Part shown: in pieces, positions 1 through 64,000 of the stretch
Layout: each line of letters opens with the position of its first letter
Position numbering within the stretch: the first letter of the stretch is position 1
Assembly (NCBI GenBank): GCA_946407735.1
Contig: CAMJPL010000004.1
Coordinates: 6,782 to 70,781, forward strand
Reading direction: 5' to 3'
Length of the DNA stretch: 64,000 bases
Source: an uncultured Clostridia bacterium
GTDB lineage: Bacteria; Bacillota; Clostridia; Oscillospirales; CAG-272
Program-made: the position numbers and the translations under genes
Notes under the pieces: model-generated
Databases searched by the model: none
Seen by the model: the letters and a program-made list of their open reading frames with translations, nothing else
Told to the model about the DNA's origin: nothing

Positions 1-1121
1 CGTGGTGCGCCACAGGAAGCTATTACTACGGCTCCTACCGCTGGGATCACACCTGGTGCGTGGCCGAGATCGGCGGCGTCGAGTACATTTTCGATCCGCA
101 GATCCAGAACCACACCTACGTCCGCACCGGCGAGATGAGCCATTCGAAGTTCTGCCGCGCAGCGGCTGACGTCGCCGAGAACTACGTCGCCTCCAGCGCC
201 AGATATTTCCGCTACGATGATGGCGATACCTCGCAGACGACCAGCTCGTACAGGATGCAGACCGGAAATCAGGGCAATGTGGATTATGATGTCCCGGCGC
301 CCGAGAAGAAGGCTCAGGAGACACCCGCTCCCGAAGCGAAGAAGCCGGAGACCGAGGCTCAGGCCCCGACTCAGGCACCCGCCGACATCGGCGCTCCGGT
401 AATGCCGGAGGCCGCCGACACGGGACTTGCCGCTCCGTCGGCAAGATCCGGGCTCGAGGTGTACGAGATACTGACCGACGCAGATTTCATGACCGAACCG
501 GCTCAGTCCTACTCGGGCGAGGCCGGAGGATATACCGAGCAGGACATCCTCTCATATCAGCACGGCTTCAACGACGTAGATAACGGCTATGAGTATATAA
601 ACGGCATAAAATACGTCAGCCTCACCGGACTTATGAACGGCATCGAGGAGGGCGTCTTCGCCCCCGACAGCGAGATCACGCGCGCCATGCTCGTCACCGT
701 GCTCGGACGTCTGCTTAAAATCTCCGCCGACGATTATTCCGGAAACACCGGCTTCGAAGACGTCGCCGCCGATTCGTGGTACGCGCCTTACGTCGCGTGG
801 GCTGCCGAAAACGGCATAGTGCTCGGCTACGCCGACGGCACCTTCCGTCCCGACGCCTCCATCACCCGCGAACAGTTCTACGTCGTCTTAAAGCGCCTTC
901 TCGACTATCAGAAATACGACATAACTCCCGGACCGACGATGTTCGCCGACATCGAGTATCTCGACTCATGGGCGTTCGACGCGGTCGCGGCATGCGACGG
1001 CATCAATCTCATCCCGCTGCGCTCGGATCTTCTGCTCATGCCGATGAAGATGCTCAGCCGCGGCGAGCTTGCCGACGCAGTCCTCCGCTTCGCTCTGTTC
1101 AGAGGCGACATCGCACGCTGA
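1..1121 (+). CDS. Cell-surface protein, 5'-truncated at the window edge: end of a transglutaminase-like core, a Pro/Glu/Ala-rich linker, then three SLH repeats
   Basis: The reading frame is open from nt 3 (WCATGSYYYGSYRWDHTWCVAEIGGVEYIFDPQ). Its His...Asp spacing is typical of transglutaminase-like cysteine peptidase cores, so the track's GTG at 60 is internal. The C-terminal half has three SLH-like repeats (FNDVDNG..., FEDVAADSWYAPYVAWAAENGIVLGYADGTFRPDASITREQ..., FADIEYLDSWAFDAV...). Confidence 0.7.
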   Translation, partial: WCATGSYYYGSYRWDHTWCVAEIGGVEYIFDPQIQNHTYVRTGEMSHSKFCRAAADVAENYVASSARYFRYDDGDTSQTTSSYRMQTGNQGNVDYDVPAPEKKAQETPAPEAKKPETEAQAPTQAPADIGAPVMPEAADTGLAAPSARSGLEVYEILTDADFMTEPAQSYSGEAGGYTEQDILSYQHGFNDVDNGYEYINGIKYVSLTGLMNGIEEGVFAPDSEITRAMLVTVLGRLLKISADDYSGNTGFEDVAADSWYAPYVAWAAENGIVLGYADGTFRPDASITREQFYVVLKRLLDYQKYDITPGPTMFADIEYLDSWAFDAVAACDGINLIPLRSDLLLMPMKMLSRGELADAVLRFALFRGDIAR

Positions 1122-1175
1122 GCGAAATAAAATCAAATATATAACGCGCGCGGATCGCACCTGCGCGCCGCATGG

Positions 1176-1210
1176 AAAGACACGATCCGCGAGGAAGTGT
1201 CTTTTTCATT
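1176..1210 (+). terminator. Putative intrinsic terminator after the SLH protein gene
   Basis: Stem gaaagacac / gtgtcttt with a 13-nt loop, followed by a T-rich run (ttttcattt). Confidence 0.5.
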
Positions 1211-1241
1211 TGACAGACCCTGAATATCAAAGAGTGAAAAT

Positions 1242-2633
1242 ATGGATCAGGCTTTGAATACGCAGTCAGAGAACAAATCCGGGCAGAACACCGGCATACC
1301 GAAGACCCTTTTGAGGATCGCCGCCGTAATCGCTTCAGCGGCATTACTCGTCGCGATACCCGAGATGCTCATGCGCTCGTTCCTCAACCGTGAGCTCGCC
1401 TCCGTGCAGGAGGCGTCGAGGAAGGCCGGAGAGGCGGCCGCTCTCGCCGAGGGCAGCGACGACCCGCTCGCGATACGCCTCGCCGAGATCGCCAAGCTCG
1501 AAGCGCAGGAGGCCTTTTATCAGAAATACAAATACCGCGACGACTTCCATTATTACGGCCAGTTCTACGAGATGTACGAGCAGGTCTACGCCGCCGACAC
1601 GATATTCATAGGTACCTCCCACACCTCTCACGGCGTGAACCCTTATTATATCGAACAGGAATACTCCGGCGAGGGAGGCCGCACCTTCTTCAATTTCGGT
1701 CTCAACGGATCGAACCCGAAGTATTACGTCGAGTGGTACAAGCTGTTCAAGGAATCCGGATATCCGAAGCCGAGGACGATAGTCTACTGCGTCGACTGGT
1801 TCATGACGGACGGCGCCGGATGGCTCTGGCGCAACATCCAGTTCGACACCAACCGCGACTGCCCGCAGTATATCGCCTATCATCTCAAGCAGGCTGAGGA
1901 CGAGGCCGCCGCGAAGGCCGCCGCCGAGGCTTTGAGCGCTCCCGAGACCGAGCCGGAGACCGAAGCTCCCGAGCCTGAGCCCGAGACCGACAATCAGCCC
2001 TCCTCCGGCGATGATGAAGAAGCCTTCTTCTCTCTCGACTCATGGCTGACGAAATTCATGAACTCGATGATGATAATCCACAACCGCGACCGCATCCCCG
2101 AGATGATACGCTCGTGGTTCGGCATCGAAGCCGAAGAGACGGAGACCGCCGCCGAGCCTGAGGAAGAGCCGGAGGACGAGCTTCCCCCGCTCCCCGTCTA
2201 CGTACACAATCAGGGCATAGTCGACAACACCGGCGTTCTGACCGACTCGTATTACAAGGGCTTCGCGGCGTGGGAGGCACATTACGGCGGCGGCACCGTG
2301 CATCAGCATTACGCCGACTCGAAGGATCAGTGGAACGCCTTCACCTCGCTCGTCGAGCAGTTCCTTGACGACGGGATCGAGGTCATATTCGTCGAGGTAC
2401 CGGAATATGTCGAGGGGCGCGAGGTTACCGGAAACTGGGACATAAAGTCCAACGAGCGCCTCGCCGACTACGCCTGGGAGATGGACATCCCCTTCCTCAA
2501 CTACAATGAGGAGGACAATCACATAAACACCGATTACACCTACTATTCCGACTGGGGTCACATGAACGCCGACGGCGCCGAGGAATTCTCGAAGGTGCTT
2601 ATAAAGGACCTTGAGAAGACATGGAAAAAGTGA
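1242..2633 (+). CDS. Membrane-anchored SGNH/DltD-like (DUF1574-like) protein with an acidic Pro/Glu/Thr insert
   Basis: N-terminal TM helix (LLRIAAVIASAALLVAIPEML). Block I-like IFIGTSHTSHGVNP and a C-terminal SDWGHMNADGAEEFS motif resemble SGNH-fold O-acyl hydrolase/transferase accessory proteins. Low-complexity PETEPETEAPEPEPETD linker. The family assignment is from memory only. Confidence 0.45.
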   Translation: MDQALNTQSENKSGQNTGIPKTLLRIAAVIASAALLVAIPEMLMRSFLNRELASVQEASRKAGEAAALAEGSDDPLAIRLAEIAKLEAQEAFYQKYKYRDDFHYYGQFYEMYEQVYAADTIFIGTSHTSHGVNPYYIEQEYSGEGGRTFFNFGLNGSNPKYYVEWYKLFKESGYPKPRTIVYCVDWFMTDGAGWLWRNIQFDTNRDCPQYIAYHLKQAEDEAAAKAAAEALSAPETEPETEAPEPEPETDNQPSSGDDEEAFFSLDSWLTKFMNSMMIIHNRDRIPEMIRSWFGIEAEETETAAEPEEEPEDELPPLPVYVHNQGIVDNTGVLTDSYYKGFAAWEAHYGGGTVHQHYADSKDQWNAFTSLVEQFLDDGIEVIFVEVPEYVEGREVTGNWDIKSNERLADYAWEMDIPFLNYNEEDNHINTDYTYYSDWGHMNADGAEEFSKVLIKDLEKTWKK

Positions 2634-2648
2634 GAAAGGGAGAGATTC

Positions 2649-3578
2649 ATGCCTGAAAAATACACCTGCGGGATCGGCGACATAATATCGAAATTCTCGC
2701 TCGAAACGCTTTACATGCCCGACCGCGAGATCAAGATCGAGAGCATGGACATCAACCGTCCCGGTCTTGCGCTTACCGGCTTCACCGGGCATTTCGACAA
2801 CAAAAGGATCCAGATCCTCGGAAAGAGCGAGCATCAGTATCTGCAGGAGCTGACCGACTCGGAGCGTGAAAAGCATCTTGAGACGTTCATGGCGCTGCAG
2901 CCTCCGGCGCTTATCTACTCGAGCTCGCTCGACCCGTCATCCGGCGTCATCGACTGCGCCGCCCGGCATGAGATCCCCGTCCTTCGCTCGGCCGAGAACA
3001 CCTCCGATCTCGTCGCCATGGTGCTCGCCGAGCTCAGGGTCCTTCTTGCGCCCCGCATCACAAGACACGGCGTGCTGGTCGAGGTGTACGGCGAAGGCAT
3101 ACTGATCTTCGGCGACAGCGGGATCGGCAAATCCGAGACGGCGATCGAGCTCGTCAAGCGCGGACACCGCCTAATCGCCGACGACGCCGTCGAGATAAAG
3201 AAGGTCTCGGCGAAGACCCTCGTCGGCTCGGCTCCCGAGCTGATAAAGCACTACGTCGAGCTGAGAGGCATCGGCATCATCGACGTCTCGCGCACCTTCG
3301 GCATAGGCGCTATAAAGGACACCGAGAAGATAGACATGATCGTGAACCTCGAGCCGTGGGTACAGGGGAAGATGTACGACCGCTTCTCCGGCGACGAGGA
3401 ATCCATCGACATCATGGGCATCAAGGTGCCGATGACGACGATACCGGTCAAGACCGGCCGTAACCTCGCCGTCATCATAGAGATCGCCGCGATAAACAAC
3501 CGCCAGAAGAAGATGGGCTACAACACGGCCGAGGAGTTCAACCAGAAGCTGATAGCCAGCATGGAAAACGGCGGCTGA
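2649..3578 (+). CDS. hprK: HPr kinase/phosphorylase
   Basis: Walker-A-like GDSGIGKSETAIELVKRGHRLIADDAVEI and the full-length HprK pattern. RBS gaaagggaga lies upstream of the ATG, 15 nt after the preceding gene. Confidence 0.95.
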   Translation: MPEKYTCGIGDIISKFSLETLYMPDREIKIESMDINRPGLALTGFTGHFDNKRIQILGKSEHQYLQELTDSEREKHLETFMALQPPALIYSSSLDPSSGVIDCAARHEIPVLRSAENTSDLVAMVLAELRVLLAPRITRHGVLVEVYGEGILIFGDSGIGKSETAIELVKRGHRLIADDAVEIKKVSAKTLVGSAPELIKHYVELRGIGIIDVSRTFGIGAIKDTEKIDMIVNLEPWVQGKMYDRFSGDEESIDIMGIKVPMTTIPVKTGRNLAVIIEIAAINNRQKKMGYNTAEEFNQKLIASMENGG

Positions 3579-3728
3579 CGGCGCTTCGGCACCATTTCAC
3601 ACCATGTCATCCGCTGTGATAAAGCACAGCCGGAAGATAATTTCCCGCCGATTTCACATTTTTTCATTATTTTCCACATTTTCAGGGCGGATACGGCGGT
3701 ATTATTTGATTTTTTTACTCTATCTCTC

Positions 3729-3757
3729 TTGCATTTCAGACAAAAGAGTGATATAAT
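3729..3757 (+). promoter_or_regulatory. Sigma-70-type promoter for the Gfo/Idh/MocA oxidoreductase gene
   Basis: TTGCAT (3729-3734), 17-nt spacer, TATAAT (3752-3757), with an upstream TG (tgatataat). Confidence 0.65.
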
Positions 3758-3825
3758 CTTATCGAAAGAGAATCAGCTTCTCTTATCTGTAACGCATCAA
3801 ATAACAATCTCATGAGGTAACAATC

Positions 3826-4971
3826 ATGGCAGATGAAGTACTGAGCCAGTTCACACAGCAGGTCGACACCGAAGCCAAGGTCGACACATCAAAAAAGCTG
3901 AAGGTCGGCATCATCGGCACCGGATGGATCGCCGAGTCCCACATTCAGTCCTATAAGAATATGCCCGACGTGGAAGTCGTGGCCGCCGCCGACCTCATCC
4001 CCGGCAAGGCCGAGGCCTTCATGAAGAAGTTCGGCGTCGAGGGCGTCCGCTTCTATCCGTCCCACAAGGAGCTCATCGACAACGAAGAGCTCGACGCCGT
4101 CTCCGTCTGCACCTACAACCGTCAGCACGCCGCTCCGACCATCTACGCTCTCGAGCACGGCGTGAACGTTCTCCTTGAGAAGCCGTTCACCGTCACTCTC
4201 GACGAGGCCGTCGAGGTCATGAGAGCCGAGAAGAAGTCCGGCAAGGTCCTTTCCATCGGCTTCCAGCCGCGTTTCGACGCCAACATGCAGCAGATAAAGA
4301 AGATCGTCCAGTCCGGCGCTCTCGGCGAGGTCTACTACATCCAGACCGGCGGCGGACGCCGCCGCGGCATCCCGAACAGCACCTTCATCGAGGACAAGAC
4401 CGCCGGCGTCGGCGCTCTCGGCGATATCGGCTGCTATTCTCTGGATATGGTCCTGAACGCTGTCGGATATCCGAAGCCTCTCACCGTTTCCGGCTACACC
4501 TCCAACTTCTTCGGCACCTCCACCGATTACGAGTCCGAGTATGACGCCAAGCGCTTCTCGGTCGACGATTTCGGCGCCGCTTTCATCCGTCTCGAGGGCG
4601 GTATAATCCTTGACTTCCGTATCTCCTGGGCTATGCATATGGACACCCCCGGCGATACCATCATCCTCGGCAAGAAGGCCGGTCTGCGCATCCCGTCCAC
4701 CGACTGCTGGAACGGCTCCGTCGGCGGCCCGATGAAGATCTACACCGACATCGCCGGCGAGCAGGTCGAGACCGTTATCCCGATCCTCCAGAATCAGGGC
4801 AAGATGGGCCTCTTCGACAAGAAGATCCGCTCCTTCCTCGACGCTGTCAAGACCGGCGGTCCGTCCCCCGTTCCGTCCAGCCAGATCATCTACAACCAGG
4901 CCATTATCGACGGCGTCGTGAAGTCCGCCAAGCTCGGCAAGGAAATCGACATCGTCATCCCGGAGATCTGA
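3826..4971 (+). CDS. Gfo/Idh/MocA family NAD(P)-dependent oxidoreductase
   Basis: N-terminal Rossmann motif KVGIIGTGWIAESHIQSY, an EKP motif (LLEKPFT), and the family's typical C-terminal alpha/beta domain. RBS GAGGT lies 7 nt upstream. Confidence 0.9.
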   Translation: MADEVLSQFTQQVDTEAKVDTSKKLKVGIIGTGWIAESHIQSYKNMPDVEVVAAADLIPGKAEAFMKKFGVEGVRFYPSHKELIDNEELDAVSVCTYNRQHAAPTIYALEHGVNVLLEKPFTVTLDEAVEVMRAEKKSGKVLSIGFQPRFDANMQQIKKIVQSGALGEVYYIQTGGGRRRGIPNSTFIEDKTAGVGALGDIGCYSLDMVLNAVGYPKPLTVSGYTSNFFGTSTDYESEYDAKRFSVDDFGAAFIRLEGGIILDFRISWAMHMDTPGDTIILGKKAGLRIPSTDCWNGSVGGPMKIYTDIAGEQVETVIPILQNQGKMGLFDKKIRSFLDAVKTGGPSPVPSSQIIYNQAIIDGVVKSAKLGKEIDIVIPEI

Positions 4972-5010
4972 GCTTTATAAACGAAAACACTTCCATTAGG
5001 ATTGCGCCTG

Positions 5011-5038
5011 AAGGCCGGATGAAATTTCCGGCCTTTAT
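5011..5038 (+). terminator. Intrinsic terminator after the oxidoreductase gene
   Basis: Perfect 9-bp stem aaggccgga / tccggcctt, followed by a T-containing tail. Confidence 0.55.
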
Positions 5039-5136
5039 GGCGTAAATATAAGACAAAGCATTATTTTGCGCGCCTGCCGGACCGCTTTTCATCCTTTTTT
5101 GCAGGCGCGCCGGATACCGCCCGATCGGAGTCAATA

Positions 5137-6537
5137 ATGTCGGCTAAACACATGAAGATCCTGTCGCTGATTTTCGCGACAATCCTGCTCGTAATCCCCG
5201 TCGTCGCCTGCAACGTCGATTTCAATTCGGCCCCTCTTGAGACCGATCCTCCCGTGACTCGTCCGAGGACCACGACAGCCGCCGTAACGACGACTGTCGC
5301 CGAGACCACGACCAAGAAGGAGACCACGACCGCCGAGACCACCACCGAGCCTCCTCAGGTCCCGAGCTCGACGATCCCTGTCGATACCGCCTCCTACGAC
5401 GCCCAGACCTCCCGCCCGAAGGTCATCGCCCGCGTCAATACGGCTCCCGACGAGATAGTCATAGCCGGAAGCTGCGAGAAAAACTCGACGATCATAGTAC
5501 GCGGCGGCGAGCACGACGTAGCCTTCAAATCGTCCGACATTTACTTCATGGGAACCGTTCCGCTGTACGCCTGGGGCGAGACCGAGCTCAAGATCTACGC
5601 TCAGGCCGAGGGCAAGGCCGAGAGCGATCCGTTCACGCTTGTCGCCGCGTATGACAAATACGCCACCGGGCTGAGAGACGACAGATTTGAGGTCGTCATG
5701 GGCCTCGACTCGCAGGGCCATTTCGTTTCGGCGCTCGAGGACTGGCTCGGCGAGAACCTCATATCCGACAAGCAGCTCGAGTTCATCACAAAGGAAACCA
5801 AGAGCCGCGTCGAATGGCTCAAGGAAAACACCGGCGGCGAGCTTATCTACCTCATAGTCCCCGACTCGATGACGCTCTATCCCGAGACGGTGCCGTCAAA
5901 ATACAAGGAAGCCTCCGTCAAGCGCAGCCAGCAGTTCGTAGACGCTCTTAAGGCTGGCGGAGCGACGATCATCGACCCGCTCCCGGCGCTTCAGCAGCAC
6001 AAATCCGATCCGCTCAAGCTGTTCCACAAGACCGACTCGCACTGGACCGAGTACGGAGCCTTCGTGGCTTACACCGAGCTGTTCAACTACATCTCAAAGA
6101 CCTTCCCCGAGGCCGCTCCGCGCGATTTCTCCGAATTCGGCTTCCACACCTCCGACTGTGACGGCGGCGATATGCCGTACTACCTCGAGTTCGATACGGC
6201 GGTAGTGCGCGAGGTCGCCGTATTCGCCGACTATCAGTTCATAGAGGCCACTCCGAAATTCGCCGGAGAAAATCAGCTTCTGATGAATCACAATACCACT
6301 CCGAAGGCGAAGCTCTTCGAGAACAACAACGACAAGCTGCCGAATCTCGTCGTCTACCGCGACAGCTACGGCATCGCGATGTACGATATGGTGCGCGACC
6401 GCTGCAATATCTGCGATTATATCGGCATGTGGGATTACGGCTTCGACAAGAACGAGATCAAAAAATACGACGCCGACTATGTGCTCGTCATACTTGCCGA
6501 GCGCGACATAGGCGACGCCATGGATTATTTCGGATAA
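5137..6537 (+). CDS. Lipoprotein, DHHW/AlgX-AlgJ-like SGNH-fold protein (putative polysaccharide O-acylation accessory protein)
   Basis: Lipobox-like LLVIPVVAC, a Thr-rich linker (TTTAAVTTTVAETTTKKETTTAETTTEPP), and a HKTDSHWTEYGAFVAY motif like the D-x-H-W motif of DHHW/AlgJ-type proteins. Confidence 0.6.
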   Translation: MSAKHMKILSLIFATILLVIPVVACNVDFNSAPLETDPPVTRPRTTTAAVTTTVAETTTKKETTTAETTTEPPQVPSSTIPVDTASYDAQTSRPKVIARVNTAPDEIVIAGSCEKNSTIIVRGGEHDVAFKSSDIYFMGTVPLYAWGETELKIYAQAEGKAESDPFTLVAAYDKYATGLRDDRFEVVMGLDSQGHFVSALEDWLGENLISDKQLEFITKETKSRVEWLKENTGGELIYLIVPDSMTLYPETVPSKYKEASVKRSQQFVDALKAGGATIIDPLPALQQHKSDPLKLFHKTDSHWTEYGAFVAYTELFNYISKTFPEAAPRDFSEFGFHTSDCDGGDMPYYLEFDTAVVREVAVFADYQFIEATPKFAGENQLLMNHNTTPKAKLFENNNDKLPNLVVYRDSYGIAMYDMVRDRCNICDYIGMWDYGFDKNEIKKYDADYVLVILAERDIGDAMDYFG

Positions 6538-6547
6538 GCGCTGTATT

Positions 6548-7726
6548 TCACACGGCTCCTTCGTTTGAGGGAGCCGTTTTTTCATCCCGTGATATATATA
6601 CCCTTCCCTTCGCCGCCCATCCGGCCTCCCTCGCCGGTCTGAAGCAGAGCGAATACAGCTCCTCGGCTGACACAAGTATCCTGTCGTCCGCTTCGGCCGG
6701 ACGGCTGATGATCTTTATCCGCGAGCGCTTTTTCATCCCGCGCAGAAGAGGCATCCCTCCCGGTCCGGCAGCGAGCAGCAGCGCGTATCCGGGCGGCGCG
6801 GAGTAATCGGAGGCTTTGACGCCGAGAAAACAGGAGAGCAGCGTCCTTCTCGCCCTCGCGAGCGATATGCCCTTCCCCGACACCGCTCTCACGAGCTCGT
6901 CCCAGCTGCCTGCCTCCCTCGCCGATTTAATTATGAGATTCTCGCTCCCGCCGCCGACGTCAGCAATATCTGTCAGCTTCTCCGGGTCCGCCGTCCGGAG
7001 CCGCCATGCTATCGCCGGGAAGGCGTTTTCCATATCCGCCGCAGGCGAGCCGAGCATATCCGACATGCCGGGCGGGACCATTGAGGAAAGCGCTCCTGAA
7101 TCCCCGCTCCTTATCGCTGTCCTCGCGGCGGTAGCGCTCCATCCCTCCTGCCTGTCGATGAAAACAGGCTCGATCCCGGAGCCTATCCTGTCAATCGCCG
7201 TAAGATACTCCACGGCGAGGATATCGTTCGGAGCGTCCGGCATATCTTCGCCGTACAGCTGTTGGTACGCTTCGCCCTTTGATTCAATATACGACCCGCC
7301 GCCGGAAGCCGAAAGCCTCTCCCTCAGGGCCGCTTCGAATCCGGGAGACGACATCCTCGCCGCAGCTTCCGTCAGTCTCGCGCCGCTTCCCGGAGAGCAT
7401 CCGAAGGCGAGATGCGTGAACACTCCGAGCGAATCGATCAGCCCGACACCGCCTCGCGCGAATCTCTCGGCGGCTCCGAACGAATACGGCGGCGGCAGCT
7501 CGATGACAAGATCGAATCCGCACCTGACCGCCAGCTCCGCCCTTTTGTACTTATCGTACACCGCGCATTCGCCGCGCTGCACGAATTCCCCGCTCATAAC
7601 GGCGCAGACGGCGGCTCCCGGCAGGCGCTGCCGTATCATCGACAGCAGCCGCAGATGCCCGTTGTGCAGAGGATTCAACTCGCAGATGACGGCGGCGGCC
7701 TGCGCGGCGGGCGAATATTTAGACAT
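6548..7726 (-). CDS. tmcAL: tRNA(Met) cytidine acetate ligase (YlbM/UPF0348 nucleotidyltransferase family)
   Basis: AAVICELNPLHNGHLRLL...AVMSGEFVQRGECAV...DLVIELPPPYS matches the B. subtilis YlbM/TmcAL N-terminal HxGH nucleotidyltransferase pattern. I placed the start at the MSKYSP ATG (7726) rather than at the top of the ORF (7822). Confidence 0.75.
   Translation of the reverse strand: MSKYSPAAQAAAVICELNPLHNGHLRLLSMIRQRLPGAAVCAVMSGEFVQRGECAVYDKYKRAELAVRCGFDLVIELPPPYSFGAAERFARGGVGLIDSLGVFTHLAFGCSPGSGARLTEAAARMSSPGFEAALRERLSASGGGSYIESKGEAYQQLYGEDMPDAPNDILAVEYLTAIDRIGSGIEPVFIDRQEGWSATAARTAIRSGDSGALSSMVPPGMSDMLGSPAADMENAFPAIAWRLRTADPEKLTDIADVGGGSENLIIKSAREAGSWDELVRAVSGKGISLARARRTLLSCFLGVKASDYSAPPGYALLLAAGPGGMPLLRGMKKRSRIKIISRPAEADDRILVSAEELYSLCFRPAREAGWAAKGRVYISRDEKTAPSNEGAV
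6552..6583 (+). terminator. Intrinsic terminator after the DHHW-like gene; it overlaps the 3' end of the convergent tmcAL ORF
   Basis: Stem acggctcc / ggagccgt (8 bp, 10-nt loop), followed by tttttt. Confidence 0.6.
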
Positions 7727-7759
7727 AAAGTAAACTCTCCCGAATTTTGCGGTTTTGTC

Positions 7760-7788
7760 TTGATTTAACAAAAAAAATGTAGTATAAT
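7760..7788 (+). promoter_or_regulatory. Sigma-70-type promoter for ackA
   Basis: TTGATT (7760-7765), 17-nt spacer, TATAAT (7783-7788). Confidence 0.6.
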
Positions 7789-7870
7789 ATCGTGTATATG
7801 TCAGCTTCGTGTTATATTTCACATCAAAAACGGAGCCTCAAACACAATATCAGGATACAGAGGATCAATC

Positions 7871-9106
7871 ATGAAAGTACTTGTAGTAAACGCCGGCAGT
7901 TCCTCGCTGAAATATCAGCTTTTCGACACCGAGAAGGAAGCCGTGCTGGCCAAAGGCATATGCGAGCGCATCGGCATCGACGGGCGCATCGAGCACCGCA
8001 AGGGCGAGAACGGCGAGAAGCTTAAGAAGGACATCCCGATGCCCGATCACAGCGTCGCCACCAAGATCGTCGTCGATTACCTGACAGATCCGGAAACCGG
8101 CGTCATCAAGTCGATGGACGAGATCGAGGCTGTCGGCCACCGCATCGTATCCGGCGGTCCTTACTTCTTCGAGAGCGTTCTCATCACCGACGAGGTCATG
8201 GAAAAGCTCAATCTCTGCGTTCCCTTCGCTCCGCTCCACACCCCGGCTCATCTGATGGGCATCCGCGGCTGCATGGCCGTTATGCCGAAGACCCCGCAGG
8301 TACTGGTATTCGATACCGCCTTCCACACCACCATACCGCCGAAGGCCGGGACCTTCCCGATCTCGAAGGACATCCGCGAGAAGTATTCTATCCGCCGCTA
8401 CGGCGCTCACGGCACCTCTCACCGCTTCGTGGCGAACGAGATGATAAAGATCCTCGCCGAGACGAAGGGCATGAAGAAGGAAGACACCAAGATCGTGACC
8501 TGCCACATCGGCAACGGCGCGTCCATTTCCGCCGTCAAGGGCGGCGTCTGCCTCGACACCTCGATGGGCTTCACTCCCCTCGCCGGCATCGAGATGGGCA
8601 CCCGCTGCGGCTCTATCGATCCGTCCGTCGTCACCTACATCATGAAGAACGAGGGCTGGACCCCCGATCAGATGGACGACTACATGAACCACAAGTGCGG
8701 ATTCCTCGGCGTGACCGGCGGCTTCTCCTCCGACTCCCGCGATCTTGAGAAGGCGATAGCCGAGAACGATCCCGAGCATAAGGACGACGCCGTGCTCGCC
8801 ACCTCGATCATGGCTTATCAGGTCCAGAAGTACATCGGCTCCTACGCCGCCGCTATGAACGGCCTCGACGCCGTCGTCTTCACCGCCGGCATGGGCGAAA
8901 ACAACCCCGAGCTCCGCGACCGCGCCTGCTCCAACATGGAGTATTTCGGCATCGAGATCGACAAGAAGCTGAATGCCGTCTCTCACCATCAGCCCAATAT
9001 CGTGAAACTCTCCACCGACAACTCCAAGGTCGCCGTCTACCTGATCCCGACCAACGAGGAATACATGATAGCCTCCGACACCGAAGCGATCGTCAAGGCT
9101 CTGTAA
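7871..9106 (+). CDS. ackA: Acetate kinase
   Basis: MKVLVVNAGSSSLKYQLF N-terminus and full-length acetate kinase similarity (GAHGTSHRF, TCHIGNGASI). RBS AGAGGA. Confidence 0.97.
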   Translation: MKVLVVNAGSSSLKYQLFDTEKEAVLAKGICERIGIDGRIEHRKGENGEKLKKDIPMPDHSVATKIVVDYLTDPETGVIKSMDEIEAVGHRIVSGGPYFFESVLITDEVMEKLNLCVPFAPLHTPAHLMGIRGCMAVMPKTPQVLVFDTAFHTTIPPKAGTFPISKDIREKYSIRRYGAHGTSHRFVANEMIKILAETKGMKKEDTKIVTCHIGNGASISAVKGGVCLDTSMGFTPLAGIEMGTRCGSIDPSVVTYIMKNEGWTPDQMDDYMNHKCGFLGVTGGFSSDSRDLEKAIAENDPEHKDDAVLATSIMAYQVQKYIGSYAAAMNGLDAVVFTAGMGENNPELRDRACSNMEYFGIEIDKKLNAVSHHQPNIVKLSTDNSKVAVYLIPTNEEYMIASDTEAIVKAL

Positions 9107-9128
9107 AATTCAAGATAACTGTTTATAC

Positions 9129-9204
9129 GCGGGGGAAGGAACCACCTTCTGAAGAAGGTGGTTCCTTCCCCCGCACCCCTATCTTCCGACAAGACTTTTA
9201 CTAC
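9129..9204 (+). repeat. Intergenic repeat family, copy 1 (hairpin + conserved tail)
   Basis: Perfect 21-bp stem gcgggggaaggaaccaccttc / gaaggtggttccttcccccgc with loop tgaa, then acccctatcttccgacaagacttttactac. It starts 22 nt after the ackA stop. Confidence 0.8.
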
Positions 9205-9224
9205 TTAACTGATATTATATATAA

Positions 9225-9250
9225 GAAAACCGTGAGAAGCGGTTTTTATA
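9225..9250. terminator. Short bidirectional hairpin between ackA and the convergent amidohydrolase gene
   Basis: aaaaccg tgagaag cggtttt, flanked by A-run and T-run. Confidence 0.45.
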
Positions 9251-10106
9251 TTTTCAGCACTCTTTCGGCGTTTTTGTGATATATCTTCTCCAGCACCTCA
9301 TCCGGCAGCTCTATCGAGTTCAGAAACTCCTGATGCTGATTGTCGAAATAATCGCGGCCGTAGAGCACCCTGTCCTGATATTCGGTGAGGAATTTCACGG
9401 CGAAATCGGGATCGCGTCTCAGCGCGTTGCAGCCGCTTCCGGCTGACATGTCGCACATAAGGTTCGGATATTTATCGAGATACCGTATCAGAAGCCCGTC
9501 CGGCTCGACCTCTCCCTTCGGATAGGCCTCCTTATATGCCTTCCCGTCGCCGGAGATATGCGCCCAGAAGCCGGGAGCGTGGCCGATGAAGGTCGTTTCG
9601 GGGCAGGCCTCACAGGCGCGTCCGAGCGCCTCTATGCCGCCGCCGTACCAGTAGTTCGGGCGGGGCGAATGCTGTCCGGACGGAAATTCATAGTCGATGT
9701 GCACCAGCACGGCTAGCCCGAGCTCGGCGCATTTTCTGTAGATACGGATCGCGTCGGGATTGTCGAACATCATCCTCAGCTTCATCTCGCCGTAGATCCT
9801 GACGCCATAAGTATTCACAGCCGATATCAGCTTCGGTATCGCGTCCTCGTGACGCGGATCGGGGGCGTAGCCTAGATAAAACCGGTCGGGATATTTCTGC
9901 CATGCGTCGAGGCAGTATTCGAACGGGACCGGATATCCGGTCCTTGAGAGCGGCAGGATCTGCCGGTATGACGTGTCGTATTCATCCTCGGGAGTCTCCC
10001 ACGACAGGAGGACCGTCTTGTCGATACCGTACTTATCCATGTTTTCGACGAATCTTTCCGGCGTCATGTTGTACCACATCGGATGGTTATGTATATCTAT
10101 CTTCAT
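9246..10106 (-). CDS. Amidohydrolase-2 family (TIM-barrel metal-dependent hydrolase) protein
   Basis: MKIDIHNHPMW metal-binding HxH start plus later His/Asp motifs (VLVHIDYEF, FIGHAPGFWAHISGD, RDYFD). I placed the start at ATG 10106, preceded by GAGG, rather than at GTG 10130. Confidence 0.75.
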   Translation of the reverse strand: MKIDIHNHPMWYNMTPERFVENMDKYGIDKTVLLSWETPEDEYDTSYRQILPLSRTGYPVPFEYCLDAWQKYPDRFYLGYAPDPRHEDAIPKLISAVNTYGVRIYGEMKLRMMFDNPDAIRIYRKCAELGLAVLVHIDYEFPSGQHSPRPNYWYGGGIEALGRACEACPETTFIGHAPGFWAHISGDGKAYKEAYPKGEVEPDGLLIRYLDKYPNLMCDMSAGSGCNALRRDPDFAVKFLTEYQDRVLYGRDYFDNQHQEFLNSIELPDEVLEKIYHKNAERVLKI

Positions 10107-10248
10107 TTTCCTCAACCTCTTTTTCACCAATGCTTAAGGAAATTATACGCCATATTCCGCCTTTTGTCAAGTTTTTCCAGAAAATCGCGGAACAAAATCG
10201 ACTCACGGTCGTCTTCTTCACAGAAGACACATAAAAGAGGTGCGAATC

Positions 10249-11469
10249 ATGAACGCGATAACGAAAATCATCTCCATTATTTTAGCCGCCCTGATATCGG
10301 CGGTGTCGCCGGCCGCCGGAGCGGCAGCGCCTTCGGATGACGGAGGTGAGACACATGATACCCACGCTTCGGAAACGGAAAAGGATGAGGAGGAAACGGT
10401 GAAAGAATCTTTAAGCGGCTTCAGCTTCTCGGGGAAGCTCTACGGCTCAATGAGCGAAGACGAAAACTGGTTCATATCCCCTCACTCGATCAAGACCGCC
10501 CTGCTCATGGCGGCGAACGGTGCGTCGGGCGAGACGAGGGAGCAGATCATGAATGTGCTCGCGTCGGACGATCTCGATGAAGAGAACGCCGCCGCGAAGA
10601 GCTTCAATGAAAAGATCGGCTCTCTTTCGGATATAACGCTCGAGAAAGGCGACAGTCTCTGGGTCAACCTCGACAATCCGAACGGGGCGAAATTCTCCGA
10701 CGGCTTCGTAAAGCTGATGAAGGAATGCTACTCCGCCGAGACGGGCGAAGTCACGTCAGAAAACGGAGCCGGAGTTATCAACGGCTGGGTATCCGAAAAG
10801 ACTCACGGCAGGATCACGGATCTGATCGACAAAGCCGACTTCGACACGGCGATAATCGACACGATATACATGAAAGCCGAATGGCAGAACAAGTTCGACG
10901 CGCGCGCCACATTTCCCGAGACCTTCCATAACGCCGACGGAAGCACGACGAATACCGACTTCATGCATAAAACCGCGTATTTTTCCTACGCCGAGCATGA
11001 AGGATGCCGCATCGCCGTACTCCCCTACAAGGGCGGAGCCAGCATGACGCTGATCCTCGGCGAAACAGACATGGATATCTCCGAGCTGATCAAAGGCGCC
11101 GTATACAGCGAGCAGGAGCTTCAGCTGGCTATGCCGAAATTCTCCGGGGACACGACGCTGACGCTTGACGAAACGCTGAAGGCGCTTGGAATGACCGACG
11201 CGTTCGACAAGGACAAAGCCGATTTCGCCTCCATGGTCGACAGAGGCAATATGTATATCTCGACGATACTGCACAAAGCCAATGTGGACGTCGACGAGGA
11301 CGGCACCGAGGCGGCGGCGGTCACCGCGATAATGTACGCCGCCACATCCGCGTTTATCGAGAAGCCGCAGCCGATCCCCTTCGTCTGCGACAGGCCGTTC
11401 ACATACGTGATCTCAGACGACGAGACAGGCGAGATCCTGTTCATGGGAAGATACGCCGACGCAGAATGA
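10249..11469 (+). CDS. Secreted serpin (serine protease inhibitor family I4)
   Basis: Signal peptide MNAITKIISIILAALISAVSPAAGAAA, the hinge GTEAAAVTA, and the serpin C-terminal signature FVCDRPFTYVISDDETGEILFMGRY. RBS AAGAGGTG lies before ATG 10249. Confidence 0.9.
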   Translation: MNAITKIISIILAALISAVSPAAGAAAPSDDGGETHDTHASETEKDEEETVKESLSGFSFSGKLYGSMSEDENWFISPHSIKTALLMAANGASGETREQIMNVLASDDLDEENAAAKSFNEKIGSLSDITLEKGDSLWVNLDNPNGAKFSDGFVKLMKECYSAETGEVTSENGAGVINGWVSEKTHGRITDLIDKADFDTAIIDTIYMKAEWQNKFDARATFPETFHNADGSTTNTDFMHKTAYFSYAEHEGCRIAVLPYKGGASMTLILGETDMDISELIKGAVYSEQELQLAMPKFSGDTTLTLDETLKALGMTDAFDKDKADFASMVDRGNMYISTILHKANVDVDEDGTEAAAVTAIMYAATSAFIEKPQPIPFVCDRPFTYVISDDETGEILFMGRYADAE

Positions 11470-11486
11470 CAAAGACAGCCCATAAG

Positions 11487-11511
11487 AAAAAGCCGCTTCA
11501 TGCGGCTTTTT
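11487..11511. terminator. Bidirectional intrinsic terminator between the serpin gene and the convergent 772-aa gene
   Basis: aaaaagccgc / gcggcttttt 10-bp stem with a 5-nt loop; A-run and T-run flanks. Confidence 0.75.
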
Positions 11512-11531
11512 CTGTATTTCATTCTCTTATT

Positions 11532-13850
11532 TCACCCGGCGTATGACAGCGCGTACGGTGACGTCGGGTCGAACAGGCTGATATTCACGGCTTCGCCCTG
11601 ATACACCCGGTATATATTGTCGGTATATTTGCCTATGTAATACTGCCATGTGTTTTCCCATGGGAAATTGATCACATAGAAGGTATCATTTTCCATGCTC
11701 ACACCGCATGTCGTTATCCTGTATTTCAGATATTCCTTTTCATCATACGGATCCGGCTTGTCATATAGAGGCTCGAATCCGCCGTATATATTGTCGTATG
11801 CCATTATCATCTGTTCACGGAAGAATTCCTCGGCCTGATCGGCCGTTCTTATCGGCGTTTCACCGACGACTGATATCATGACCTGCCTGATCCCTGGCAC
11901 AAGATAATTCTTGCTCATATACAGGTCCCAATACTGAACGTCTATGTCGAGACCGGTCCTGACATTATGATGAAGTATCCTGCCGCCGGTATCGAACGAC
12001 GAGAAGTCCTCCCCGCCTTCGTCGCTGAATAAATACGACACTATTGTTTCCGGCAGAAATACCTTTCCGTCGCTGACCTTCGCAGAAAGATCTTTGACAA
12101 GCGCTTCGTTTATGAATATCGGCACTTCATCGTCATCATATGTCATGATGACGGGATCGTCCGTAGAACCGCCGAAGTATTGGATTTCATTCCTGCCGCC
12201 GGATGCTGTTGAAGGTACAATATTGATATTCTTCATCGGGATGAACTCGATGATGTATTCCTCGGGGGCATCGGCTGCGTTCTGTATATCACCGTACTTG
12301 TCCACATAAGCGTGATCGCCGCCGCCTGAGCAGGGAACGCGCACGTCTTTCACGGCGTACTGCATGCATACGCTGCAGTTGGACTCGTAGCGGAATATAT
12401 GCTCGCCGCTTTCATCGCTGTGACTCTCATCTCCGCTGTATATCCAATAAATGAAACTGTGAGGCTCTATTATATACTCGATCTCCTCGTCCCAGCGCGC
12501 TGCACCGCAATTGCCGCATACATATTCGCGCCGATAGGCCTTTATGTGCCATCCGTCGGGAGATTCGACGACCGCGCTGCATCCGGCGTCCGGATGATCG
12601 GGATCAAACGCCCTGAAATCATGCTCGGCACAAGGCGCGGTGTTCCCGTAGAGCTCCGATCCCGTCCTCTGTTTATACGCTTTTTTGTACTTCTCCGTCA
12701 GATAATCATCCGTCAGATACCGGGCAAGTCTCTCTTTCGCTTCGGATATCGTTTCCTCGCTCAGAGGCTCTGGCGTCCCGGTATATTCATAAATATCATA
12801 CTCCGAACGATAAATCGACGTTTTATACCGCTCGTACATCTCAAGGCGCTCGTCGGATTCGATCTCCTGAACCGCTCTGTTATCTGTTATCAGCTGATCT
12901 TCGCGCTGTATGCGGATATTCATGTCCATTCCCGTATTTCCTGTCACCAGACTGTAGATTATCCCGGTTCTCTTTGACAGGCATAAATCACGCATAAAGT
13001 AGAAGAAACAGAAATTATCGTTCTCACCGACTGTATCGCAGTCTGTGATATAATGTCTGAGATAATCCGTATATTCCGGAGCTTCCGGCAGATTATCCAG
13101 GAGCTCAAACTCCCCGTAACTGCTTTCATATGCCTTTATCAGTGCATCCCTGTAAAGATTCACGGCTTCGGTCTTTTCCATTTTGCCGCCGCTGTCCGTC
13201 ATGCTTATGACTACATGCTTTCCGCCGGGAATCATTCCCATATTTCCCTGATCGTTTCCGTCGCTGACGTATATCGATACCACAGACCCGTCTTCCGAAT
13301 CCGATGCTGTGAAATATTCTCCATATTCAAACGGATGATTTGTATATGCATCGTTTTCTCCGAAAATCTCGTCCGCGACCTTTACCGGCAGATAGACCTT
13401 CCCGTCGCTTTCATACGCGTAACAGTCTTTTATCAGTCCGTCGTTATAAAATATCGGAAGCTCGTTTTCTTTATACGTTCCTATCGGATCCGGGTCATCG
13501 CCTGATATGCGGATCTCTCCCACAAACGGGGATATAGTCAGACCGTCCAGAGATATCACCTCGAAATCCGCCGGTGAGACGTCTCCCGAAAGCGAGGGTG
13601 AATTATCGGCAACCAGAGTTCCGGGTGTCCCGGCCGGCTGTATGGGATCAGGAACCCGATTCACCGCTTTCTGGAGCAGAAACACGGCCGATACAACGAC
13701 AGCGACAGCCGCCGCTCCGACCGCGGCCGTCCTCAGTTTCTTAAGCGCGGAAAGCGCTTTCTCCCGCCTTTCGTCCCGCAAAACGATCTCTCTCGCGGCG
13801 GCGCGGAGGTTCGCTTCAAATATTTTATCTATCTTATTGCTTTCTTCCAT
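11532..13850 (-). CDS. Large single-pass membrane protein co-transcribed with an ECF-type sigma factor (possible anti-sigma/sensor): two homologous extracytoplasmic modules flanking a Cys-rich core
   Basis: The start overlaps the sigma-factor stop by 17 nt. One TM helix (AAVGAAAVAVVVSAVFLL, about aa 42-60). Internal duplication, e.g. ENELPIFYNDGLIKDCYAYESDGKVYLPVKVADEIFG versus DDEVPIFINEALVKDLSAKVSDGKVFLPETIVSYLF. I recognise no family for the bulk of the protein. Confidence 0.6.
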   Translation of the reverse strand: MEESNKIDKIFEANLRAAAREIVLRDERREKALSALKKLRTAAVGAAAVAVVVSAVFLLQKAVNRVPDPIQPAGTPGTLVADNSPSLSGDVSPADFEVISLDGLTISPFVGEIRISGDDPDPIGTYKENELPIFYNDGLIKDCYAYESDGKVYLPVKVADEIFGENDAYTNHPFEYGEYFTASDSEDGSVVSIYVSDGNDQGNMGMIPGGKHVVISMTDSGGKMEKTEAVNLYRDALIKAYESSYGEFELLDNLPEAPEYTDYLRHYITDCDTVGENDNFCFFYFMRDLCLSKRTGIIYSLVTGNTGMDMNIRIQREDQLITDNRAVQEIESDERLEMYERYKTSIYRSEYDIYEYTGTPEPLSEETISEAKERLARYLTDDYLTEKYKKAYKQRTGSELYGNTAPCAEHDFRAFDPDHPDAGCSAVVESPDGWHIKAYRREYVCGNCGAARWDEEIEYIIEPHSFIYWIYSGDESHSDESGEHIFRYESNCSVCMQYAVKDVRVPCSGGGDHAYVDKYGDIQNAADAPEEYIIEFIPMKNINIVPSTASGGRNEIQYFGGSTDDPVIMTYDDDEVPIFINEALVKDLSAKVSDGKVFLPETIVSYLFSDEGGEDFSSFDTGGRILHHNVRTGLDIDVQYWDLYMSKNYLVPGIRQVMISVVGETPIRTADQAEEFFREQMIMAYDNIYGGFEPLYDKPDPYDEKEYLKYRITTCGVSMENDTFYVINFPWENTWQYYIGKYTDNIYRVYQGEAVNISLFDPTSPYALSYAG

Positions 13851-14427
13851 AATTATCCTCTATCTTCCTTCTCAGCTCGGAAAGAGTGTTCTGCAGCATC
13901 CGTCTGAGCGTAGAGTGGTTCATGTCAAGCTCGGCGGCAATATCCGCCGTTTTCATCTCCCGTCCGTACCTCATCAGTATCGCTTTGCGCTTTTTCGGCT
14001 CAAGCCGGTCTATCTCACGCATCAGCGTCCTGACAAGCTCCCTGTCGATCAGATCTTTCTCGATATCCTCTCCGCTGTCGATGGAATCGATAAGATCAGC
14101 GGCGCCGCCGTCATCTCCAGCGTCTGCGAGATCGCTGAAGCTGACGGTATTCCTCGATCTCAGCTTCCTCTCGTTTTCGGCGATTATCGATCCTGCGTAT
14201 CTGTAAAGCAGCTTCAGACGATCTTCATCCGGAACGGCGGCGAACTCAGATATATGACCGGCAAGGCGAACAAAAACGTCGGAGACGTAATCCTCGGCTT
14301 TATATCTGTCGAAGACCCGGCGTCTGATATATTTCAGTATCGCTTTATGATGATTTCTGTAGATCTCATCGAAGACGGCCCTTTCCGCGTCGGTGAGTGC
14401 CGCCGCGGCTTCCGATTTATCGGCCAT
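13834..14427 (-). CDS. RNA polymerase sigma factor, sigma-70 family (ECF-like, regions 2 and 4)
   Basis: Region 2-like FDEIYRNHHKAILKYIRRRV...EDYVSDVFVRL and region 4 HTH KTADIAAELDMNHSTLRRMLQNTLSELRRKI. I placed the start at ATG 14427, preceded by AGGAGG. Confidence 0.85.
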   Translation of the reverse strand: MADKSEAAAALTDAERAVFDEIYRNHHKAILKYIRRRVFDRYKAEDYVSDVFVRLAGHISEFAAVPDEDRLKLLYRYAGSIIAENERKLRSRNTVSFSDLADAGDDGGAADLIDSIDSGEDIEKDLIDRELVRTLMREIDRLEPKKRKAILMRYGREMKTADIAAELDMNHSTLRRMLQNTLSELRRKIEDNYGRKQ

Positions 14428-14635
14428 CTGTTTTCCTCCTGTGATTATACGATTCAAGGGATCCCTTCATAACAGTATAAGCGATGAGATGCTGTTTTGT
14501 TCACATGAAAATGAAAATTCTCGTCCGGAAAGACAAAAATCCTTGTAAAAGAATTATGAACGGCAAACAATGTATAATAAATCGGGAAAAACCGCATCGG
14601 AACCGGCAATATATCAAAAATTTACCCGATACGTA

Positions 14636-14664
14636 TTGAAATTGTATATTGAATGTAGTATAAT
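14636..14664 (+). promoter_or_regulatory. Sigma-70-type promoter for ilvE
   Basis: TTGAAA (14636-14641), 17-nt spacer, TATAAT (14659-14664). Confidence 0.6.
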
Positions 14665-14701
14665 GTAACAGAATATATTTTCATATATCGGAGGCTTCAA
14701 A

Positions 14702-15769
14702 ATGCTCGACATCAAAATCACACTCACACAGAACAAGAAGGAAAAGCCGGATCAGTCCAAACTCGGCTTCGGGCGCTATTTCACCGACCACATGTTCGTG
14801 ATGAACTACTCCGACGGCGCGTGGCGCGACCCGCGCATCGAGCCCTTCCACGATCTCGTTCTTTCCCCCGCCGCGATGGTCTTCCACTACGCGCAGGAGA
14901 TGTTCGAGGGCATGAAGGCCTACCGCGCTCCCGACGGCACCATCCGTCTCTTCCGCCCCGACATGAACGCCAAGCGTCTCAACCGCACCAACGACCGCAT
15001 GATCATCCCGCAGATCCCGGTCGAGGACTTCATTCAGGCGGTAAAGACCCTCGTTAAGGTGGAAGAGGACTGGATCCCGACGGCTGAGGGCACCTCGCTC
15101 TACATCCGTCCCTTCATCATCGCGACCGACGCTCAGCTCGGCGTGCATCCGGCTCACAACTACAGCTTCATAATCATCTGCTCCCCGGTCGGCGCCTACT
15201 ACGCCGCCGGCATAAATCCGGTCAAGATCTTCGTCGAGCGTCAGTACACCCGCGCCGTCAAGGGCGGCACCGGCTTCGCCAAAGTGGGCGGCAACTACGC
15301 GGCTTCCCTTATCGGCCAGAAGGAGGCCGAGGACATGGGCTACGCTCAGGTTCTCTGGCTTGACGGCATAGAGCACAAGTACATCGACGAGGTCGGCGCC
15401 ATGAACGTCTTCTTCGTCATCGACGGCGAGGTCATCACCCCGACGCTCGAGGACGGCAACATCCTGCCCGGCGTCACCCGCGACTCCTGCATCCAGCTGC
15501 TCAGGAGCTGGGGCTGCAAGGTGACCGAACGCAAGCTGGCGATCTCCGAGATCGCCGAGGCGAACGCAGCCGGCAAGCTGGACGAGGCCTTCGGCTCCGG
15601 CACCGCCGCCGTCATCTCCCCGATCGGCGAGCTGAATCTCGACGGCAACAAGATGATTCTCAACGGCGGCAAGATCGGCCCGATCAGCCAGAAGCTCTAT
15701 GACGAGCTGACCGCCATCCAGTGGGGCAAAAAGGAAGGCCCCGAAGGCTGGAGCGTAGTGGTAGACTGA
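14702..15769 (+). CDS. ilvE: Branched-chain amino acid aminotransferase
   Basis: Full-length class IV aminotransferase pattern (FGRYFTDHMF, EGMKAYR, GGTGFAKVGGNYAASL, GVTRDS). RBS GGAGG. Confidence 0.93.
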   Translation: MLDIKITLTQNKKEKPDQSKLGFGRYFTDHMFVMNYSDGAWRDPRIEPFHDLVLSPAAMVFHYAQEMFEGMKAYRAPDGTIRLFRPDMNAKRLNRTNDRMIIPQIPVEDFIQAVKTLVKVEEDWIPTAEGTSLYIRPFIIATDAQLGVHPAHNYSFIIICSPVGAYYAAGINPVKIFVERQYTRAVKGGTGFAKVGGNYAASLIGQKEAEDMGYAQVLWLDGIEHKYIDEVGAMNVFFVIDGEVITPTLEDGNILPGVTRDSCIQLLRSWGCKVTERKLAISEIAEANAAGKLDEAFGSGTAAVISPIGELNLDGNKMILNGGKIGPISQKLYDELTAIQWGKKEGPEGWSVVVD

Positions 15770-15784
15770 AAACGATTAAATAAA

Positions 15785-15865
15785 GCAGGGAGGGGAAGAA
15801 CCCTTTCTGAAGAAAGGGTTCTTCCCCTCCCTGCACCCACCCTATTTCCCAAAGACTTTTACTAC
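15785..15865 (+). repeat. Intergenic repeat family, copy 2 (hairpin + conserved tail)
   Basis: Perfect 23-bp stem gcagggaggggaagaaccctttc / gaaagggttcttcccctccctgc with loop tgaa, then acccaccctatttcccaaagacttttactac. It starts 15 nt after the ilvE stop. Confidence 0.8.
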
Positions 15866-15893
15866 AGTTATTAATCTTTATCGACATCACTAA

Positions 15894-16814
15894 ATGCTTC
15901 ACACCGTTACCGCGGAGGAAAACGGGCTGACGATAAAGGAGTATCTCCGCCGTCTCGGCGCGTCCCGCCGGATAGTCAACCGCATGAAGCAGTCGGAGAG
16001 CGGCATCCTGCTGAACGGCGCTCATGTGACGGTCAGAGCCGCGCTCAGGGAGGGAGACATCCTTTCTCTCGCGCTTGAGGACGACAGACCGCCGGAGCCT
16101 GAGACAGCCGTCGGGATTCCGATAATCCGCGCCGATTTTTCATCCTCCGGCGTCAGGATAATATACGAGGACGGCGAGCTTATCGCCTTCTCGAAACCGG
16201 CGGGCATGCCTACGCACATCTCGCACGGACATCTCGGAGACAGCCTTCTGAACGCCGCCGCCGGCCTTTTTTATGAAAGGGGCGAGCCGTTCGTCTTCCG
16301 CCCGGTGAACCGTCTCGATCTTGACACGAGCGGCATCGTGCTGACAGCGAAGGATCAGCTCACCGCATACAGGATGTCAAAGCGTCTGCAGGCGGGAGAG
16401 GTGAAAAAGCGCTACCGCGCCGTTCTGAGCGGCGCAATAGATCCGCCGTCGGGACGCATCGAATCGTATATCAGGCGGCGCGAAGCGAGCATCATCGAGC
16501 GCGTGTCGGCGGATTCCGGCATCGAGAGTGAATATTCCGTCACAGAATACGACACGGTATGGACATCAGCTGACGGCGGCCGCTGCGCCGTCGACTGCTC
16601 GCCGCTCACGGGACGGACGCATCAGCTCAGGGTGCATTTCATGTCGAAAGGGCATCCTATCGTCGGCGACACCCTTTACGGTAAGCCGTCGGACGAGATT
16701 CCGCGTCAGGCGCTCCACGCCTTCGAGCTTTCATTCCCGCACCCGTCGACCGGAGAATACATCACCATCACAGACGAGATACCCGAAGAGATCACAAAGC
16801 TGTGCAGAAACTGA
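15894..16814 (+). CDS. RluA-family pseudouridine synthase
   Basis: S4-like N-terminus, the catalytic motif region RPVNRLDLDTSGIVLTAK, and the C-terminal GRTHQLRVHF motif. Confidence 0.9.
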   Translation: MLHTVTAEENGLTIKEYLRRLGASRRIVNRMKQSESGILLNGAHVTVRAALREGDILSLALEDDRPPEPETAVGIPIIRADFSSSGVRIIYEDGELIAFSKPAGMPTHISHGHLGDSLLNAAAGLFYERGEPFVFRPVNRLDLDTSGIVLTAKDQLTAYRMSKRLQAGEVKKRYRAVLSGAIDPPSGRIESYIRRREASIIERVSADSGIESEYSVTEYDTVWTSADGGRCAVDCSPLTGRTHQLRVHFMSKGHPIVGDTLYGKPSDEIPRQALHAFELSFPHPSTGEYITITDEIPEEITKLCRN

Positions 16815-17932
16815 ACGACACCGCAAAAAAACGCCGCCGCATCTTTGATTTCATGACTCCGGCGGCGCTGGTGATATTCATACTCGATATCATCGGCATA
16901 CCGATACATATCCTGTCCTACGCCAGCCGGGACTTCGCGAATGTATGGAACGTGACCGTCTGCGCCTTTCTGCGGCGGCTGGTGGCGACGCTCACCAACT
17001 GGATACCCTTTTCGCTGGGCGAGATGATCATCATCATACTCATCCCGGCGCTTATAGCTTTTCTCACTGCCGTCATCGTAATGACGGCGAGAGGCAGCAG
17101 AAATGTCTGGCGGCTGATAACGTCGGTGCTCGCCTGCGCGGGATATTTTTACTTTCTGTTCTCGGTGGGATATGTCGCCGGATACAACACTTCGACCGTC
17201 GACGTAAAGCTCGGCATGACGCGCGACAAATGCACCGCCGAAGAGCTGTACAAAACCGCCGTTCTGCTGCGTGACAGGACGGGCGAATATCTCGACTCAG
17301 TCGAATTCGGCGATGACGGATTCAGCGTCATGCCATTTTCCCACAAAGAGATGAACGATCTTTTGATCGAAGCCTACGAAAGAGCGTCCGGAAAATATGA
17401 TTTCATACCCACCTTTTACTCGAGGGTAAAGGATATCATGCTCTCCGAGCCGATGACCTACACTCATCTCTCCGGCGTCTACACGCTGTACACCGGCGAG
17501 GCGAACATAAACGTCAATTTCCCGGATTACACCCTTCCCTTCACCGCCTGTCACGAGCTGAGCCATCAGCGCGGGATCAACCGCGAGGACGAGGCCAATT
17601 TCATGGCCTTCATCGTCTCGATAGAGAGCGATGATCCGTACATACTTTACTCTGCCTATCAGAACATGTTCGAGTATGTGATGAACGCCCTGTACTCGGC
17701 CGACAAGGATCTCTACTCCGAGGTTTTCAGGGAGATAGATCCGAGGGTCGTGAACGAGATGGTCGCCTATAACAAATTCTACGAGAAATACCGCGAAAAC
17801 AAAGCCGCGAAGGTCACAAACACGATAAACGACAGCTACATAAAGGCGAGCGGCCAGGAGGCCGGATCAAAGAGCTATGGTCTTGTGGTCGATCTCTGTG
17901 TGGCTTATTACCGCGACGCGATTACCGACTGA
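16802..17932 (+). CDS. DUF3810-family membrane protein (putative zinc-metallopeptidase-like)
   Basis: N-terminal TM helices and the conserved YTGEANINVNFPDYTLPFTACHELSHQRGINREDEANFMAFI block characteristic of DUF3810. The GTG start overlaps the pseudouridine synthase stop. An alternative ATG exists at 16853. Confidence 0.7.
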   Translation: MQKLNDTAKKRRRIFDFMTPAALVIFILDIIGIPIHILSYASRDFANVWNVTVCAFLRRLVATLTNWIPFSLGEMIIIILIPALIAFLTAVIVMTARGSRNVWRLITSVLACAGYFYFLFSVGYVAGYNTSTVDVKLGMTRDKCTAEELYKTAVLLRDRTGEYLDSVEFGDDGFSVMPFSHKEMNDLLIEAYERASGKYDFIPTFYSRVKDIMLSEPMTYTHLSGVYTLYTGEANINVNFPDYTLPFTACHELSHQRGINREDEANFMAFIVSIESDDPYILYSAYQNMFEYVMNALYSADKDLYSEVFREIDPRVVNEMVAYNKFYEKYRENKAAKVTNTINDSYIKASGQEAGSKSYGLVVDLCVAYYRDAITD

Positions 17933-17942
17933 GGAGGCAGAA

Positions 17943-20558
17943 ATGAAACTGATTCTGAAATACAGCTCACCCGCTCCCGATTCCGAGGAAGGATGGGAAA
18001 AATATTCGCTGCCGATCGGCTGCTCCTATTACGGCGGCAAAGTTTTCGGCGGCACCGATTACGAGCGCATCCAGGTGACGGAAAATTCCGTCGAGAACCC
18101 CGGCTCGCTCGGCGGTCTCAACAGCTTCGCCGATATATATTTCCGCTTCGGTCACGATTTCGGTAAGATATCCGGCTATCAGCGCGGGCTTGACATCGGG
18201 CGGGCGATCTCGTATGTCCGCTACGGTATCGGCGGCGTAAGCGTAAAGCGCGAGTATTTCGCTTCATATCCCGACAGGGCGATCATAGGCCGGATCACGG
18301 CCGACAGCCCGATATCATTCAGAGCCGAGCTGTCGGTTCCCTTCATCACCGACGAGGAAGGACGCGAAAAGACGGGTGAAGCGACGTCGTCCGGCGATAC
18401 CGTCTCCATGATCGGCGTCATGAAGGCCTACAACGTCAGATTCTCGGCAAAGCTCAGGATAATCTCTGACGGCGCTGTTACGGCGGCTGGCGGCGGGCTC
18501 GATATATCCGACGCGAAAGACACCGTATTCATATTCGGCGGCGCCACAAACTATGAGCTACGCCCCGAGGTGTTCCTCGAGGACGACAACTCGAAAAAGC
18601 TCCGCGACTTCGATCCCGCTCCAATAACCGACAGAATCATAGCGTCCGCCTCGGCATACACCTACGACGAGCTTCTGAGCCGGCATGAGACCGATTACAG
18701 CACCCTGTTCGACCGCGTCTCAGTCGATCTCGGCGAATCGGAGCCGCCGGAGATGATGACCGACGAGCTTCTCGCGGAATACTCGAAAGGCGCGCAGAGC
18801 CGCTATCTCGAGACTCTCTATTTCCAGTTCGGGCGCTATCTCATGATCTCGTCGTCCCGTCCCGGCTGTCTCCCCGCCAATCTGCAGGGAGTCTGGAACT
18901 GTCACGACAGATCGCCGTGGGGGAGCGGCTACTGGCACAACATCAACGTGCAGATGAATTACTGGCCGGTCTTCGTCACCGGTCTCTCCGAGTGCTTCAG
19001 GGCGTATGAGGATTATTACCGCGCCTTCCTGCCGAAGGCCGAGATGTTCGCCTCCGATTTCGTCGGCAAGACCGTCCCGGAGAATTCCTCCGCCGTCCCC
19101 GGCGAGTGCGGCTGGACGATCGGGACCGGAAACTACGCCTATACCATAAGCGGTCCCGGCGGCCACTCCGGCCCCGGAACCGGCGGCCTCACCTCCAAGC
19201 TGTTCTGGGAGGCATACGCATTCTCGGGCGACAAAAAGGTGCTGCACGAAACCGCGTACCCGGCTCTGCTGGCTATGGCGAAATTCCTCTGCCGCTGCGT
19301 CAGGAATTACGATGGGAAATATCTATCCGTCTTCTCGGCGTCGCCGGAGCAGATCATAGCCAACAACTGGAGCAATAAGGTTCAGTATTACCATACGGTC
19401 GGCTGCGCCTTCGACCAGCAGATGATCTGGGAGAACGCCCGCGACCTGCTCGAATGCGTCGATATCATCGGCGAGGACAATCTGCCTGAGGAAGACAGGA
19501 AGGTCATCGGCGAAGTCAGAAAGCAGATCGGCGGCTACGATCCGGTTCAGGTCGGATGGAGCGGGCAGATAAAGGAATACCGCGAGGAATCCTTCTACGG
19601 CATGGTCGGCGAGTACCGCCACCGCCATATATCTCAGCTCGTCGGGCTGTACCCCGGCACGTCGATATCGCATGACACCCCGGCATGGCTCGACGCGGCG
19701 AAGGTCTCGCTGAATCTCCGCTCGGACGAGTCCACCGGATGGGCTCTCGCCCACCGTCTCAACTCATGGGCGAGGACCGGCGACGGGGAAAGGGCTCACC
19801 GCCTGCTCTCCAACCTCATCGGCATGCGCACGCTGCCGAACCTCTGGGACTTCCACCCGCCGTTCCAGATAGACGGAAACTTCGGCGGGACGTCCGGCGT
19901 CGCCGAGATGCTCATCCAGAGCCATGAAAAATACATCTCCGTCCTGCCGTCCATCCCGTCGGCATGGGACAGGGGCTCGTTCGAGGGTCTCAAAGCAAGG
20001 GGCGGATTCACGGTGAGCGCGTCATGGAAAGACGGATGCGCGTACGAGATAAAGATCACATCGGAAGCCGGAGGACTCTGCCGTCTCTCATGCCCGAATA
20101 TCGGGAAAGCCTCGGCGTCGTTCGATTTCGATGAGGCAGACGCCGATCATATCGAATTCATGACCGAAGCAGGCGGCGAATACACATTTACGGCCATCCC
20201 GCCGCGCGCGGCAGCAGCCGTTCCCGCTTCGCTCAGAGCCGACCGCAGAGGACATCTGAGCTGGGATTACTCGTCGCCGGTCGATATATACCGCTCATCC
20301 GGATCACAGCCGGAATACGCGATGATCGCGTCGTCTGTCACCGGACAAAGCTGGGATGACGGCGATATGCCGGATGTCGCGATCTGCGGCACCGTGACGT
20401 ACAAGATAGTCCCCGCCGGAGCCGGACAGTCGTCGCTCGGAGCGACGGTGACGGTCAACTGCTCGTCGGAGATCGAGCGCGAGAGATACCGCGCGCTCGT
20501 CCGTCAGCTGAATCTCACATGCGGCGGAGCCGAAGCCGCAGCATATCTCGGCGAATGA
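17943..20558 (+). CDS. Glycoside hydrolase family 95 (alpha-L-fucosidase-like), no signal peptide
   Basis: GH95 N-terminal pattern (WEKYSLPIGCSYYGGKVFGG), catalytic-domain blocks (NLQGVWN, GYWHNINVQMNYWP, STGWALAHRLNSWARTGDGERA, NLWDFHPPFQIDGNFGGTSGVAEML). I placed the start at ATG 17943, after GAGGAGG. Confidence 0.85.
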   Translation: MKLILKYSSPAPDSEEGWEKYSLPIGCSYYGGKVFGGTDYERIQVTENSVENPGSLGGLNSFADIYFRFGHDFGKISGYQRGLDIGRAISYVRYGIGGVSVKREYFASYPDRAIIGRITADSPISFRAELSVPFITDEEGREKTGEATSSGDTVSMIGVMKAYNVRFSAKLRIISDGAVTAAGGGLDISDAKDTVFIFGGATNYELRPEVFLEDDNSKKLRDFDPAPITDRIIASASAYTYDELLSRHETDYSTLFDRVSVDLGESEPPEMMTDELLAEYSKGAQSRYLETLYFQFGRYLMISSSRPGCLPANLQGVWNCHDRSPWGSGYWHNINVQMNYWPVFVTGLSECFRAYEDYYRAFLPKAEMFASDFVGKTVPENSSAVPGECGWTIGTGNYAYTISGPGGHSGPGTGGLTSKLFWEAYAFSGDKKVLHETAYPALLAMAKFLCRCVRNYDGKYLSVFSASPEQIIANNWSNKVQYYHTVGCAFDQQMIWENARDLLECVDIIGEDNLPEEDRKVIGEVRKQIGGYDPVQVGWSGQIKEYREESFYGMVGEYRHRHISQLVGLYPGTSISHDTPAWLDAAKVSLNLRSDESTGWALAHRLNSWARTGDGERAHRLLSNLIGMRTLPNLWDFHPPFQIDGNFGGTSGVAEMLIQSHEKYISVLPSIPSAWDRGSFEGLKARGGFTVSASWKDGCAYEIKITSEAGGLCRLSCPNIGKASASFDFDEADADHIEFMTEAGGEYTFTAIPPRAAAAVPASLRADRRGHLSWDYSSPVDIYRSSGSQPEYAMIASSVTGQSWDDGDMPDVAICGTVTYKIVPAGAGQSSLGATVTVNCSSEIERERYRALVRQLNLTCGGAEAAAYLGE

Positions 20559-20562
20559 AAAG

Positions 20563-21840
20563 ATGAACAACCATTATCACTGGCCGCTGAGGGTCGCCGC
20601 GATAGTGTTCGCCGTTCTTATGCTGGCGGGCATCTTCGCGTCGGTCTTCCGCGCCAGCGCCGCGAGGAGCGTAAACGGCAAGCCGACAAAATTCGTCGGG
20701 GACGAGCCGTGGTACGACGAGGAGGTCTATTACTGGGTGCAGATAGGCTCGGTATGGTTCGTTCCCCTCTCCGCCTTCAAGAAGATACAGGGAGTGGAAA
20801 CGAAATCGTCGAGCTATTTCAAGAACACGGTGATATCGCGCGGCGACAGATACCTCACGATCGACACCGACACCATGACATGGGCGTCGACCGAGGATAA
20901 AGGCACCTTCTATTTCAAGACCTACATGTTCCGTCAGGGCATGATGTGGGTGCCGGCGAACACGGTATGCGAGATACTCGGGCTAAGCATCGAGACTCAC
21001 GGCGACGCCGTCAGGCTGTCTGACGGCGAGTCCTCGGTTTCACTCGATCAGCTCCTTGAAACCTACAATCCCGAATATCTGAAGGAGCTCATCGACGCCG
21101 AGACTACGCTTCCTCCCCCGCCGCCCGAAACGACAAAGCCGGTGACACGACCTCCCGTGACAACGCCGCCGGAGGAGACCACGACAGAGCCTCCCGTAAC
21201 CGAGCGCGAAGTCGAGGACATCGGGGCGATGACGATACGCCTGACATTCGAGGACTGCCCGAACGAATACACGTCATCAGTCCTTGACGTGCTTCAGGAA
21301 AACGGCGTCAGCGCGACATTCTTCGTCACAGGAGACGGGATCGCCGCCTATCCCGACCTTATATGCCGCATGGAAGCCGAGGGGCACGCGATAGGGCTCC
21401 ATACCATGACTCAGGACGAAAGCCTTTTCGCCCAGGACATGGCGAATTTTACCGCCGAGCTCGCCGCCGAGAACCGGCTGCTCGTCAGGGTGCTGAAAAA
21501 GGCGAGCCGGATCGTCAGGGCGCCAAACGGATCGTGGTCGAACCGCTTTCATATCCTCCTTGAGGAATACGAATACGTAAAATCCTGCGGATTCGTGGTC
21601 TGGGACTGGAACGTTTACGTCGGCGACGGCTACGACGCCGGTCAGGCCTTCGACACGATGAAGTCGGCGCTGCTCGAGGAAGGCGCCGAGACACCGGTCA
21701 TACGACTCCCGGTGAACGAATTCACGGCGGAGGCGGTGAAAGAGCTGCTCGATTATCTTTCGCCCGTAAAATCCCGCCTGACCTTCGCCGCTATAACAGC
21801 CTCCGAGCCCGAACTGAATTTCATCGGGCTGTACGAATGA
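20563..21840 (+). CDS. Membrane-anchored polysaccharide deacetylase (NodB homology domain) with an N-terminal stalk domain and a Pro/Thr linker
   Basis: TM helix (VAAIVFAVLMLAGIFASVF), linker PPPPPETTKPVTRPPVTTPPEETTTEPP, and the NodB-like block IRLTFEDCPNEYTSSVLDVLQENGVSATFFVTG...GHAIGLHT. Confidence 0.8.
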   Translation: MNNHYHWPLRVAAIVFAVLMLAGIFASVFRASAARSVNGKPTKFVGDEPWYDEEVYYWVQIGSVWFVPLSAFKKIQGVETKSSSYFKNTVISRGDRYLTIDTDTMTWASTEDKGTFYFKTYMFRQGMMWVPANTVCEILGLSIETHGDAVRLSDGESSVSLDQLLETYNPEYLKELIDAETTLPPPPPETTKPVTRPPVTTPPEETTTEPPVTEREVEDIGAMTIRLTFEDCPNEYTSSVLDVLQENGVSATFFVTGDGIAAYPDLICRMEAEGHAIGLHTMTQDESLFAQDMANFTAELAAENRLLVRVLKKASRIVRAPNGSWSNRFHILLEEYEYVKSCGFVVWDWNVYVGDGYDAGQAFDTMKSALLEEGAETPVIRLPVNEFTAEAVKELLDYLSPVKSRLTFAAITASEPELNFIGLYE

Positions 21841-21865
21841 GACAGCTACGATATATGATACAGCC

Positions 21866-22597
21866 ATGGACAACAATACAAAGAAAAAGAAGATACTGAT
21901 CGTCGAAGACGAGAAGAACATCGCACAGATGCTCGCCTTCAACATGACGGCTGCCGGGTATGACTACGATATAGCGTACGACGGCGAGCTCGGACTCGAC
22001 AAGGCGCTCAACATAGACTTCGATCTGATCCTGCTCGACATAATGCTCCCGAAGATGGACGGTTTCGAGGTCTGCCGCAGGATACGCGCCAAAAAATCCA
22101 CTCCGATCATAATCGTCACCGCGCGCGAGGAGGAGATCGACAAGATCCTCGGCCTCGATCTCGGAGCCGACGATTACGTCACCAAGCCCTTCTCGATAAA
22201 GGTGCTTCTGGCGAGGGTGAAATCCAACATCCGCCGCGCGGCCGGAGAGCTCGTCCTCGATCAGTCCGGCATGTCGTCGGAGCAGCCGGGCCAGTCGCAG
22301 ACGATAAAGATCCGCGACCTCGTGATAGACTGCGCGAGATATCAGGTCACGATACGCGGCGAGGCCATCCTTCTGACGAAAAAGGAATATGAGCTTCTCC
22401 TTCATCTCGCGAAGAACCCCGGCAAGGTCTTCAGCCGCGAGGAGCTTCTGGAAGAAGTATGGGGCTACGAGGGCTTCTACGGCGACCTCAACACGGTGGA
22501 CGTCACCGTTTCAAGGCTCCGCTCAAAGCTCGAGGCCGACTCCTCAAAGCCGGAATATCTGTTCACTAAGCGCACGATGGGCTATTATATCAAATAA
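21866..22597 (+). CDS. walR: OmpR-family response regulator, WalR/YycF-like
   Basis: Close resemblance to B. subtilis YycF over the receiver domain (ILIVEDEKNIA...LILLDIMLPKMDGFEVCRRIR...IIIVTAREEEIDKILGLDLGADDYVTKPFS) plus a winged-helix C-terminus. The symbol is assigned by similarity and operon context only. Confidence 0.8.
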   Translation: MDNNTKKKKILIVEDEKNIAQMLAFNMTAAGYDYDIAYDGELGLDKALNIDFDLILLDIMLPKMDGFEVCRRIRAKKSTPIIIVTAREEEIDKILGLDLGADDYVTKPFSIKVLLARVKSNIRRAAGELVLDQSGMSSEQPGQSQTIKIRDLVIDCARYQVTIRGEAILLTKKEYELLLHLAKNPGKVFSREELLEEVWGYEGFYGDLNTVDVTVSRLRSKLEADSSKPEYLFTKRTMGYYIK

Positions 22598-22609
22598 TCT
22601 CCCGGACAA

Positions 22610-24412
22610 ATGTACAGAAGTCTGTATTTCAAGATCATACTCCTGTTCGCCGTCTTCATGATCGCTGTCATGGCGGTCGTCGGCACCGTGCTGCTGAACT
22701 CGGTGTTCAGCTTCTACATGCACCAGTTCGAGGAGCAGATCGACGGGTATCTTTCCCCCGACAGCCCGAGCGGGCTCCGATCAGAGCTTACGTCGGCGCT
22801 GTCGGATTCCGATTTCGCAAGGTCTCAGAAGGCGATCCTCACCGCTTACAGCACGTCGCTCGGGATAGACGATTACAGGAGCTTTTATATCCTCGACATG
22901 GAAGCCCGGCCTCTCGCCGGCTCCGACGAGGAGCTTCCGTCGACCCTTACCCTGACCGAGAATCTGATCTCGGCGATGTCGGGACGCGACGGCACCGAGG
23001 TAAGGGTCGGCGCGTCATACGCCGACTACGCCGGATATCTCACCGACGGGAAAAACGAGTGCATCGTCTATGTGAAGGACTCGCAGGAGGAGATGCGCGC
23101 CCTTTCATGGCAGATCTTCTCGCTAATCCTGCAGTCGATATTCTTCGGTCTTATCATCGCCGTGCTGCTGTCGTTTCTGTTCGCCAAAGCCATCACAAAG
23201 CCGATCAGAAGCCTTACCGCCGGAGCGCAGGCGGTCGCGGCCGGGGAATTCTCGCATGAGATCGCCGTCGGCGGAAGCGACGAGATAGGCGTCCTGACAT
23301 CCACCTTCAACGACATGAGAATCACCCTGCGCAGCTCGTTTGACGAGGTGAGCCGGGAGCGCACGAAGCTCGAGACGGTGATGTCGAATCTTAAGGACGC
23401 GGTCGTCGCCTTCTCCGACACCGGCAGCGTGATCCAGATAAACGGCGCGGCAAGGGAGCTGCTCGGCATAAGCGACGAAACGAACGCCGTTCTCACCCTT
23501 CCCGACATGCTGTCGCTGCTCGGCATATCCTTCGCGCAGCAGCGGATAGAGCGGCTCGGTGAGAAAAACGAGACAGGCTCCATGACCCTGCACGAGATAG
23601 TCTACGGCGGCAAAGCCCTTGATATCACCTTCTCGCGCTTCGAGTCGGAATCCGGGCAGAGCGGCTTCATCACGGTCATCCACGACGTGACGAGCCGCTA
23701 TGAGCTCGACAAGGCTCAGCGGGAGTTCGTCGCGAACGTCAGCCATGAGCTCAAAACGCCGCTGACGGTGATCAAAGGCGCGGCCGAGACACTCGCCATG
23801 TACCCCGACATGCGCGGCGAGATGCACGACACCTTCATCAGCAACATCGTCGAGGAAAGCGACAGGATGAAGCGCATCGTCGACGATCTTCTCACGCTTT
23901 CAAGGCTCGACAACAACCGCACGAAATGGCAGATAAGCGAATTTGACCTCTCCGCTTCGCTCGCGCATCTGTGCGAGATCCTTACCGCCGACGCGAAGAA
24001 GCACAGCCATAAGCTCATCTACCGCAAGACCGACTCGATACCGCCGATCCTCGGTGACAAGGAGCGTATCGAGCAGGTCGTCATAAACATCATATCAAAC
24101 TCGATAAAATACACGCCTGACGGCGGCGAGATCCGCGTCTGGGCGAAATGCGACTCGTCAAGGGTGTTCATTCATGTGCGCGACAACGGCGTCGGAATAC
24201 CCGAGGACGATATCCCGCGACTGTTCGAACGATTCTACCGCGTCGAAAAATCGCGCACGAGCGACGCCGGCGGCACAGGACTCGGTCTCGCCATAGCGAA
24301 GGAGATAGTTGTCGCTCACGGGGGCGAGATCGGCGTAAAATCAAAGGTAGGCGCCGGGACCGAGACGACAGTCATCCTGCCTATCAGAACAACACTTGAG
24401 AATTCCGGCTGA
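22610..24412 (+). CDS. walK: Sensor histidine kinase, WalK-like (2 TM, HAMP, PAS, HisKA, HATPase)
   Basis: Two TM helices flank a ~130-aa extracytoplasmic loop. HAMP (PIRSLTAGAQAVAAGEF), a PAS-like segment, the H-box FVANVSHELKTPLT, and the N/G boxes (IISNSIKYTPDGG, DNGVGIP, GGTGLGLAIAKE). Confidence 0.8.
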   Translation: MYRSLYFKIILLFAVFMIAVMAVVGTVLLNSVFSFYMHQFEEQIDGYLSPDSPSGLRSELTSALSDSDFARSQKAILTAYSTSLGIDDYRSFYILDMEARPLAGSDEELPSTLTLTENLISAMSGRDGTEVRVGASYADYAGYLTDGKNECIVYVKDSQEEMRALSWQIFSLILQSIFFGLIIAVLLSFLFAKAITKPIRSLTAGAQAVAAGEFSHEIAVGGSDEIGVLTSTFNDMRITLRSSFDEVSRERTKLETVMSNLKDAVVAFSDTGSVIQINGAARELLGISDETNAVLTLPDMLSLLGISFAQQRIERLGEKNETGSMTLHEIVYGGKALDITFSRFESESGQSGFITVIHDVTSRYELDKAQREFVANVSHELKTPLTVIKGAAETLAMYPDMRGEMHDTFISNIVEESDRMKRIVDDLLTLSRLDNNRTKWQISEFDLSASLAHLCEILTADAKKHSHKLIYRKTDSIPPILGDKERIEQVVINIISNSIKYTPDGGEIRVWAKCDSSRVFIHVRDNGVGIPEDDIPRLFERFYRVEKSRTSDAGGTGLGLAIAKEIVVAHGGEIGVKSKVGAGTETTVILPIRTTLENSG

Positions 24413-24423
24413 CATATCGGCGT

Positions 24424-26013
24424 ATGATCGAAGAAAAAAGGCCGCCGCGAACGGCAAGCAGACTGAAAAGGATAACGGAGACCGCCAAAAGCGTGCTTTT
24501 GACGGCTCTGTTCCTGTCCATGACCGTGCTTGCCTGCGTCTATATCGTCCGCACGCAGCGGATGACGCTCGAATCGGCCGACGCCATCGACATAGGAAGG
24601 ATGCTCACCCTTCGCCCGGGCGGCGACAGCTTCAGCTCCGGACTTTCACAGGAGAGAGTGCTTCCCGAATGCGTAGCCGTCAAAGCCGACGGCAGCGGAA
24701 GGGCGGTCACCGGCGGGCGGAGCGTGCTCGCCGGAGCGCTGTCGCTTCTGACCGATCCGCTCGAAAATATACTCTCCGACTCGTCGGATGTTACCGAGGT
24801 GCCGGAGGATGACTCGGAAGCCGTCTGGCTTGCCTGCTGCTCGGCGAAGGACAGCGTGTATATAAGGTTCCGCTCGCCGCTGCCGTCCCCGATACTGAGC
24901 CTTTATATCTCTGGCGGCGATGAGGAGATATCGTCGGCCAAAGCCTGCTACATCCGCGAGATCTTTATACTTCCCGGTGAGGAGACTTCAGACGGTGACG
25001 GCAGAACGAGCTGCCGAGCCGTCGCGAGGGACGGCGAGGGCAGGACGCTGAGGATCGACGGAGAAGACCTTTCAATCGACCTTCCTTCGGTCGTGTCATA
25101 CGCATCAAACTCCGAGTTCAGCGATTTCTTCTTCGCCGGAGACATCGACAGATCCGCCGAAGCGCCGCGGCTCGAGCTTGACGATTCGGCGATAGTGACC
25201 GTCGGCGAAGCGCCGCAGCTGTGCGCCGTCTTCTCTTATGACGCCGCCGGAAAGCTCATGAGCTCTCCCGAAGCGCTCCTGACCCTTTTCGGCTACAATA
25301 TGAGCCGGATAAGCGAGTATGAGGATCCCGACACCGGCGACGTGATATACATAGAGACATGGGGAAATCTCCGCCTGTCAGCCGACTCGGTCAGCTTTTC
25401 CGCCACCGGTCAGCGCGGCGGCATAGACGTGTCGAGATGGCTCCCGTACGGCAGAACCGGCGGCTCATATACGCTTTATGAGCTGCTTCGATGCTCGGAA
25501 AACTTCATCTCAGGGCTTTCCTCGATAGATCCCGGCATGACCGGCGGCGACGCCCAGCTTTATCTGAGAGATGTGTACGCATCCGACGTCGGCGTCACCG
25601 TATCATACAGATTCATCTTCAACGGAATAGACGTCGTCTGCGGCGACAGAGGCATCGACATAACCTTCTCCGACGGCATGATAAAAGAGCTGAGCGTCCG
25701 TCCGATGACGGCCGTGAATCAGCTTACCCGTCTGCTCAATCTGAGCATGGCGCGCTGCTTTGAAGGCAGAGCCGACGCGGCGTTTTCCGGAAGCGGAAGG
25801 ATCGCTCTCATTTACCCCGCCGAGGCAAGCGAGCCCGGCGAGCAGATAACGGCCGAATGGGCATTCATAACCGCAGAGGGAAACATCACGCGGCAGGACG
25901 ATGACGCGGCGGTGGAACCGGATCCCGATACTGCGGACGAGACGGCGGATGACTCCGGAGTCGAAGCCGACACCCTTCCCGCCGAAGAGGCGGACGAAGG
26001 AGGCGCGGCATGA
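24424..26013 (+). CDS. YycH-like two-component regulatory protein (N-terminal TM, large extracytoplasmic domain, acidic tail)
   Basis: It sits directly after the kinase gene. The N-terminal anchor AKSVLLTALFLSMTVLACVYIV resembles the YycH anchor. The rest is assigned by position only. Confidence 0.5.
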   Translation: MIEEKRPPRTASRLKRITETAKSVLLTALFLSMTVLACVYIVRTQRMTLESADAIDIGRMLTLRPGGDSFSSGLSQERVLPECVAVKADGSGRAVTGGRSVLAGALSLLTDPLENILSDSSDVTEVPEDDSEAVWLACCSAKDSVYIRFRSPLPSPILSLYISGGDEEISSAKACYIREIFILPGEETSDGDGRTSCRAVARDGEGRTLRIDGEDLSIDLPSVVSYASNSEFSDFFFAGDIDRSAEAPRLELDDSAIVTVGEAPQLCAVFSYDAAGKLMSSPEALLTLFGYNMSRISEYEDPDTGDVIYIETWGNLRLSADSVSFSATGQRGGIDVSRWLPYGRTGGSYTLYELLRCSENFISGLSSIDPGMTGGDAQLYLRDVYASDVGVTVSYRFIFNGIDVVCGDRGIDITFSDGMIKELSVRPMTAVNQLTRLLNLSMARCFEGRADAAFSGSGRIALIYPAEASEPGEQITAEWAFITAEGNITRQDDDAAVEPDPDTADETADDSGVEADTLPAEEADEGGAA

Positions 26014-27026
26014 GCTGGAGCAGGATAAAAACGCTGCTGATACTCCTTCTTCTGGCGGTGAACATATACCTCGTGTACGCGATAGCCTCACAGTACGAGG
26101 TCACGGCAAGGATACCGGCTGATGAGATCGAGGCGGCGGCCGGGCTGCTTAAGAAGGACGGCATCACTATCGCCGACGACGCTCTCAGCGGGCGGCGGCT
26201 CGATCTGAAGGTATGGCGCTCGGCGTTTTTAAAGGACGGCGGCGAGGACGGGCGCGAGCTGGTTATCAGCCGTCTGTTCGGCTCCGCCGATTATACGAGG
26301 CACATGACCGGCAGCGGCTTCGACGCGGCGGTGGAAGGAAAGGGAACACTCTCCTTCTCCGATTCCGATCCTCTTTACATCAGCTATACCGCCGACGGCT
26401 GCGATTACGCAGGGGAGGCCGACGAAGCCGCTTCCGATCCCGGATCGGACCGTCAGGTGAGCTGGATGAGGCGCGCGAATCTCGCAAACCAGTTCGACCA
26501 GTTCCTCGCCGGAGGCGAGTCATCGTCGCTCACAGGCGACGAAAAGCGGGCCGAGACGGAGGTCGATCTCGCGATTTACGACAGAAACGACAGGCGCTAT
26601 ATAGCGCATTTCGTGCAGAAGCTCGACGGCTGCGAGATCGACGGCTGCGGCGGATATTTCTCGGTAAAGGGCGATACGGTCGACTATATCAGAGGCTCCG
26701 TCGTCCTCATGAGCGATCCCGTCGGGTACAAGGCCGAGCTGCTCGACGAGATAAACGTGTTGTTCCTCGAGCGCGACTCGCTCTCGGTCGGTATAGGCGA
26801 TATTTCCGGCGGTTCAGAAGTCGTTTCGGGCGACGCGCCGTCAGCTCCGGCTGACGATATATCCCGCACAGTCCGCTCGTCGTCGCCAGTCTACTGCGTG
26901 ATTTGGAGCTCGGACAAGAGCGAGTTCTATCTCATCCCATCCTGGAAGCTCGTCTACGACTATGAGGGAGGCGAGTCCGGCGAATCGATTAGAAACGCCG
27001 TGAACGGGAGCGTCTATCTGCGGTAA
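26010..27026 (+). CDS. YycI-like two-component regulatory protein
   Basis: ATGA start/stop overlap with the upstream gene. The N-terminus MSWSRIKTLLILLLLAVNIYLVYAI closely resembles the YycI signature N-terminus (MDWSKAKTIFI...LN.FL). Confidence 0.55.
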   Translation: MSWSRIKTLLILLLLAVNIYLVYAIASQYEVTARIPADEIEAAAGLLKKDGITIADDALSGRRLDLKVWRSAFLKDGGEDGRELVISRLFGSADYTRHMTGSGFDAAVEGKGTLSFSDSDPLYISYTADGCDYAGEADEAASDPGSDRQVSWMRRANLANQFDQFLAGGESSSLTGDEKRAETEVDLAIYDRNDRRYIAHFVQKLDGCEIDGCGGYFSVKGDTVDYIRGSVVLMSDPVGYKAELLDEINVLFLERDSLSVGIGDISGGSEVVSGDAPSAPADDISRTVRSSSPVYCVIWSSDKSEFYLIPSWKLVYDYEGGESGESIRNAVNGSVYLR

Positions 27027-27183
27027 AAAGCATCCCGGCGGACCGGCGGATATGCGGCAATCGTATGCGTCCATTTTATTAACCGCCTGTTACTTTTTAC
27101 GCGTCAGAGCGCTTATCCGGCTGTTTTTCACGAATTCAAAAGGCAAACAAACCGTTTTTATTAAATATTTTCGAAAAATAATA

Positions 27184-27211
27184 TTGCTTTTTATGATTTT
27201 TGTGGTATAAT
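27184..27211 (+). promoter_or_regulatory. Sigma-70-type promoter (extended -10) for murA
   Basis: TTGCTT (27184-27189), 16-nt spacer, TGTGGTATAAT with TATAAT at 27206-27211. It leaves a ~125-nt leader before ATG 27341. Confidence 0.6.
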
Positions 27212-27340
27212 ATATGTTGGCTGTCTGTCGGTCTGTGTCAGACGCTGAAAAATGATCATTCCGCGCGACTGCGCGCATTATATAGAAATAACCGATCGGC
27301 CGCTTTCAGCGGCGTCGGAAAAGAAGGACTGTTGTTATTT

Positions 27341-28627
27341 ATGGAAAAGCTTATCGTCAACGGCGGGACGCCTTTAAGGGGCAAAGTCCAGATAAGCGGT
27401 ATGAAAAACGCCGCCCTGCCTATCATCATAGCATCCCTGCTCACCGAAGACGTATGCGTTATCGAGAACCTCCCGGCAATCATAGACGTTTCGCTCGCTC
27501 TGAATATCATGGAGCGCATGGGATGCCGGATAAGGATGCTCAGCGCCGATACGGTCGAGATCGATTCGAGAGGCGCTGTGGGCGGAATAACTCCGGTGGA
27601 ACTTGTCTCACAGATGAGAGCCTCCACATATTTCATGGGCGCCGAGCTGGGGCGCTGGAACGAGTCGAAGGTCGGATATCCCGGCGGATGCGATTTCGGA
27701 GTAAGAGCCATCGACCAGCATATAAAGGCGTTTGAAGCTCTCGGCGCCGAGGTCTCGGTCGACGGCGGCTACGTCCGCTCCAAGGCGGCGGGCGGCCTGC
27801 GCGGAACGAGCATCTATTTCGACGTCGTGACAGTCGGCGGCACCATCAACGCCATGCTCGCCTCCGTCAAGGCGAAGGGCACTACGGTGATAGAGAACGC
27901 CGCGCACGAGCCTCATATAGTCGACACGGCGAACTTCCTCAACACCTGCGGCGCGCATATCACCGGCGCCGGAACAGACACGATCAAGATCCGCGGCGTG
28001 GAAAAGCTGCACGGCTGCACCTACGCCATCATCCCCGACATGATCGAAGCCGGGACATACATGATCGCCGCCGCCGCGACGAGCGGAGCCCTCTTGATCT
28101 CGAACGTCATCCCGAAGCACCTCGAGTCGATCTCGGCAAAGCTGGAGGAGATGGGCGTGCTGATCGAGGAGTATGACGATTCGGTATATGTCACGAGATC
28201 CGGCAAGTTGAATCACGTCAACGTCAAGACCCTTCCCTACCCCGGCTTCCCGACCGACATGCAGCCTCAGATGGGTGTGCTGATGTGTCTCGCCGACGGC
28301 ATGAGCTATCTGTCGGAAACGGTCATCGAAAACCGATTCAAATATGTCAACGAGCTGCAGCGGATGGGCGCGAATATCCGGGTCACCGGACACACCGCCA
28401 TATTCGACGGCGGCGCTCCGCTCACCGGAGCCAAGGTGCGCGCGGTGGATCTGCGCGCCGGAGCCGCGCTCGTGATAGCGGGACTTACCATCCCCGGGAT
28501 CACCGAGATAAGCGAGATCGACCATATAGAGCGCGGATATGAGAATATCGTCGGCAAGCTGACGAACGTCGGAGCCGATATCCGCAAGGTCATATTCAGC
28601 GACAGTCTTGCCGCCGACGAGGCGTAA
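27341..28627 (+). CDS. murA: UDP-N-acetylglucosamine 1-carboxyvinyltransferase
   Basis: MEKLIVNGGTPLRGKVQISGMKNAALPIIIASLL N-terminus and full-length MurA similarity. The track ORF start (27200) lies upstream of the predicted promoter's -10, so ATG 27341 is used. Confidence 0.95.
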   Translation: MEKLIVNGGTPLRGKVQISGMKNAALPIIIASLLTEDVCVIENLPAIIDVSLALNIMERMGCRIRMLSADTVEIDSRGAVGGITPVELVSQMRASTYFMGAELGRWNESKVGYPGGCDFGVRAIDQHIKAFEALGAEVSVDGGYVRSKAAGGLRGTSIYFDVVTVGGTINAMLASVKAKGTTVIENAAHEPHIVDTANFLNTCGAHITGAGTDTIKIRGVEKLHGCTYAIIPDMIEAGTYMIAAAATSGALLISNVIPKHLESISAKLEEMGVLIEEYDDSVYVTRSGKLNHVNVKTLPYPGFPTDMQPQMGVLMCLADGMSYLSETVIENRFKYVNELQRMGANIRVTGHTAIFDGGAPLTGAKVRAVDLRAGAALVIAGLTIPGITEISEIDHIERGYENIVGKLTNVGADIRKVIFSDSLAADEA

Positions 28628-28640
28628 AAAATGAATATCC

Positions 28641-28682
28641 GCAGGGGGAAACCATGCTTTTACAAAAGACGGATTCCCCCTG
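28641..28682 (+). terminator. Long hairpin after murA (putative terminator)
   Basis: cagggggaa ... ttccccctg outer stem with an inner cttttacaaaag hairpin; it starts 14 nt after the murA stop. Confidence 0.45.
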
Positions 28683-28731
28683 TATGCGTTTCAGAGCGTA
28701 AAGCGTCAAACCCGATGGAGCAGGTGATGAT

Positions 28732-29910
28732 ATGAAAACCCTTTTCCGTGATTTCAGCATAGTAAACAACGGCTCGATATGCGGGCATTCAGACCTTCTC
28801 GTTGACGGCGGGCGGATAGCCGGGACCGGCGTGATCGCGCCGACCGAGGGCATGAAGGTTATCGAAGGCGGAGGCAGATATCTGCTTCCCGGCTTCATCG
28901 ACATCCATGTGCACGGCGGAGCCGGCTTCGATTTCATGGACGGCATCGCGGAAGAATACAACGCCATCGCCCGGCACCACGCCGCACACGGCACCACCGG
29001 GCTTTACGCCACTACGCTCTCGGCGTCGCACGAAGAGCTGCTCGCGTCGGTCAGGGCATTCGATGAGGCAGAAAAGATGGAGGGCGGCGCGAAGCTGCTC
29101 GGGATCCATCTTGAGGGGCCTTATATCGCCAAATCCCAGAAAGGCGCGATGGACGAAAGATATATACGCGACCCGAAGCCTGAGGAGTACGCCGAGCTGC
29201 TGTCCGTCTCGGACAAGATACGGCGCATGACGATAGCGCCCGAGCTTCCCGGCGCCGCCGAGCTCGGAAGATATCTCGTCTCTCACGGAGTCCTGCCGAG
29301 CGTCGGTCATACCGACTGCTTCGCCGAGGACGTGATAACCGCCTTTGAGGAAGGCGGATTCCGGCTGATGACGCATCTCTACTCGGCAATGTCGATGACG
29401 CGGCGCGTCGGCTGCTGGCGTCACGGCGGAGCGGTGGAGGCGGCGTATCTGCTCGACGGCATGTACGTCGAGATAATCGCCGACGGCATACATCTTCCGC
29501 CGGAGCTGCTGAAGCTGATCTACAAGATCAAGGGCAGCGCTCATACCGCGCTCATCACCGACGCGATGCGCGGCTCGGGGATGCCGATGGGCACCACCGC
29601 GCTGCTCGGCAGCCGCAAAAACGGCCTTCCCGCCTGGCTTGAGGACGGCGTCGCCAAAACGATGGACCGCACCGCCTTCGCCGGCTCCATTGCCACGACG
29701 GACAGACTGGTGAGGAACATGGTGAATCTCGCATCTGTGCCGCTCGCCGAGGCGTCGGTCATGGCTTCGAGGACCCCGGCCGAGATAATGGGTATCTCAT
29801 CCGAGCGCGGCTCGCTCGATGCCGGAAAATACGCCGACTTAGTGATCATGGACAAAGATCTGAACATCGAGATGACAGTGGTCGAGGGCGACACGGTATA
29901 CGAAAAATAG
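28732..29910 (+). CDS. nagA: N-acetylglucosamine-6-phosphate deacetylase
   Basis: GFIDIHVHGGAGFDFMDG metal-binding motif and full-length NagA pattern (HLEGPYI, GHTDC, ITDAM). RBS GGAGCAGGTG. Confidence 0.9.
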   Translation: MKTLFRDFSIVNNGSICGHSDLLVDGGRIAGTGVIAPTEGMKVIEGGGRYLLPGFIDIHVHGGAGFDFMDGIAEEYNAIARHHAAHGTTGLYATTLSASHEELLASVRAFDEAEKMEGGAKLLGIHLEGPYIAKSQKGAMDERYIRDPKPEEYAELLSVSDKIRRMTIAPELPGAAELGRYLVSHGVLPSVGHTDCFAEDVITAFEEGGFRLMTHLYSAMSMTRRVGCWRHGGAVEAAYLLDGMYVEIIADGIHLPPELLKLIYKIKGSAHTALITDAMRGSGMPMGTTALLGSRKNGLPAWLEDGVAKTMDRTAFAGSIATTDRLVRNMVNLASVPLAEASVMASRTPAEIMGISSERGSLDAGKYADLVIMDKDLNIEMTVVEGDTVYEK

Positions 29911-29914
29911 AAAA

Positions 29915-29953
29915 ATGCCGGGAGAGGCCAGCGCTTCTCCCGGCATCGTTTTA
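29915..29953 (+). terminator. Intrinsic terminator after nagA
   Basis: Perfect 11-bp stem atgccgggaga / tctcccggcat with a 10-nt loop, then cgtttt. Confidence 0.65.
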
Positions 29954-30131
29954 CGTCGGTTTTCGGACAATCGTCATTTCAGGAAAATCGAGGCCGACCC
30001 GATCCAAAAACTCAACGCTGAGTAGAATGTCATTTCATTTTTAAATCGCTTCCTTCATGACAGGATATATGTTATAATATACTCACGGCGCCGAAGAGGA
30101 ATATATTGTTATACATGGAGGACTTCACATC

Positions 30132-31256
30132 ATGAAGGAAACAATGGGGCAGATAATCAGGCGTTTGCGCAAGCAGAGCGGCTTTACTCAGGATGAGCTC
30201 GCGGAGCAGCTCGGCGTGACGTTTCAGGCGGTCTCAAAATGGGAAAACGACACCGGGATGCCCGATATCTCGCAGATCGTGCCTTTGGCGGCGGTTTTCG
30301 GCGTCAGCACCGACGAACTGTTCGGATTCTGCGGGACGGACAGGGAAGAAGAAGCGAGAAAGGTCATAGAGAAGGCCGTAAGCCTGATATCGCATCCCGC
30401 GTCGAAAGAGTTGATCCGGGAAAGCTATAAGGTTCTCCGCGCCGGTCTCGAGCAGTACCCGAACAACACCGCGCTGATCATGCAGTGTCTGGAGACCGGC
30501 ATCACGCTGGCATATCCCGAAAACGGCGAACTCTGCGACGCGGAAAACGGCGCAGATATCTACCGGGAATGCATACGCGAAGCCGACCTTGTCATCAAAT
30601 ACGGAAAAAACGCGTCGGATATCCTGCGGGCGCATATGATAATGGTGCTGCTCCACTCCGCATACGGCGATTCTGAAAACGCCGCAGCGCACGCCGAAGT
30701 ATTTCCCTGGCGGGCCGATATGACCGGCTGCAGAATGAAAGGATACATCGCGCACTGGAAGGGGGACCGTGCTGCCGAGAGCGCCTGCTGCCAGACAGAT
30801 CTGGTATTGCATCTCGAAGCTATGCTCGACGACATCGTCGACGCCGCCATGTGCATGTATCATCTTGAGCGGTATCAGGACGCGGCGGAAAGTCTTACGA
30901 AAGCCATGTCGCTCATAGCGCTTATCTGCGGCGGCGAGGATGTATATCCGCGTTTCCATGTGAGAGAAACCGGCGATATCCATGCCCTGCTCGCAAAAGC
31001 GTATCTGAAGCTGGGGCGTAAAGAGGACGCTTTGCGCGAGCTTGACAAAATGGCCGATTATGATATAGAGGAAACCGCCAAATTCGGAAACGAAAAAAAG
31101 CCGACCACACCGCTCCTTCGCGACGTATTCTTCAGTTTATACCGGGACGGTATGGATTTCAGCGCCGCCCTGCTGAAAAAGCTCGAAGACAGGGATTTCG
31201 ATGAGATAAGAAGCGATCCGGAATTCGTCAGAATAACGGAAAAGGCAAAAGCATGA
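30132..31256 (+). CDS. XRE-family HTH transcriptional regulator with a C-terminal TPR-like helical repeat domain (RNPP-like architecture)
   Basis: N-terminal HTH IIRRLRKQSGFTQDELAEQLGVTFQAVSKWENDTGMPDISQIVPLAAVFGVSTDELF. ~300 aa of helical repeats includes AKAYLKLGRKEDALRELDKM. RBS GGAGGA. An extended -10 (tgttataat, TATAAT at 30073-30078) lies upstream. Confidence 0.8.
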   Translation: MKETMGQIIRRLRKQSGFTQDELAEQLGVTFQAVSKWENDTGMPDISQIVPLAAVFGVSTDELFGFCGTDREEEARKVIEKAVSLISHPASKELIRESYKVLRAGLEQYPNNTALIMQCLETGITLAYPENGELCDAENGADIYRECIREADLVIKYGKNASDILRAHMIMVLLHSAYGDSENAAAHAEVFPWRADMTGCRMKGYIAHWKGDRAAESACCQTDLVLHLEAMLDDIVDAAMCMYHLERYQDAAESLTKAMSLIALICGGEDVYPRFHVRETGDIHALLAKAYLKLGRKEDALRELDKMADYDIEETAKFGNEKKPTTPLLRDVFFSLYRDGMDFSAALLKKLEDRDFDEIRSDPEFVRITEKAKA

Positions 31257-31447
31257 AATAATATAAGCTCAGTCTCCCCGCCCGGAAGGACGGGGAGATA
31301 TCGTTTCCGTCTCTGATCCAAAGGCGGATATCTTTGCTTCGGCTCGTCCTTTTTCCGGGACGGCAGGCATGAGAGCAATGTCGCCGACGAAAAATTTTAT
31401 GTTCGTAAATTTTGTTTTAATGCAGGGAAAAATCAGCGGATTTGCAG

Positions 31448-31476
31448 TTGATTTTGCACTGATTTTAGGGTATAAT
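31448..31476 (+). promoter_or_regulatory. Sigma-70-type promoter for the NifU-like/GGGtGRT operon
   Basis: TTGATT (31448-31453), 17-nt spacer, TATAAT (31471-31476). Confidence 0.6.
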
Positions 31477-31533
31477 GATTTAGTGCGTACACCGCCGTAA
31501 GGCTTATCAACAAAAAAGGAGTACATTCATTCT

Positions 31534-32235
31534 ATGAGCGATCTTGTTTATTCCAAAGAAGTAGAAAATATGTGCTGCGTCGCCAAAGGCCCCAACCACG
31601 GTCCGGCTCCCCTTCCCGAAGAGGGCAAGTGGATCCAGGCGAAACAAATCACTGATATTTCCGGCTACACCCACGGCGTGGGCTGGTGCGCTCCTCAGCA
31701 GGGCGCCTGCAAGCTCTCCCTCAACGTCAAGGAAGGCGTTATCGAGGAAGCCCTCATCGAGACCATAGGCTGCTCCGGCATGACCCATTCGGCCGCCATG
31801 GCCGCCGAGATTCTGCCCGGCAAGACCATCCTTGAGGCTCTGAACACCGACCTCGTCTGCGACGCCATCAACACCGCCATGCGCGAGCTGTTCCTGCAGA
31901 TCGTGTACGGCCGCACCCAGTCCGCGTTCTCCGAGGGCGGTCTCGTCGTCGGCGCCGGCATGGAGGACCTCGGCAAGGGCGAGCGCTCCATGGTCGGCAC
32001 CATGTACGGTACCAAGGCCAAGGGCGTCCGTTATCTTGAGATGACCGAAGGCTACTGCACAAGGATGGCTCTCGACGAAGACGATCAGGTCATCGGCTAT
32101 GAGTTCGTATCCCTCGGCAAGATGACCGACTTCATCAAGAAGGGCATGGAGCCGAACGAAGCGTACGAAAAGGCCAAGGGCACATACGGACGTTTCGACG
32201 AAGCCGCGAAGTACATCGACCCGCGCAAGGAATAA
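31534..32235 (+). CDS. NifU/IscU N-terminal-like Fe-S scaffold-like protein (partner of the GGGtGRT protein)
   Basis: GWCAPQQGACKLSLNVKEGVIEEALIETIGCSGMTHSAAMAAEILPGKTILEA resembles the three-Cys IscU/NifU N-terminal fold, followed by a ~100-aa extension that I do not recognise. Confidence 0.65.
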   Translation: MSDLVYSKEVENMCCVAKGPNHGPAPLPEEGKWIQAKQITDISGYTHGVGWCAPQQGACKLSLNVKEGVIEEALIETIGCSGMTHSAAMAAEILPGKTILEALNTDLVCDAINTAMRELFLQIVYGRTQSAFSEGGLVVGAGMEDLGKGERSMVGTMYGTKAKGVRYLEMTEGYCTRMALDEDDQVIGYEFVSLGKMTDFIKKGMEPNEAYEKAKGTYGRFDEAAKYIDPRKE

Positions 32236-32257
32236 TCCGGAGGAGGAAAGCGATATT

Positions 32258-33256
32258 ATGGCACAGTTTGAAGGTTATGAGAGACGCGAGGCTAAGATCC
32301 TCGGCGTCCTGAAAGAATACGGCATCTCCTCCATCGACGAATGCAAGGATATTACTCTCGCCAAAGGCATCGACGTCGACCAGATCGTCCGCAGCACTCA
32401 GCCCATCTGCTTCGAGAACGCCGTCTGGGCGTATACCGTAGGCGCGGCGATCGCCATTAAGAAGGGCTGCGTGAAAGCTTCCGACGCGGCGGCCGCTATC
32501 GGCATCGGTCTTCAGTCCTTCTGCATCCCCGGTTCCGTCGCCGAAAACCGCAAGGTCGGACTCGGACACGGCAATCTCGGAAAAATGCTCCTCTCCGACG
32601 AGACCGAATGCTTCTGCTTCCTCGCCGGTCACGAATCCTTCGCGGCGGCTGAAGGCGCTATCAAGATAGCCCTGAACGCCAACAAGGTCAGAAACAATCC
32701 TCTCCGCGTCATACTGAACGGTCTCGGCAAGGACGCCGCCATGATCATCTCCCGCATCAACGGCTTTACCTATGTCAAGACCTCCTTCGACCCCTACACC
32801 GAGACCGTGACCGTCGTCTCAGAGACTCCGTATTCCAAGGGTCCGAGAGCCGCCGTCCGCTGCTACGGCGCTGACAACGTCCCGGAAGGCGTCGCCATCA
32901 TGAAGCTGGAGAACGTCGGCGTATCCATCACCGGCAACTCCACCAACCCGACCCGCTTCCAGCATCCGGTCGCCGGCACCTACAAGAAGTGGTGCGTCGA
33001 GAACGGCGTGAAGTACTTCTCCGTCGCCTCCGGAGGCGGCACCGGCAGAACTCTCCATCCCGACAACATGGCCGCCGGTCCGTCCTCATACGGCATGACC
33101 GACACCATGGGCCGCATGCATTCCGACGCGCAGTTCGCCGGTTCTTCATCCGTACCGGCTCACGTTGAGATGATGGGTCTTATCGGCGCCGGCAACAACC
33201 CGATGGTCGGCATGACCGTCGCCGTCGCCGTTGCCGTCGAAGAAGCGATGAAGTAA
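32258..33256 (+). CDS. GGGtGRT-motif protein (conserved protein of unknown function)
   Basis: Contains the eponymous motif FSVASGGGTGRTLHPDNMAAGP. Strong RBS GGAGGAGG. The gene lies 22 nt downstream of the NifU-like gene. Confidence 0.8.
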   Translation: MAQFEGYERREAKILGVLKEYGISSIDECKDITLAKGIDVDQIVRSTQPICFENAVWAYTVGAAIAIKKGCVKASDAAAAIGIGLQSFCIPGSVAENRKVGLGHGNLGKMLLSDETECFCFLAGHESFAAAEGAIKIALNANKVRNNPLRVILNGLGKDAAMIISRINGFTYVKTSFDPYTETVTVVSETPYSKGPRAAVRCYGADNVPEGVAIMKLENVGVSITGNSTNPTRFQHPVAGTYKKWCVENGVKYFSVASGGGTGRTLHPDNMAAGPSSYGMTDTMGRMHSDAQFAGSSSVPAHVEMMGLIGAGNNPMVGMTVAVAVAVEEAMK

Positions 33257-33286
33257 TAAGACAGTTTAAAGCGTGATATCCAATCA

Positions 33287-33328
33287 GGGAAGGGACTTTT
33301 CAGACAGTCCCTTCCCTTTCTTTTGTTC
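33287..33328 (+). terminator. Intrinsic terminator of the NifU-like/GGGtGRT operon
   Basis: Perfect 11-bp stem gggaagggact / agtcccttccc with an 8-nt loop, followed by tttcttttgttc. Confidence 0.8.
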
Positions 33329-33400
33329 TTTATTCATGATCTTTGTTTTTTGATATTGATGAAAACGGAAAATCCGTCACGGGGGAGCCGAAAGCTGATA

Positions 33401-33467
33401 CAGGGAAGACCGGTCTTCGGTCTTCCCTGTATCGCTGTTTCCCATAATCCAAAAGAGAGTTGCTGCC
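33401..33467 (+). repeat. Possible degenerate relative of the intergenic repeat family
   Basis: 12-bp hairpin cagggaagaccg / cggtcttccctg, followed by tatcgctgtttcccataatccaaaagagagttgctgcc. The tail loosely aligns with the ...tttcccaaagacttttactac / ...gtcccaaaagacttttgatactgcc tails of copies 2 and 3. Confidence 0.3.
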
Positions 33468-33468
33468 T

Positions 33469-33921
33469 TTACCGCCTGATCTCTCTGAAAAAGCTGCGGT
33501 TCGGCGGGGAGATCATTTCGTCCGGCGGCAGATCCTGCGGCGCGAACCATCTGAGCTCCTCCACCTCACCCTTCTGCGGACTCGGCTCGCCGCTCCATCT
33601 GCGGCATATATACAGGATATCGACGTTGAACACCTCGTCCCCGTTGGGATATCTGTAAAAGGTATCTTTACCAGAGTAAACGCCGTGGAGCTCGAGATCC
33701 TCGGCGGTCAGAGCCGTCTCCTCGAACAGTTCGCGCTTCGCCGCGTCACGGGTATCCTCTCCGAGCTCGACGGATCCGCCGTGATATCCCCAGAGACCGT
33801 TGTCGCTGCGCCGCTGAAGCAGCATAGCTCCGTCCTCCCTGACGATGACCACGCTCGCGCCGACCTGCATTATCGGTCTGTGTCCGACATACCCGCGCAT
33901 AGTCTTGATATAATCTGTCAT
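33469..33921 (-). CDS. NUDIX hydrolase
   Basis: Nudix box GGSVELGEDTRDAAKRELFEETAL. RBS AAAGGTGA. Confidence 0.9.
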   Translation of the reverse strand: MTDYIKTMRGYVGHRPIMQVGASVVIVREDGAMLLQRRSDNGLWGYHGGSVELGEDTRDAAKRELFEETALTAEDLELHGVYSGKDTFYRYPNGDEVFNVDILYICRRWSGEPSPQKGEVEELRWFAPQDLPPDEMISPPNRSFFREIRR

Positions 33922-33976
33922 GACTCACCTTTTGCCGCCGAATTGCCGTCATACGGATCAGAGGATACCGCCGTTT

Positions 33977-34468
33977 TCATCTCGGAGGCTCCGACACTAG
34001 GCATATGTTAGGATAACCCATGTCAAGCGTCAGCCTTTCGTATGAAACGCCGTGTTCCTTATAGTATTTTTCTATCTCGTCCGCGATAGCCGGCGTGTTC
34101 AGTTTCCTTGACTTGTCCCAGAAGTTGCAGCACGGCACGACCACCACAGGGCGTATCAGCGCACTCTCCACGACCGGCCGCGTCGCCTCGTCGGGATGCA
34201 GGCCTACGATCAGATCGTAGTATGACGCCATGTCCGGCGTGTACAGCTCTTCCCTGTGCTCAAGACCGAGCAGAACGTAATGGCGGGGGTCTATGACCTC
34301 CGACTCGTAATTGTACTTTTTGTTCAGCAGTCTTGACAGCATCCCCTGCCCGCCTGCTATATCGGCGATATATTTTATCGAATTTCCGAAACGGTCATAT
34401 ATGAAATCGGCCACGACCCTGAACCGCGACTGATCGCCGTGACATTTTACCTGCGCCGCTCTGCCCAT
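33977..34468 (-). CDS. Small SAM-dependent methyltransferase-like protein (function unknown)
   Basis: Motif I-like IADIAGGQGMLSRLL followed by an acidic-residue strand (SEVIDP) and DLIVGLHPDEAT. The motifs are weak and I recognise no specific family. Confidence 0.45.
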   Translation of the reverse strand: MGRAAQVKCHGDQSRFRVVADFIYDRFGNSIKYIADIAGGQGMLSRLLNKKYNYESEVIDPRHYVLLGLEHREELYTPDMASYYDLIVGLHPDEATRPVVESALIRPVVVVPCCNFWDKSRKLNTPAIADEIEKYYKEHGVSYERLTLDMGYPNICLVSEPPR

Positions 34469-34538
34469 GTTCCCTCCGAACAGTTTATCTCTTCTTTCCG
34501 GCCGCGGCGGATCTATCCGGTCCGCCCGCCCGGATAGA

Positions 34539-35342
34539 TCATCGTCTGACCGTGTTCTGCCTGAGAACCTCGAACGCCAGAATGGACGCCGCCGAAGCCG
34601 CCGACAGCGCCATATCGAAGTCCCGGCCGTAATCGAGGCGGACGATCTGATCTATATACGGATAAAGGCTTTTCCTGATGCCGCGTTTCTCACCGCCGAC
34701 TATCATCAGCATCGGGCGGCGCAGATCGGCGTCGTATACCGAAACCGAATCGGCGATATCGGCGCCTATGATCCTGTAGCCGGCTTTTTTCACGGTCTTC
34801 AGAGCCGAGATCTCATCGTCATCGGGACATCTGTACATCGGCATAAGCTCACTCGCCCCGGCAGACGCGCGGCAGACCACTCCGGCCGCCGACATCCACG
34901 ATCTCGGGGAGAGCAGCATCCCGTCGGCGCCCGACGCCCACAGAGAGCGCAGGGCGTAGCCGTAGTTATACGGATCCTCTATCCCGTCTATCATAAACAG
35001 CACGCCCTTTTTCGGCAGCTGCTTTTCATTGACGGCCTGATATTCCCTTTCGGTGCACCAGGCTATGATGCCGCCGTGGCTGGCTCCGACAGCCGAAGCG
35101 TCGATGATATCGCGCGGGACCGTCTCTATCGGAAAGGAAAACTCATCCGAGCGGTGGCAGAGCCAAGCGTATTCCTTGGACGACGTCTTATCTTTGTCAT
35201 AGTACAGCCGCTCAATACGGCGGGCAGGCGGTCCTCCGGCTCTTTCCGCATCCATCGACTTTATCACCGCCCTGATCGAAACGATGCCCTCGAAAAGACA
35301 ATTTTCGGTTATCTGATCGCCTTCCTTACGCATCGGTCTCAC
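34539..35342 (-). CDS. TrmH/SpoU-family RNA 2'-O-methyltransferase (RlmB-like)
   Basis: SpoU-type motifs LFMIDGIEDPYNYGYALRSLWASGADGMLL, LMIVGGEKRGI, and a C-terminal LSAASAASILAFEV. The start overlaps the murQ stop by 17 nt. Confidence 0.85.
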   Translation of the reverse strand: MRPMRKEGDQITENCLFEGIVSIRAVIKSMDAERAGGPPARRIERLYYDKDKTSSKEYAWLCHRSDEFSFPIETVPRDIIDASAVGASHGGIIAWCTEREYQAVNEKQLPKKGVLFMIDGIEDPYNYGYALRSLWASGADGMLLSPRSWMSAAGVVCRASAGASELMPMYRCPDDDEISALKTVKKAGYRIIGADIADSVSVYDADLRRPMLMIVGGEKRGIRKSLYPYIDQIVRLDYGRDFDMALSAASAASILAFEVLRQNTVRR

Positions 35343-36168
35343 CCCTGAGCAGCTCTATCGCTTCCCTTACCGATCCTGTCTTCCCTACCGCGTCGTACGC
35401 GTCGCCGTAGGACGCGCCGGATATCTCCGCGGCGATCCTCGCGGCGCGGTCTCTGAGCTTTATATTGGTAGGACGAACATTGATCATCATGTTCTCGTAG
35501 ACCTTTCCGGTACGTATCATTGCTCCGGTCGAGAGCATGTTCAGAATGAGCTTCTGAGCCGTCCCGGCCTTGAGGCGGGTGCTGCCGGTGACCGCCTCGG
35601 CGCCTGTCAGCGCCTCAATGGCTATATCGCACGCTCCGGCGAGAGGGGTATCAGGATTGCAGGTCACCGCCACCGTCAGGGCATGCTTTGACGCGGCATA
35701 TCTGACGGCGGATATCACATATCCGGCGCTACCTGCGGCAGATATTCCGACGACCGCGTCCTTTTCCGATATGCCGAGCTCGGATATATCGTGCTCTCCC
35801 GCCTCGGCGCTGTCCTCAGCCCCTTCGGCGGCGCGGAAGAACGCGTTCTTCCCGCCAGCCATTACGGCTACGACGTCGTCGTAGCCGACGCCGAAGGTGG
35901 GCGGACACTCGGCGGCGTCGAGAGCGCCGAGACGTCCGCTTGTGCCGGCTCCGACATATATAAGTCTGCCGCCTCTGCCGATCCTTTCGGCAATGCCGTC
36001 TATCGCGGCGGCTATATCCGCTTCCGCTTCGCCGACCGCCTGAACAGCTCTCAGGTTTTCGGCGTTCATCAGCCTGACTATCTCTGCCGATGAGGCCTTG
36101 TCGATATGAGTTGTGCGCGGGTTGCGCGCCTCTGTGCCGAGCTTTGAGTAATCGGACATCTCCATCAT
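35326..36168 (-). CDS. murQ: N-acetylmuramic acid 6-phosphate etherase
   Basis: LGTEARNPRTTHIDKASSAEIVRLMNAEN and a SIS domain (GRLIYVGAGTSGRLG, EALTGAEAVTGSTRLKAGTAQK). The start is uncertain among ATGs at 36168, 36165 and 36159. Confidence 0.9.
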   Translation of the reverse strand: MMEMSDYSKLGTEARNPRTTHIDKASSAEIVRLMNAENLRAVQAVGEAEADIAAAIDGIAERIGRGGRLIYVGAGTSGRLGALDAAECPPTFGVGYDDVVAVMAGGKNAFFRAAEGAEDSAEAGEHDISELGISEKDAVVGISAAGSAGYVISAVRYAASKHALTVAVTCNPDTPLAGACDIAIEALTGAEAVTGSTRLKAGTAQKLILNMLSTGAMIRTGKVYENMMINVRPTNIKLRDRAARIAAEISGASYGDAYDAVGKTGSVREAIELLRGETDA

Positions 36169-36343
36169 ACCTTTCCGTTCTCTGATTTGCGATATTATAC
36201 CATATTCGGCGGCGTCAAGCAATGCCCCATTTGAAAAGAATTATCGAAGATTAATGGAAGTATTCACAGGGCGCCGCCGTATAAAACAACACAGGGAGAG
36301 AAAGCAGCGCTTTTCTCTCCCTGTATCCGTTGATATCCGGTCG

Positions 36344-36371
36344 AAAAAGCGGTCCGTAAGGACCGCTTTTT
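36344..36371 (-). terminator. Intrinsic terminator after clpC (symmetrical, could act on both strands)
   Basis: Perfect 12-bp stem aaaaagcggtcc / ggaccgcttttt with loop gtaa. Confidence 0.8.
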
Positions 36372-36389
36372 CAATGAACCGCCGGTTTT

Positions 36390-38870
<2,481 letters not shown>

Positions 38871-38895
38871 ATAAGTGTTTTCCCGTTATCTGTAT

Positions 38896-39909
38896 TCAAT
38901 TATTATCTTCTTCATCCGCCGCGGACAGCAGCTCGCGGACGGCTTTCGCCCTCGCCTTGTCATGGCTCCTGTCGTCCGTCAGGCCCTCGGCCTGCACGCC
39001 GAGAAGCTCGTTCTCGCAGAAGCACGCGGCGCTGTCGATGACCGAGTAGTCGATATCGCAGCAGCCGTAGAATACGGCCGACCGCGCGTCTCTCCAGAGG
39101 CGTCTGTATTCGTCGGCAGGGATGATCAGAGCCGAGCGGAGGATCGCGAGAGCCCTCAGCGAGCGGTCGGCAATGATATCCGGATCGTCGCTCAGAAGAC
39201 CGGATCTTGCCGATCTCTCGAGCCCGCAGAGCTGAGTCGTTATATCCGAAAGCTTTTTCAGCGATTCCTGCTCGGACTGCCCCATGGTCGTCTGTGTCGA
39301 CAGGGTATATACCGACATGCCGACGCCGTAGGCCGGACGCATCGAAAGACCGAGCCTGCCGAGCTGAGGCATGACCTTTGCGAGCCTGCCGTCGCCCTCA
39401 AGAGCCGGCAGGAACAGATCGGCGGACATCCTGAACGCCGTGCCGAGGTCAGCCGGAGCGGCGGTGAGATATCCGAGCTTTTCGTCGAAAGCGATCTCGT
39501 ACTCTCCGCTCGTAAGATCGTCGAGCCCTGTTATCCTGAGGAAGGTCTCCTCCGGCTGCCAGCCCGGGCGGGATACGGCGAAGCGGACATGATCGCGTCC
39601 GTTCACGGCGGCGCAGTCGCGCTCATCATCGGTGCCGGCTGTGAATATCCCGTGAGGCAGCGGCGATGACGCGAGATCGTCGTCCTGCATGCCGCAGAGA
39701 AGGCGGATATAGGCCCCCTCATCCCCGTCGAAGCCGTCCAGCGGCTCGTATATCCATCCGTCAAGGACGCGGCTCATCCTGTCAATGACGTTCTGAGCGC
39801 CCGTCTCGTCGAGACACGCCGGGAAAGGAAGATCGGCGAAATTGCGCTGCAGCGCCGCTCTTGTGGTCATCACGACGTCGCGCATGATGTCATCGGTGCG
39901 GTAGGCCAT
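38896..39909 (-). CDS. mcsB: Protein arginine kinase (ATP:guanido phosphotransferase family)
   Basis: Blocks analogous to McsB (VNGRDHVRF, LGYLTAAPADLGTAFRMSADLFLPAL, TMGQSEQE) and its position between mcsA and clpC. I placed the start at ATG 39909, after GGGGAGGG. Confidence 0.85.
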   Translation of the reverse strand: MAYRTDDIMRDVVMTTRAALQRNFADLPFPACLDETGAQNVIDRMSRVLDGWIYEPLDGFDGDEGAYIRLLCGMQDDDLASSPLPHGIFTAGTDDERDCAAVNGRDHVRFAVSRPGWQPEETFLRITGLDDLTSGEYEIAFDEKLGYLTAAPADLGTAFRMSADLFLPALEGDGRLAKVMPQLGRLGLSMRPAYGVGMSVYTLSTQTTMGQSEQESLKKLSDITTQLCGLERSARSGLLSDDPDIIADRSLRALAILRSALIIPADEYRRLWRDARSAVFYGCCDIDYSVIDSAACFCENELLGVQAEGLTDDRSHDKARAKAVRELLSAADEEDNN

Positions 39910-39910
39910 A

Positions 39911-40495
39911 TCAGTTGCCCTCCCCTGCGTTTTCCTTCGCCTCGTTCTCATAGGCGCGGATAAGATCGCGCAGACGGGCGGCTTCCTCGTAATTCTCGTC
40001 TCTGACGGCGTCGAGCAGCTTCTGTCTGAGATCCACCTCGCCCGTCTCCGACTTCTCGGTCACCGGCTCCTTTATTATATCCTCGAGCGGCTCGACCAGC
40101 GGCTCGCGTCCGCCCGGCCTTCTCCCGACATAAGACGCGATACCGTGTATTCCGGTGACCGTCCCGCCGAGCTCGGATGCGAAGGATTTGTAGCACACCG
40201 CGCAGCCGACCCTTCCCGAGGCGGCTATCTCGTCGAACGAGCGTCCGCAGGCGGAGCATCTCTTCGACGGCTGTCTGTTCTCGGCGCTTTCCGTCGGCGC
40301 GGGAGCGTTCTCACGCATCGTTTTCTGCGATCCGCCGAGCATGCCGAGCAGATCGAGACCGGAAAGCAGCCCGAGACCGCCTATGCCGAGCTTCGCGGCG
40401 CAGGCGCGGCAGAGCGCGGCGGAGGTCGTCTTCCCGTTCACTGTCTTGTTTATATAGACGGCGGCTTCGCTTTTGCCGCAGTTTGAGCAGAGCAT
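39911..40495 (-). CDS. mcsA: McsA-like activator of protein arginine kinase (zinc-ribbon N-terminus, UVR C-terminus)
   Basis: MLCSNCGKSEA...CRAC and CSACG...CAVC zinc-finger pairs, plus a C-terminal UVR motif LRQKLLDAVRDENYEEAARLRDLIRAYE. Confidence 0.8.
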   Translation of the reverse strand: MLCSNCGKSEAAVYINKTVNGKTTSAALCRACAAKLGIGGLGLLSGLDLLGMLGGSQKTMRENAPAPTESAENRQPSKRCSACGRSFDEIAASGRVGCAVCYKSFASELGGTVTGIHGIASYVGRRPGGREPLVEPLEDIIKEPVTEKSETGEVDLRQKLLDAVRDENYEEAARLRDLIRAYENEAKENAGEGN

Positions 40496-40605
40496 CGTTT
40501 TTACCCTTTATTTCCGGGGAAATGCGGTGATCGGAAGATAAGACGATTTCCCCGAACGCCTCTCTTCACGGCTTGTGTCAGGCGGCTGTAAGAAGCCGCC
40601 CGGTA

Positions 40606-41043
40606 TCATTTGTTCTGCTTCATCACGGCGAGGGTGAGCTGTCTCAGCACTCCGGCGCGCTTCTCGTCGTCAGGCGCGGCCGACAGCGCGATGACGCAGA
40701 GATCGCGCTCCCTTTCGCTTACGAAGCCGGCGCCGGTGAGATTCGCTATATACGCCTCCGCCGAGCGCTGATCTATGCTGTCTCCGATGGCGGCGAAAAA
40801 GTGCATCAGATACTCGCTCGCGCTCATGTCCCGGCGTATGATCCTGACATATCCGCCGCCGCCGCGCTTGCTTTCGACTATATATCCCCTCTGCGGCGTG
40901 AAGCGCGAGCTGATGACGTAATTGATCTGGCTAGGGACGCATCCCATCTTTCCGGCCAGATCGTTTCGCCTGATGATCAGCATGCCGCCGGACTGCTCCA
41001 GCATATCCTCTATCATCTCGGCGACCTTGTCCGAAACTCCCAT
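40606..41043 (-). CDS. ctsR: Class III stress gene repressor CtsR
   Basis: SQINYVISSRFTPQRGYIVESKRGGGGYVRI is the hallmark CtsR winged-HTH/glycine-rich loop. Confidence 0.92.
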   Translation of the reverse strand: MGVSDKVAEMIEDMLEQSGGMLIIRRNDLAGKMGCVPSQINYVISSRFTPQRGYIVESKRGGGGYVRIIRRDMSASEYLMHFFAAIGDSIDQRSAEAYIANLTGAGFVSERERDLCVIALSAAPDDEKRAGVLRQLTLAVMKQNK

Positions 41044-41094
41044 AATGTATCACCCGCTTTGAATATCTTATTGATTTGATGAAATCCGATTATT

Positions 41095-41123
41095 ATTATA
41101 TCACATAAGTCAAAGAAAGTCAA
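41095..41123 (-). promoter_or_regulatory. Sigma-70-type promoter of the ctsR-mcsA-mcsB-clpC operon
   Basis: On the minus strand: TTGACT (41123-41118), 17-nt spacer, TATAAT (41100-41095). Confidence 0.7.
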
Positions 41124-41124
41124 G
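41108..41124. promoter_or_regulatory. CtsR operator (tandem heptad direct repeat)
   Basis: The plus strand reads AGTCAAA GAA AGTCAAG, against the published consensus (A/G)GTCAAA NAN (A/G)GTCAAA. It overlaps the -35 and spacer of the ctsR promoter. Confidence 0.8.
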
Positions 41125-41175
41125 GTCGATTTACAAAATTAATATAATGGACAAAAAGGATTTCAAAAACGTCCC

Positions 41176-41204
41176 TTACATGAGCCGCGCATGGATGTTA
41201 TAAT
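41176..41204 (+). promoter_or_regulatory. Sigma-70-type promoter for the GH140-like gene
   Basis: TTACAT (41176-41181), 17-nt spacer, TATAAT (41199-41204). Confidence 0.5.
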
Positions 41205-41241
41205 AGATGCAATATCACTAAAACCTCAGGGGGTATAAAAA

Positions 41242-42540
41242 ATGCTGAAAATACACGCCGACCGCAGACATTTCACCGACGAGACCGGCAGAACGGTATA
41301 TCTTATCGGAGACACGGCATGGGAGATGTTCCACCGTCTCAGCCGCGAGGAGGCCGTGCGGTATCTTGACTGCCGCGCGCAGCAGGGCTTCAGCTTCATC
41401 CAGAGCGTCATCCTCGCCGAGCAGAACGGGCTCACCGAGCCGAACGCCTACGGGCGGCTGCCGCTGAAAACCGGCATATCGGGCATGCCCGATCCTCTCC
41501 TTCCCGACACGGACGCCGGATACTCGTATTTCGATCACGTCGAGTTCATCGTCTCAGAGGCCGAGAAGCGCGGGCTCAGAATGGGGATACTCCCGACATG
41601 GGGAGACAAGTTCAACGCCCTGTGGGGAGGCGGCCCGGAGATATTCACAAAGGAAAACGCGTACGCATACGGAAAATGGCTGGCAGAGCGCCTGAGTCAT
41701 CATGACAATATCGTCTGGATCCTCGGAGGCGACCGCCCGCTGACGGAGGAGCGGCACTTCGATATCGTCGACGCGATGGCCGCCGGGCTGAAGGACGGCG
41801 ACGGCGGGAAATTCCTTATGACCTATCACCCGATGGGGGCCATGTCGTCGTCGCAGTTCCTCCACGGCAGAGAATGGCTCGATTTCAACATGATGCAGTC
41901 GGGGCACGGATGGCCGTCGACGCCGTCGCACGAGATGGCGGCGCACGACAGGAGCCTTGAGCCGGTAAAGCCTGTCATGGACGGCGAGCAGCGGTACGAG
42001 GATCACCCGATCAACTTCCAGCCGGAGATGGGATATTACGACGCCTACGACGTCCGGGTGACGATGTGGCGCAATCTTTTCTGCGGGACGGCGGGGACCA
42101 CCTACGGCCATCACGCCGTCTGGCCGATGAGCCGGAATATAAACCGATATTTCCCGAACACATGGGAAAACGCGCTGAGAAGGCCCGCCGCTCAGTCGGT
42201 GCATGTGCTGAGAGAGTTCACCGACAGCCGCGACATCGCGCTTTACGAGCCTGTCACGGACGCGATACTCGACAACGTGCCGGGCGCGAATTACGCCGCC
42301 GCGATGATAAGCCGGAAGACCCGCTCAGCCTTCATACACATCCCCTGCGGCGTGCCGGAGAGGATAAATCCCTCTGTTTTCGACTGCCCGATATGCCGCA
42401 TCAGCGCCTTCTCCCCCGAGGACGGCTCGGATATCGCCGCCGTGATCGGGGACGACGGGCTGATATCCTTCCCCGGACGTGCCGCCGGGCGAAATCAGGA
42501 CGCCGTCGTTTCGCTCGAATGGAAGGAGCCGAATCCATGA
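41242..42540 (+). CDS. DUF4038 / glycoside hydrolase family 140-like protein, no signal peptide
   Basis: The N-terminus FTDETGRTVYLIGDTAWEMFHRLSREEAVRYLDCRAQQGFSFIQSVILAE matches the DUF4038 (GH140) (beta/alpha)8 pattern. RBS AGGGGG. Confidence 0.7.
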   Translation: MLKIHADRRHFTDETGRTVYLIGDTAWEMFHRLSREEAVRYLDCRAQQGFSFIQSVILAEQNGLTEPNAYGRLPLKTGISGMPDPLLPDTDAGYSYFDHVEFIVSEAEKRGLRMGILPTWGDKFNALWGGGPEIFTKENAYAYGKWLAERLSHHDNIVWILGGDRPLTEERHFDIVDAMAAGLKDGDGGKFLMTYHPMGAMSSSQFLHGREWLDFNMMQSGHGWPSTPSHEMAAHDRSLEPVKPVMDGEQRYEDHPINFQPEMGYYDAYDVRVTMWRNLFCGTAGTTYGHHAVWPMSRNINRYFPNTWENALRRPAAQSVHVLREFTDSRDIALYEPVTDAILDNVPGANYAAAMISRKTRSAFIHIPCGVPERINPSVFDCPICRISAFSPEDGSDIAAVIGDDGLISFPGRAAGRNQDAVVSLEWKEPNP

Positions 42541-43526
42541 CGGCCGACATGACGGCTCCGCAGGAGGCCGAAAGCCTGAAATACTGCCTTTTCGACAGCG
42601 GCGGGACCCTGATCCTGCGCTACAACCTCGACAGGTATTACAGCTCGGAGAAAGGCAAGGTCAGCCATTCCTTCCCGGTCATGAAGCTGGGTGTCATAAC
42701 CGAGGGAGAGGCCGACTGGAGGTTCATCGGCGGGGTTTCCCACACCGTTCCGGGCGATATCGTCGTGCTCAGGCCGAACTCGCCGCGTGTCGTCGAGAAC
42801 ATCACTGGCGATCATCTTTCCTGCGATATGTTCTCCTTCATTCTCCCGGCGGTATCGTCGAACGACAGATGCGTCGAGCTGTTCTACTCCGAGTCGTCTA
42901 CCGCGCCGAACGTGCTTTCGCATGAGCACGAATCGTCCGAAGAGGTGAGAGAACTGCTCAATGAGATAGTATGCGAGCTAGACAGTGACGAGCCGTTCTG
43001 CTGCGACATGGTCCTCAGCCTGCTGAGACAGGCAGTGGTGAAGATCTGCCGCGCTTTCGGTATGAGGATGTCCGGCGGCTATCATACCGTCAGCAGGTAC
43101 ACCGACAGACATTTTGAGACCGAGAGGTTCGACAGGGAAAACGCGCGCTTCCGCCACGACGACGAGAAGACGATCAGCTTCGTCATCGCCGGAGTGACAG
43201 ATTATATAAAAAACTCCTTCGAAGGGCCGATAGACGTCGATTCTCTCGCCGGGATGACGCATATGAGCCGCAGCACCTTTTTCAGGCACTTCCGGGCGCA
43301 GACCGGAATGACGGTGAACAGGTACATCCAGCGGTGCCGCGTGGAAAAGGTGATCGAGAGGCTGTCGGATTCGGGCGGGAACATACTCGACGCGGCCCTC
43401 GGCTGCGGATTCAGCTCGAGCTCTGGCTTTTACGCCGCATTCAGGAGCGTTACCGGCATGTCGCCGCGCGAATTCCTCGCCGAGGGATATACTCTCAGAG
43501 AAAAAGCAGAGATCAGATCAAAATGA
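42537..43526 (+). CDS. AraC-family transcriptional regulator
   Basis: ATGA overlap with the GH140-like stop. The C-terminus carries a double HTH (SRSTFFRHFRAQTGMTVNRYIQRCRVEKV...GFSSSSGFYAAFRSVTGMSPREF). The N-terminal domain is cupin-like. Confidence 0.85.
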   Translation: MTADMTAPQEAESLKYCLFDSGGTLILRYNLDRYYSSEKGKVSHSFPVMKLGVITEGEADWRFIGGVSHTVPGDIVVLRPNSPRVVENITGDHLSCDMFSFILPAVSSNDRCVELFYSESSTAPNVLSHEHESSEEVRELLNEIVCELDSDEPFCCDMVLSLLRQAVVKICRAFGMRMSGGYHTVSRYTDRHFETERFDRENARFRHDDEKTISFVIAGVTDYIKNSFEGPIDVDSLAGMTHMSRSTFFRHFRAQTGMTVNRYIQRCRVEKVIERLSDSGGNILDAALGCGFSSSSGFYAAFRSVTGMSPREFLAEGYTLREKAEIRSK

Positions 43527-43655
43527 CACTATCCGGGACAAATCTCGGATTATCCGGGAAGAACATCGCAGACTGAGATGATATAATTATAGAAGACAGG
43601 CCGCCTTATGACCTGCCTTGCCATCAAAAACAGTCGAAAGCGAAAGGATATGACC

Positions 43656-44750
43656 ATGAATCTGATCAAAAGGCTCGCGCTGCCGGCGCTTATCGCCGCC
43701 GCATCGCTCACCGTCGGCTCTTACGCCGGAGTCATGCAGTCCACAGCTCCCTCAGCGGATCTTCCCGCCGGTACGCTGATCTATTTCGAGGACTTCGAGA
43801 ACGCCTCGGGCAGCGATACCGATTCCACCCTCGCATCCCTCGGCTGGACGAAGGAGGAGGGACTTCGCGACTTCACCGCCATCTTCACCATCGAGGACGG
43901 GCATCTGCACATAGACAACCTCGACGAGACCGTCGGCGAGAGCCAGGACTCATACGCCGGAATCATGTCGAGCGACTGGCTGTCGAACTTCGCGAAGGGC
44001 GATTACACCTACCAGTATGAGGCGACCTACCGCGCCGCCGAGAACACCTACCGCTATGTCTCGCTGCTCTGCAACTACGACGGCGTGAACAACTACAACA
44101 CCGTCGACGTCCGCTACCGCGGCGACGGCTACAACCAGGTCCGCCGCGAGGACAGCTGGATCCACTATTCCGACGCCGATATGCCGATGGGCGACACCGG
44201 CGAGGAAGGCATGGCCGCGAAGGTATTCGGCATCGAGTATGACGAGAACGAGTACGCCCTCACCGACAGGACCTTCACCGTCCGCGTCGAAATGGTGCAC
44301 GACAAGGGGCCGAGAGTCTTCGTCGACGGAGTGCTCGTCTCCGAGATGACCGAGAACGAGGATCAGTGGGGCGACATCGACGCCTACGCGATCTGCTTCA
44401 AGACCTCCACCAAGCTGAAATCCGACATCGACAACATCATGGTATGGGCCGGCGTCGGCTGTGAGCCCGACATGAGCGTTCTGATCGAGGAGGAGCCGGC
44501 TCCCGCCGAGACTGCCGCTCCCGCCCCGGCCGAGACCGCGGCGCCCGCCGCCGCACCTGCTGCGGCGCCCGCTGAGACAGCGGCTACCGCTCCCGCGGCT
44601 GCTCCCGTCGCAGCGGCTCCCGTCGCCGCCGCCGCTCCGGCTTCGCCCGCTCCGGCAGCTCAGACAGGCGACACGACCGCCGTCATCGTTCTCGCCGCAG
44701 CCGCCGCGCTCGGCACGGCCGTCATCGTCGGCAGAAGAAAAGACAGCTGA
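43656..44750 (+). CDS. Secreted concanavalin-A/LamG-like jelly-roll protein with an Ala/Pro stalk and a C-terminal AAQTGD + TM + RRK wall-sorting-like signal
   Basis: Signal peptide MNLIKRLALPALIAAASLTVGSYAG. A ~230-aa beta-rich domain ends in ...DIDNIMVWAG. Ala/Pro repeats follow, then AQTGDTTAVIVLAAAAALGTAVIVGRRKDS. The start could also be 43650 or 43608. Confidence 0.6.
   Translation: MNLIKRLALPALIAAASLTVGSYAGVMQSTAPSADLPAGTLIYFEDFENASGSDTDSTLASLGWTKEEGLRDFTAIFTIEDGHLHIDNLDETVGESQDSYAGIMSSDWLSNFAKGDYTYQYEATYRAAENTYRYVSLLCNYDGVNNYNTVDVRYRGDGYNQVRREDSWIHYSDADMPMGDTGEEGMAAKVFGIEYDENEYALTDRTFTVRVEMVHDKGPRVFVDGVLVSEMTENEDQWGDIDAYAICFKTSTKLKSDIDNIMVWAGVGCEPDMSVLIEEEPAPAETAAPAPAETAAPAAAPAAAPAETAATAPAAAPVAAAPVAAAAPASPAPAAQTGDTTAVIVLAAAAALGTAVIVGRRKDS
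44496..44657 (+). repeat. GC-rich imperfect tandem repeats encoding the Ala/Pro stalk (coding low complexity)
   Basis: PAPAETAAPAPAETAAPAAAPAAAPAETAATAPAAAPVAAAPVAAAAPASPAPA, encoded by reiterated gctcccgcc/gccgagac units. Confidence 0.7.
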
Positions 44751-44807
44751 CCGTGCCTAATTAAAAGCATAGCTTTAAAGGCGCCGAAATACGAATCCTC
44801 CTTTCTC

Positions 44808-44837
44808 AGAGTCCCCTCACGGGGACTCTTATTTTGG
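44808..44837 (+). terminator. Intrinsic terminator
   Basis: Perfect 9-bp stem agagtcccc / ggggactct with loop tcac, then tattttgg. Confidence 0.7.
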
Positions 44838-44881
44838 TGTTTGTGCACAAATCCCACCCGTTTTTTTGTAGGAATTGCTAA

Positions 44882-44910
44882 TTGTATTCTTTAATTTTTT
44901 GTGATATAAT
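44882..44910 (+). promoter_or_regulatory. Sigma-70-type promoter (extended -10) for the CBM9 surface protein gene
   Basis: TTGTAT (44882-44887), 17-nt spacer, TGATATAAT with TATAAT at 44905-44910. Confidence 0.6.
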
Positions 44911-44961
44911 AGCATTGTTTCCAATTAATGGAATACACATTTTCAGGAAAGAGGTATGAAA

Positions 44962-46506
44962 ATGAAAAAAATCATTTCATTTGCCGTAGTCGGCGCGATG
45001 GCTCTGTCTATGGCTATGCCTGTCTTCGCCGCTCCGATATCCAAGAACGTTCTCAACGGAACTCCGGATCTCGACGGCAAGCTGGATGAAATCTACAAGT
45101 CCTCCGCTTCCATGAAGCTGGAGAACAACAACTTCTATGTCTGGGGCGACGTTTCCGAGACCGATTCGGACGCCACCGCCTACTTCCTCTGGGACAACAC
45201 CTTCCTTTACTACTGCGTAGAGGTAAAGGACTCCACACCGACCAAGCCCGACGAGTCCGAAACATGGCAGAACGACGCCGTCGAGATGTGGTTCGACGAC
45301 GGAGAGATGAAGAACAAGATTCACGCCGCTTATGACGGCGCCTTCTTCGTAGGCGGCGACGCCGACGGCGACGTTCCTTACGACTTCTCCAAGGCTCACG
45401 CCTTCGCCGCCGACATCGCCGGCGGATACAGCATCGAGGTCGCGCTTCCCTTCAACAATCTGAAGGCCGGACGCACCTTCGTCGCCACGCTCCAGGTCGA
45501 TGATATCGTTGACGCCTCGCATGAAAGCGGAGCCGCCCACGGCTATCAGATCGGCAACATCGAAGGCGATGAGGAGACCTGGACCTTCACTCTCTCCGCC
45601 GACAAGGTTGCCGCCGCTGCCGCTCCCGCCGCCTCCGGCGACAGAGGAGCCGCTTCTCTCGGCAACGTTCCGCAGTCCTACGCCGACATCACCGTCGACG
45701 CCCAGAAGGACGCCATCTATGACGAGGCTCTCGTTCTCGACATCAGCCGTCCGCTCACCGAGGGACAGGACGAGACCGGATGCCACGGCACCGGCTGGCT
45801 TCTCTACAAGGACGGCTGGCTGTATGAGTATGTCGAGGTCACCGACCCGCAGCTCTTCGATCCCGATCCGTCCAAGCAGACCGACACCCCGTGGGAGACC
45901 GAGTCCGTCGAGCTCTTCGTGAACGTCCTCAACAGCGAGGAATCCACCGACGTCATGCAGTACCGCATCGACTGCCAGGGCTGGCCGTGCGTTTACGACC
46001 AGAACGGCCTTGCCGACTACGGTCCCGAGAATGTCGGCGACGCCTTCAAGTATGCCGAAACCGCCATCTCCGGCGGCTACGCCGTTGAGTTCGCCGTTCC
46101 GCTGAATGTCGCCGAGGGCGCTCATGTCAGCTTCCAGAACCAGATCAACGACCGCTACAACGATGACGAGAGCCAGGTACAGTGGATGACCCCGTCCTCA
46201 CTCGGATCCTCCTCCTGGACCGCCGAGCTCTACGATTACATCGTGATCGGCTCGATGCTCACTCCTCCGGCCGCTCCGGCTGAGGCCGCTCCTGCCGCCG
46301 AGGCTGCTCCCGCTGCCGCCGCCGCTCCGGCCGCTGCCGCCGCTCCGGCTCCCGCCGCTGAGGCTGCTCCGGCTGCCGCTCCTGTGGCCGCCGCCGCTCC
46401 CGCTGCCGCCGCTCCGGCCGCTCAGACCGGTGACTCCGTCGCTCTTATCGCTCTCGCCGCCGTCGCCGCTCTCGGCTGCGCCGTCGTGATCGGAAAGAGA
46501 AAGTAA
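44962..46506 (+). CDS. Secreted protein with two CBM9-like (DOMON-like) carbohydrate-binding modules, an Ala/Pro stalk, and a C-terminal AAQTGD + TM + KRK sorting-like signal
   Basis: Signal peptide MKKIISFAVVGAMALSMAMPVFA. There are two modules with the CBM9-like pattern (DGKLDEIYKSS...AYFLWDNTFLYYCVEVKD...WQNDAVEMWFD, and DAQKDAIYDEA...GWLLYKDGWLYEYVEVTD...WETESVELFVN). The tail is AQTGDSVALIALAAVAALGCAVVIGKRK. ATG 44962 has better RBS spacing than ATG 44956. Confidence 0.7.
   Translation: MKKIISFAVVGAMALSMAMPVFAAPISKNVLNGTPDLDGKLDEIYKSSASMKLENNNFYVWGDVSETDSDATAYFLWDNTFLYYCVEVKDSTPTKPDESETWQNDAVEMWFDDGEMKNKIHAAYDGAFFVGGDADGDVPYDFSKAHAFAADIAGGYSIEVALPFNNLKAGRTFVATLQVDDIVDASHESGAAHGYQIGNIEGDEETWTFTLSADKVAAAAAPAASGDRGAASLGNVPQSYADITVDAQKDAIYDEALVLDISRPLTEGQDETGCHGTGWLLYKDGWLYEYVEVTDPQLFDPDPSKQTDTPWETESVELFVNVLNSEESTDVMQYRIDCQGWPCVYDQNGLADYGPENVGDAFKYAETAISGGYAVEFAVPLNVAEGAHVSFQNQINDRYNDDESQVQWMTPSSLGSSSWTAELYDYIVIGSMLTPPAAPAEAAPAAEAAPAAAAAPAAAAAPAPAAEAAPAAAPVAAAAPAAAAPAAQTGDSVALIALAAVAALGCAVVIGKRK
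46264..46419 (+). repeat. GC-rich imperfect tandem repeats encoding the Ala/Pro stalk (coding low complexity)
   Basis: PPAAPAEAAPAAEAAPAAAAAPAAAAAPAPAAEAAPAAAPVAAAAPAAAAPA, encoded by reiterated gctccggc/gccgctgcc units. Confidence 0.7.
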
Positions 46507-46535
46507 TCAGGAACATTACAGTCTGATACTTACCT

Positions 46536-46575
46536 CCGTCCCCTCCGCATCTGCCGGAGGGGACGGCTTTTTCTG
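46536..46575 (+). terminator. Intrinsic terminator
   Basis: Perfect 12-bp stem ccgtcccctccg / cggaggggacgg with a 7-nt loop, followed by ctttttctg. Confidence 0.8.
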
Positions 46576-46670
46576 TTCAGCCGCATAAAGACATCTCTGT
46601 CTCAAAACCGCATTCCCCCGGTCATTAAACATGCACAAATTTTCATTGATTTATTTGTTCAGTCCGCTAA

Positions 46671-46699
46671 TTGCGCGGCGATTATAATTCTGGTATAAT
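46671..46699 (+). promoter_or_regulatory. Sigma-70-type promoter (extended -10) for the solute-binding lipoprotein gene
   Basis: TTGCGC (46671-46676), 17-nt spacer, TGGTATAAT with TATAAT at 46694-46699. Confidence 0.55.
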
Positions 46700-46753
46700 A
46701 GATTAAACTGCATTTATACTATCGCTCGCGGCAGCAAAATACAGGTGATGAAA

Positions 46754-48226
46754 ATGAAAAGGATAATCTCATCCGCTCTTGTCTCCCTTCTGATTTTGTC
46801 CGCACTGATCTCATGCGGCGAAAGCGCTGAGACGCAGATTTCCGGTCAGAGTTCCGAAACAGCTCAGGCTTCCTCTCCCGAGACCGCCGAAGAAACGACC
46901 GAAGCCGTAAAGTACACTCTGCCATCGACGGATTACGGCGGCAGGGAGTTCCATCTCCTCGCCGGAGACGAGTACGACAACTTCTCGTTCGTCGAGGAGG
47001 AGACCGGCGAGGTGCTCAACGACGCGAAATTCGCCATGCAGCGCACTCTCGAGAACGGGCTCAAGGTAAAGATAATCGAGACGAGAAGCCCCTTCTGGGA
47101 GATGAACAACACGGTAAAGCAGCTCGTTTTGTCCGGCGACACCACCTACAATTCGATCGCCATGATGGACCGCTTTGCCGTGCAGGCGGCGCAGGCCGGG
47201 TATTTCATGCCGATACAGGACGTCTCGACGGTCGATCTGACGCAGCCGTACTGGGGCAACAAGCTGTCCGCCTCGCTGTCGATCGGTCACAGACAGTATT
47301 TCGCCGTAAATTCCGGAAACCTCAAGGCGTATCAGAAGATACACTGCATGCTGATGAACACCCGTCTCGCCGAAAACTACGGCATCGCCGTGCCTTACGA
47401 CGACGTCATCGGCGGAACATGGACGTTCGATAAGCTTCTTTCATACCGCGGTATCGCCGACGCAGACCTTAACGGCAACGGTCAGCTCGACGTGAATGAC
47501 AGCTTCACCTATATGGCGGGAGACATACGCGGCCTTCTTACCTTCTGGCTCGTCGCCTTCGGCCAGCGCAACATAGAGAAGGACGCCGACGACATACCGT
47601 ACCTTACCGTCTACGACAATGAGCGGTATATAGACATCGTCGGAAAGATATACGATCTGTACATGACCGGGACGAACGATCTCACGAACGTCCTGAAAAG
47701 AGACGGCGAGAACGGTGTCGAAGGGTCCCCGACATTCAGGGCGGGACACGCGCTGATAATGGACGCTTCGATAGCCTCTCTCGTCACGCTGCGCGACATG
47801 GAGGACGACTTCGCCGTCCTGACGATGCCGAAATACGACGAGTCGCAGGCGGACTATATGTCGCACACCATCGACGTCACATATCACTCGGTGCCGGTGA
47901 CCGAAGCCGATCCGGAATTTTCCGGCGCCGTGCTCGACGCCATGTCCTGCGTCGGATACTACGACCTACTGCCGGTATATATGGAAACGGTGCTGAAGGA
48001 CAAGTTCGCCCGCGACGAGCGGTCGCGCGAGACGGTGCAGATCTGCTTTGACACAAGAATGGTCGATCTCTCGGAGTCGATCCTCTCCGATTTCTTCATG
48101 GACGAGAAGGTCTACGATATGTTCGTCAAGGGGCCGGAAAATGTCGTCTCAAAGCTCGAGAAATCGAGAAGCAAGGCTGAAAAGGCTCTTTCGAAGGCAG
48201 TCGAAAAGCTTACAGAGGAAGGCTGA
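46754..48226 (+). CDS. Extracellular solute-binding lipoprotein (ABC-transporter family 1, large LplA-like type)
   Basis: Lipobox LILSALISCGES, size (~490 aa), and a general sugar-SBP pattern. No permease or ATPase genes are adjacent. ATG 46754 is preferred over GTG 46745 on RBS spacing. Confidence 0.7.
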   Translation: MKRIISSALVSLLILSALISCGESAETQISGQSSETAQASSPETAEETTEAVKYTLPSTDYGGREFHLLAGDEYDNFSFVEEETGEVLNDAKFAMQRTLENGLKVKIIETRSPFWEMNNTVKQLVLSGDTTYNSIAMMDRFAVQAAQAGYFMPIQDVSTVDLTQPYWGNKLSASLSIGHRQYFAVNSGNLKAYQKIHCMLMNTRLAENYGIAVPYDDVIGGTWTFDKLLSYRGIADADLNGNGQLDVNDSFTYMAGDIRGLLTFWLVAFGQRNIEKDADDIPYLTVYDNERYIDIVGKIYDLYMTGTNDLTNVLKRDGENGVEGSPTFRAGHALIMDASIASLVTLRDMEDDFAVLTMPKYDESQADYMSHTIDVTYHSVPVTEADPEFSGAVLDAMSCVGYYDLLPVYMETVLKDKFARDERSRETVQICFDTRMVDLSESILSDFFMDEKVYDMFVKGPENVVSKLEKSRSKAEKALSKAVEKLTEEG

Positions 48227-49398
48227 TGTTCACATTCTTTTCCATGGACCGCGTCACCGGGACGTTCGACGATCTCGGCGGGAACGTCACATTCAACGAG
48301 CGGAGCACGTCCGAGGAGGCGTCGATCTGCGGCGTTTTCCCCGGCGGCGACCTCATGGTGTATATCATCGAAAGCTATGACCTCGACGTCTATATCAGAG
48401 GCGGTCTGAAACAGAGATACTACCGCTTCGATCCCGAAAACGGGAAGAAATACGAGCTTTTCACGGAATGGCCGGATCACCGGCAGTTCGGGAACATATT
48501 TATTCTCGATGACGAAAGGATCTTTCTCGCGGAAGGATCGGCTGAGGACGGGCAGCTGCTCTGGATCACAGATCAGGACGGCAGAAGCAGGACGCCGCTC
48601 TGGGACAAGCCTTCCGGTTACGCCTACGGCATGGCGCTCTCCCCCGACAAAACGACACTCGCGTTTCATATAACCGGAGCCGGAAACGAGTTCAACCATC
48701 CGGGATGCCATTATTCGATGAACACGGTGTCCCTGACCGACGGCACGAGGCGCCTCGTATATGAGAAGCCCGGTCATCTGATGTTCGGGACGGATTGGAC
48801 GGCCGACGGGAAGCTGATCTTCCAGGACTGCTTCGCCGATAAGGATCCGGCGCACCGTTTTTCGGATATCGTCGCAGCGTCGAAGGACGGGTCGGAGGTG
48901 AGATATCTCACCGAGGGGCAGTCGAGCTATTTCGGCACCTCGTTCGGGCGTCCCGACTTCCGTTCGGGCGGGTCGAACTATCCGCTTCCTCTCCCCGACG
49001 GCAGGATCGTATTCACAGAAAGGTCTCCCGGCTCGCATCCGGACAGCAGATACGATCCGTCGCTCGGAAATCATCATGAGGACGTCTATGCCCCCGAAAA
49101 CGCGGCCGGCGGAGCGCGGCTGGTTATATACGATCCGAAGACCGGCATAAAATCCGATCTTACAGGATACGAGGAATTCAAATGGGATTTCCGCCCCTCC
49201 CTGTCGCCCGACGGCAGGCGAGTGGCATATACGTCGGCGAGAAACGGACAGGCGTCAGAAATACGCATGGTCCCGCTCGACGGCGGCGAAGACATCCATG
49301 TGACATACGGTCACGGCGAAAGCGGCGCCGATCACGCCCGCCCGTCGCTCCTTGACGCTTCGGTGATCGGGAGATTCAGAAGCAGCTTCATAAAATAA
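48226..49398 (+). CDS. Cytoplasmic PD40/TolB-like beta-propeller repeat protein
   Basis: The start overlaps the SBP stop (TGATG). Repeated PD40-like units (MALSPDKTTLAFH, DWTADGKLIF, PLPDGRIVFTE, SLSPDGRRVAYTSARNGQASEIRMVPLDGGE). No signal peptide. Confidence 0.6.
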   Translation: MFTFFSMDRVTGTFDDLGGNVTFNERSTSEEASICGVFPGGDLMVYIIESYDLDVYIRGGLKQRYYRFDPENGKKYELFTEWPDHRQFGNIFILDDERIFLAEGSAEDGQLLWITDQDGRSRTPLWDKPSGYAYGMALSPDKTTLAFHITGAGNEFNHPGCHYSMNTVSLTDGTRRLVYEKPGHLMFGTDWTADGKLIFQDCFADKDPAHRFSDIVAASKDGSEVRYLTEGQSSYFGTSFGRPDFRSGGSNYPLPLPDGRIVFTERSPGSHPDSRYDPSLGNHHEDVYAPENAAGGARLVIYDPKTGIKSDLTGYEEFKWDFRPSLSPDGRRVAYTSARNGQASEIRMVPLDGGEDIHVTYGHGESGADHARPSLLDASVIGRFRSSFIK

Positions 49399-49418
49399 GC
49401 TTCGGCAGAAGGACATCA

Positions 49419-49449
49419 TTGCTCCGGCATCGGCCGGAGCAATTTTTTA
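49419..49449 (+). terminator. Intrinsic terminator
   Basis: Perfect 9-bp stem ttgctccgg / ccggagcaa with a 6-nt loop, then tttttta. Confidence 0.8.
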
Positions 49450-49470
49450 TTGTTATTCACAAATAATTTA

Positions 49471-49499
49471 TTGATTTTCGATAATATCGGTGGTATAAT
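49471..49499 (+). promoter_or_regulatory. Sigma-70-type promoter (extended -10) for the DUF4153-like gene
   Basis: TTGATT (49471-49476), 17-nt spacer, TGGTATAAT with TATAAT at 49494-49499. Confidence 0.6.
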
Positions 49500-49537
49500 A
49501 TTATCGAAATTCGATAAACTTCAAAGGAGCATGCGAC

Positions 49538-51046
49538 ATGAACACCACCATACATAACACGCCCGCCGAAACCGTGACGGCGGCACCGGGGAAGATACCG
49601 TATCTCTATATCAGAAAAGACGCAGTTTACGCCGTCTCAGCCCTCGCGCTCGGATGGCTGTTCGTCCGATCGTTCATCTTCTCGGGAGCCTGTCTCGGCG
49701 CCTTCATATTCACGCTTGCCGCCGTCGCTCTCGGGATATGCTTCATCGGCTCGGCCGGGAAGCTGACGGCAAAAGCCCTGATCGGCGGGGCTGTCACGCT
49801 GATTCTCGCCGCGCCGACGCTGTTCAGCGCAAATTACGATATGCGTCTGCTGGCTGGATTTTCAGCCTTCGCGTCCTATATCGTCTGGATCACGTATTCG
49901 TTCTGCCTGATGCCGGACAGCGATTTCGGCGGTATGGCGTCGATTCTCTCCGGGGTTTTCGCGCGTCCCTTCTCGAGATTTGCCGATGTATGGCGTGCGG
50001 TCGGCGGCGGGATGAGAGACGGAGCCGGCAAAAAGCTGCTCACCTCGCTGCTCGGGCTCACGGCGGCAGTTCCCTTGACGTTCATAGTGCTCATCAACCT
50101 CGCGCAGGCGGACGGGGTGTTCGAAAACAAGCTGGACGAGCTCGTCGGCAATATATCTGACAGGATGATCGTCAACACCGTATCGGTGATGCTGGGGATC
50201 CTCGTCGCGATGTATCTGTTCGGGCTTCTGTCGGCGTCGAGATCCTCCGCCGCGCCGAAGCGGGAGCAGAAACGCTTCATACCGGCCGGCTTCACCCTTT
50301 CGCTCACGATCCCGCTCATGCTCTGCTACGCCGCATTCTTCGCCGTGCAGCTGCCGTATTATCTGTCCGCTTTCGGCGGCGTGCTTCCGGACGGATACAG
50401 CTTCAGCGAATACGCGGTGAAGGGCTTCTTCGAGCTCGTCAGAGTCGCCGTCATAAACGCCGCCGTCTGCCTCGCCGTAACGCTTTTCGCCGACGGCAGG
50501 GCCGTGAGGCGAAGTGTGGTCACGATTCTCGGCGTCATGACGCTCATCCTGCTCGCGACGGCGGCGTCGAAGCTGTATCTATATATCGACGCATACAGCC
50601 TCACTCTCAAGCGGGTCTACGCTGCCATAGCACTGATATTCATAGCTGTATTCTTCATCCTGATGATCATCAGGCAGTACACCGACCGTCTGCGGCTGAC
50701 CGCGGCGGCGCTGATCCTGTGCGCTTTGTTCTCCGTCACCATGACCTTCCCCGACTGGGACGGCGTGGTCGCCGGAAGTCTGATCGACAAGGCGATGGAC
50801 AGCGCGCAGTCCGATCTGACGGCAGCCGAAACTCTTTCCCATTCGCCGAAAGTAACGGAAAGCCTTATCCGAGCCGCCGAAGACGGATCGCGGGCGCTGA
50901 GTGAGGCCGCCGGAATACAGCTGAACAACCGGAAGATGACGTTCGACGCCTCTGTGTCAGATCAGAACACCGTACTCGACCGCATCCTCTGCTTCAACAT
51001 CGGAGAGTACCTGTCATACGGCATGATAAAAGACTATTACATGTAA
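49538..51046 (+). CDS. Polytopic membrane protein, DUF4153/DUF4173-like
   Basis: About 10 or more predicted TM helices, and the central SEYAVKGFFELVRVAVIN block typical of that family as I recall it. RBS AAGGAG. Confidence 0.6.
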   Translation: MNTTIHNTPAETVTAAPGKIPYLYIRKDAVYAVSALALGWLFVRSFIFSGACLGAFIFTLAAVALGICFIGSAGKLTAKALIGGAVTLILAAPTLFSANYDMRLLAGFSAFASYIVWITYSFCLMPDSDFGGMASILSGVFARPFSRFADVWRAVGGGMRDGAGKKLLTSLLGLTAAVPLTFIVLINLAQADGVFENKLDELVGNISDRMIVNTVSVMLGILVAMYLFGLLSASRSSAAPKREQKRFIPAGFTLSLTIPLMLCYAAFFAVQLPYYLSAFGGVLPDGYSFSEYAVKGFFELVRVAVINAAVCLAVTLFADGRAVRRSVVTILGVMTLILLATAASKLYLYIDAYSLTLKRVYAAIALIFIAVFFILMIIRQYTDRLRLTAAALILCALFSVTMTFPDWDGVVAGSLIDKAMDSAQSDLTAAETLSHSPKVTESLIRAAEDGSRALSEAAGIQLNNRKMTFDASVSDQNTVLDRILCFNIGEYLSYGMIKDYYM

Positions 51047-51085
51047 AATTTAAATGAACCAATCGATCATGTTTATCCTCGCTCA

Positions 51086-51114
51086 TTGACAAAACCGCAG
51101 AGATGTGGTATAAT
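51086..51114 (+). promoter_or_regulatory. Consensus sigma-70 promoter (extended -10) for rpsB-tsf
   Basis: TTGACA (51086-51091), 17-nt spacer, TGTGGTATAAT with TATAAT at 51109-51114. It leaves a ~105-nt leader. Confidence 0.8.
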
Positions 51115-51226
51115 AATATTTACTTTCGCGCGGTGAAATTTTCGGTCCGGGACGTCTGTACCAGCGCTCCGGCTCAGCCGCGTCAGAGTCAACCGAATCA
51201 TCACAACATATCAGGAGGACATAATA

Positions 51227-51985
51227 ATGTCTGTCGTAACTATCAAGCAGCTGCTCGAGGCCGGCGTTCACTTCGGTCACCACACCAGAAGATGGAACCC
51301 GAAGATGGCCGAGTACATCTTCACCGAGCGCAATGGTATCTACATCATCGACCTTCAGAAGACCGTCAAGAAGTTTGACGAGGCCTATATGTTCGTCCGC
51401 GATCTTTCCGCGGCCGGCGGCAATCTTCTCTTCGTCGGCACCAAGAAGCAGGCCGCTGACGCCATCAAGGAAGAGGCTCTGCGCTGCAACCAGTACTACG
51501 TCAACGAGCGCTGGCCGGGCGGCATGCTCACCAACTACAACACCATCCGCAAGTCCATCGCCCGTCTCAACAGCCTGACCAAGATGCGCGACGACGGCAC
51601 CTTCGATCTGCTTCCGAAGAAGGAAGTCGCCGCTCTCATGAAGGAGATCGGCGATCTCGAGTCCAACTACGGCGGCATCAAGGACATGCCCGGACTTCCG
51701 TCCGCCGTCTTCATCGTCGACCCGCACAAGGAGCACAACGCCGTTCTCGAAGCCCGCAAGCTGGGTATCCCGGTGATCGCCATCGTCGACACCAACTGCG
51801 ATCCCGATGAGATCGACTACGTCATCCCCGGCAACGACGACGCCATCCGCGCCATCAAGCTGATCAGCTCCTCCATCGCCGACGCCGTTCTCGAAGGCAA
51901 GCAGGGCACCCAGATGGAAGCCGCTGTCGCTGAGATCACCGCCGAGGAAGAAGCTCAGGACGCCGAAGAAGCCGAGAAGAACTGA
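51227..51985 (+). CDS. rpsB: 30S ribosomal protein S2
   Basis: [27 protein letters not shown]... is canonical S2. RBS AGGAGGA. Confidence 0.97.
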
Positions 51986-52115
51986 GATAATCATCCGCTC
52001 CGGATTATTACATGAACACTATCAGGTGATTGTCCGGAAGACCAGATCAGCACGCCTCAAATGACATATTTCGGGTCATTTATAGGCTTTTGAATTCAGA
52101 AAGGAAGTAACATAT

Positions 52116-53039
52116 ATGGCTATCAGCGCAAAGGACGTCGCCGAGCTGAGAAGAAAGACCGGCGCCGGCATGATGGAGTGCAAAAAGGCTCTTACCGAAT
52201 CCAACGGCGATTTCGACGAGGCTATCAAGTACCTCCGCGAGAACGGAGTAGCCGTCGCCGCCAAGAAGGCCGACCGCATCGCCGCCGAGGGACGCATTGA
52301 CATCCTCACCGAGGGCGATACCACCGCCATGATCGAGATCAACTGCGAGACCGACTTCGTCGCCAACACCGACGGCTTCAAGGCCTTCTCGAAGAACGTT
52401 CTCACCGCCATCATCGCCAACCGTCCGGCTGACGTAGACGCTCTTCTCGAGTGCAAGTACAGCGACGATCTCACCGTCGGTCAGGCTCTGACCGAGATGA
52501 TCGCCAACACCAAGGAGAACACCAAGATCCGCCGCTTCGTCATCGTCGACGGACTCGTCTCCACCTATATCCACGGCAACGGCGTCACCGGCGTCGTCGT
52601 CAAGTTCGATACCGATCCCGCCATCGCCGGGACCGACGGCTTCAAGGAGTACGCGAAGAACGTAGCCCTCCAGATTGCCGCCATGAACTGCCTGTATCTC
52701 GACCGTGACTCCGTTCCTCAGTCGGCCATCGACGAGGAGAAGGAAGTCATCATGAAGACCATCCAGAACGATCCCAAGAACGCCAGCAAGCCCGCCGCCA
52801 TCCTCGAGAAGATGGCCGTCGGTCGTCTCGGCAAGTTCTATGAGACCTACTGCCTGGTGGATCAGCTCTATATCAAGGACGACTCGATAACCGTCGGCAA
52901 GTACACCGAAGCCACCGCCAAGGCTTTCGGCGGCGACATCAAGATCACCGCTTACGTCCGCTACGACAAGGGCGAGGGACTTGAGAAGCGCTCCGACAAC
53001 CTTGCCGCCGAGATCGACAAGCTCGTGAACAAAAAGTAA
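52116..53039 (+). CDS. tsf: Translation elongation factor Ts
   Basis: ISAKDVAELRRKTGAGMMECKKAL UBA-like N-terminus and full-length EF-Ts. Confidence 0.97.
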   Translation: MAISAKDVAELRRKTGAGMMECKKALTESNGDFDEAIKYLRENGVAVAAKKADRIAAEGRIDILTEGDTTAMIEINCETDFVANTDGFKAFSKNVLTAIIANRPADVDALLECKYSDDLTVGQALTEMIANTKENTKIRRFVIVDGLVSTYIHGNGVTGVVVKFDTDPAIAGTDGFKEYAKNVALQIAAMNCLYLDRDSVPQSAIDEEKEVIMKTIQNDPKNASKPAAILEKMAVGRLGKFYETYCLVDQLYIKDDSITVGKYTEATAKAFGGDIKITAYVRYDKGEGLEKRSDNLAAEIDKLVNKK

Positions 53040-53170
53040 AATACTTATCTAAAGAGAGGGACGCCTTAAAAGGGTGTCCCTCTCTCGCTGATACGGCACA
53101 CTCCCGCCGGGCGATGAGGCTTACCCGGCCGCTGTACTAATAAATTTACGGAATTTCTTTCAAATAGACC

Positions 53171-53199
53171 TTTACAAACAGCGGCCGATGTGGTAAACT
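53171..53199 (+). promoter_or_regulatory. Sigma-70-type promoter (extended -10) for pyrH
   Basis: TTTACA (53171-53176), 17-nt spacer, TGTGGTAAACT with TAAACT at 53194-53199. Confidence 0.5.
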
Positions 53200-53241
53200 G
53201 TTATATGAATAATAATTTTGAAAGGCATGGTATTAACCGTC

Positions 53242-53973
53242 ATGGCAACTGAAGCTACCGCCAATCAGACCAGATACAAACGAATCCTGCTCAAGCTTTC
53301 CGGCGAGGCGCTGGCGAGCGGAGGCAGAAACGTGCTCAATTACGACATCGTCTCCGAGATCTGCCGTCAGATAGTCGCCGTAAAGGAGCTCGGCGTCCAG
53401 ATCGGCATCGTCGTAGGCGGCGGCAATATCTGGCGCGGCCGGCAGGGCGAAAAGATGGACCGCACCAGAGCCGATCACATGGGAATGATCGCGACCACCT
53501 TCAACTCCCTCGCCCTTCAGGACAGCTTTGAGCAGCTCGGCGTCGAGAGCCGCGTCATGACAGCCATCGAGATGAAGCAGTTCGCCGAGCCTTATATCCG
53601 CAACAAGGCTGTGCATCACCTCAACAACGGACGCATAGTCATCTTCGGATGCGGCATCGGCAACCCGTTCTTCTCGACCGACACCGCCGCCGTCATGCGC
53701 GCAGCCGAGATCGGCGCCGACATCGTCATGATGGCGAAAAACATCGACGGCGTCTATACGGCCGATCCCCGCAAGGATCCGACCGCCGTCAAGCTCGACA
53801 CCGTGGATTACAAATATATCCTGCAGAACGAGCTGACCGTCATCGACTCGACTGCCGCCTCGTTCAGCCGCGAGAACAACATCCCGCTTCTCATCTTCGG
53901 TCTGGACGATCCCTACAACATCGTCCGCGCCGTGAAGGGCGAGAAGATCGGGACTGTGGTGGAAAACATATAA
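53242..53973 (+). CDS. pyrH: UMP kinase
   Basis: YKRILLKLSGEAL, GGGNIWRG, and a full-length amino-acid-kinase fold. The start is uncertain: ATG 53242 is preferred, with alternatives 53227 and 53218. Confidence 0.93.
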   Translation: MATEATANQTRYKRILLKLSGEALASGGRNVLNYDIVSEICRQIVAVKELGVQIGIVVGGGNIWRGRQGEKMDRTRADHMGMIATTFNSLALQDSFEQLGVESRVMTAIEMKQFAEPYIRNKAVHHLNNGRIVIFGCGIGNPFFSTDTAAVMRAAEIGADIVMMAKNIDGVYTADPRKDPTAVKLDTVDYKYILQNELTVIDSTAASFSRENNIPLLIFGLDDPYNIVRAVKGEKIGTVVENI

Positions 53974-53987
53974 ATATCTCTTAATTT

Positions 53988-54068
53988 GGGGAAGGGGAGA
54001 CCCTTTTCTGAAGAAAATGGTCTCCCCTTCCTAAGACCTCATCCCTGTCCCAAAAGACTTTTGATACT
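53988..54068 (+). repeat. Intergenic repeat family, copy 3 (hairpin + conserved tail)
   Basis: 19-bp stem ggaaggggagacccttttc / gaaaatggtctccccttcc (one mismatch) with loop tgaa, then taagacctcatccctgtcccaaaagacttttgatac. The hairpin starts 16 nt after the pyrH stop. Confidence 0.75.
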
Positions 54069-54111
54069 GCCAGAATTATAAAAAACGCCATTATATAGAA
54101 AGGAACGCATC

Positions 54112-54666
54112 ATGAAGCTCGAAACAAAATCCTACGAAGAGAAGATGAAGAAGTCGATCTCCATCTACGAGCACGATCTTCAGACTATACGCGCCGGACG
54201 CGCCAACCCCGCCGTCCTTGACAACATCACCGTCGACTATTACGGCACTCCCTCCCCGATCCAGAACACCGCCAACATCGCTGTCCCGGACGCCCGCACC
54301 ATCACCATCACCCCGTGGGAGAAAAAGATGCTGAATGAGATCACGAAGGCTATCCAGGCCTCCGATCTCGGCATAAACCCGACAAACGACGGCAAGGTGA
54401 TCCGTCTCGTCTTCCCGCAGCCCACCGAGGAGCGCCGCAAGGAGCTCACCAAGCAGGTCATGAAGAAGGGCGAGGAAGCCAAGGTCAACATCCGCAACAT
54501 CCGCCGCGAGGCGAACGACAAGATCAAGGACATGAAGAAGAAGTCCGAGATCACCGAGGACGAGCAGAAGATCTCCGAAAAAGACGTTCAGGATCTCACC
54601 GACAAGTACATCAAGGAGATCGACGCGATCACCGCCGACAAGAACAAGGAGATCATGGAGATCTGA
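54112..54666 (+). CDS. frr: Ribosome recycling factor
   Basis: Canonical RRF (LQTIRAGRANPAVLDNITVDYYG...). Confidence 0.97.
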   Translation: MKLETKSYEEKMKKSISIYEHDLQTIRAGRANPAVLDNITVDYYGTPSPIQNTANIAVPDARTITITPWEKKMLNEITKAIQASDLGINPTNDGKVIRLVFPQPTEERRKELTKQVMKKGEEAKVNIRNIRREANDKIKDMKKKSEITEDEQKISEKDVQDLTDKYIKEIDAITADKNKEIMEI

Positions 54667-54680
54667 CCAGTCCGGAAGAT

Positions 54681-55376
54681 ATGAGTCAGCCAAACGCTCA
54701 GAATGTCCGCCATTTAGCCTTCATAATGGACGGAAACGGCCGATGGGCCCAAAGCCGCGGCATGCCGAGGGAATTCGGGCACAAGGAAGGCGCGAAGGTT
54801 TTTCGCCGTCTCGCCGAATACTGCTCCGATATCGGCATCGGCTGCGTCACCACCTACGCCCTGTCGACCGAAAACCTCAAAAACCGCTCCAGAGCCGAGC
54901 TCGCGGCGCTGTTCATACTGCTCAAGGAATATCTCAAGGACGCGATGGTTACCGCGCCGAAAAACGATACTCAGGTGAAGATCATCGGCGACCATTCGCC
55001 GCTTCCGGCGGATCTCCGCGAAATGATAAAAACCGTCGAGCGGGAGACCTCGATCTATCACAAGCGCCTGAACATCGCCGTGAACTACGGAGGGCGGGAC
55101 GAGATAGTCCGCGCCGTTAACAGGCTCATAGCCGACGGGCATACGCATATAACCGAAGAAGACATCGACTCGGCGCTTGACACCGGCGGCTGTCCGCCGC
55201 CGGATATGATCATACGCACCGGCTGCGAGATAAGGGTATCGAACTTCCTGCTCTGGCAGTCGGCGTATTCCGAGTATTATTTTACCGACACTCTGTGGCC
55301 CGATCTCACCGAAGAGGAGATAAACAGAGCCTTAGATGATTTCAATTCCAGACACCGCCGCTTCGGCGGCGCGTAA
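54681..55376 (+). CDS. uppS: Isoprenyl transferase (undecaprenyl diphosphate synthase)
   Basis: HLAFIMDGNGRWA, IRTGCEIRVSNFLLWQSAYSEYYF. Confidence 0.95.
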   Translation: MSQPNAQNVRHLAFIMDGNGRWAQSRGMPREFGHKEGAKVFRRLAEYCSDIGIGCVTTYALSTENLKNRSRAELAALFILLKEYLKDAMVTAPKNDTQVKIIGDHSPLPADLREMIKTVERETSIYHKRLNIAVNYGGRDEIVRAVNRLIADGHTHITEEDIDSALDTGGCPPPDMIIRTGCEIRVSNFLLWQSAYSEYYFTDTLWPDLTEEEINRALDDFNSRHRRFGGA

Positions 55377-55391
55377 CTGACGGGACTTCCT

Positions 55392-56327
55392 ATGAACAAT
55401 TCGACCATCCCGGAAAAACCGGCTGAGGGTGAGGGCGCGAAGAAAAAAGACGGCGGCTCGATGAGACGCCGGATACTGACGGCAGTGATAGCGATACCGC
55501 TCCTGATCGCGTATTTCTATTTTCTTTCCGGCACCCCCGGAATGCCGATCATCGTCGCGGCGGCGAGCTGCGCAGCCTCATACGAGCTGCTGAAATGCGT
55601 CGGATACCATAAGAATCCGGCAGTCGCCGTGCCGACGTACATGTTCGCCGCGGCGATACCCTTCTGCGCCCGCCGTCCTGACGAGCAGTACATCTTCCTC
55701 GGCCTGTTCTTCTTCATCTCGTTCATATACATGTTCTATATGCTCTCCGCCGCCGTCATGAGCAAGGTGGCGTTCAAGGTGGAGGACATCGCCGTCCTCT
55801 ACATGATGGAGACGTATATGATCTTCGGCTTCACGTCGATAATCCTGCTCCGCGATATGGAAAACGGCAGTCTGCTGTACTGGCTTCCCTTCGTTTCGGC
55901 GTGGATGACGGACGCCGGAGGGTATTTCATAGGAAGGGTGTTCGGCAGGCACAAGCTCGTGGAGCACATAAGCCCGAAAAAGACCGTCGAGGGCGCGATA
56001 GGCGGCGTGATATTCTCCGTCGTGACATTTGTCGTTTACGCCTTCGTCGTCGGGCTGATCTTCGACGTCGTGCCGAACTATCTCTTCGCCTGCGTGCTCG
56101 GCGTCATCATAGCCGTGGTATCTCAGCTAGGCGATCTCATCGCGTCGCTTGTCAAGCGCCGCTACAGCATCAAGGATTACGGGAACCTGATACCCGGCCA
56201 CGGCGGGATGATGGACAGATGCGACTCTGTGATCGCCACGGCGCCGTTCATTTATCTGATATGCTCGCTCACCGTTCTGCTCTCGAACTTCTTCCATATA
56301 GCGCCGTCCTTTTTCCTGTTCAGGTAA
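55392..56327 (+). CDS. cdsA: Phosphatidate cytidylyltransferase
   Basis: Polytopic membrane protein with the CdsA signature SLVKRRYSIKDYGNLIPGHGGMMDRCDS. The start could be the internal ATG at 55461. Confidence 0.9.
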   Translation: MNNSTIPEKPAEGEGAKKKDGGSMRRRILTAVIAIPLLIAYFYFLSGTPGMPIIVAAASCAASYELLKCVGYHKNPAVAVPTYMFAAAIPFCARRPDEQYIFLGLFFFISFIYMFYMLSAAVMSKVAFKVEDIAVLYMMETYMIFGFTSIILLRDMENGSLLYWLPFVSAWMTDAGGYFIGRVFGRHKLVEHISPKKTVEGAIGGVIFSVVTFVVYAFVVGLIFDVVPNYLFACVLGVIIAVVSQLGDLIASLVKRRYSIKDYGNLIPGHGGMMDRCDSVIATAPFIYLICSLTVLLSNFFHIAPSFFLFR

Positions 56328-56336
56328 AAATCAGAA

Positions 56337-57485
56337 ATGGATAATCGTATTTCCGTGCTCGGCTGCACAGGCTCCGTCGGACGACAGGCACTTGACGTTG
56401 CCAGGCATTTCGGGATACCGGTCGCGGCGCTCGCCGCAGGACGAAACGTTCGCGCCGCCGAGGAGACGGCGCGGATTTTTCATCCGGACATCATAGCGAT
56501 GGCCGATGAAAATGCGGCCCGCGATCTGAAAACGGCGCTTGCCGACACCGACATCAGCGTCCTTTCGGGAACTGCCGGCGTCGAATACGCCGCCGCATAT
56601 GAAAAATCAGACATCGTCGTGAACGCCGTATCGGGCGTCGCCGGTCTCGCTCCGACGCTGTCGGCGCTGAGAAAAGGCAAAAAGCTGGCTCTCGCCAACA
56701 AGGAATCGCTTGTGGCGGCTGGAGATATCGTCATGGAGACGGCGAAAGACTCGGGCGCCGCCATCATACCCGTCGATTCGGAGCACAGCGCCATATTCCA
56801 GTGTCTTCACGCCGAAAAAAGACCCGAAAGGCTTATCATCACCTGCTCGGGAGGTCCTTTTTACGGCAGGAGCGCCGATGAGCTTTCCTCCGTTACCTCC
56901 GCCGACGCGCTCGCGCATCCGACGTGGAACATGGGTCCGAGGATCACCGTCGACTCTGCTACTCTGATGAACAAAGGCTTTGAAGTCATTGAAGCGGCGC
57001 GTCTGTTCGGATTCGCGGCGGAGAGCATAGACGTGACGGTGCACCGCGAGAGCATCGTGCACTCGATGGTACAGTTCGCCGACGGCTCGGTGAAGGCCCT
57101 GATGTCGCCTCCCGACATGCGTCTCTGCGTGATGTACGCGCTTTCGTACCCCGACCGCTTCGAGGCGGGGGATTTCATGAAGCGTCTCGATTTCGGCTCG
57201 TCATTCTCGCTGTCGTTCGCTCCGCCCGACACATCGGTATTCCCGCTCCTCCCGCTCGCCTATGAGTGTCTAAGGAGGGGAGGCGTGTACGGAGCCGCGC
57301 TGAACGGCGCGGACGAGCGCGCCGTCGGACTCTTCCTTGAAGGGAAGATCTCATTTACCGACATTGTCAGATCTGTCGAGAAAGCCGCTCTGACGGCTCC
57401 CGAAATAAAAGCCCCGTCTCTCAGCGACATATATGAGGCCGACAAAGAGGCGAGACGCCGTGTGGACGAATTTTTTTCATGCTGA
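56337..57485 (+). CDS. dxr: 1-deoxy-D-xylulose 5-phosphate reductoisomerase
   Basis: ISVLGCTGSVGRQALDV NADPH-binding N-terminus, LANKESLV, PVDSEHSAIFQC. Confidence 0.95.
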   Translation: MDNRISVLGCTGSVGRQALDVARHFGIPVAALAAGRNVRAAEETARIFHPDIIAMADENAARDLKTALADTDISVLSGTAGVEYAAAYEKSDIVVNAVSGVAGLAPTLSALRKGKKLALANKESLVAAGDIVMETAKDSGAAIIPVDSEHSAIFQCLHAEKRPERLIITCSGGPFYGRSADELSSVTSADALAHPTWNMGPRITVDSATLMNKGFEVIEAARLFGFAAESIDVTVHRESIVHSMVQFADGSVKALMSPPDMRLCVMYALSYPDRFEAGDFMKRLDFGSSFSLSFAPPDTSVFPLLPLAYECLRRGGVYGAALNGADERAVGLFLEGKISFTDIVRSVEKAALTAPEIKAPSLSDIYEADKEARRRVDEFFSC

Positions 57486-57512
57486 CACATCTGCCGCCCG
57501 GAGGCGATAACA

Positions 57513-58538
57513 ATTAACATAGTAATAGCGATAATCATTTTCGGCGTCCTGATATTCATCCATGAGCTCGGGCATTACACCTGGGCGAGGATATTCAGGG
57601 TGAAGATATTCGAGTTCAGCATCGGCATGGGCCCGAAGCTGATATCAAAGCAGTCGGAGAAGACCGGCATAGCCTATTCCCTGAGAGCCCTTCCCATCGG
57701 CGGCTTCGTGCAGATGGCAGGCGAGGACGACGAATCCGACGATCCGAACGCGCTGAACAAGAAGCCGGTATGGCAGAGGATGATCATCATCTCCGCCGGA
57801 GCCGTCATGAACCTGCTTCTCGGGTTCATAATCATGTGTCTCGTTTCGCTTACCGCCCGAAACCTCGGATCTACGCAGATCTACAAATTCGCCGTCGAGG
57901 ATTCGACGACGCAGGCGTCCGGACTGATGGAGAACGATATCATCGTAAAGGTCGGAGAATCTAAGGTACACACGGCGACCGACATGGTGTACGAGATAAT
58001 GTACGGCGCCGTCGACCCGATAGATATCACCGTGATAAGGAACGGCGAGACTGTCGAGATACCGGACGTGCGCTTCCCTACCATAATCGAGCAGGGGCAC
58101 GTCTTCGGCGACGTCGATTTCTACGTCCGTCCCGTCGAGAAGAATTTCGTCAGCATAGTACATCAGTCATGGTTCAACTCGATAAGCTCGATGAAGATGA
58201 TCTGGATGTCGCTGATCGATCTCGCGCGCGGAAAATACAGCGTTTCGGACATGTCTGGACCCGTCGGCGTCACGACGGCGGTAGCCGAGGCAGCTTCGTC
58301 CGGGATACACGATCTTCTGTATCTCACCGCGATAATCACGATAAACCTCGGCATTTTCAATCTGCTTCCCTTCCCGGCTCTTGACGGAGGACATATACTG
58401 TTCCTTCTCATCGAGCTTGTGATAAGGCGGCCGGTCCCGGTAAAGGTGCAGTCATACGTGAATCTGGCCGGTATGGCTCTGCTCATGGTCCTGATGGCTG
58501 TGGTAACCTTCCAGGATATAGGCCGTCTGATCTCCTGA
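57513..58538 (+). CDS. rseP: RIP (site-2) zinc metalloprotease RseP/RasP; the start is inferred to be a non-canonical ATT
   Basis: The in-frame sequence upstream of the track's GTG (57600) encodes NIVIAIIIFGVLIFIHELGHYTWARIF, i.e. TM1 plus the HExxH zinc site that all RseP proteins carry at residues ~15-25. There is no ATG, GTG or TTG in frame between the stop at 57483-57485 and 57600. GGAGG (57500-57504) sits 8 nt before ATT 57513. A PDZ domain and the NLLPFPALDGG motif lie downstream. Confidence 0.85.
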   Translation: MNIVIAIIIFGVLIFIHELGHYTWARIFRVKIFEFSIGMGPKLISKQSEKTGIAYSLRALPIGGFVQMAGEDDESDDPNALNKKPVWQRMIIISAGAVMNLLLGFIIMCLVSLTARNLGSTQIYKFAVEDSTTQASGLMENDIIVKVGESKVHTATDMVYEIMYGAVDPIDITVIRNGETVEIPDVRFPTIIEQGHVFGDVDFYVRPVEKNFVSIVHQSWFNSISSMKMIWMSLIDLARGKYSVSDMSGPVGVTTAVAEAASSGIHDLLYLTAIITINLGIFNLLPFPALDGGHILFLLIELVIRRPVPVKVQSYVNLAGMALLMVLMAVVTFQDIGRLIS

Positions 58539-58582
58539 CAGCGCGGTAATTATTGTCTTAAATCTATCAGAGGTTAATCTTC

Positions 58583-59467
58583 ATGTACAGAATCATAGCC
58601 ACCTGGAAATTCGCGCTTTCCGCCGTGACGATGGGAGCCAAAGTCCTATCCTCCGGCGGCAGGGCGCTTGACGCCGCCGAAGCCGGGATTAGGCTCACCG
58701 AGAGCGATCCTGACATCGACTGCGTCGGTCTGGGCGGGTTTCTCAACCGCGACGGCGAGCTTGAGCTCGACGCCGCCGTCATGGACGGCGACACGCTGAA
58801 AACGGGAGCCGTGATCGGCATAAAAAACTATGAGCATCCGATAACCGTCGCCCGCGCGGTAATGGAAAAGACGATGCACAACATCCTCGTCGGCCGGGGC
58901 GCCGAGAGCTTCGCGCGTGAGATCGGCATCGAAAGCCGTCCCATGCTCGATATGATCACTCCCGGCGCGAGAAAGCTCTGGGAGGAAAAGCGCGCCGAAA
59001 AAGCCGCCGCGTCGGGCCATGACACGATAGGTTTTCTGGCGCTCGACAGCCATGGGAGCATCGTGTCCGCCACCTCGACAAGCGGCATGGGTATGAAACT
59101 GCCGGGGCGATCCGGCGACTCGCCGATCATCGGCAGCGGTTTTTACGCCGAAAGCGGCGTCGGTGCCGCCTCGGCGACCGGCTGGGGCGAGGACATCATG
59201 CGGACCTGCATGAGCTTCCGCATGACGGAAATGATCCGCGCCGGCGCCGACCCGCAGAAGGCGGCCGATACCGCCGTCATTACCGCCTGCGAGACGATGA
59301 TACGGCACGGAACAAAGCCGAGAGAGATGGCCGTGATATGCCTTGACGCAGACGGCAGGATCGGCGCGGCCTGCAACCACAAGGGCTTCGCGTATGTGAC
59401 CGCCTGCGAAGGCGGGGAGCCGACAACAGTAGACGTTGAGCCGATAATCGACAAGGACACTCTCTGA
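58583..59467 (+). CDS. Ntn-hydrolase of the asparaginase-2 family (glycosylasparaginase / isoaspartyl peptidase-like)
   Basis: The autoprocessing site region GHDTIGFLALDSHGSIVSATSTSGMGMKLPGRSGDSPIIGSGFYA is typical of N4-(beta-N-acetylglucosaminyl)-L-asparaginase-type enzymes. No signal peptide. Confidence 0.85.
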   Translation: MYRIIATWKFALSAVTMGAKVLSSGGRALDAAEAGIRLTESDPDIDCVGLGGFLNRDGELELDAAVMDGDTLKTGAVIGIKNYEHPITVARAVMEKTMHNILVGRGAESFAREIGIESRPMLDMITPGARKLWEEKRAEKAAASGHDTIGFLALDSHGSIVSATSTSGMGMKLPGRSGDSPIIGSGFYAESGVGAASATGWGEDIMRTCMSFRMTEMIRAGADPQKAADTAVITACETMIRHGTKPREMAVICLDADGRIGAACNHKGFAYVTACEGGEPTTVDVEPIIDKDTL

Positions 59468-59496
59468 TATCTGTCATCACAGAGAAAGGATCACTC

Positions 59497-60534
59497 ATGA
59501 AAGGCAACGATCACATCAAGGAACCGATAATCCCCTGCAATCCGCCTGTCTACCGCGCCGTAAAAAGCAAGATAAAGCCGGGAAAGCTCGACGGTGATCT
59601 GACGAAGGATTTCTGGAAGCAGGGCGAATGGATAACCGAATTCCACGACATAGAGGGCGACAGTCTGCCCCGCCCGTGGAAGGCGACCCGCGTAAAGGTA
59701 CTCTGGGACGACGAGGCGATATATGTCGGTGCCGAGCTTACCGACGACACGATATGGGCCTATGTGACCGAGCGCGACGACGTTATCTTCGCCGACAACG
59801 ATTTCGAGGTCTTCCTATCGCCCGAGGACTGCGGCCACAGATATTACGAGCTTGAGATGAACGCCAGGAACACGGTGTGGGACCTTTACATGGAGCGCCC
59901 GCAGCGCGACCATGTCCGCCGCATCATCGCGTGGGACATCCGCGGTCTCGAGTCGGCGACAAAGATAAACGGCGAGCTGAACAATCCCTCCGCCGACAAC
60001 AGATCGTGGTCGCTTGAGCTGAAGCTGCCCTATTATTCCTTCCGCGAATGCCCGGACGGATACGTGAAGGCTCCGAAGCTCACGCCAGATGTCGGCGAGA
60101 CATGGCGCATGGACTTCTCCCGCGTCGAGTGGGAGGTGGACGTTGTCGACGGGAAATATGTCAAGCGCACCGGAGAGAACGGAAAGCCTCTTCCCGAGCA
60201 CAACTGGCTCTGGGCTCCTACCGGCGTCATCGACGCTCACATGCCTGAGATGTGGGGATATCTCATCTTCACCGAGAACGGCGAGGATCATCCGCTGCCG
60301 CCCGAAGACAAGGTCAAATTCGTCCTGCGAAAGCTCTATTACCGCGAGCACAGATACAGCTGCGAGCACAGCGAGTTCACGTCTGACGCCGCCGCTCTGC
60401 TCGGGGACGAGGCTGCCGAATACAAGGTGAAGGCATACGTCACCCCGAACATGTTCGAAGGCATCGCCGAGCATGACGGGCAGATCTGGCATATCGATCA
60501 GGACGGCTACATGTGGACCGGAGAACACAGATAA
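59497..60534 (+). CDS. Cytoplasmic CBM9-like/DOMON-like carbohydrate-binding family protein
   Basis: DGDLTKDFWKQGEWITEFHDIEG...VKVLWDDEAIYVGAELTDDTIWAYVTERDDVIFADNDFEVFLSP...YYELEMNARNTVWD matches the CBM9-like_1 pattern as I recall it. Confidence 0.6.
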   Translation: MKGNDHIKEPIIPCNPPVYRAVKSKIKPGKLDGDLTKDFWKQGEWITEFHDIEGDSLPRPWKATRVKVLWDDEAIYVGAELTDDTIWAYVTERDDVIFADNDFEVFLSPEDCGHRYYELEMNARNTVWDLYMERPQRDHVRRIIAWDIRGLESATKINGELNNPSADNRSWSLELKLPYYSFRECPDGYVKAPKLTPDVGETWRMDFSRVEWEVDVVDGKYVKRTGENGKPLPEHNWLWAPTGVIDAHMPEMWGYLIFTENGEDHPLPPEDKVKFVLRKLYYREHRYSCEHSEFTSDAAALLGDEAAEYKVKAYVTPNMFEGIAEHDGQIWHIDQDGYMWTGEHR

Positions 60535-60546
60535 AACGATCATACC

Positions 60547-60623
60547 GGGGGGAAGGAAAGATATTTTGAGTAAAATTTCTTTTCTCCCCTCCGCCCGATA
60601 ATATTCAAAAAGACTATTACTGC
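60547..60623 (+). repeat. Intergenic repeat family, copy 4 (degenerate hairpin + conserved tail)
   Basis: Imperfect stem gggggaaggaaagatatttt / aaaatttcttttctcccctcc with loop gagt, then gcccgataatattcaaaaagactattactgc. It starts 12 nt after the upstream stop and ends 6 nt before the ispG ATG. Confidence 0.65.
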
Positions 60624-60629
60624 TTTTTA

Positions 60630-61709
60630 ATGGAAAACAATCGCTTTTCGAGACGCTCATCGCGGACCGTAAAGGTCGGACATGTGACCGTCGGCGGATC
60701 GTCGCCGGTTTCGGTGCAGTCGATGACAAATACCGATCCGCACGACGCCCGGGCGACGTCAGATCAGATAAAACGTCTCTCCGCCGCCGGATGCGATATC
60801 GTGAGGCTGGCGATACCTGACATGGAAGCGGCCGAGACCTTCGGTCTTATCCGCGAGGAATGTCCGTCGGTGCCGCTCGTCGCCGACATCCATTTCGATT
60901 ACCGTCTCGCGCTCGCCGTCGCCGAGCGGGGCGTCGACAAGATACGCATAAATCCCGGAAATATCGGCTCTGACGAAAATGTCAGAGCCGTTGCAAAAGC
61001 CTGCCGCGAGAGGAACATCCCGATCCGCATAGGCGTGAACAGCGGATCGGCCGAAAAATCGCTGATCGAAAAATACGGCGGCCCGACCGCCGAGGCGCTC
61101 GCCGAAAGCGCGATGTATCACGCGCGTCTGCTAGAAAGATACGATTTCGGCGACATTATCATCGCCGTAAAGGCGTCGGACGTCCCGACGACGGTCGCAG
61201 CCGTACGTCAGGTCGCCTGTTTGTGCGATTATCCGCTGCATGTCGGCGTCACCGAGGCCGGCAGCGAATACGGCGGGATAATAAAATCAGCCGCCGGTAT
61301 CGGGACCCTGCTTATGGAGGGAATCGGCGACACGATCCGTGTCTCGCTCACCGCCGAGCCCGAAAAGGAGGTCACTGCCGGGATCACGCTTTTAAAGGCG
61401 CTCGGCCTTAGAAAGGGACCGAATATCGTTTCCTGCCCGTCATGCGGAAGGACGAAGATCGACCTTTTCTCCATCGTCTCGGAATTTGAGCGCCGCGCTC
61501 CTGTCGAGATCGAAGGATGGAACGATCTCGGCATCACGGTCGCCGTGATGGGCTGCATCGTAAACGGACCGGGCGAGGCGTCAAACGCCGACATCGGTCT
61601 CGCCGGGGGCAGCGGCAGAGCCGCCGTCTTCAAGGGCGGAAAAGTGATCTTCAGCGTCGACGAGGACAAAGCCGTAGACGCTCTCATATACGAGATAAAG
61701 AAGCTGTGA
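60630..61709 (+). CDS. ispG: 4-hydroxy-3-methylbut-2-en-1-yl diphosphate synthase (flavodoxin)
   Basis: RTVKVGHVTVGGSSPVSVQSMTNTD, RINPGNIG, and the C-terminal Cys cluster SCPSCGRT...GCIVNGPGE. Confidence 0.95.
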   Translation: MENNRFSRRSSRTVKVGHVTVGGSSPVSVQSMTNTDPHDARATSDQIKRLSAAGCDIVRLAIPDMEAAETFGLIREECPSVPLVADIHFDYRLALAVAERGVDKIRINPGNIGSDENVRAVAKACRERNIPIRIGVNSGSAEKSLIEKYGGPTAEALAESAMYHARLLERYDFGDIIIAVKASDVPTTVAAVRQVACLCDYPLHVGVTEAGSEYGGIIKSAAGIGTLLMEGIGDTIRVSLTAEPEKEVTAGITLLKALGLRKGPNIVSCPSCGRTKIDLFSIVSEFERRAPVEIEGWNDLGITVAVMGCIVNGPGEASNADIGLAGGSGRAAVFKGGKVIFSVDEDKAVDALIYEIKKL

Positions 61710-61723
61710 ACGATGTTTTTTAC

Positions 61724-62452
61724 ATGCCGCTCGGCTCGCTCACCCCGAGTCAGCTTTATATATCATCGGAAAAGCTCTCCGGCGTGCTGAGCTGGTTTCA
61801 CGGTGACATCTCAGTTATGGAGCCGATACCTCTGAAAATGCTCGCCGGAAGGACGCTGATGACCGACGGCCACACAAGAGCCGTCGCCGCATGGCTCGCC
61901 GGATGTTATGAAGTGCCGTGCATATGGGACAAAGACGAGCTGGACTGGGCGGCTTACGCGGCCGATATCAGCGTCTGCGCCGAGGAAGGCGTCACTTCCG
62001 TCGCCGATCTGTCGCGGCGGATAGTTTCTGCCGCCGATTATAAGCGCCTTTGGAATGACCGCTGCGATGAGATAACCGGCGAAAGATACTACGGCATCCT
62101 GACACAGAAAGACGAGATCATTTTCTATACCGTCTCTCACGCCGGGTATAACGGCGGCTTCGATATACGTCCATATGAATCCGGCTTCGATGACGGCGAG
62201 TATTTCATGCTTTACGATCAGGGCGTCCCGGCCGCGATGGGGTCGATAGAAAGATATTCGTATGAGTTCTGGGAGGCGGCGTCGATCAGGACCTTCCCGG
62301 GTTTCAGGCGCCGCGGCTTCGGCACCGCGATAACCGCTTTCCTCACCGACAGGATAATCTCCTCCGGAAAAACGGCCACATGCCGGACGCTCCCGGAAAA
62401 CGACGGCATGAACAGGATCATCGCCGGGTGCGGCTATAAGAGACTCTACTGA
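61724..62452 (+). CDS. Fusion protein: N-terminal ParB/sulfiredoxin-like domain + C-terminal GNAT acetyltransferase domain
   Basis: The N-terminal LTPSQLYIS...LMTDGHTRAVAAWLAG resembles the ParB-like nuclease/Srx DGHHR motif. The C-terminal FPGFRRRGFGTAITAFL is the GNAT acetyl-CoA-binding (R/Q)xxGxG/A motif. An alternative GTG start at 61706 overlaps the ispG stop. Confidence 0.6.
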   Translation: MPLGSLTPSQLYISSEKLSGVLSWFHGDISVMEPIPLKMLAGRTLMTDGHTRAVAAWLAGCYEVPCIWDKDELDWAAYAADISVCAEEGVTSVADLSRRIVSAADYKRLWNDRCDEITGERYYGILTQKDEIIFYTVSHAGYNGGFDIRPYESGFDDGEYFMLYDQGVPAAMGSIERYSYEFWEAASIRTFPGFRRRGFGTAITAFLTDRIISSGKTATCRTLPENDGMNRIIAGCGYKRLY

Positions 62453-62482
62453 ACAAGGTAATATCATTAAGGATTTATCGGC

Positions 62483-64000
62483 ATGGCTGATAAAAATAAT
62501 TTTCGCTCCTACTTTCCGAGATACGCTCCGGATGAGCGCACCGCCCCGGTCGTCGACTGCGCGCGGGACATACATATCCGCGCCGACCGGGATAAAAAGA
62601 TCGTCGAGATCAGCGCCTCTTTCGGCAGGGTCTTCACCCGCGACGCCCTTTACGCCGTAGAGGACGGAGTGCGCGAGGCGTATTCTCTCAATATCGTCCG
62701 GCTGCTGCCGAAATACCCGGCTCAGCTTTTTTCACATGAATATCTGCCGCAGATCATAACCGAGCTGTACCGTATCGGCTCGGTCAGCCGCGGCTTTTTT
62801 GACCGTTACGACGCGAAATGGGACGACGGCGCCCTTTCGCTTGAGATAGACGTCTACCAGTGCGGCGGCGGAGTCGGACTGCTCGAGGACGCGCGCACGG
62901 CCGATCTCATATCCGGCGTCATCCGCTCCGAATTCGGCATCGGATATACCGTCTCAATCCGTCAGGCCGAAACATGGGAAAACGGCTGGCTCGAGATGCA
63001 GATGCGTCAGGAGGAGGAGATCAGCCGCTATCAGGCCGACGCCGCTCAGAAGTCTGCCGAGGCCGCGAAAGCGGCGGCTGCCGAGAAGTCGAAAAAGAAG
63101 GAGGAGTCGAAGCGGGTCGACACAGCGTCGCTTACGCACGTAACGACGCTTTCATCTGAGGAGCTTGTAAACGAGCCGCTCGGCAACGGGCTGTTCAGGA
63201 TCGGCTGCATGACCTTTGACACATCCGAAGCGAAGACCGCGTTCGGCGAGGAATTCGATCTGTCCGAGCCTGACGCCCTGAGGGAGCTTTCGGAACCGAA
63301 GCGCGACGTCATCGTATTCGGCAGAATATTCAGCTTTGAAGCCAAGCCCAACCGCCGCGGCGGAAAGGTCGTCACCACCTTCGACATCACCGACAACGAC
63401 GCCTCGATACGGGTAAAGTCGATACTGGAGACCGAAAAGGCCGACGAGCTCGCCTCCGCCGTATCAGACGGCGACGTGATCGCGCTGCACGGCAGCTGCA
63501 AAAAGGACGAGTTCGACGGCGAGCTCTGCGTGATGCTGTCCGACGTCATGAAGATAAAATCGGTCGGACGCAAGGACAAGGCCGAAAACAAGCGCGTGGA
63601 GCTCCACCTTCACACACAGATGTCGGCGATGGATTCGACGATCCCGCCGGACGAGGTCGTGAAGCTTGCGGCGAAATGGGGACACAAGGCAATCGCCATC
63701 ACCGATCACGGCAATGTCCAGGCCTTCCCTATCGCCATGGAGGCCAACGAGAAGCTCGAGAACCCCATCAAGATCATCTACGGCATGGAGGGGTATTTCG
63801 TCGACGATACCGCCCGAGCAGTGTGGGGGGAATGCGATTCTCAGCTCGACGACGAATTCGTCGTGTTCGACATCGAGACGACCGGGCTTTCTGCTCTCCA
63901 CGACAAGATCACCGAGATCGGCGCCGTGCTGATAAAGGACGGCAGAGTCCTTGACCGCTTCAACGAGTTCGTCAACCCCGGCATGCACATACCGGACGAG
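62483..64000 (+). CDS. polC: DNA polymerase III PolC-type, 3'-truncated at the window edge
   Basis: This ORF is open to the end of the window and is not listed in the supplied track. It includes VELHLHTQMSAMDSTIPPDEVVKLAAKWGHKAIAITDHGNVQAFP (PHP domain) and FVVFDIETTGLS (exonuclease motif I). Confidence 0.9.
   Translation, partial: MADKNNFRSYFPRYAPDERTAPVVDCARDIHIRADRDKKIVEISASFGRVFTRDALYAVEDGVREAYSLNIVRLLPKYPAQLFSHEYLPQIITELYRIGSVSRGFFDRYDAKWDDGALSLEIDVYQCGGGVGLLEDARTADLISGVIRSEFGIGYTVSIRQAETWENGWLEMQMRQEEEISRYQADAAQKSAEAAKAAAAEKSKKKEESKRVDTASLTHVTTLSSEELVNEPLGNGLFRIGCMTFDTSEAKTAFGEEFDLSEPDALRELSEPKRDVIVFGRIFSFEAKPNRRGGKVVTTFDITDNDASIRVKSILETEKADELASAVSDGDVIALHGSCKKDEFDGELCVMLSDVMKIKSVGRKDKAENKRVELHLHTQMSAMDSTIPPDEVVKLAAKWGHKAIAITDHGNVQAFPIAMEANEKLENPIKIIYGMEGYFVDDTARAVWGECDSQLDDEFVVFDIETTGLSALHDKITEIGAVLIKDGRVLDRFNEFVNPGMHIPDE

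Follow-up and report, generated by a model that had tools for sequence, protein, structure and literature searches.

A dispersed gene-end repeat of gut and rumen bacteria and a phage with the sequence signature of a three-stranded fold

The window (the whole stretch of DNA that was analysed, 64,000 nt) contains four copies of an intergenic element, all on the + strand (Table 1). The focal copy lies 3′ of ilvE (stop codon 15767-15769), and the next gene, encoding an RluD-like pseudouridine synthase, starts at 15894. The other copies follow ackA, pyrH and a CBM9-like gene, and the identities of the four upstream genes (acetate kinase, class IV aminotransferase, UMP kinase and CBM9-domain protein) were confirmed. 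The original prediction placed each copy just past a stop codon, and the hairpins indeed start 22, 15, 14 and 11 nt downstream of the stop codons of ackA, ilvE, pyrH and the CBM9-like gene, respectively. A census using a covariance model built from 36 family members returned exactly four sites in the window, all on the + strand with E ≤ 7e-9, and these are the four co-oriented copies at the positions predicted. Two suggested weaker relatives were not supported by the model, with 33393-33463 scoring 14.6 bits (E = 0.16) and 36292-36323 scoring 8.2 bits (E = 5.8). The site 28624-28686 was also found not to be a family member in the model search. The gene order in the window includes tsf-pyrH-frr-uppS-cdsA-dxr-rseP...ispG, which may weakly point to a clostridial genome; an origin in Bacteroidota was considered and dropped.

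Table 1. Copies of the element in the window, their parts, and a neighbouring terminator.
Feature	Coordinates	Strand	Evidence
Focal copy	15785..15865	+	Model match 15786-15862, 81 bits, E = 1.5e-17
Focal 5′ arm, GCAGGGAGGGGAAGAACCCTTTC; outer part purine-rich, inner part CCCTTTC	15785..15807	+	23 perfect pairs
Focal TGAA loop	15808..15811	+	Sequence and fold; nearly invariant family-wide
Focal 3′ arm, outer part pyrimidine-rich	15812..15834	+	Sequence and fold
Focal third strand, ACCCACCCTATTTCCCAAAGACTT	15835..15858	+	Parallel complement of 5′ arm and loop (mirror of 3′ arm), alignment score 9
Focal tail end, TTACTAC	15859..15865	+	Sequence comparison
Copy after ackA (ORF end 9106)	9129..9204	+	21 perfect pairs; model match 68.7 bits
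Parts of ackA copy	5′ arm 9129-9149; loop 9150-9153; 3′ arm 9154-9174; third strand 9175-9197; tail 9198-9204	+	Sequence, fold and third-strand alignment
Copy between pyrH (end 53973) and frr (start 54112)	53988..54067	+	Model match 67.2 bits; third-strand alignment and triads
Parts of pyrH copy	5′ arm 53988-54008; loop 54009-54012; 3′ arm 54013-54031; linker 54032-54036; third strand 54037-54060; tail 54061-54067	+	
Degenerate copy between CBM9-like gene (end 60534) and ispG/gcpE (start 60630)	60546..60623	+	Model match 45 bits, E = 7e-9
Parts of CBM9 copy	5′ arm 60546-60567; loop ~60568-60571; 3′ arm 60572-60593; eroded third strand and tail 60594-60623	+	
Bidirectional terminator hairpin of the ordinary T-tract type	9225..9247	.	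Terminator scan; 20 nt past ackA copy

The stems of the ackA, ilvE, pyrH and CBM9 copies span 21 bp, 23 bp, 19 bp with a single mismatch and, imperfectly paired, about 20 bp, with RNA folding energies of -46.4, -50.0, -35.0 and -24.8 kcal/mol and z-scores against shuffled sequences of -9.2, -8.4, -3.8 and -2.5, respectively. The mismatch at T54018 in the pyrH copy is taken to be derived, because the stem is perfect in other strains. The stem sequences differ from copy to copy. A TGAA loop, predicted for every copy, is present in three of the four, and the fourth has TGAG/GAGU. Across 36 copies, 93.8% of the stem cells are paired and 15 of the 17 pairs change on both sides, giving a covariation score of 0.628, compared to a shuffled mean of 0.272 (0 of 500 shuffles reach the observed value) and to 0.13-0.39 in slid registers. 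The element is thus, as proposed, a dispersed intergenic unit with a covarying hairpin. The apex and the tail are nearly invariant across the family. Two window copies carry the tail AAGACTTTTACTAC without change, and the remaining two depart from it by 2 mismatches; of its end, TTACTAC, TTA is common to the family and CTAC is peculiar to the copies of this genome.

The "C-rich spacer" and "conserved tail" that follow the hairpin form one strand that complements the 5′ arm and loop in parallel orientation, from the base of the stem to the TGAA loop. The original prediction was that the spacer could pair with the G-rich 5′ arm as an alternative structure. The complementarity between the two is instead parallel, with an anchored score of 8.6, compared to 2.4 for a reversed-arm control and 1.0 for mono-shuffled third strands. 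Antiparallel pairing was rejected: its best registers, with G-U allowed, were no better than the low-complexity background, and the minimum-energy fold leaves the spacer unpaired. Nor is the ~35-nt tail a separate module lacking a structural role, since it continues the third strand, with TTTC-TGAA set against AAAG-ACTT.

Family members are laid out as a purine arm and its loop, a pyrimidine arm, a short linker and a third strand, the last mirroring the 3′ arm up to the loop (...CCCCCTTTCC-AAAG-ACTT), and then TTA. Their 5′ arm has a purine-rich (G/A) outer part and an inner part resembling CCTTTC. The loop is 4 nt (TGAA), and the linker is 0-3 nt in most copies and ~20 nt where a small hairpin is inserted. 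This is the block order and polarity of an intrastrand triplex (R arm, loop, Y arm, linker, mirror strand), and the loop and most linkers are as short as the inter-block loops of 1-6 nt used in the ITxF search. In the focal copy, the terminal ACTT of the third strand faces the TGAA loop, and 14-15 of the 19 aligned positions are canonical triads, with 3 further C:C at the junction. The ackA copy has 15-16 canonical triads in 22 positions, and the CBM9 copy has kept the matching only in the inner part.

In the parallel alignment of 78 unique copies, G faces C at 503 of 537 positions, A faces T at 382 of 453, and T faces A at 349 of 359. Canonical triads account for 1312-1346 of the 1522 aligned positions, and a further 116 are C:C at the junction, where many copies have a bulged C. 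Copies within a genome are related, so that these counts are not independent events; as a partial remedy, third strands were scored against their own and mismatched arms using one copy per genome (33 genomes or sources) and the unconstrained outer parts only. The own-arm score was 7.24, compared to 4.23 ± 0.27 for mismatched partners (z = 10.9), and the highest of 20,000 derangements reached 5.36. The relation is also specific in register, with ungapped alignments peaking at 65-75% at register 0/+1 and falling to 26-40% at ±3-4. Among all hairpins of at least 12 bp in the loci compared, scores of 9-23 are obtained for family members and of at most 7 for other hairpins or for the opposite strand of the family hairpins, apart from a few unrelated AT-rich hairpins at 8-9.

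Changes in the stem are accompanied by changes in the third strand. The lengths of the inner T-run and the tail A-run agree as 3/3 (n = 49), 4/4 (n = 13), 5/5 (n = 2) and 2/2 (n = 2), and are discordant in 7 cases; stem and third strand are altered together in the variant copies L192, L156, L232 and L182. In L198, a copy from a Lawsonia MAG the sequence of which is not mirror-symmetric, GGAGGGGGGAAGGAGAAAC faces CCTCCCCCCTTCCTC-TTC, which settles the polarity of the third-strand relation. Evidence for natural triple helices usually consists of composition alone, and base-for-base covariation of a third strand with its hairpin across dozens of genomes supports a three-stranded fold with a directness that is unusual for comparative data. 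The layout is the signature of such a triple-helix fold, the formation of which is predicted from it.

These results bear on a simpler explanation, that the element is an ordinary REP/MITE-type palindromic repeat without third-strand pairing, in which the spacer and tail would be bound by a protein, such as a transposase or a host factor, or would belong to a terminal inverted repeat, and the resemblance to the arm would be a by-product of low-complexity G/C-rich sequence. We consider this very improbable. Homopurine and homopyrimidine runs do give partial matches in any register, a near-invariant apex and tail resemble a protein site, and in several genomes the module forms the outer part of tail-to-tail pairs or lies in a unit with 16-bp terminal inverted repeats. 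However, the mirror relation is specific to the copy and the register, far exceeds that of mono-shuffled sequences, and is also found in the non-symmetric L198 and L182. Mirror repeats would moreover not be expected from any known copying process or from dimeric protein symmetry. A G-quadruplex or i-motif was also considered by eye and rejected, as four runs are absent from most copies and the matching A/T positions would be left unexplained.

The element belongs to a large, previously undescribed repeat family of gut and rumen bacteria and a phage. Relatives were found by a pattern scan of GTDB genomes and IMG/VR; the first pattern for the viral scan was too loose, with about 109 of its 113 matches arising by chance and 3 being true copies. 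The family comprises repeats of 65-90 nt in dozens of genomes from several phyla and in a phage. Hosts include Ruminococcus and other Clostridia, Desulfovibrio, Mailhella, Bilophila, Lawsonia, Lentisphaeria, Victivallaceae, and Planctomycetota and Pseudomonadota MAGs. The covariance model gave 116 matches at E ≤ 1e-6 in 538 kb of family loci, counted per strand. Consistent with the expectation that no named RNA family would fit, Rfam at gathering thresholds gave 0 matches in the window and 0 in 18 copy-bearing loci, and a low-threshold scan of the focal region returned generic miRNA-type hairpin noise only. A literature search by the literal element sequence gave no match, and one on triplex themes found only work on BoxC/TMECO.

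Placement relative to genes was examined in the 56 modules with enough flanking sequence. A co-oriented ORF of at least 120 codons ends within 80 nt upstream in 40 of them, and an opposite-strand ORF ends within 80 nt past the tail in 11; the exclusive cases number 32 and 3, respectively. The predicted dependence of orientation on the upstream gene thus holds across the family. Modules lie 4-72 nt past the stop codon of the co-oriented gene (median ~22 nt). Of 20 upstream ORFs tested, 18 are real, mutually unrelated genes, and no functional theme was found among the 20. The phage contig carries its module after the portal gene, between co-oriented genes. A Bacteroides-type promoter in the tail was considered and dropped, as a sigma-70 promoter scan found nothing at the element tails.

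With intrinsic (Rho-independent) terminators the module shares a G/C-rich hairpin past a stop codon and a downstream T-run, but the T-run lies 25-40 nt past the stem, compared to 0-2 nt in terminators, and the stem is 2-3 times the usual length. No T-run directly follows the stem in the window copies, where the C-rich third strand is found instead; the intrinsic terminator arrangement, a G/C-rich stem with a T-rich tract within 0-2 nt, is thus absent, and the original view that this is not a plain terminator is upheld. At the focal hairpin, a terminator scan made a call on the opposite strand only. The window does contain standard terminators at other sites: the hairpin at 9225..9247 indicates that they are in use in this genome, and places the ackA module upstream of one. 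An early impression from a few cases, that canonical terminators usually follow the module, was abandoned after a strict scan found one within 160 nt downstream of 6 of 60 modules, compared to 1 of 60 controls.

The T-run raises the alternative of a triplex-assisted terminator, in which the third strand, at the ACUUUUA run, would zip onto the preformed hairpin up to the loop and extract the U-rich RNA from the hybrid, doing the job of stem completion in a standard terminator. This fits the T4-6 run, which always lies directly 3′ of the last third-strand base, the sense-oriented modules at gene ends, the tail-to-tail pairs found between convergent genes, the small fraction of modules followed by a strict canonical terminator, and an apex and tail nearly invariant across phyla, as expected for action on the universal RNA polymerase. 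We nevertheless regard it as improbable. In several copies the gap to the next co-oriented gene is too short to hold a promoter (window copies, 7, 29 and 44 nt; L198, 5 nt; phage, 16 nt), implying that read-through must occur, and a standard terminator is present behind the ackA copy. Pairing of the inner third strand would also demand a purine-motif triplex in RNA, a structure stated not to form, and the E. coli PIT elements lack terminator activity (PMC4666352).

The family also has several features of a mobile repeat. One IlvE relative at 78% identity has an empty site, and another at 79% carries a module with a different stem; presence and absence vary between close relatives, and assemblies break at the element. 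In other genomes, modules lie within MITE-like units of 200-330 nt with inverted ends and multiple near-identical copies per genome, some with 16-bp terminal inverted repeats, and modules also occur in tail-to-tail pairs. The family is probably maintained as a mobile repeat that MITE-like composites and phages carry along. It marks horizontal exchange among gut and rumen bacteria, and it causes metagenome assemblies to break at predictable places. The REP/MITE-like character originally suggested is a fair functional analogy, and these composites, with their filled and empty sites in close relatives, resemble MITEs of the Correia/ERIC type. The window copies, however, are solo and differ in their stems, and inspection of the four by eye found no terminal inverted repeats and no consistent target-site duplication or flanking direct repeat.

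The closest known elements are the BoxC/PIT/TMECO repeats of E. coli and other Proteobacteria (PIT, potential intrastrand triplex), described by Holder et al. 2015 (PMC4666352), who define intrastrand triplex classes I-IV and cite PIT/BoxC work by Hoyne et al. 2000. Like the new family, they are dispersed, strictly intergenic, G/C-rich repeats, with pyrimidine, purine and (reverse-)Hoogsteen blocks consecutive on one strand, the last mirroring another, and with an A/T mixture in the Hoogsteen block opposite A-T pairs. They also share occasional inverted pairs, copy numbers that vary in close relatives, and the lack of a link to gene function. The TMECO consensus, CCCTCNCCC N3-6 GGGNGAGGG N3 GGGNGAGGG (PMC4666352), had 0 matches in the window and 0 in 322 family loci.

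Several features set the new family apart from TMECO. Its blocks are 17-27 nt, compared to 9, and the element is 2-3 times longer. Its topology is class III when the sense strand is read and class I when the G-rich strand is read, whereas TMECO is class II on the G-rich strand, with a pyrimidine-motif counterpart on the C-rich strand. The purine strand changes arms at mid-stem, so that the third strand must combine both motifs. A conserved TGAA loop is accompanied by a conserved AAAGACTTTTA tail reaching the loop, and then a T-run. It occurs in anaerobes of the gut and rumen from several phyla and in a phage, and the modules are strongly co-oriented with the upstream gene and close to its stop codon, while TMECO shows no trend in orientation or distance (PMC4666352).

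In the predicted fold, each third-strand base would lie beside a base pair with which it could form a triad through the major groove. For the sense strand or its transcript, the pyrimidine motif (C+.G-C, U/T.A-U/T) would apply to the outer part and the purine motif (A.A-T, G.G-C) to the inner part; if the complementary G-rich DNA strand folds instead, the motifs would be exchanged between outer and inner parts. Either strand would thus give an alternate-strand triplex with its crossover at the CC junction. To our knowledge, a design that joins the two triplex motifs at a change of strand has otherwise been described only for synthetic oligonucleotides.

The best explanation, which we hold with about even confidence, is a horizontally spread repeat with an intrastrand-triplex motif that acts as a REP-like gene-end barrier in the 3′ UTR and is carried by a mobile repeat. 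The module would be transcribed within the 3′ UTR of the upstream gene or the intercistronic region, and a hairpin of 20 bp or more, clamped by the third strand, would present a barrier to 3′→5′ exonucleases, and perhaps also a pause site for polymerase. REPs have been proposed to shield upstream mRNA from 3′ exonucleases. Like the new family, the REP/BIME elements of enterobacteria are short extragenic palindromes in many copies, after genes or within operons, and REPs are transcribed. REPs differ in being ~35-bp palindromes with a GTAG tetranucleotide beside the stem, dependent on a RAYT transposase, whereas the new family has a longer stem followed by the mirror-image third strand. Two window copies do have CTAC at the end of the tail, but at a distance of 31 nt from the stem, and the family as a whole does not conserve it.

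While we favor the gene-end barrier as the function, its close rival is a DNA-only triplex repeat of the BoxC/PIT type, which we consider possible, though less probable. It would fold on the single-stranded G-rich strand (the - strand of the window) in the class I layout (reverse-Hoogsteen, purine and pyrimidine blocks), transiently during replication, repair or transcription, with no role in RNA; the element would then be selfish or a source of genome instability. On this strand, all common triads are canonical, G.G-C, A.A-T and T.A-T in the outer part and T.A-T and C+.G-C in the inner part. The 34 third-strand A residues that face A-T pairs, read as A opposite A on the sense strand, become the allowed T.A-T, the forbidden T opposite T occurs at 0 of 359 positions, and long C+ runs are avoided. 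The presence/absence differences, the assembly breaks, and the lack of a functional theme among upstream genes also suit such a repeat. TMECO, the only relatives studied experimentally, form a triplex in vitro on the single G-rich strand, and none was detected in vivo (PMC4666352).

The DNA-only account is harder to reconcile with the strong co-orientation (32 vs 3) and tight spacing past stop codons, neither of which is seen in TMECO, and with the module kept by a phage between co-oriented genes. Stem mismatches on the sense strand (24 G:T, 11 A:C) also favor sense-strand folding by about 2:1. G-rich non-template strands may block transcription, and the orientation bias might be explained if insertions placing the G-rich, triplex-prone strand as the non-template strand of an active gene did so and were lost.

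We also considered an alternate-strand triple helix acting in the transcript, a bacterial and phage counterpart of the eukaryotic and viral ENE/MALAT1 triple helices that stabilize 3′ ends, which seems unlikely. The hairpin and third strand would fold co-transcriptionally just past the stop codon and define where the message ends, through a block to exonucleases or through help to RNA polymerase in stopping at the U-run; action on universal machinery would explain passage between phyla. As in ENE/MALAT1, major-groove triples would arise at the transcript 3′ end between a hairpin and a strand further downstream in one RNA. In ENEs a U-rich internal loop clamps an A-rich tail (U.A-U), while in the new family a full purine-pyrimidine stem would be read by a C/U-rich, then A-rich strand. 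We know of no bacterial ENE. Against any transcript triplex, including that of the gene-end barrier favored above, the outer part demands runs of 4-6 protonated cytosines, unfavorable at neutral pH, and the 34 A residues facing A-T pairs are non-canonical on the sense strand. The purine motif of the inner part counts against it as well, a purine-motif triplex being stated not to form in RNA; E. coli PIT/TMECO moreover showed no promoter or terminator activity, and no stable triplex was found in vivo (PMC4666352).

Given the clear gene polarity and gene-end position of the new family, a role in the formation or stability of transcript 3′ ends is directly testable, unlike for BoxC/TMECO. Cultured hosts of the family include Bilophila wadsworthia ATCC 49260, Ruminococcus sp. 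YE71 and Desulfovibrio sp. 7SRBS1.

Sequence inspection confirmed four copies of the module, a ~80-nt intergenic repeat, in the window, all on the + strand, at the positions of the original prediction and with hairpins starting just after stop codons (see table). The loop is TGAA in three of the four, and a version of AAGACTTTTACTAC lies ~20-27 nt past the stem in every copy. Folding energies of the hairpins are about -50 to -25 kcal/mol, with the ackA, ilvE and pyrH copies well under shuffled controls. A covariance model built from 36 family members and run on the 64-kb window matched precisely these four sites (E <= 7e-9), in agreement with the predicted census. Two regions proposed as weaker relatives were left out of the count because their model scores were weak (14.6 bits, E = 0.16 and 8.2 bits, E = 5.8). 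Neither the window nor any of 18 related loci matched an Rfam 15 family, consistent with the earlier failure to name an RNA family. The copies are fixed within the window's species, for which gut metagenome contigs are the only known source, and the pyrH stem is perfect in other strains. The hexamer TAACTG flanks the ackA copy on both sides. No comparable direct repeat was seen around the other three window copies, and the pair is therefore probably due to chance rather than target-site duplication.

Coordinates of the module copies and of other features in the window, and of a module in a phage contig
Feature	Coordinates	Strand	Upstream gene	Stop codon to hairpin (nt)	Hairpin or sequence
ackA copy	9129-9204	+	acetate kinase	22	21 bp
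TAACTG pair	9113-9118, 9206-9211				TAACTG
ilvE copy	15785-15865	+	class IV aminotransferase	15	23 bp
pyrH copy	53988-54067	+	UMP kinase	14	19 bp, one mismatch
CBM9 copy	60546-60623	+	CBM9-domain protein	11	~20 bp, imperfect
First proposed weaker relative	33401-33467 region				
Second proposed weaker relative	36292-36323				
Weak model match	28624-28686	-			CAGGGGGAATCCGTCTTT-TGTA-AAAGCATGGTTTCCCCCTG
Other intergenic hairpin	33286-33317				
Other intergenic hairpin	33397-33433				
Other intergenic hairpin	36289-36326				
Other intergenic hairpin	36341-36374				
Other intergenic hairpin	46536-46566				
tsf to ispG gene cluster	52116-61709				
Module in phage contig L090	5813-5885	-	T7-type portal gene (PF12236)	~260	

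IMG/VR and one genome per GTDB species were scanned with a loop + tail pattern; variation in those parts is under-sampled because they seeded the scan. Many true relatives are present among the matches listed, whose hosts include Ruminococcus, other Clostridia, Desulfovibrio, Mailhella, Bilophila, Lawsonia, Lentisphaeria, Victivallaceae, Planctomycetota and MAGs labelled Pseudomonadota. Nearly all derive from gut or rumen samples, and three hosts among the matches listed are cultured (Bilophila wadsworthia ATCC 49260, Ruminococcus sp. YE71, Desulfovibrio sp. 7SRBS1). Across 538 kb of related loci, the covariance model gave 116 matches with E <= 1e-6, counted per strand; some are the opposite-strand reading of a palindromic hairpin already counted, and others are copies unselected by the pattern. 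Family counts also include related copies. The predicted stem covariation was upheld in 36 diverse copies: 93.8% of cells form pairs, both bases vary in 15 of 17 pairs, and the covariation score is 0.628, compared with 0.272 in shuffles (0/500 reach the observed value) and 0.13-0.39 in slid registers.

The original prediction described a C-rich spacer and a conserved tail after the hairpin. The aligned copies show that the two are no independent module but one continuation that mirrors the 3' arm: the sequence after the 3' arm, read 5'->3', is the complement of the 5' arm also read 5'->3', and the relation runs on through the inner stem and loop (TTTC-TGAA opposite AAAG-ACTT). The clearest case of this third strand is locus L198, where 5' arm GGAGGGGGGAAGGAGAAAC-TTTC-TGAA stands opposite CCTCCCCCCTTCCTC-TTC-AAAG-ACTT; because this arm is not mirror-symmetric, the parallel polarity is unambiguous. 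At the aligned positions of 78 unique copies, G is opposite C in 503/537, A opposite T in 382/453 and T opposite A in 349/359; the two C's of the purine/pyrimidine junction are opposite C in 116 cases, and the C that closes the loop is opposite G in 78. Third strand length rises with stem length, and in 66 of 73 copies the inner T-run is as long as the tail A-run. Linkers measure 0-3 nt, or ~20 nt where a small hairpin of varying sequence (e.g., TCTTCCGTAGGAAGA, AGCTTTGCTTCGCAAAGCT) is inserted exactly between 3' arm and third strand, acting as an enlarged linker (L122, L123, L134, L154, L205, L229 and L232 from Ruminococcus sp. YE71; L120, L201, L214 and L188).

Real third strands scored 8.6 for parallel matching and mono-shuffled ones 1.0. 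The reversed-arm control scored 2.4 against the same 8.6, contrary to the earlier suggestion that the spacer pairs with the 5' arm in antiparallel Watson-Crick fashion. Among hairpins of >= 12 bp in the loci, family members score 9-23 and other hairpins <= 7, apart from a few unrelated AT-rich ones at 8-9; read on the opposite strand, family hairpins score <= 7. In ungapped alignment the match is best at register 0/+1, where it reaches 65-75%; a shift of three or four columns reduces it to 26-40%. Own and exchanged partners were compared using one copy per genome from 33 sources, restricted to the outer portions of arm and third strand, which are left unconstrained by the search pattern. Own pairs scored 7.24 and mismatched pairs 4.23 +/- 0.27 (maximum 5.36 in 20,000 derangements, z = 10.9). 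Variant copies alter both partners jointly: CTTT-TGAA-AAAG goes with an AAA-ACTT tail, and loop TAGC with inner stem CGCTCTTTG goes with third strand CCGAGAAAGC. These covariation tests speak against a plain palindromic repeat that forms no triplex, which we consider highly improbable.

Mirror repeats would be produced by no known copying process and required by no known protein symmetry, and a third strand in the major groove is the sole physical arrangement that forces a base-to-base-pair match in parallel polarity. Judged from sequence, the blocks come in the order of an intrastrand triplex motif (purine arm, loop and pyrimidine arm, then a short linker and a third strand that runs parallel to the purine arm), and it is very probable that the family has this architecture. 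The sense strand is class III in the scheme of Holder et al. (PMC4666352), and the complementary strand reads as class I. The purine-rich stem strand swaps sides mid-stem, with outer purines on the 5' arm and inner GAAAG on the 3' arm, and there the third strand likewise passes from C/T to A/G, with the result that one polarity fits both halves. On the sense strand, the outer half would form a pyrimidine motif and the inner half a purine motif; on the G-rich antisense DNA, the predicted motifs are purine outside and pyrimidine inside. Triad rules score 1312/1522 positions as canonical on the sense and 1346/1522 on the antisense strand, a further 116 being C:C at the junction. At the junction, the 3' arm of many copies contains a bulged C, which may be a hinge letting the third strand cross the groove; a single bulged C (GGTT-C-TCCCC) is kept across phyla exactly at the arm switch (e.g., L161 6643, L149 111, L221 2029). 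The window copies are weaker examples of the motif than other members, with ~14-16 of 18-22 positions fitting in the first three and the fourth eroded.

This structural kind is known from the BoxC, PIT and TMECO elements, of which 3610 copies are reported in 262 proteobacterial genomes (PMC4666352). The present family lies outside that group: the BoxC/PIT/TMECO consensus is absent from the window and the loci, and class and topology differ. Its blocks are 2-3 times longer, its fold needs the strand switch, its loop and tail are conserved, and it is polar relative to genes, whereas TMECO is non-polar. No description of the family was found in Rfam or, with literal sequence searches included, in the searchable literature.

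Placement was analysed for 56 modules with >= 450 nt on both sides, using frames of >= 120 codons and an 80-nt limit. A same-strand open frame ends upstream of the hairpin in 40/56 (4-72 nt, median ~22), and an opposite-strand frame ends past the tail in only 11/56. Exclusive cases number 32 versus 3, supporting the predicted co-orientation with the upstream gene (sign test ~4e-7 by our own arithmetic, the copies not being fully independent). Pfam domains occur in 18 of 20 such upstream frames, which are unrelated ordinary genes (GyrA, GatB, MnmA, sigma-54 activator, DctQ, amylase and others). Several modules nearly fill the space between two co-oriented genes: the next gene lies 29, 44 and 7 nt away for window copies, 5 nt for L198 and 16 nt for the phage copy. 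Transcription must therefore read through them. These tight operon junctions, together with unfavourable chemistry, make a true triplex terminator quite improbable, although a U-run directly adjoins the third strand. A strict terminator lies <= 160 nt downstream in only 6/60 modules; the ackA copy has a standard one. Tail-to-tail module pairs 150-400 nt apart occur in many genomes.

The triad chemistry favours a DNA-only, BoxC-like element, whose polarity would be the orientation that transcription tolerates. Read on the G-rich DNA strand, the 34 A's of the third strand that stand opposite A-T pairs give allowed T.A-T triads, the sole forbidden pairing (T opposite T, inner part) occurs at 0/359 positions, and runs of protonated cytosine are not needed. 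In vitro the TMECO triplex is formed by the G-rich strand of the DNA, and RNA reportedly does not form purine-motif triplexes (PMC4666352). Placement relative to genes, however, favours the sense strand or transcript, as do the optional inserted hairpin, a type of variation seen in structured RNAs, and, weakly, the stem mismatches on the sense strand (G:T 24 versus A:C 11). We consider the DNA-only reading rather unlikely, and a role at gene ends at the RNA level possible but still somewhat doubtful.

The architecture, its covariation, the polarity and the spread are observations; for the module's working we propose a gene-end barrier, which we judge about as likely as not. The module would be transcribed along with the upstream gene and act in a REP-like manner, as a very stable structure in which the third strand clamps the hairpin. 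Clamped in this way, the hairpin would impede 3'->5' exonucleases and might also make polymerases pause.

The family may be maintained as a mobile repeat. The module is contained in a 230-nt unit in Ruminococcus RGIG9177 (L127, L132, L161, L164, L230), which also contains a second module, inverted and diverged, and a long hairpin at its centre with T6 after it; in a ~270-nt unit with 16-bp terminal inverted repeats CAGGGCAATCGCTTAC in Clostridia RGIG6788 (L129-L222); and in 207-bp tandem units with a further GC-rich hairpin in Desulfovibrio STF2_139 (L131, L133, L189, L223). Copies of these larger units are near-identical. No transposase or target duplication was found for the family. A relative of IlvE with 78% identity has an empty site, only 10 nt separating ilvE from the next gene; one with 79% identity has a module 17 nt past the stop with a different stem, and more distant relatives have ordinary terminators. 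An identical apex including the bulged C occurs in Clostridia, Desulfovibrionaceae, Planctomycetota and viral contigs, which points to common descent and horizontal transfer. The phage contig L090 module lies 16 nt ahead of the next gene and is co-oriented with both neighbours. Two other IMG/VR contigs carry the module (L023, L081). Its presence in IMG/VR contigs makes phages a plausible vehicle between hosts. Modules are frequent end points of metagenome contigs from the window's species, and contigs of this species and a relative stop inside or beside them after ilvE (L003-L005), before frr (L318-L322) and in L234. Because independent contigs end there, the module breaks short-read assemblies, through repetition or a coverage drop at the hairpin.

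The weak model match in the window (16.5 bits, E = 0.057) was rejected: this intergenic hairpin resembles the family in its outer stem; the loop is TGTA, and nothing downstream matches as a mirror strand. It may represent either a decayed family member or a terminator with no relation to the family. The mirror strand is also absent from the five other intergenic hairpins in the table (parallel scores <= 5). The 5' arm is G-rich in several of these (AGGGAAGGGAC..., ACAGGGAAGACC...), and ordinary T-tract terminators are among them. The gene order around the pyrH and CBM9 copies (tsf, pyrH, frr, uppS, cdsA, dxr, rseP-like, ..., CBM9-like, ispG) speaks against a Bacteroidota origin and weakly suggests Clostridia, being of a type that we take to be associated with Firmicutes/Clostridia.
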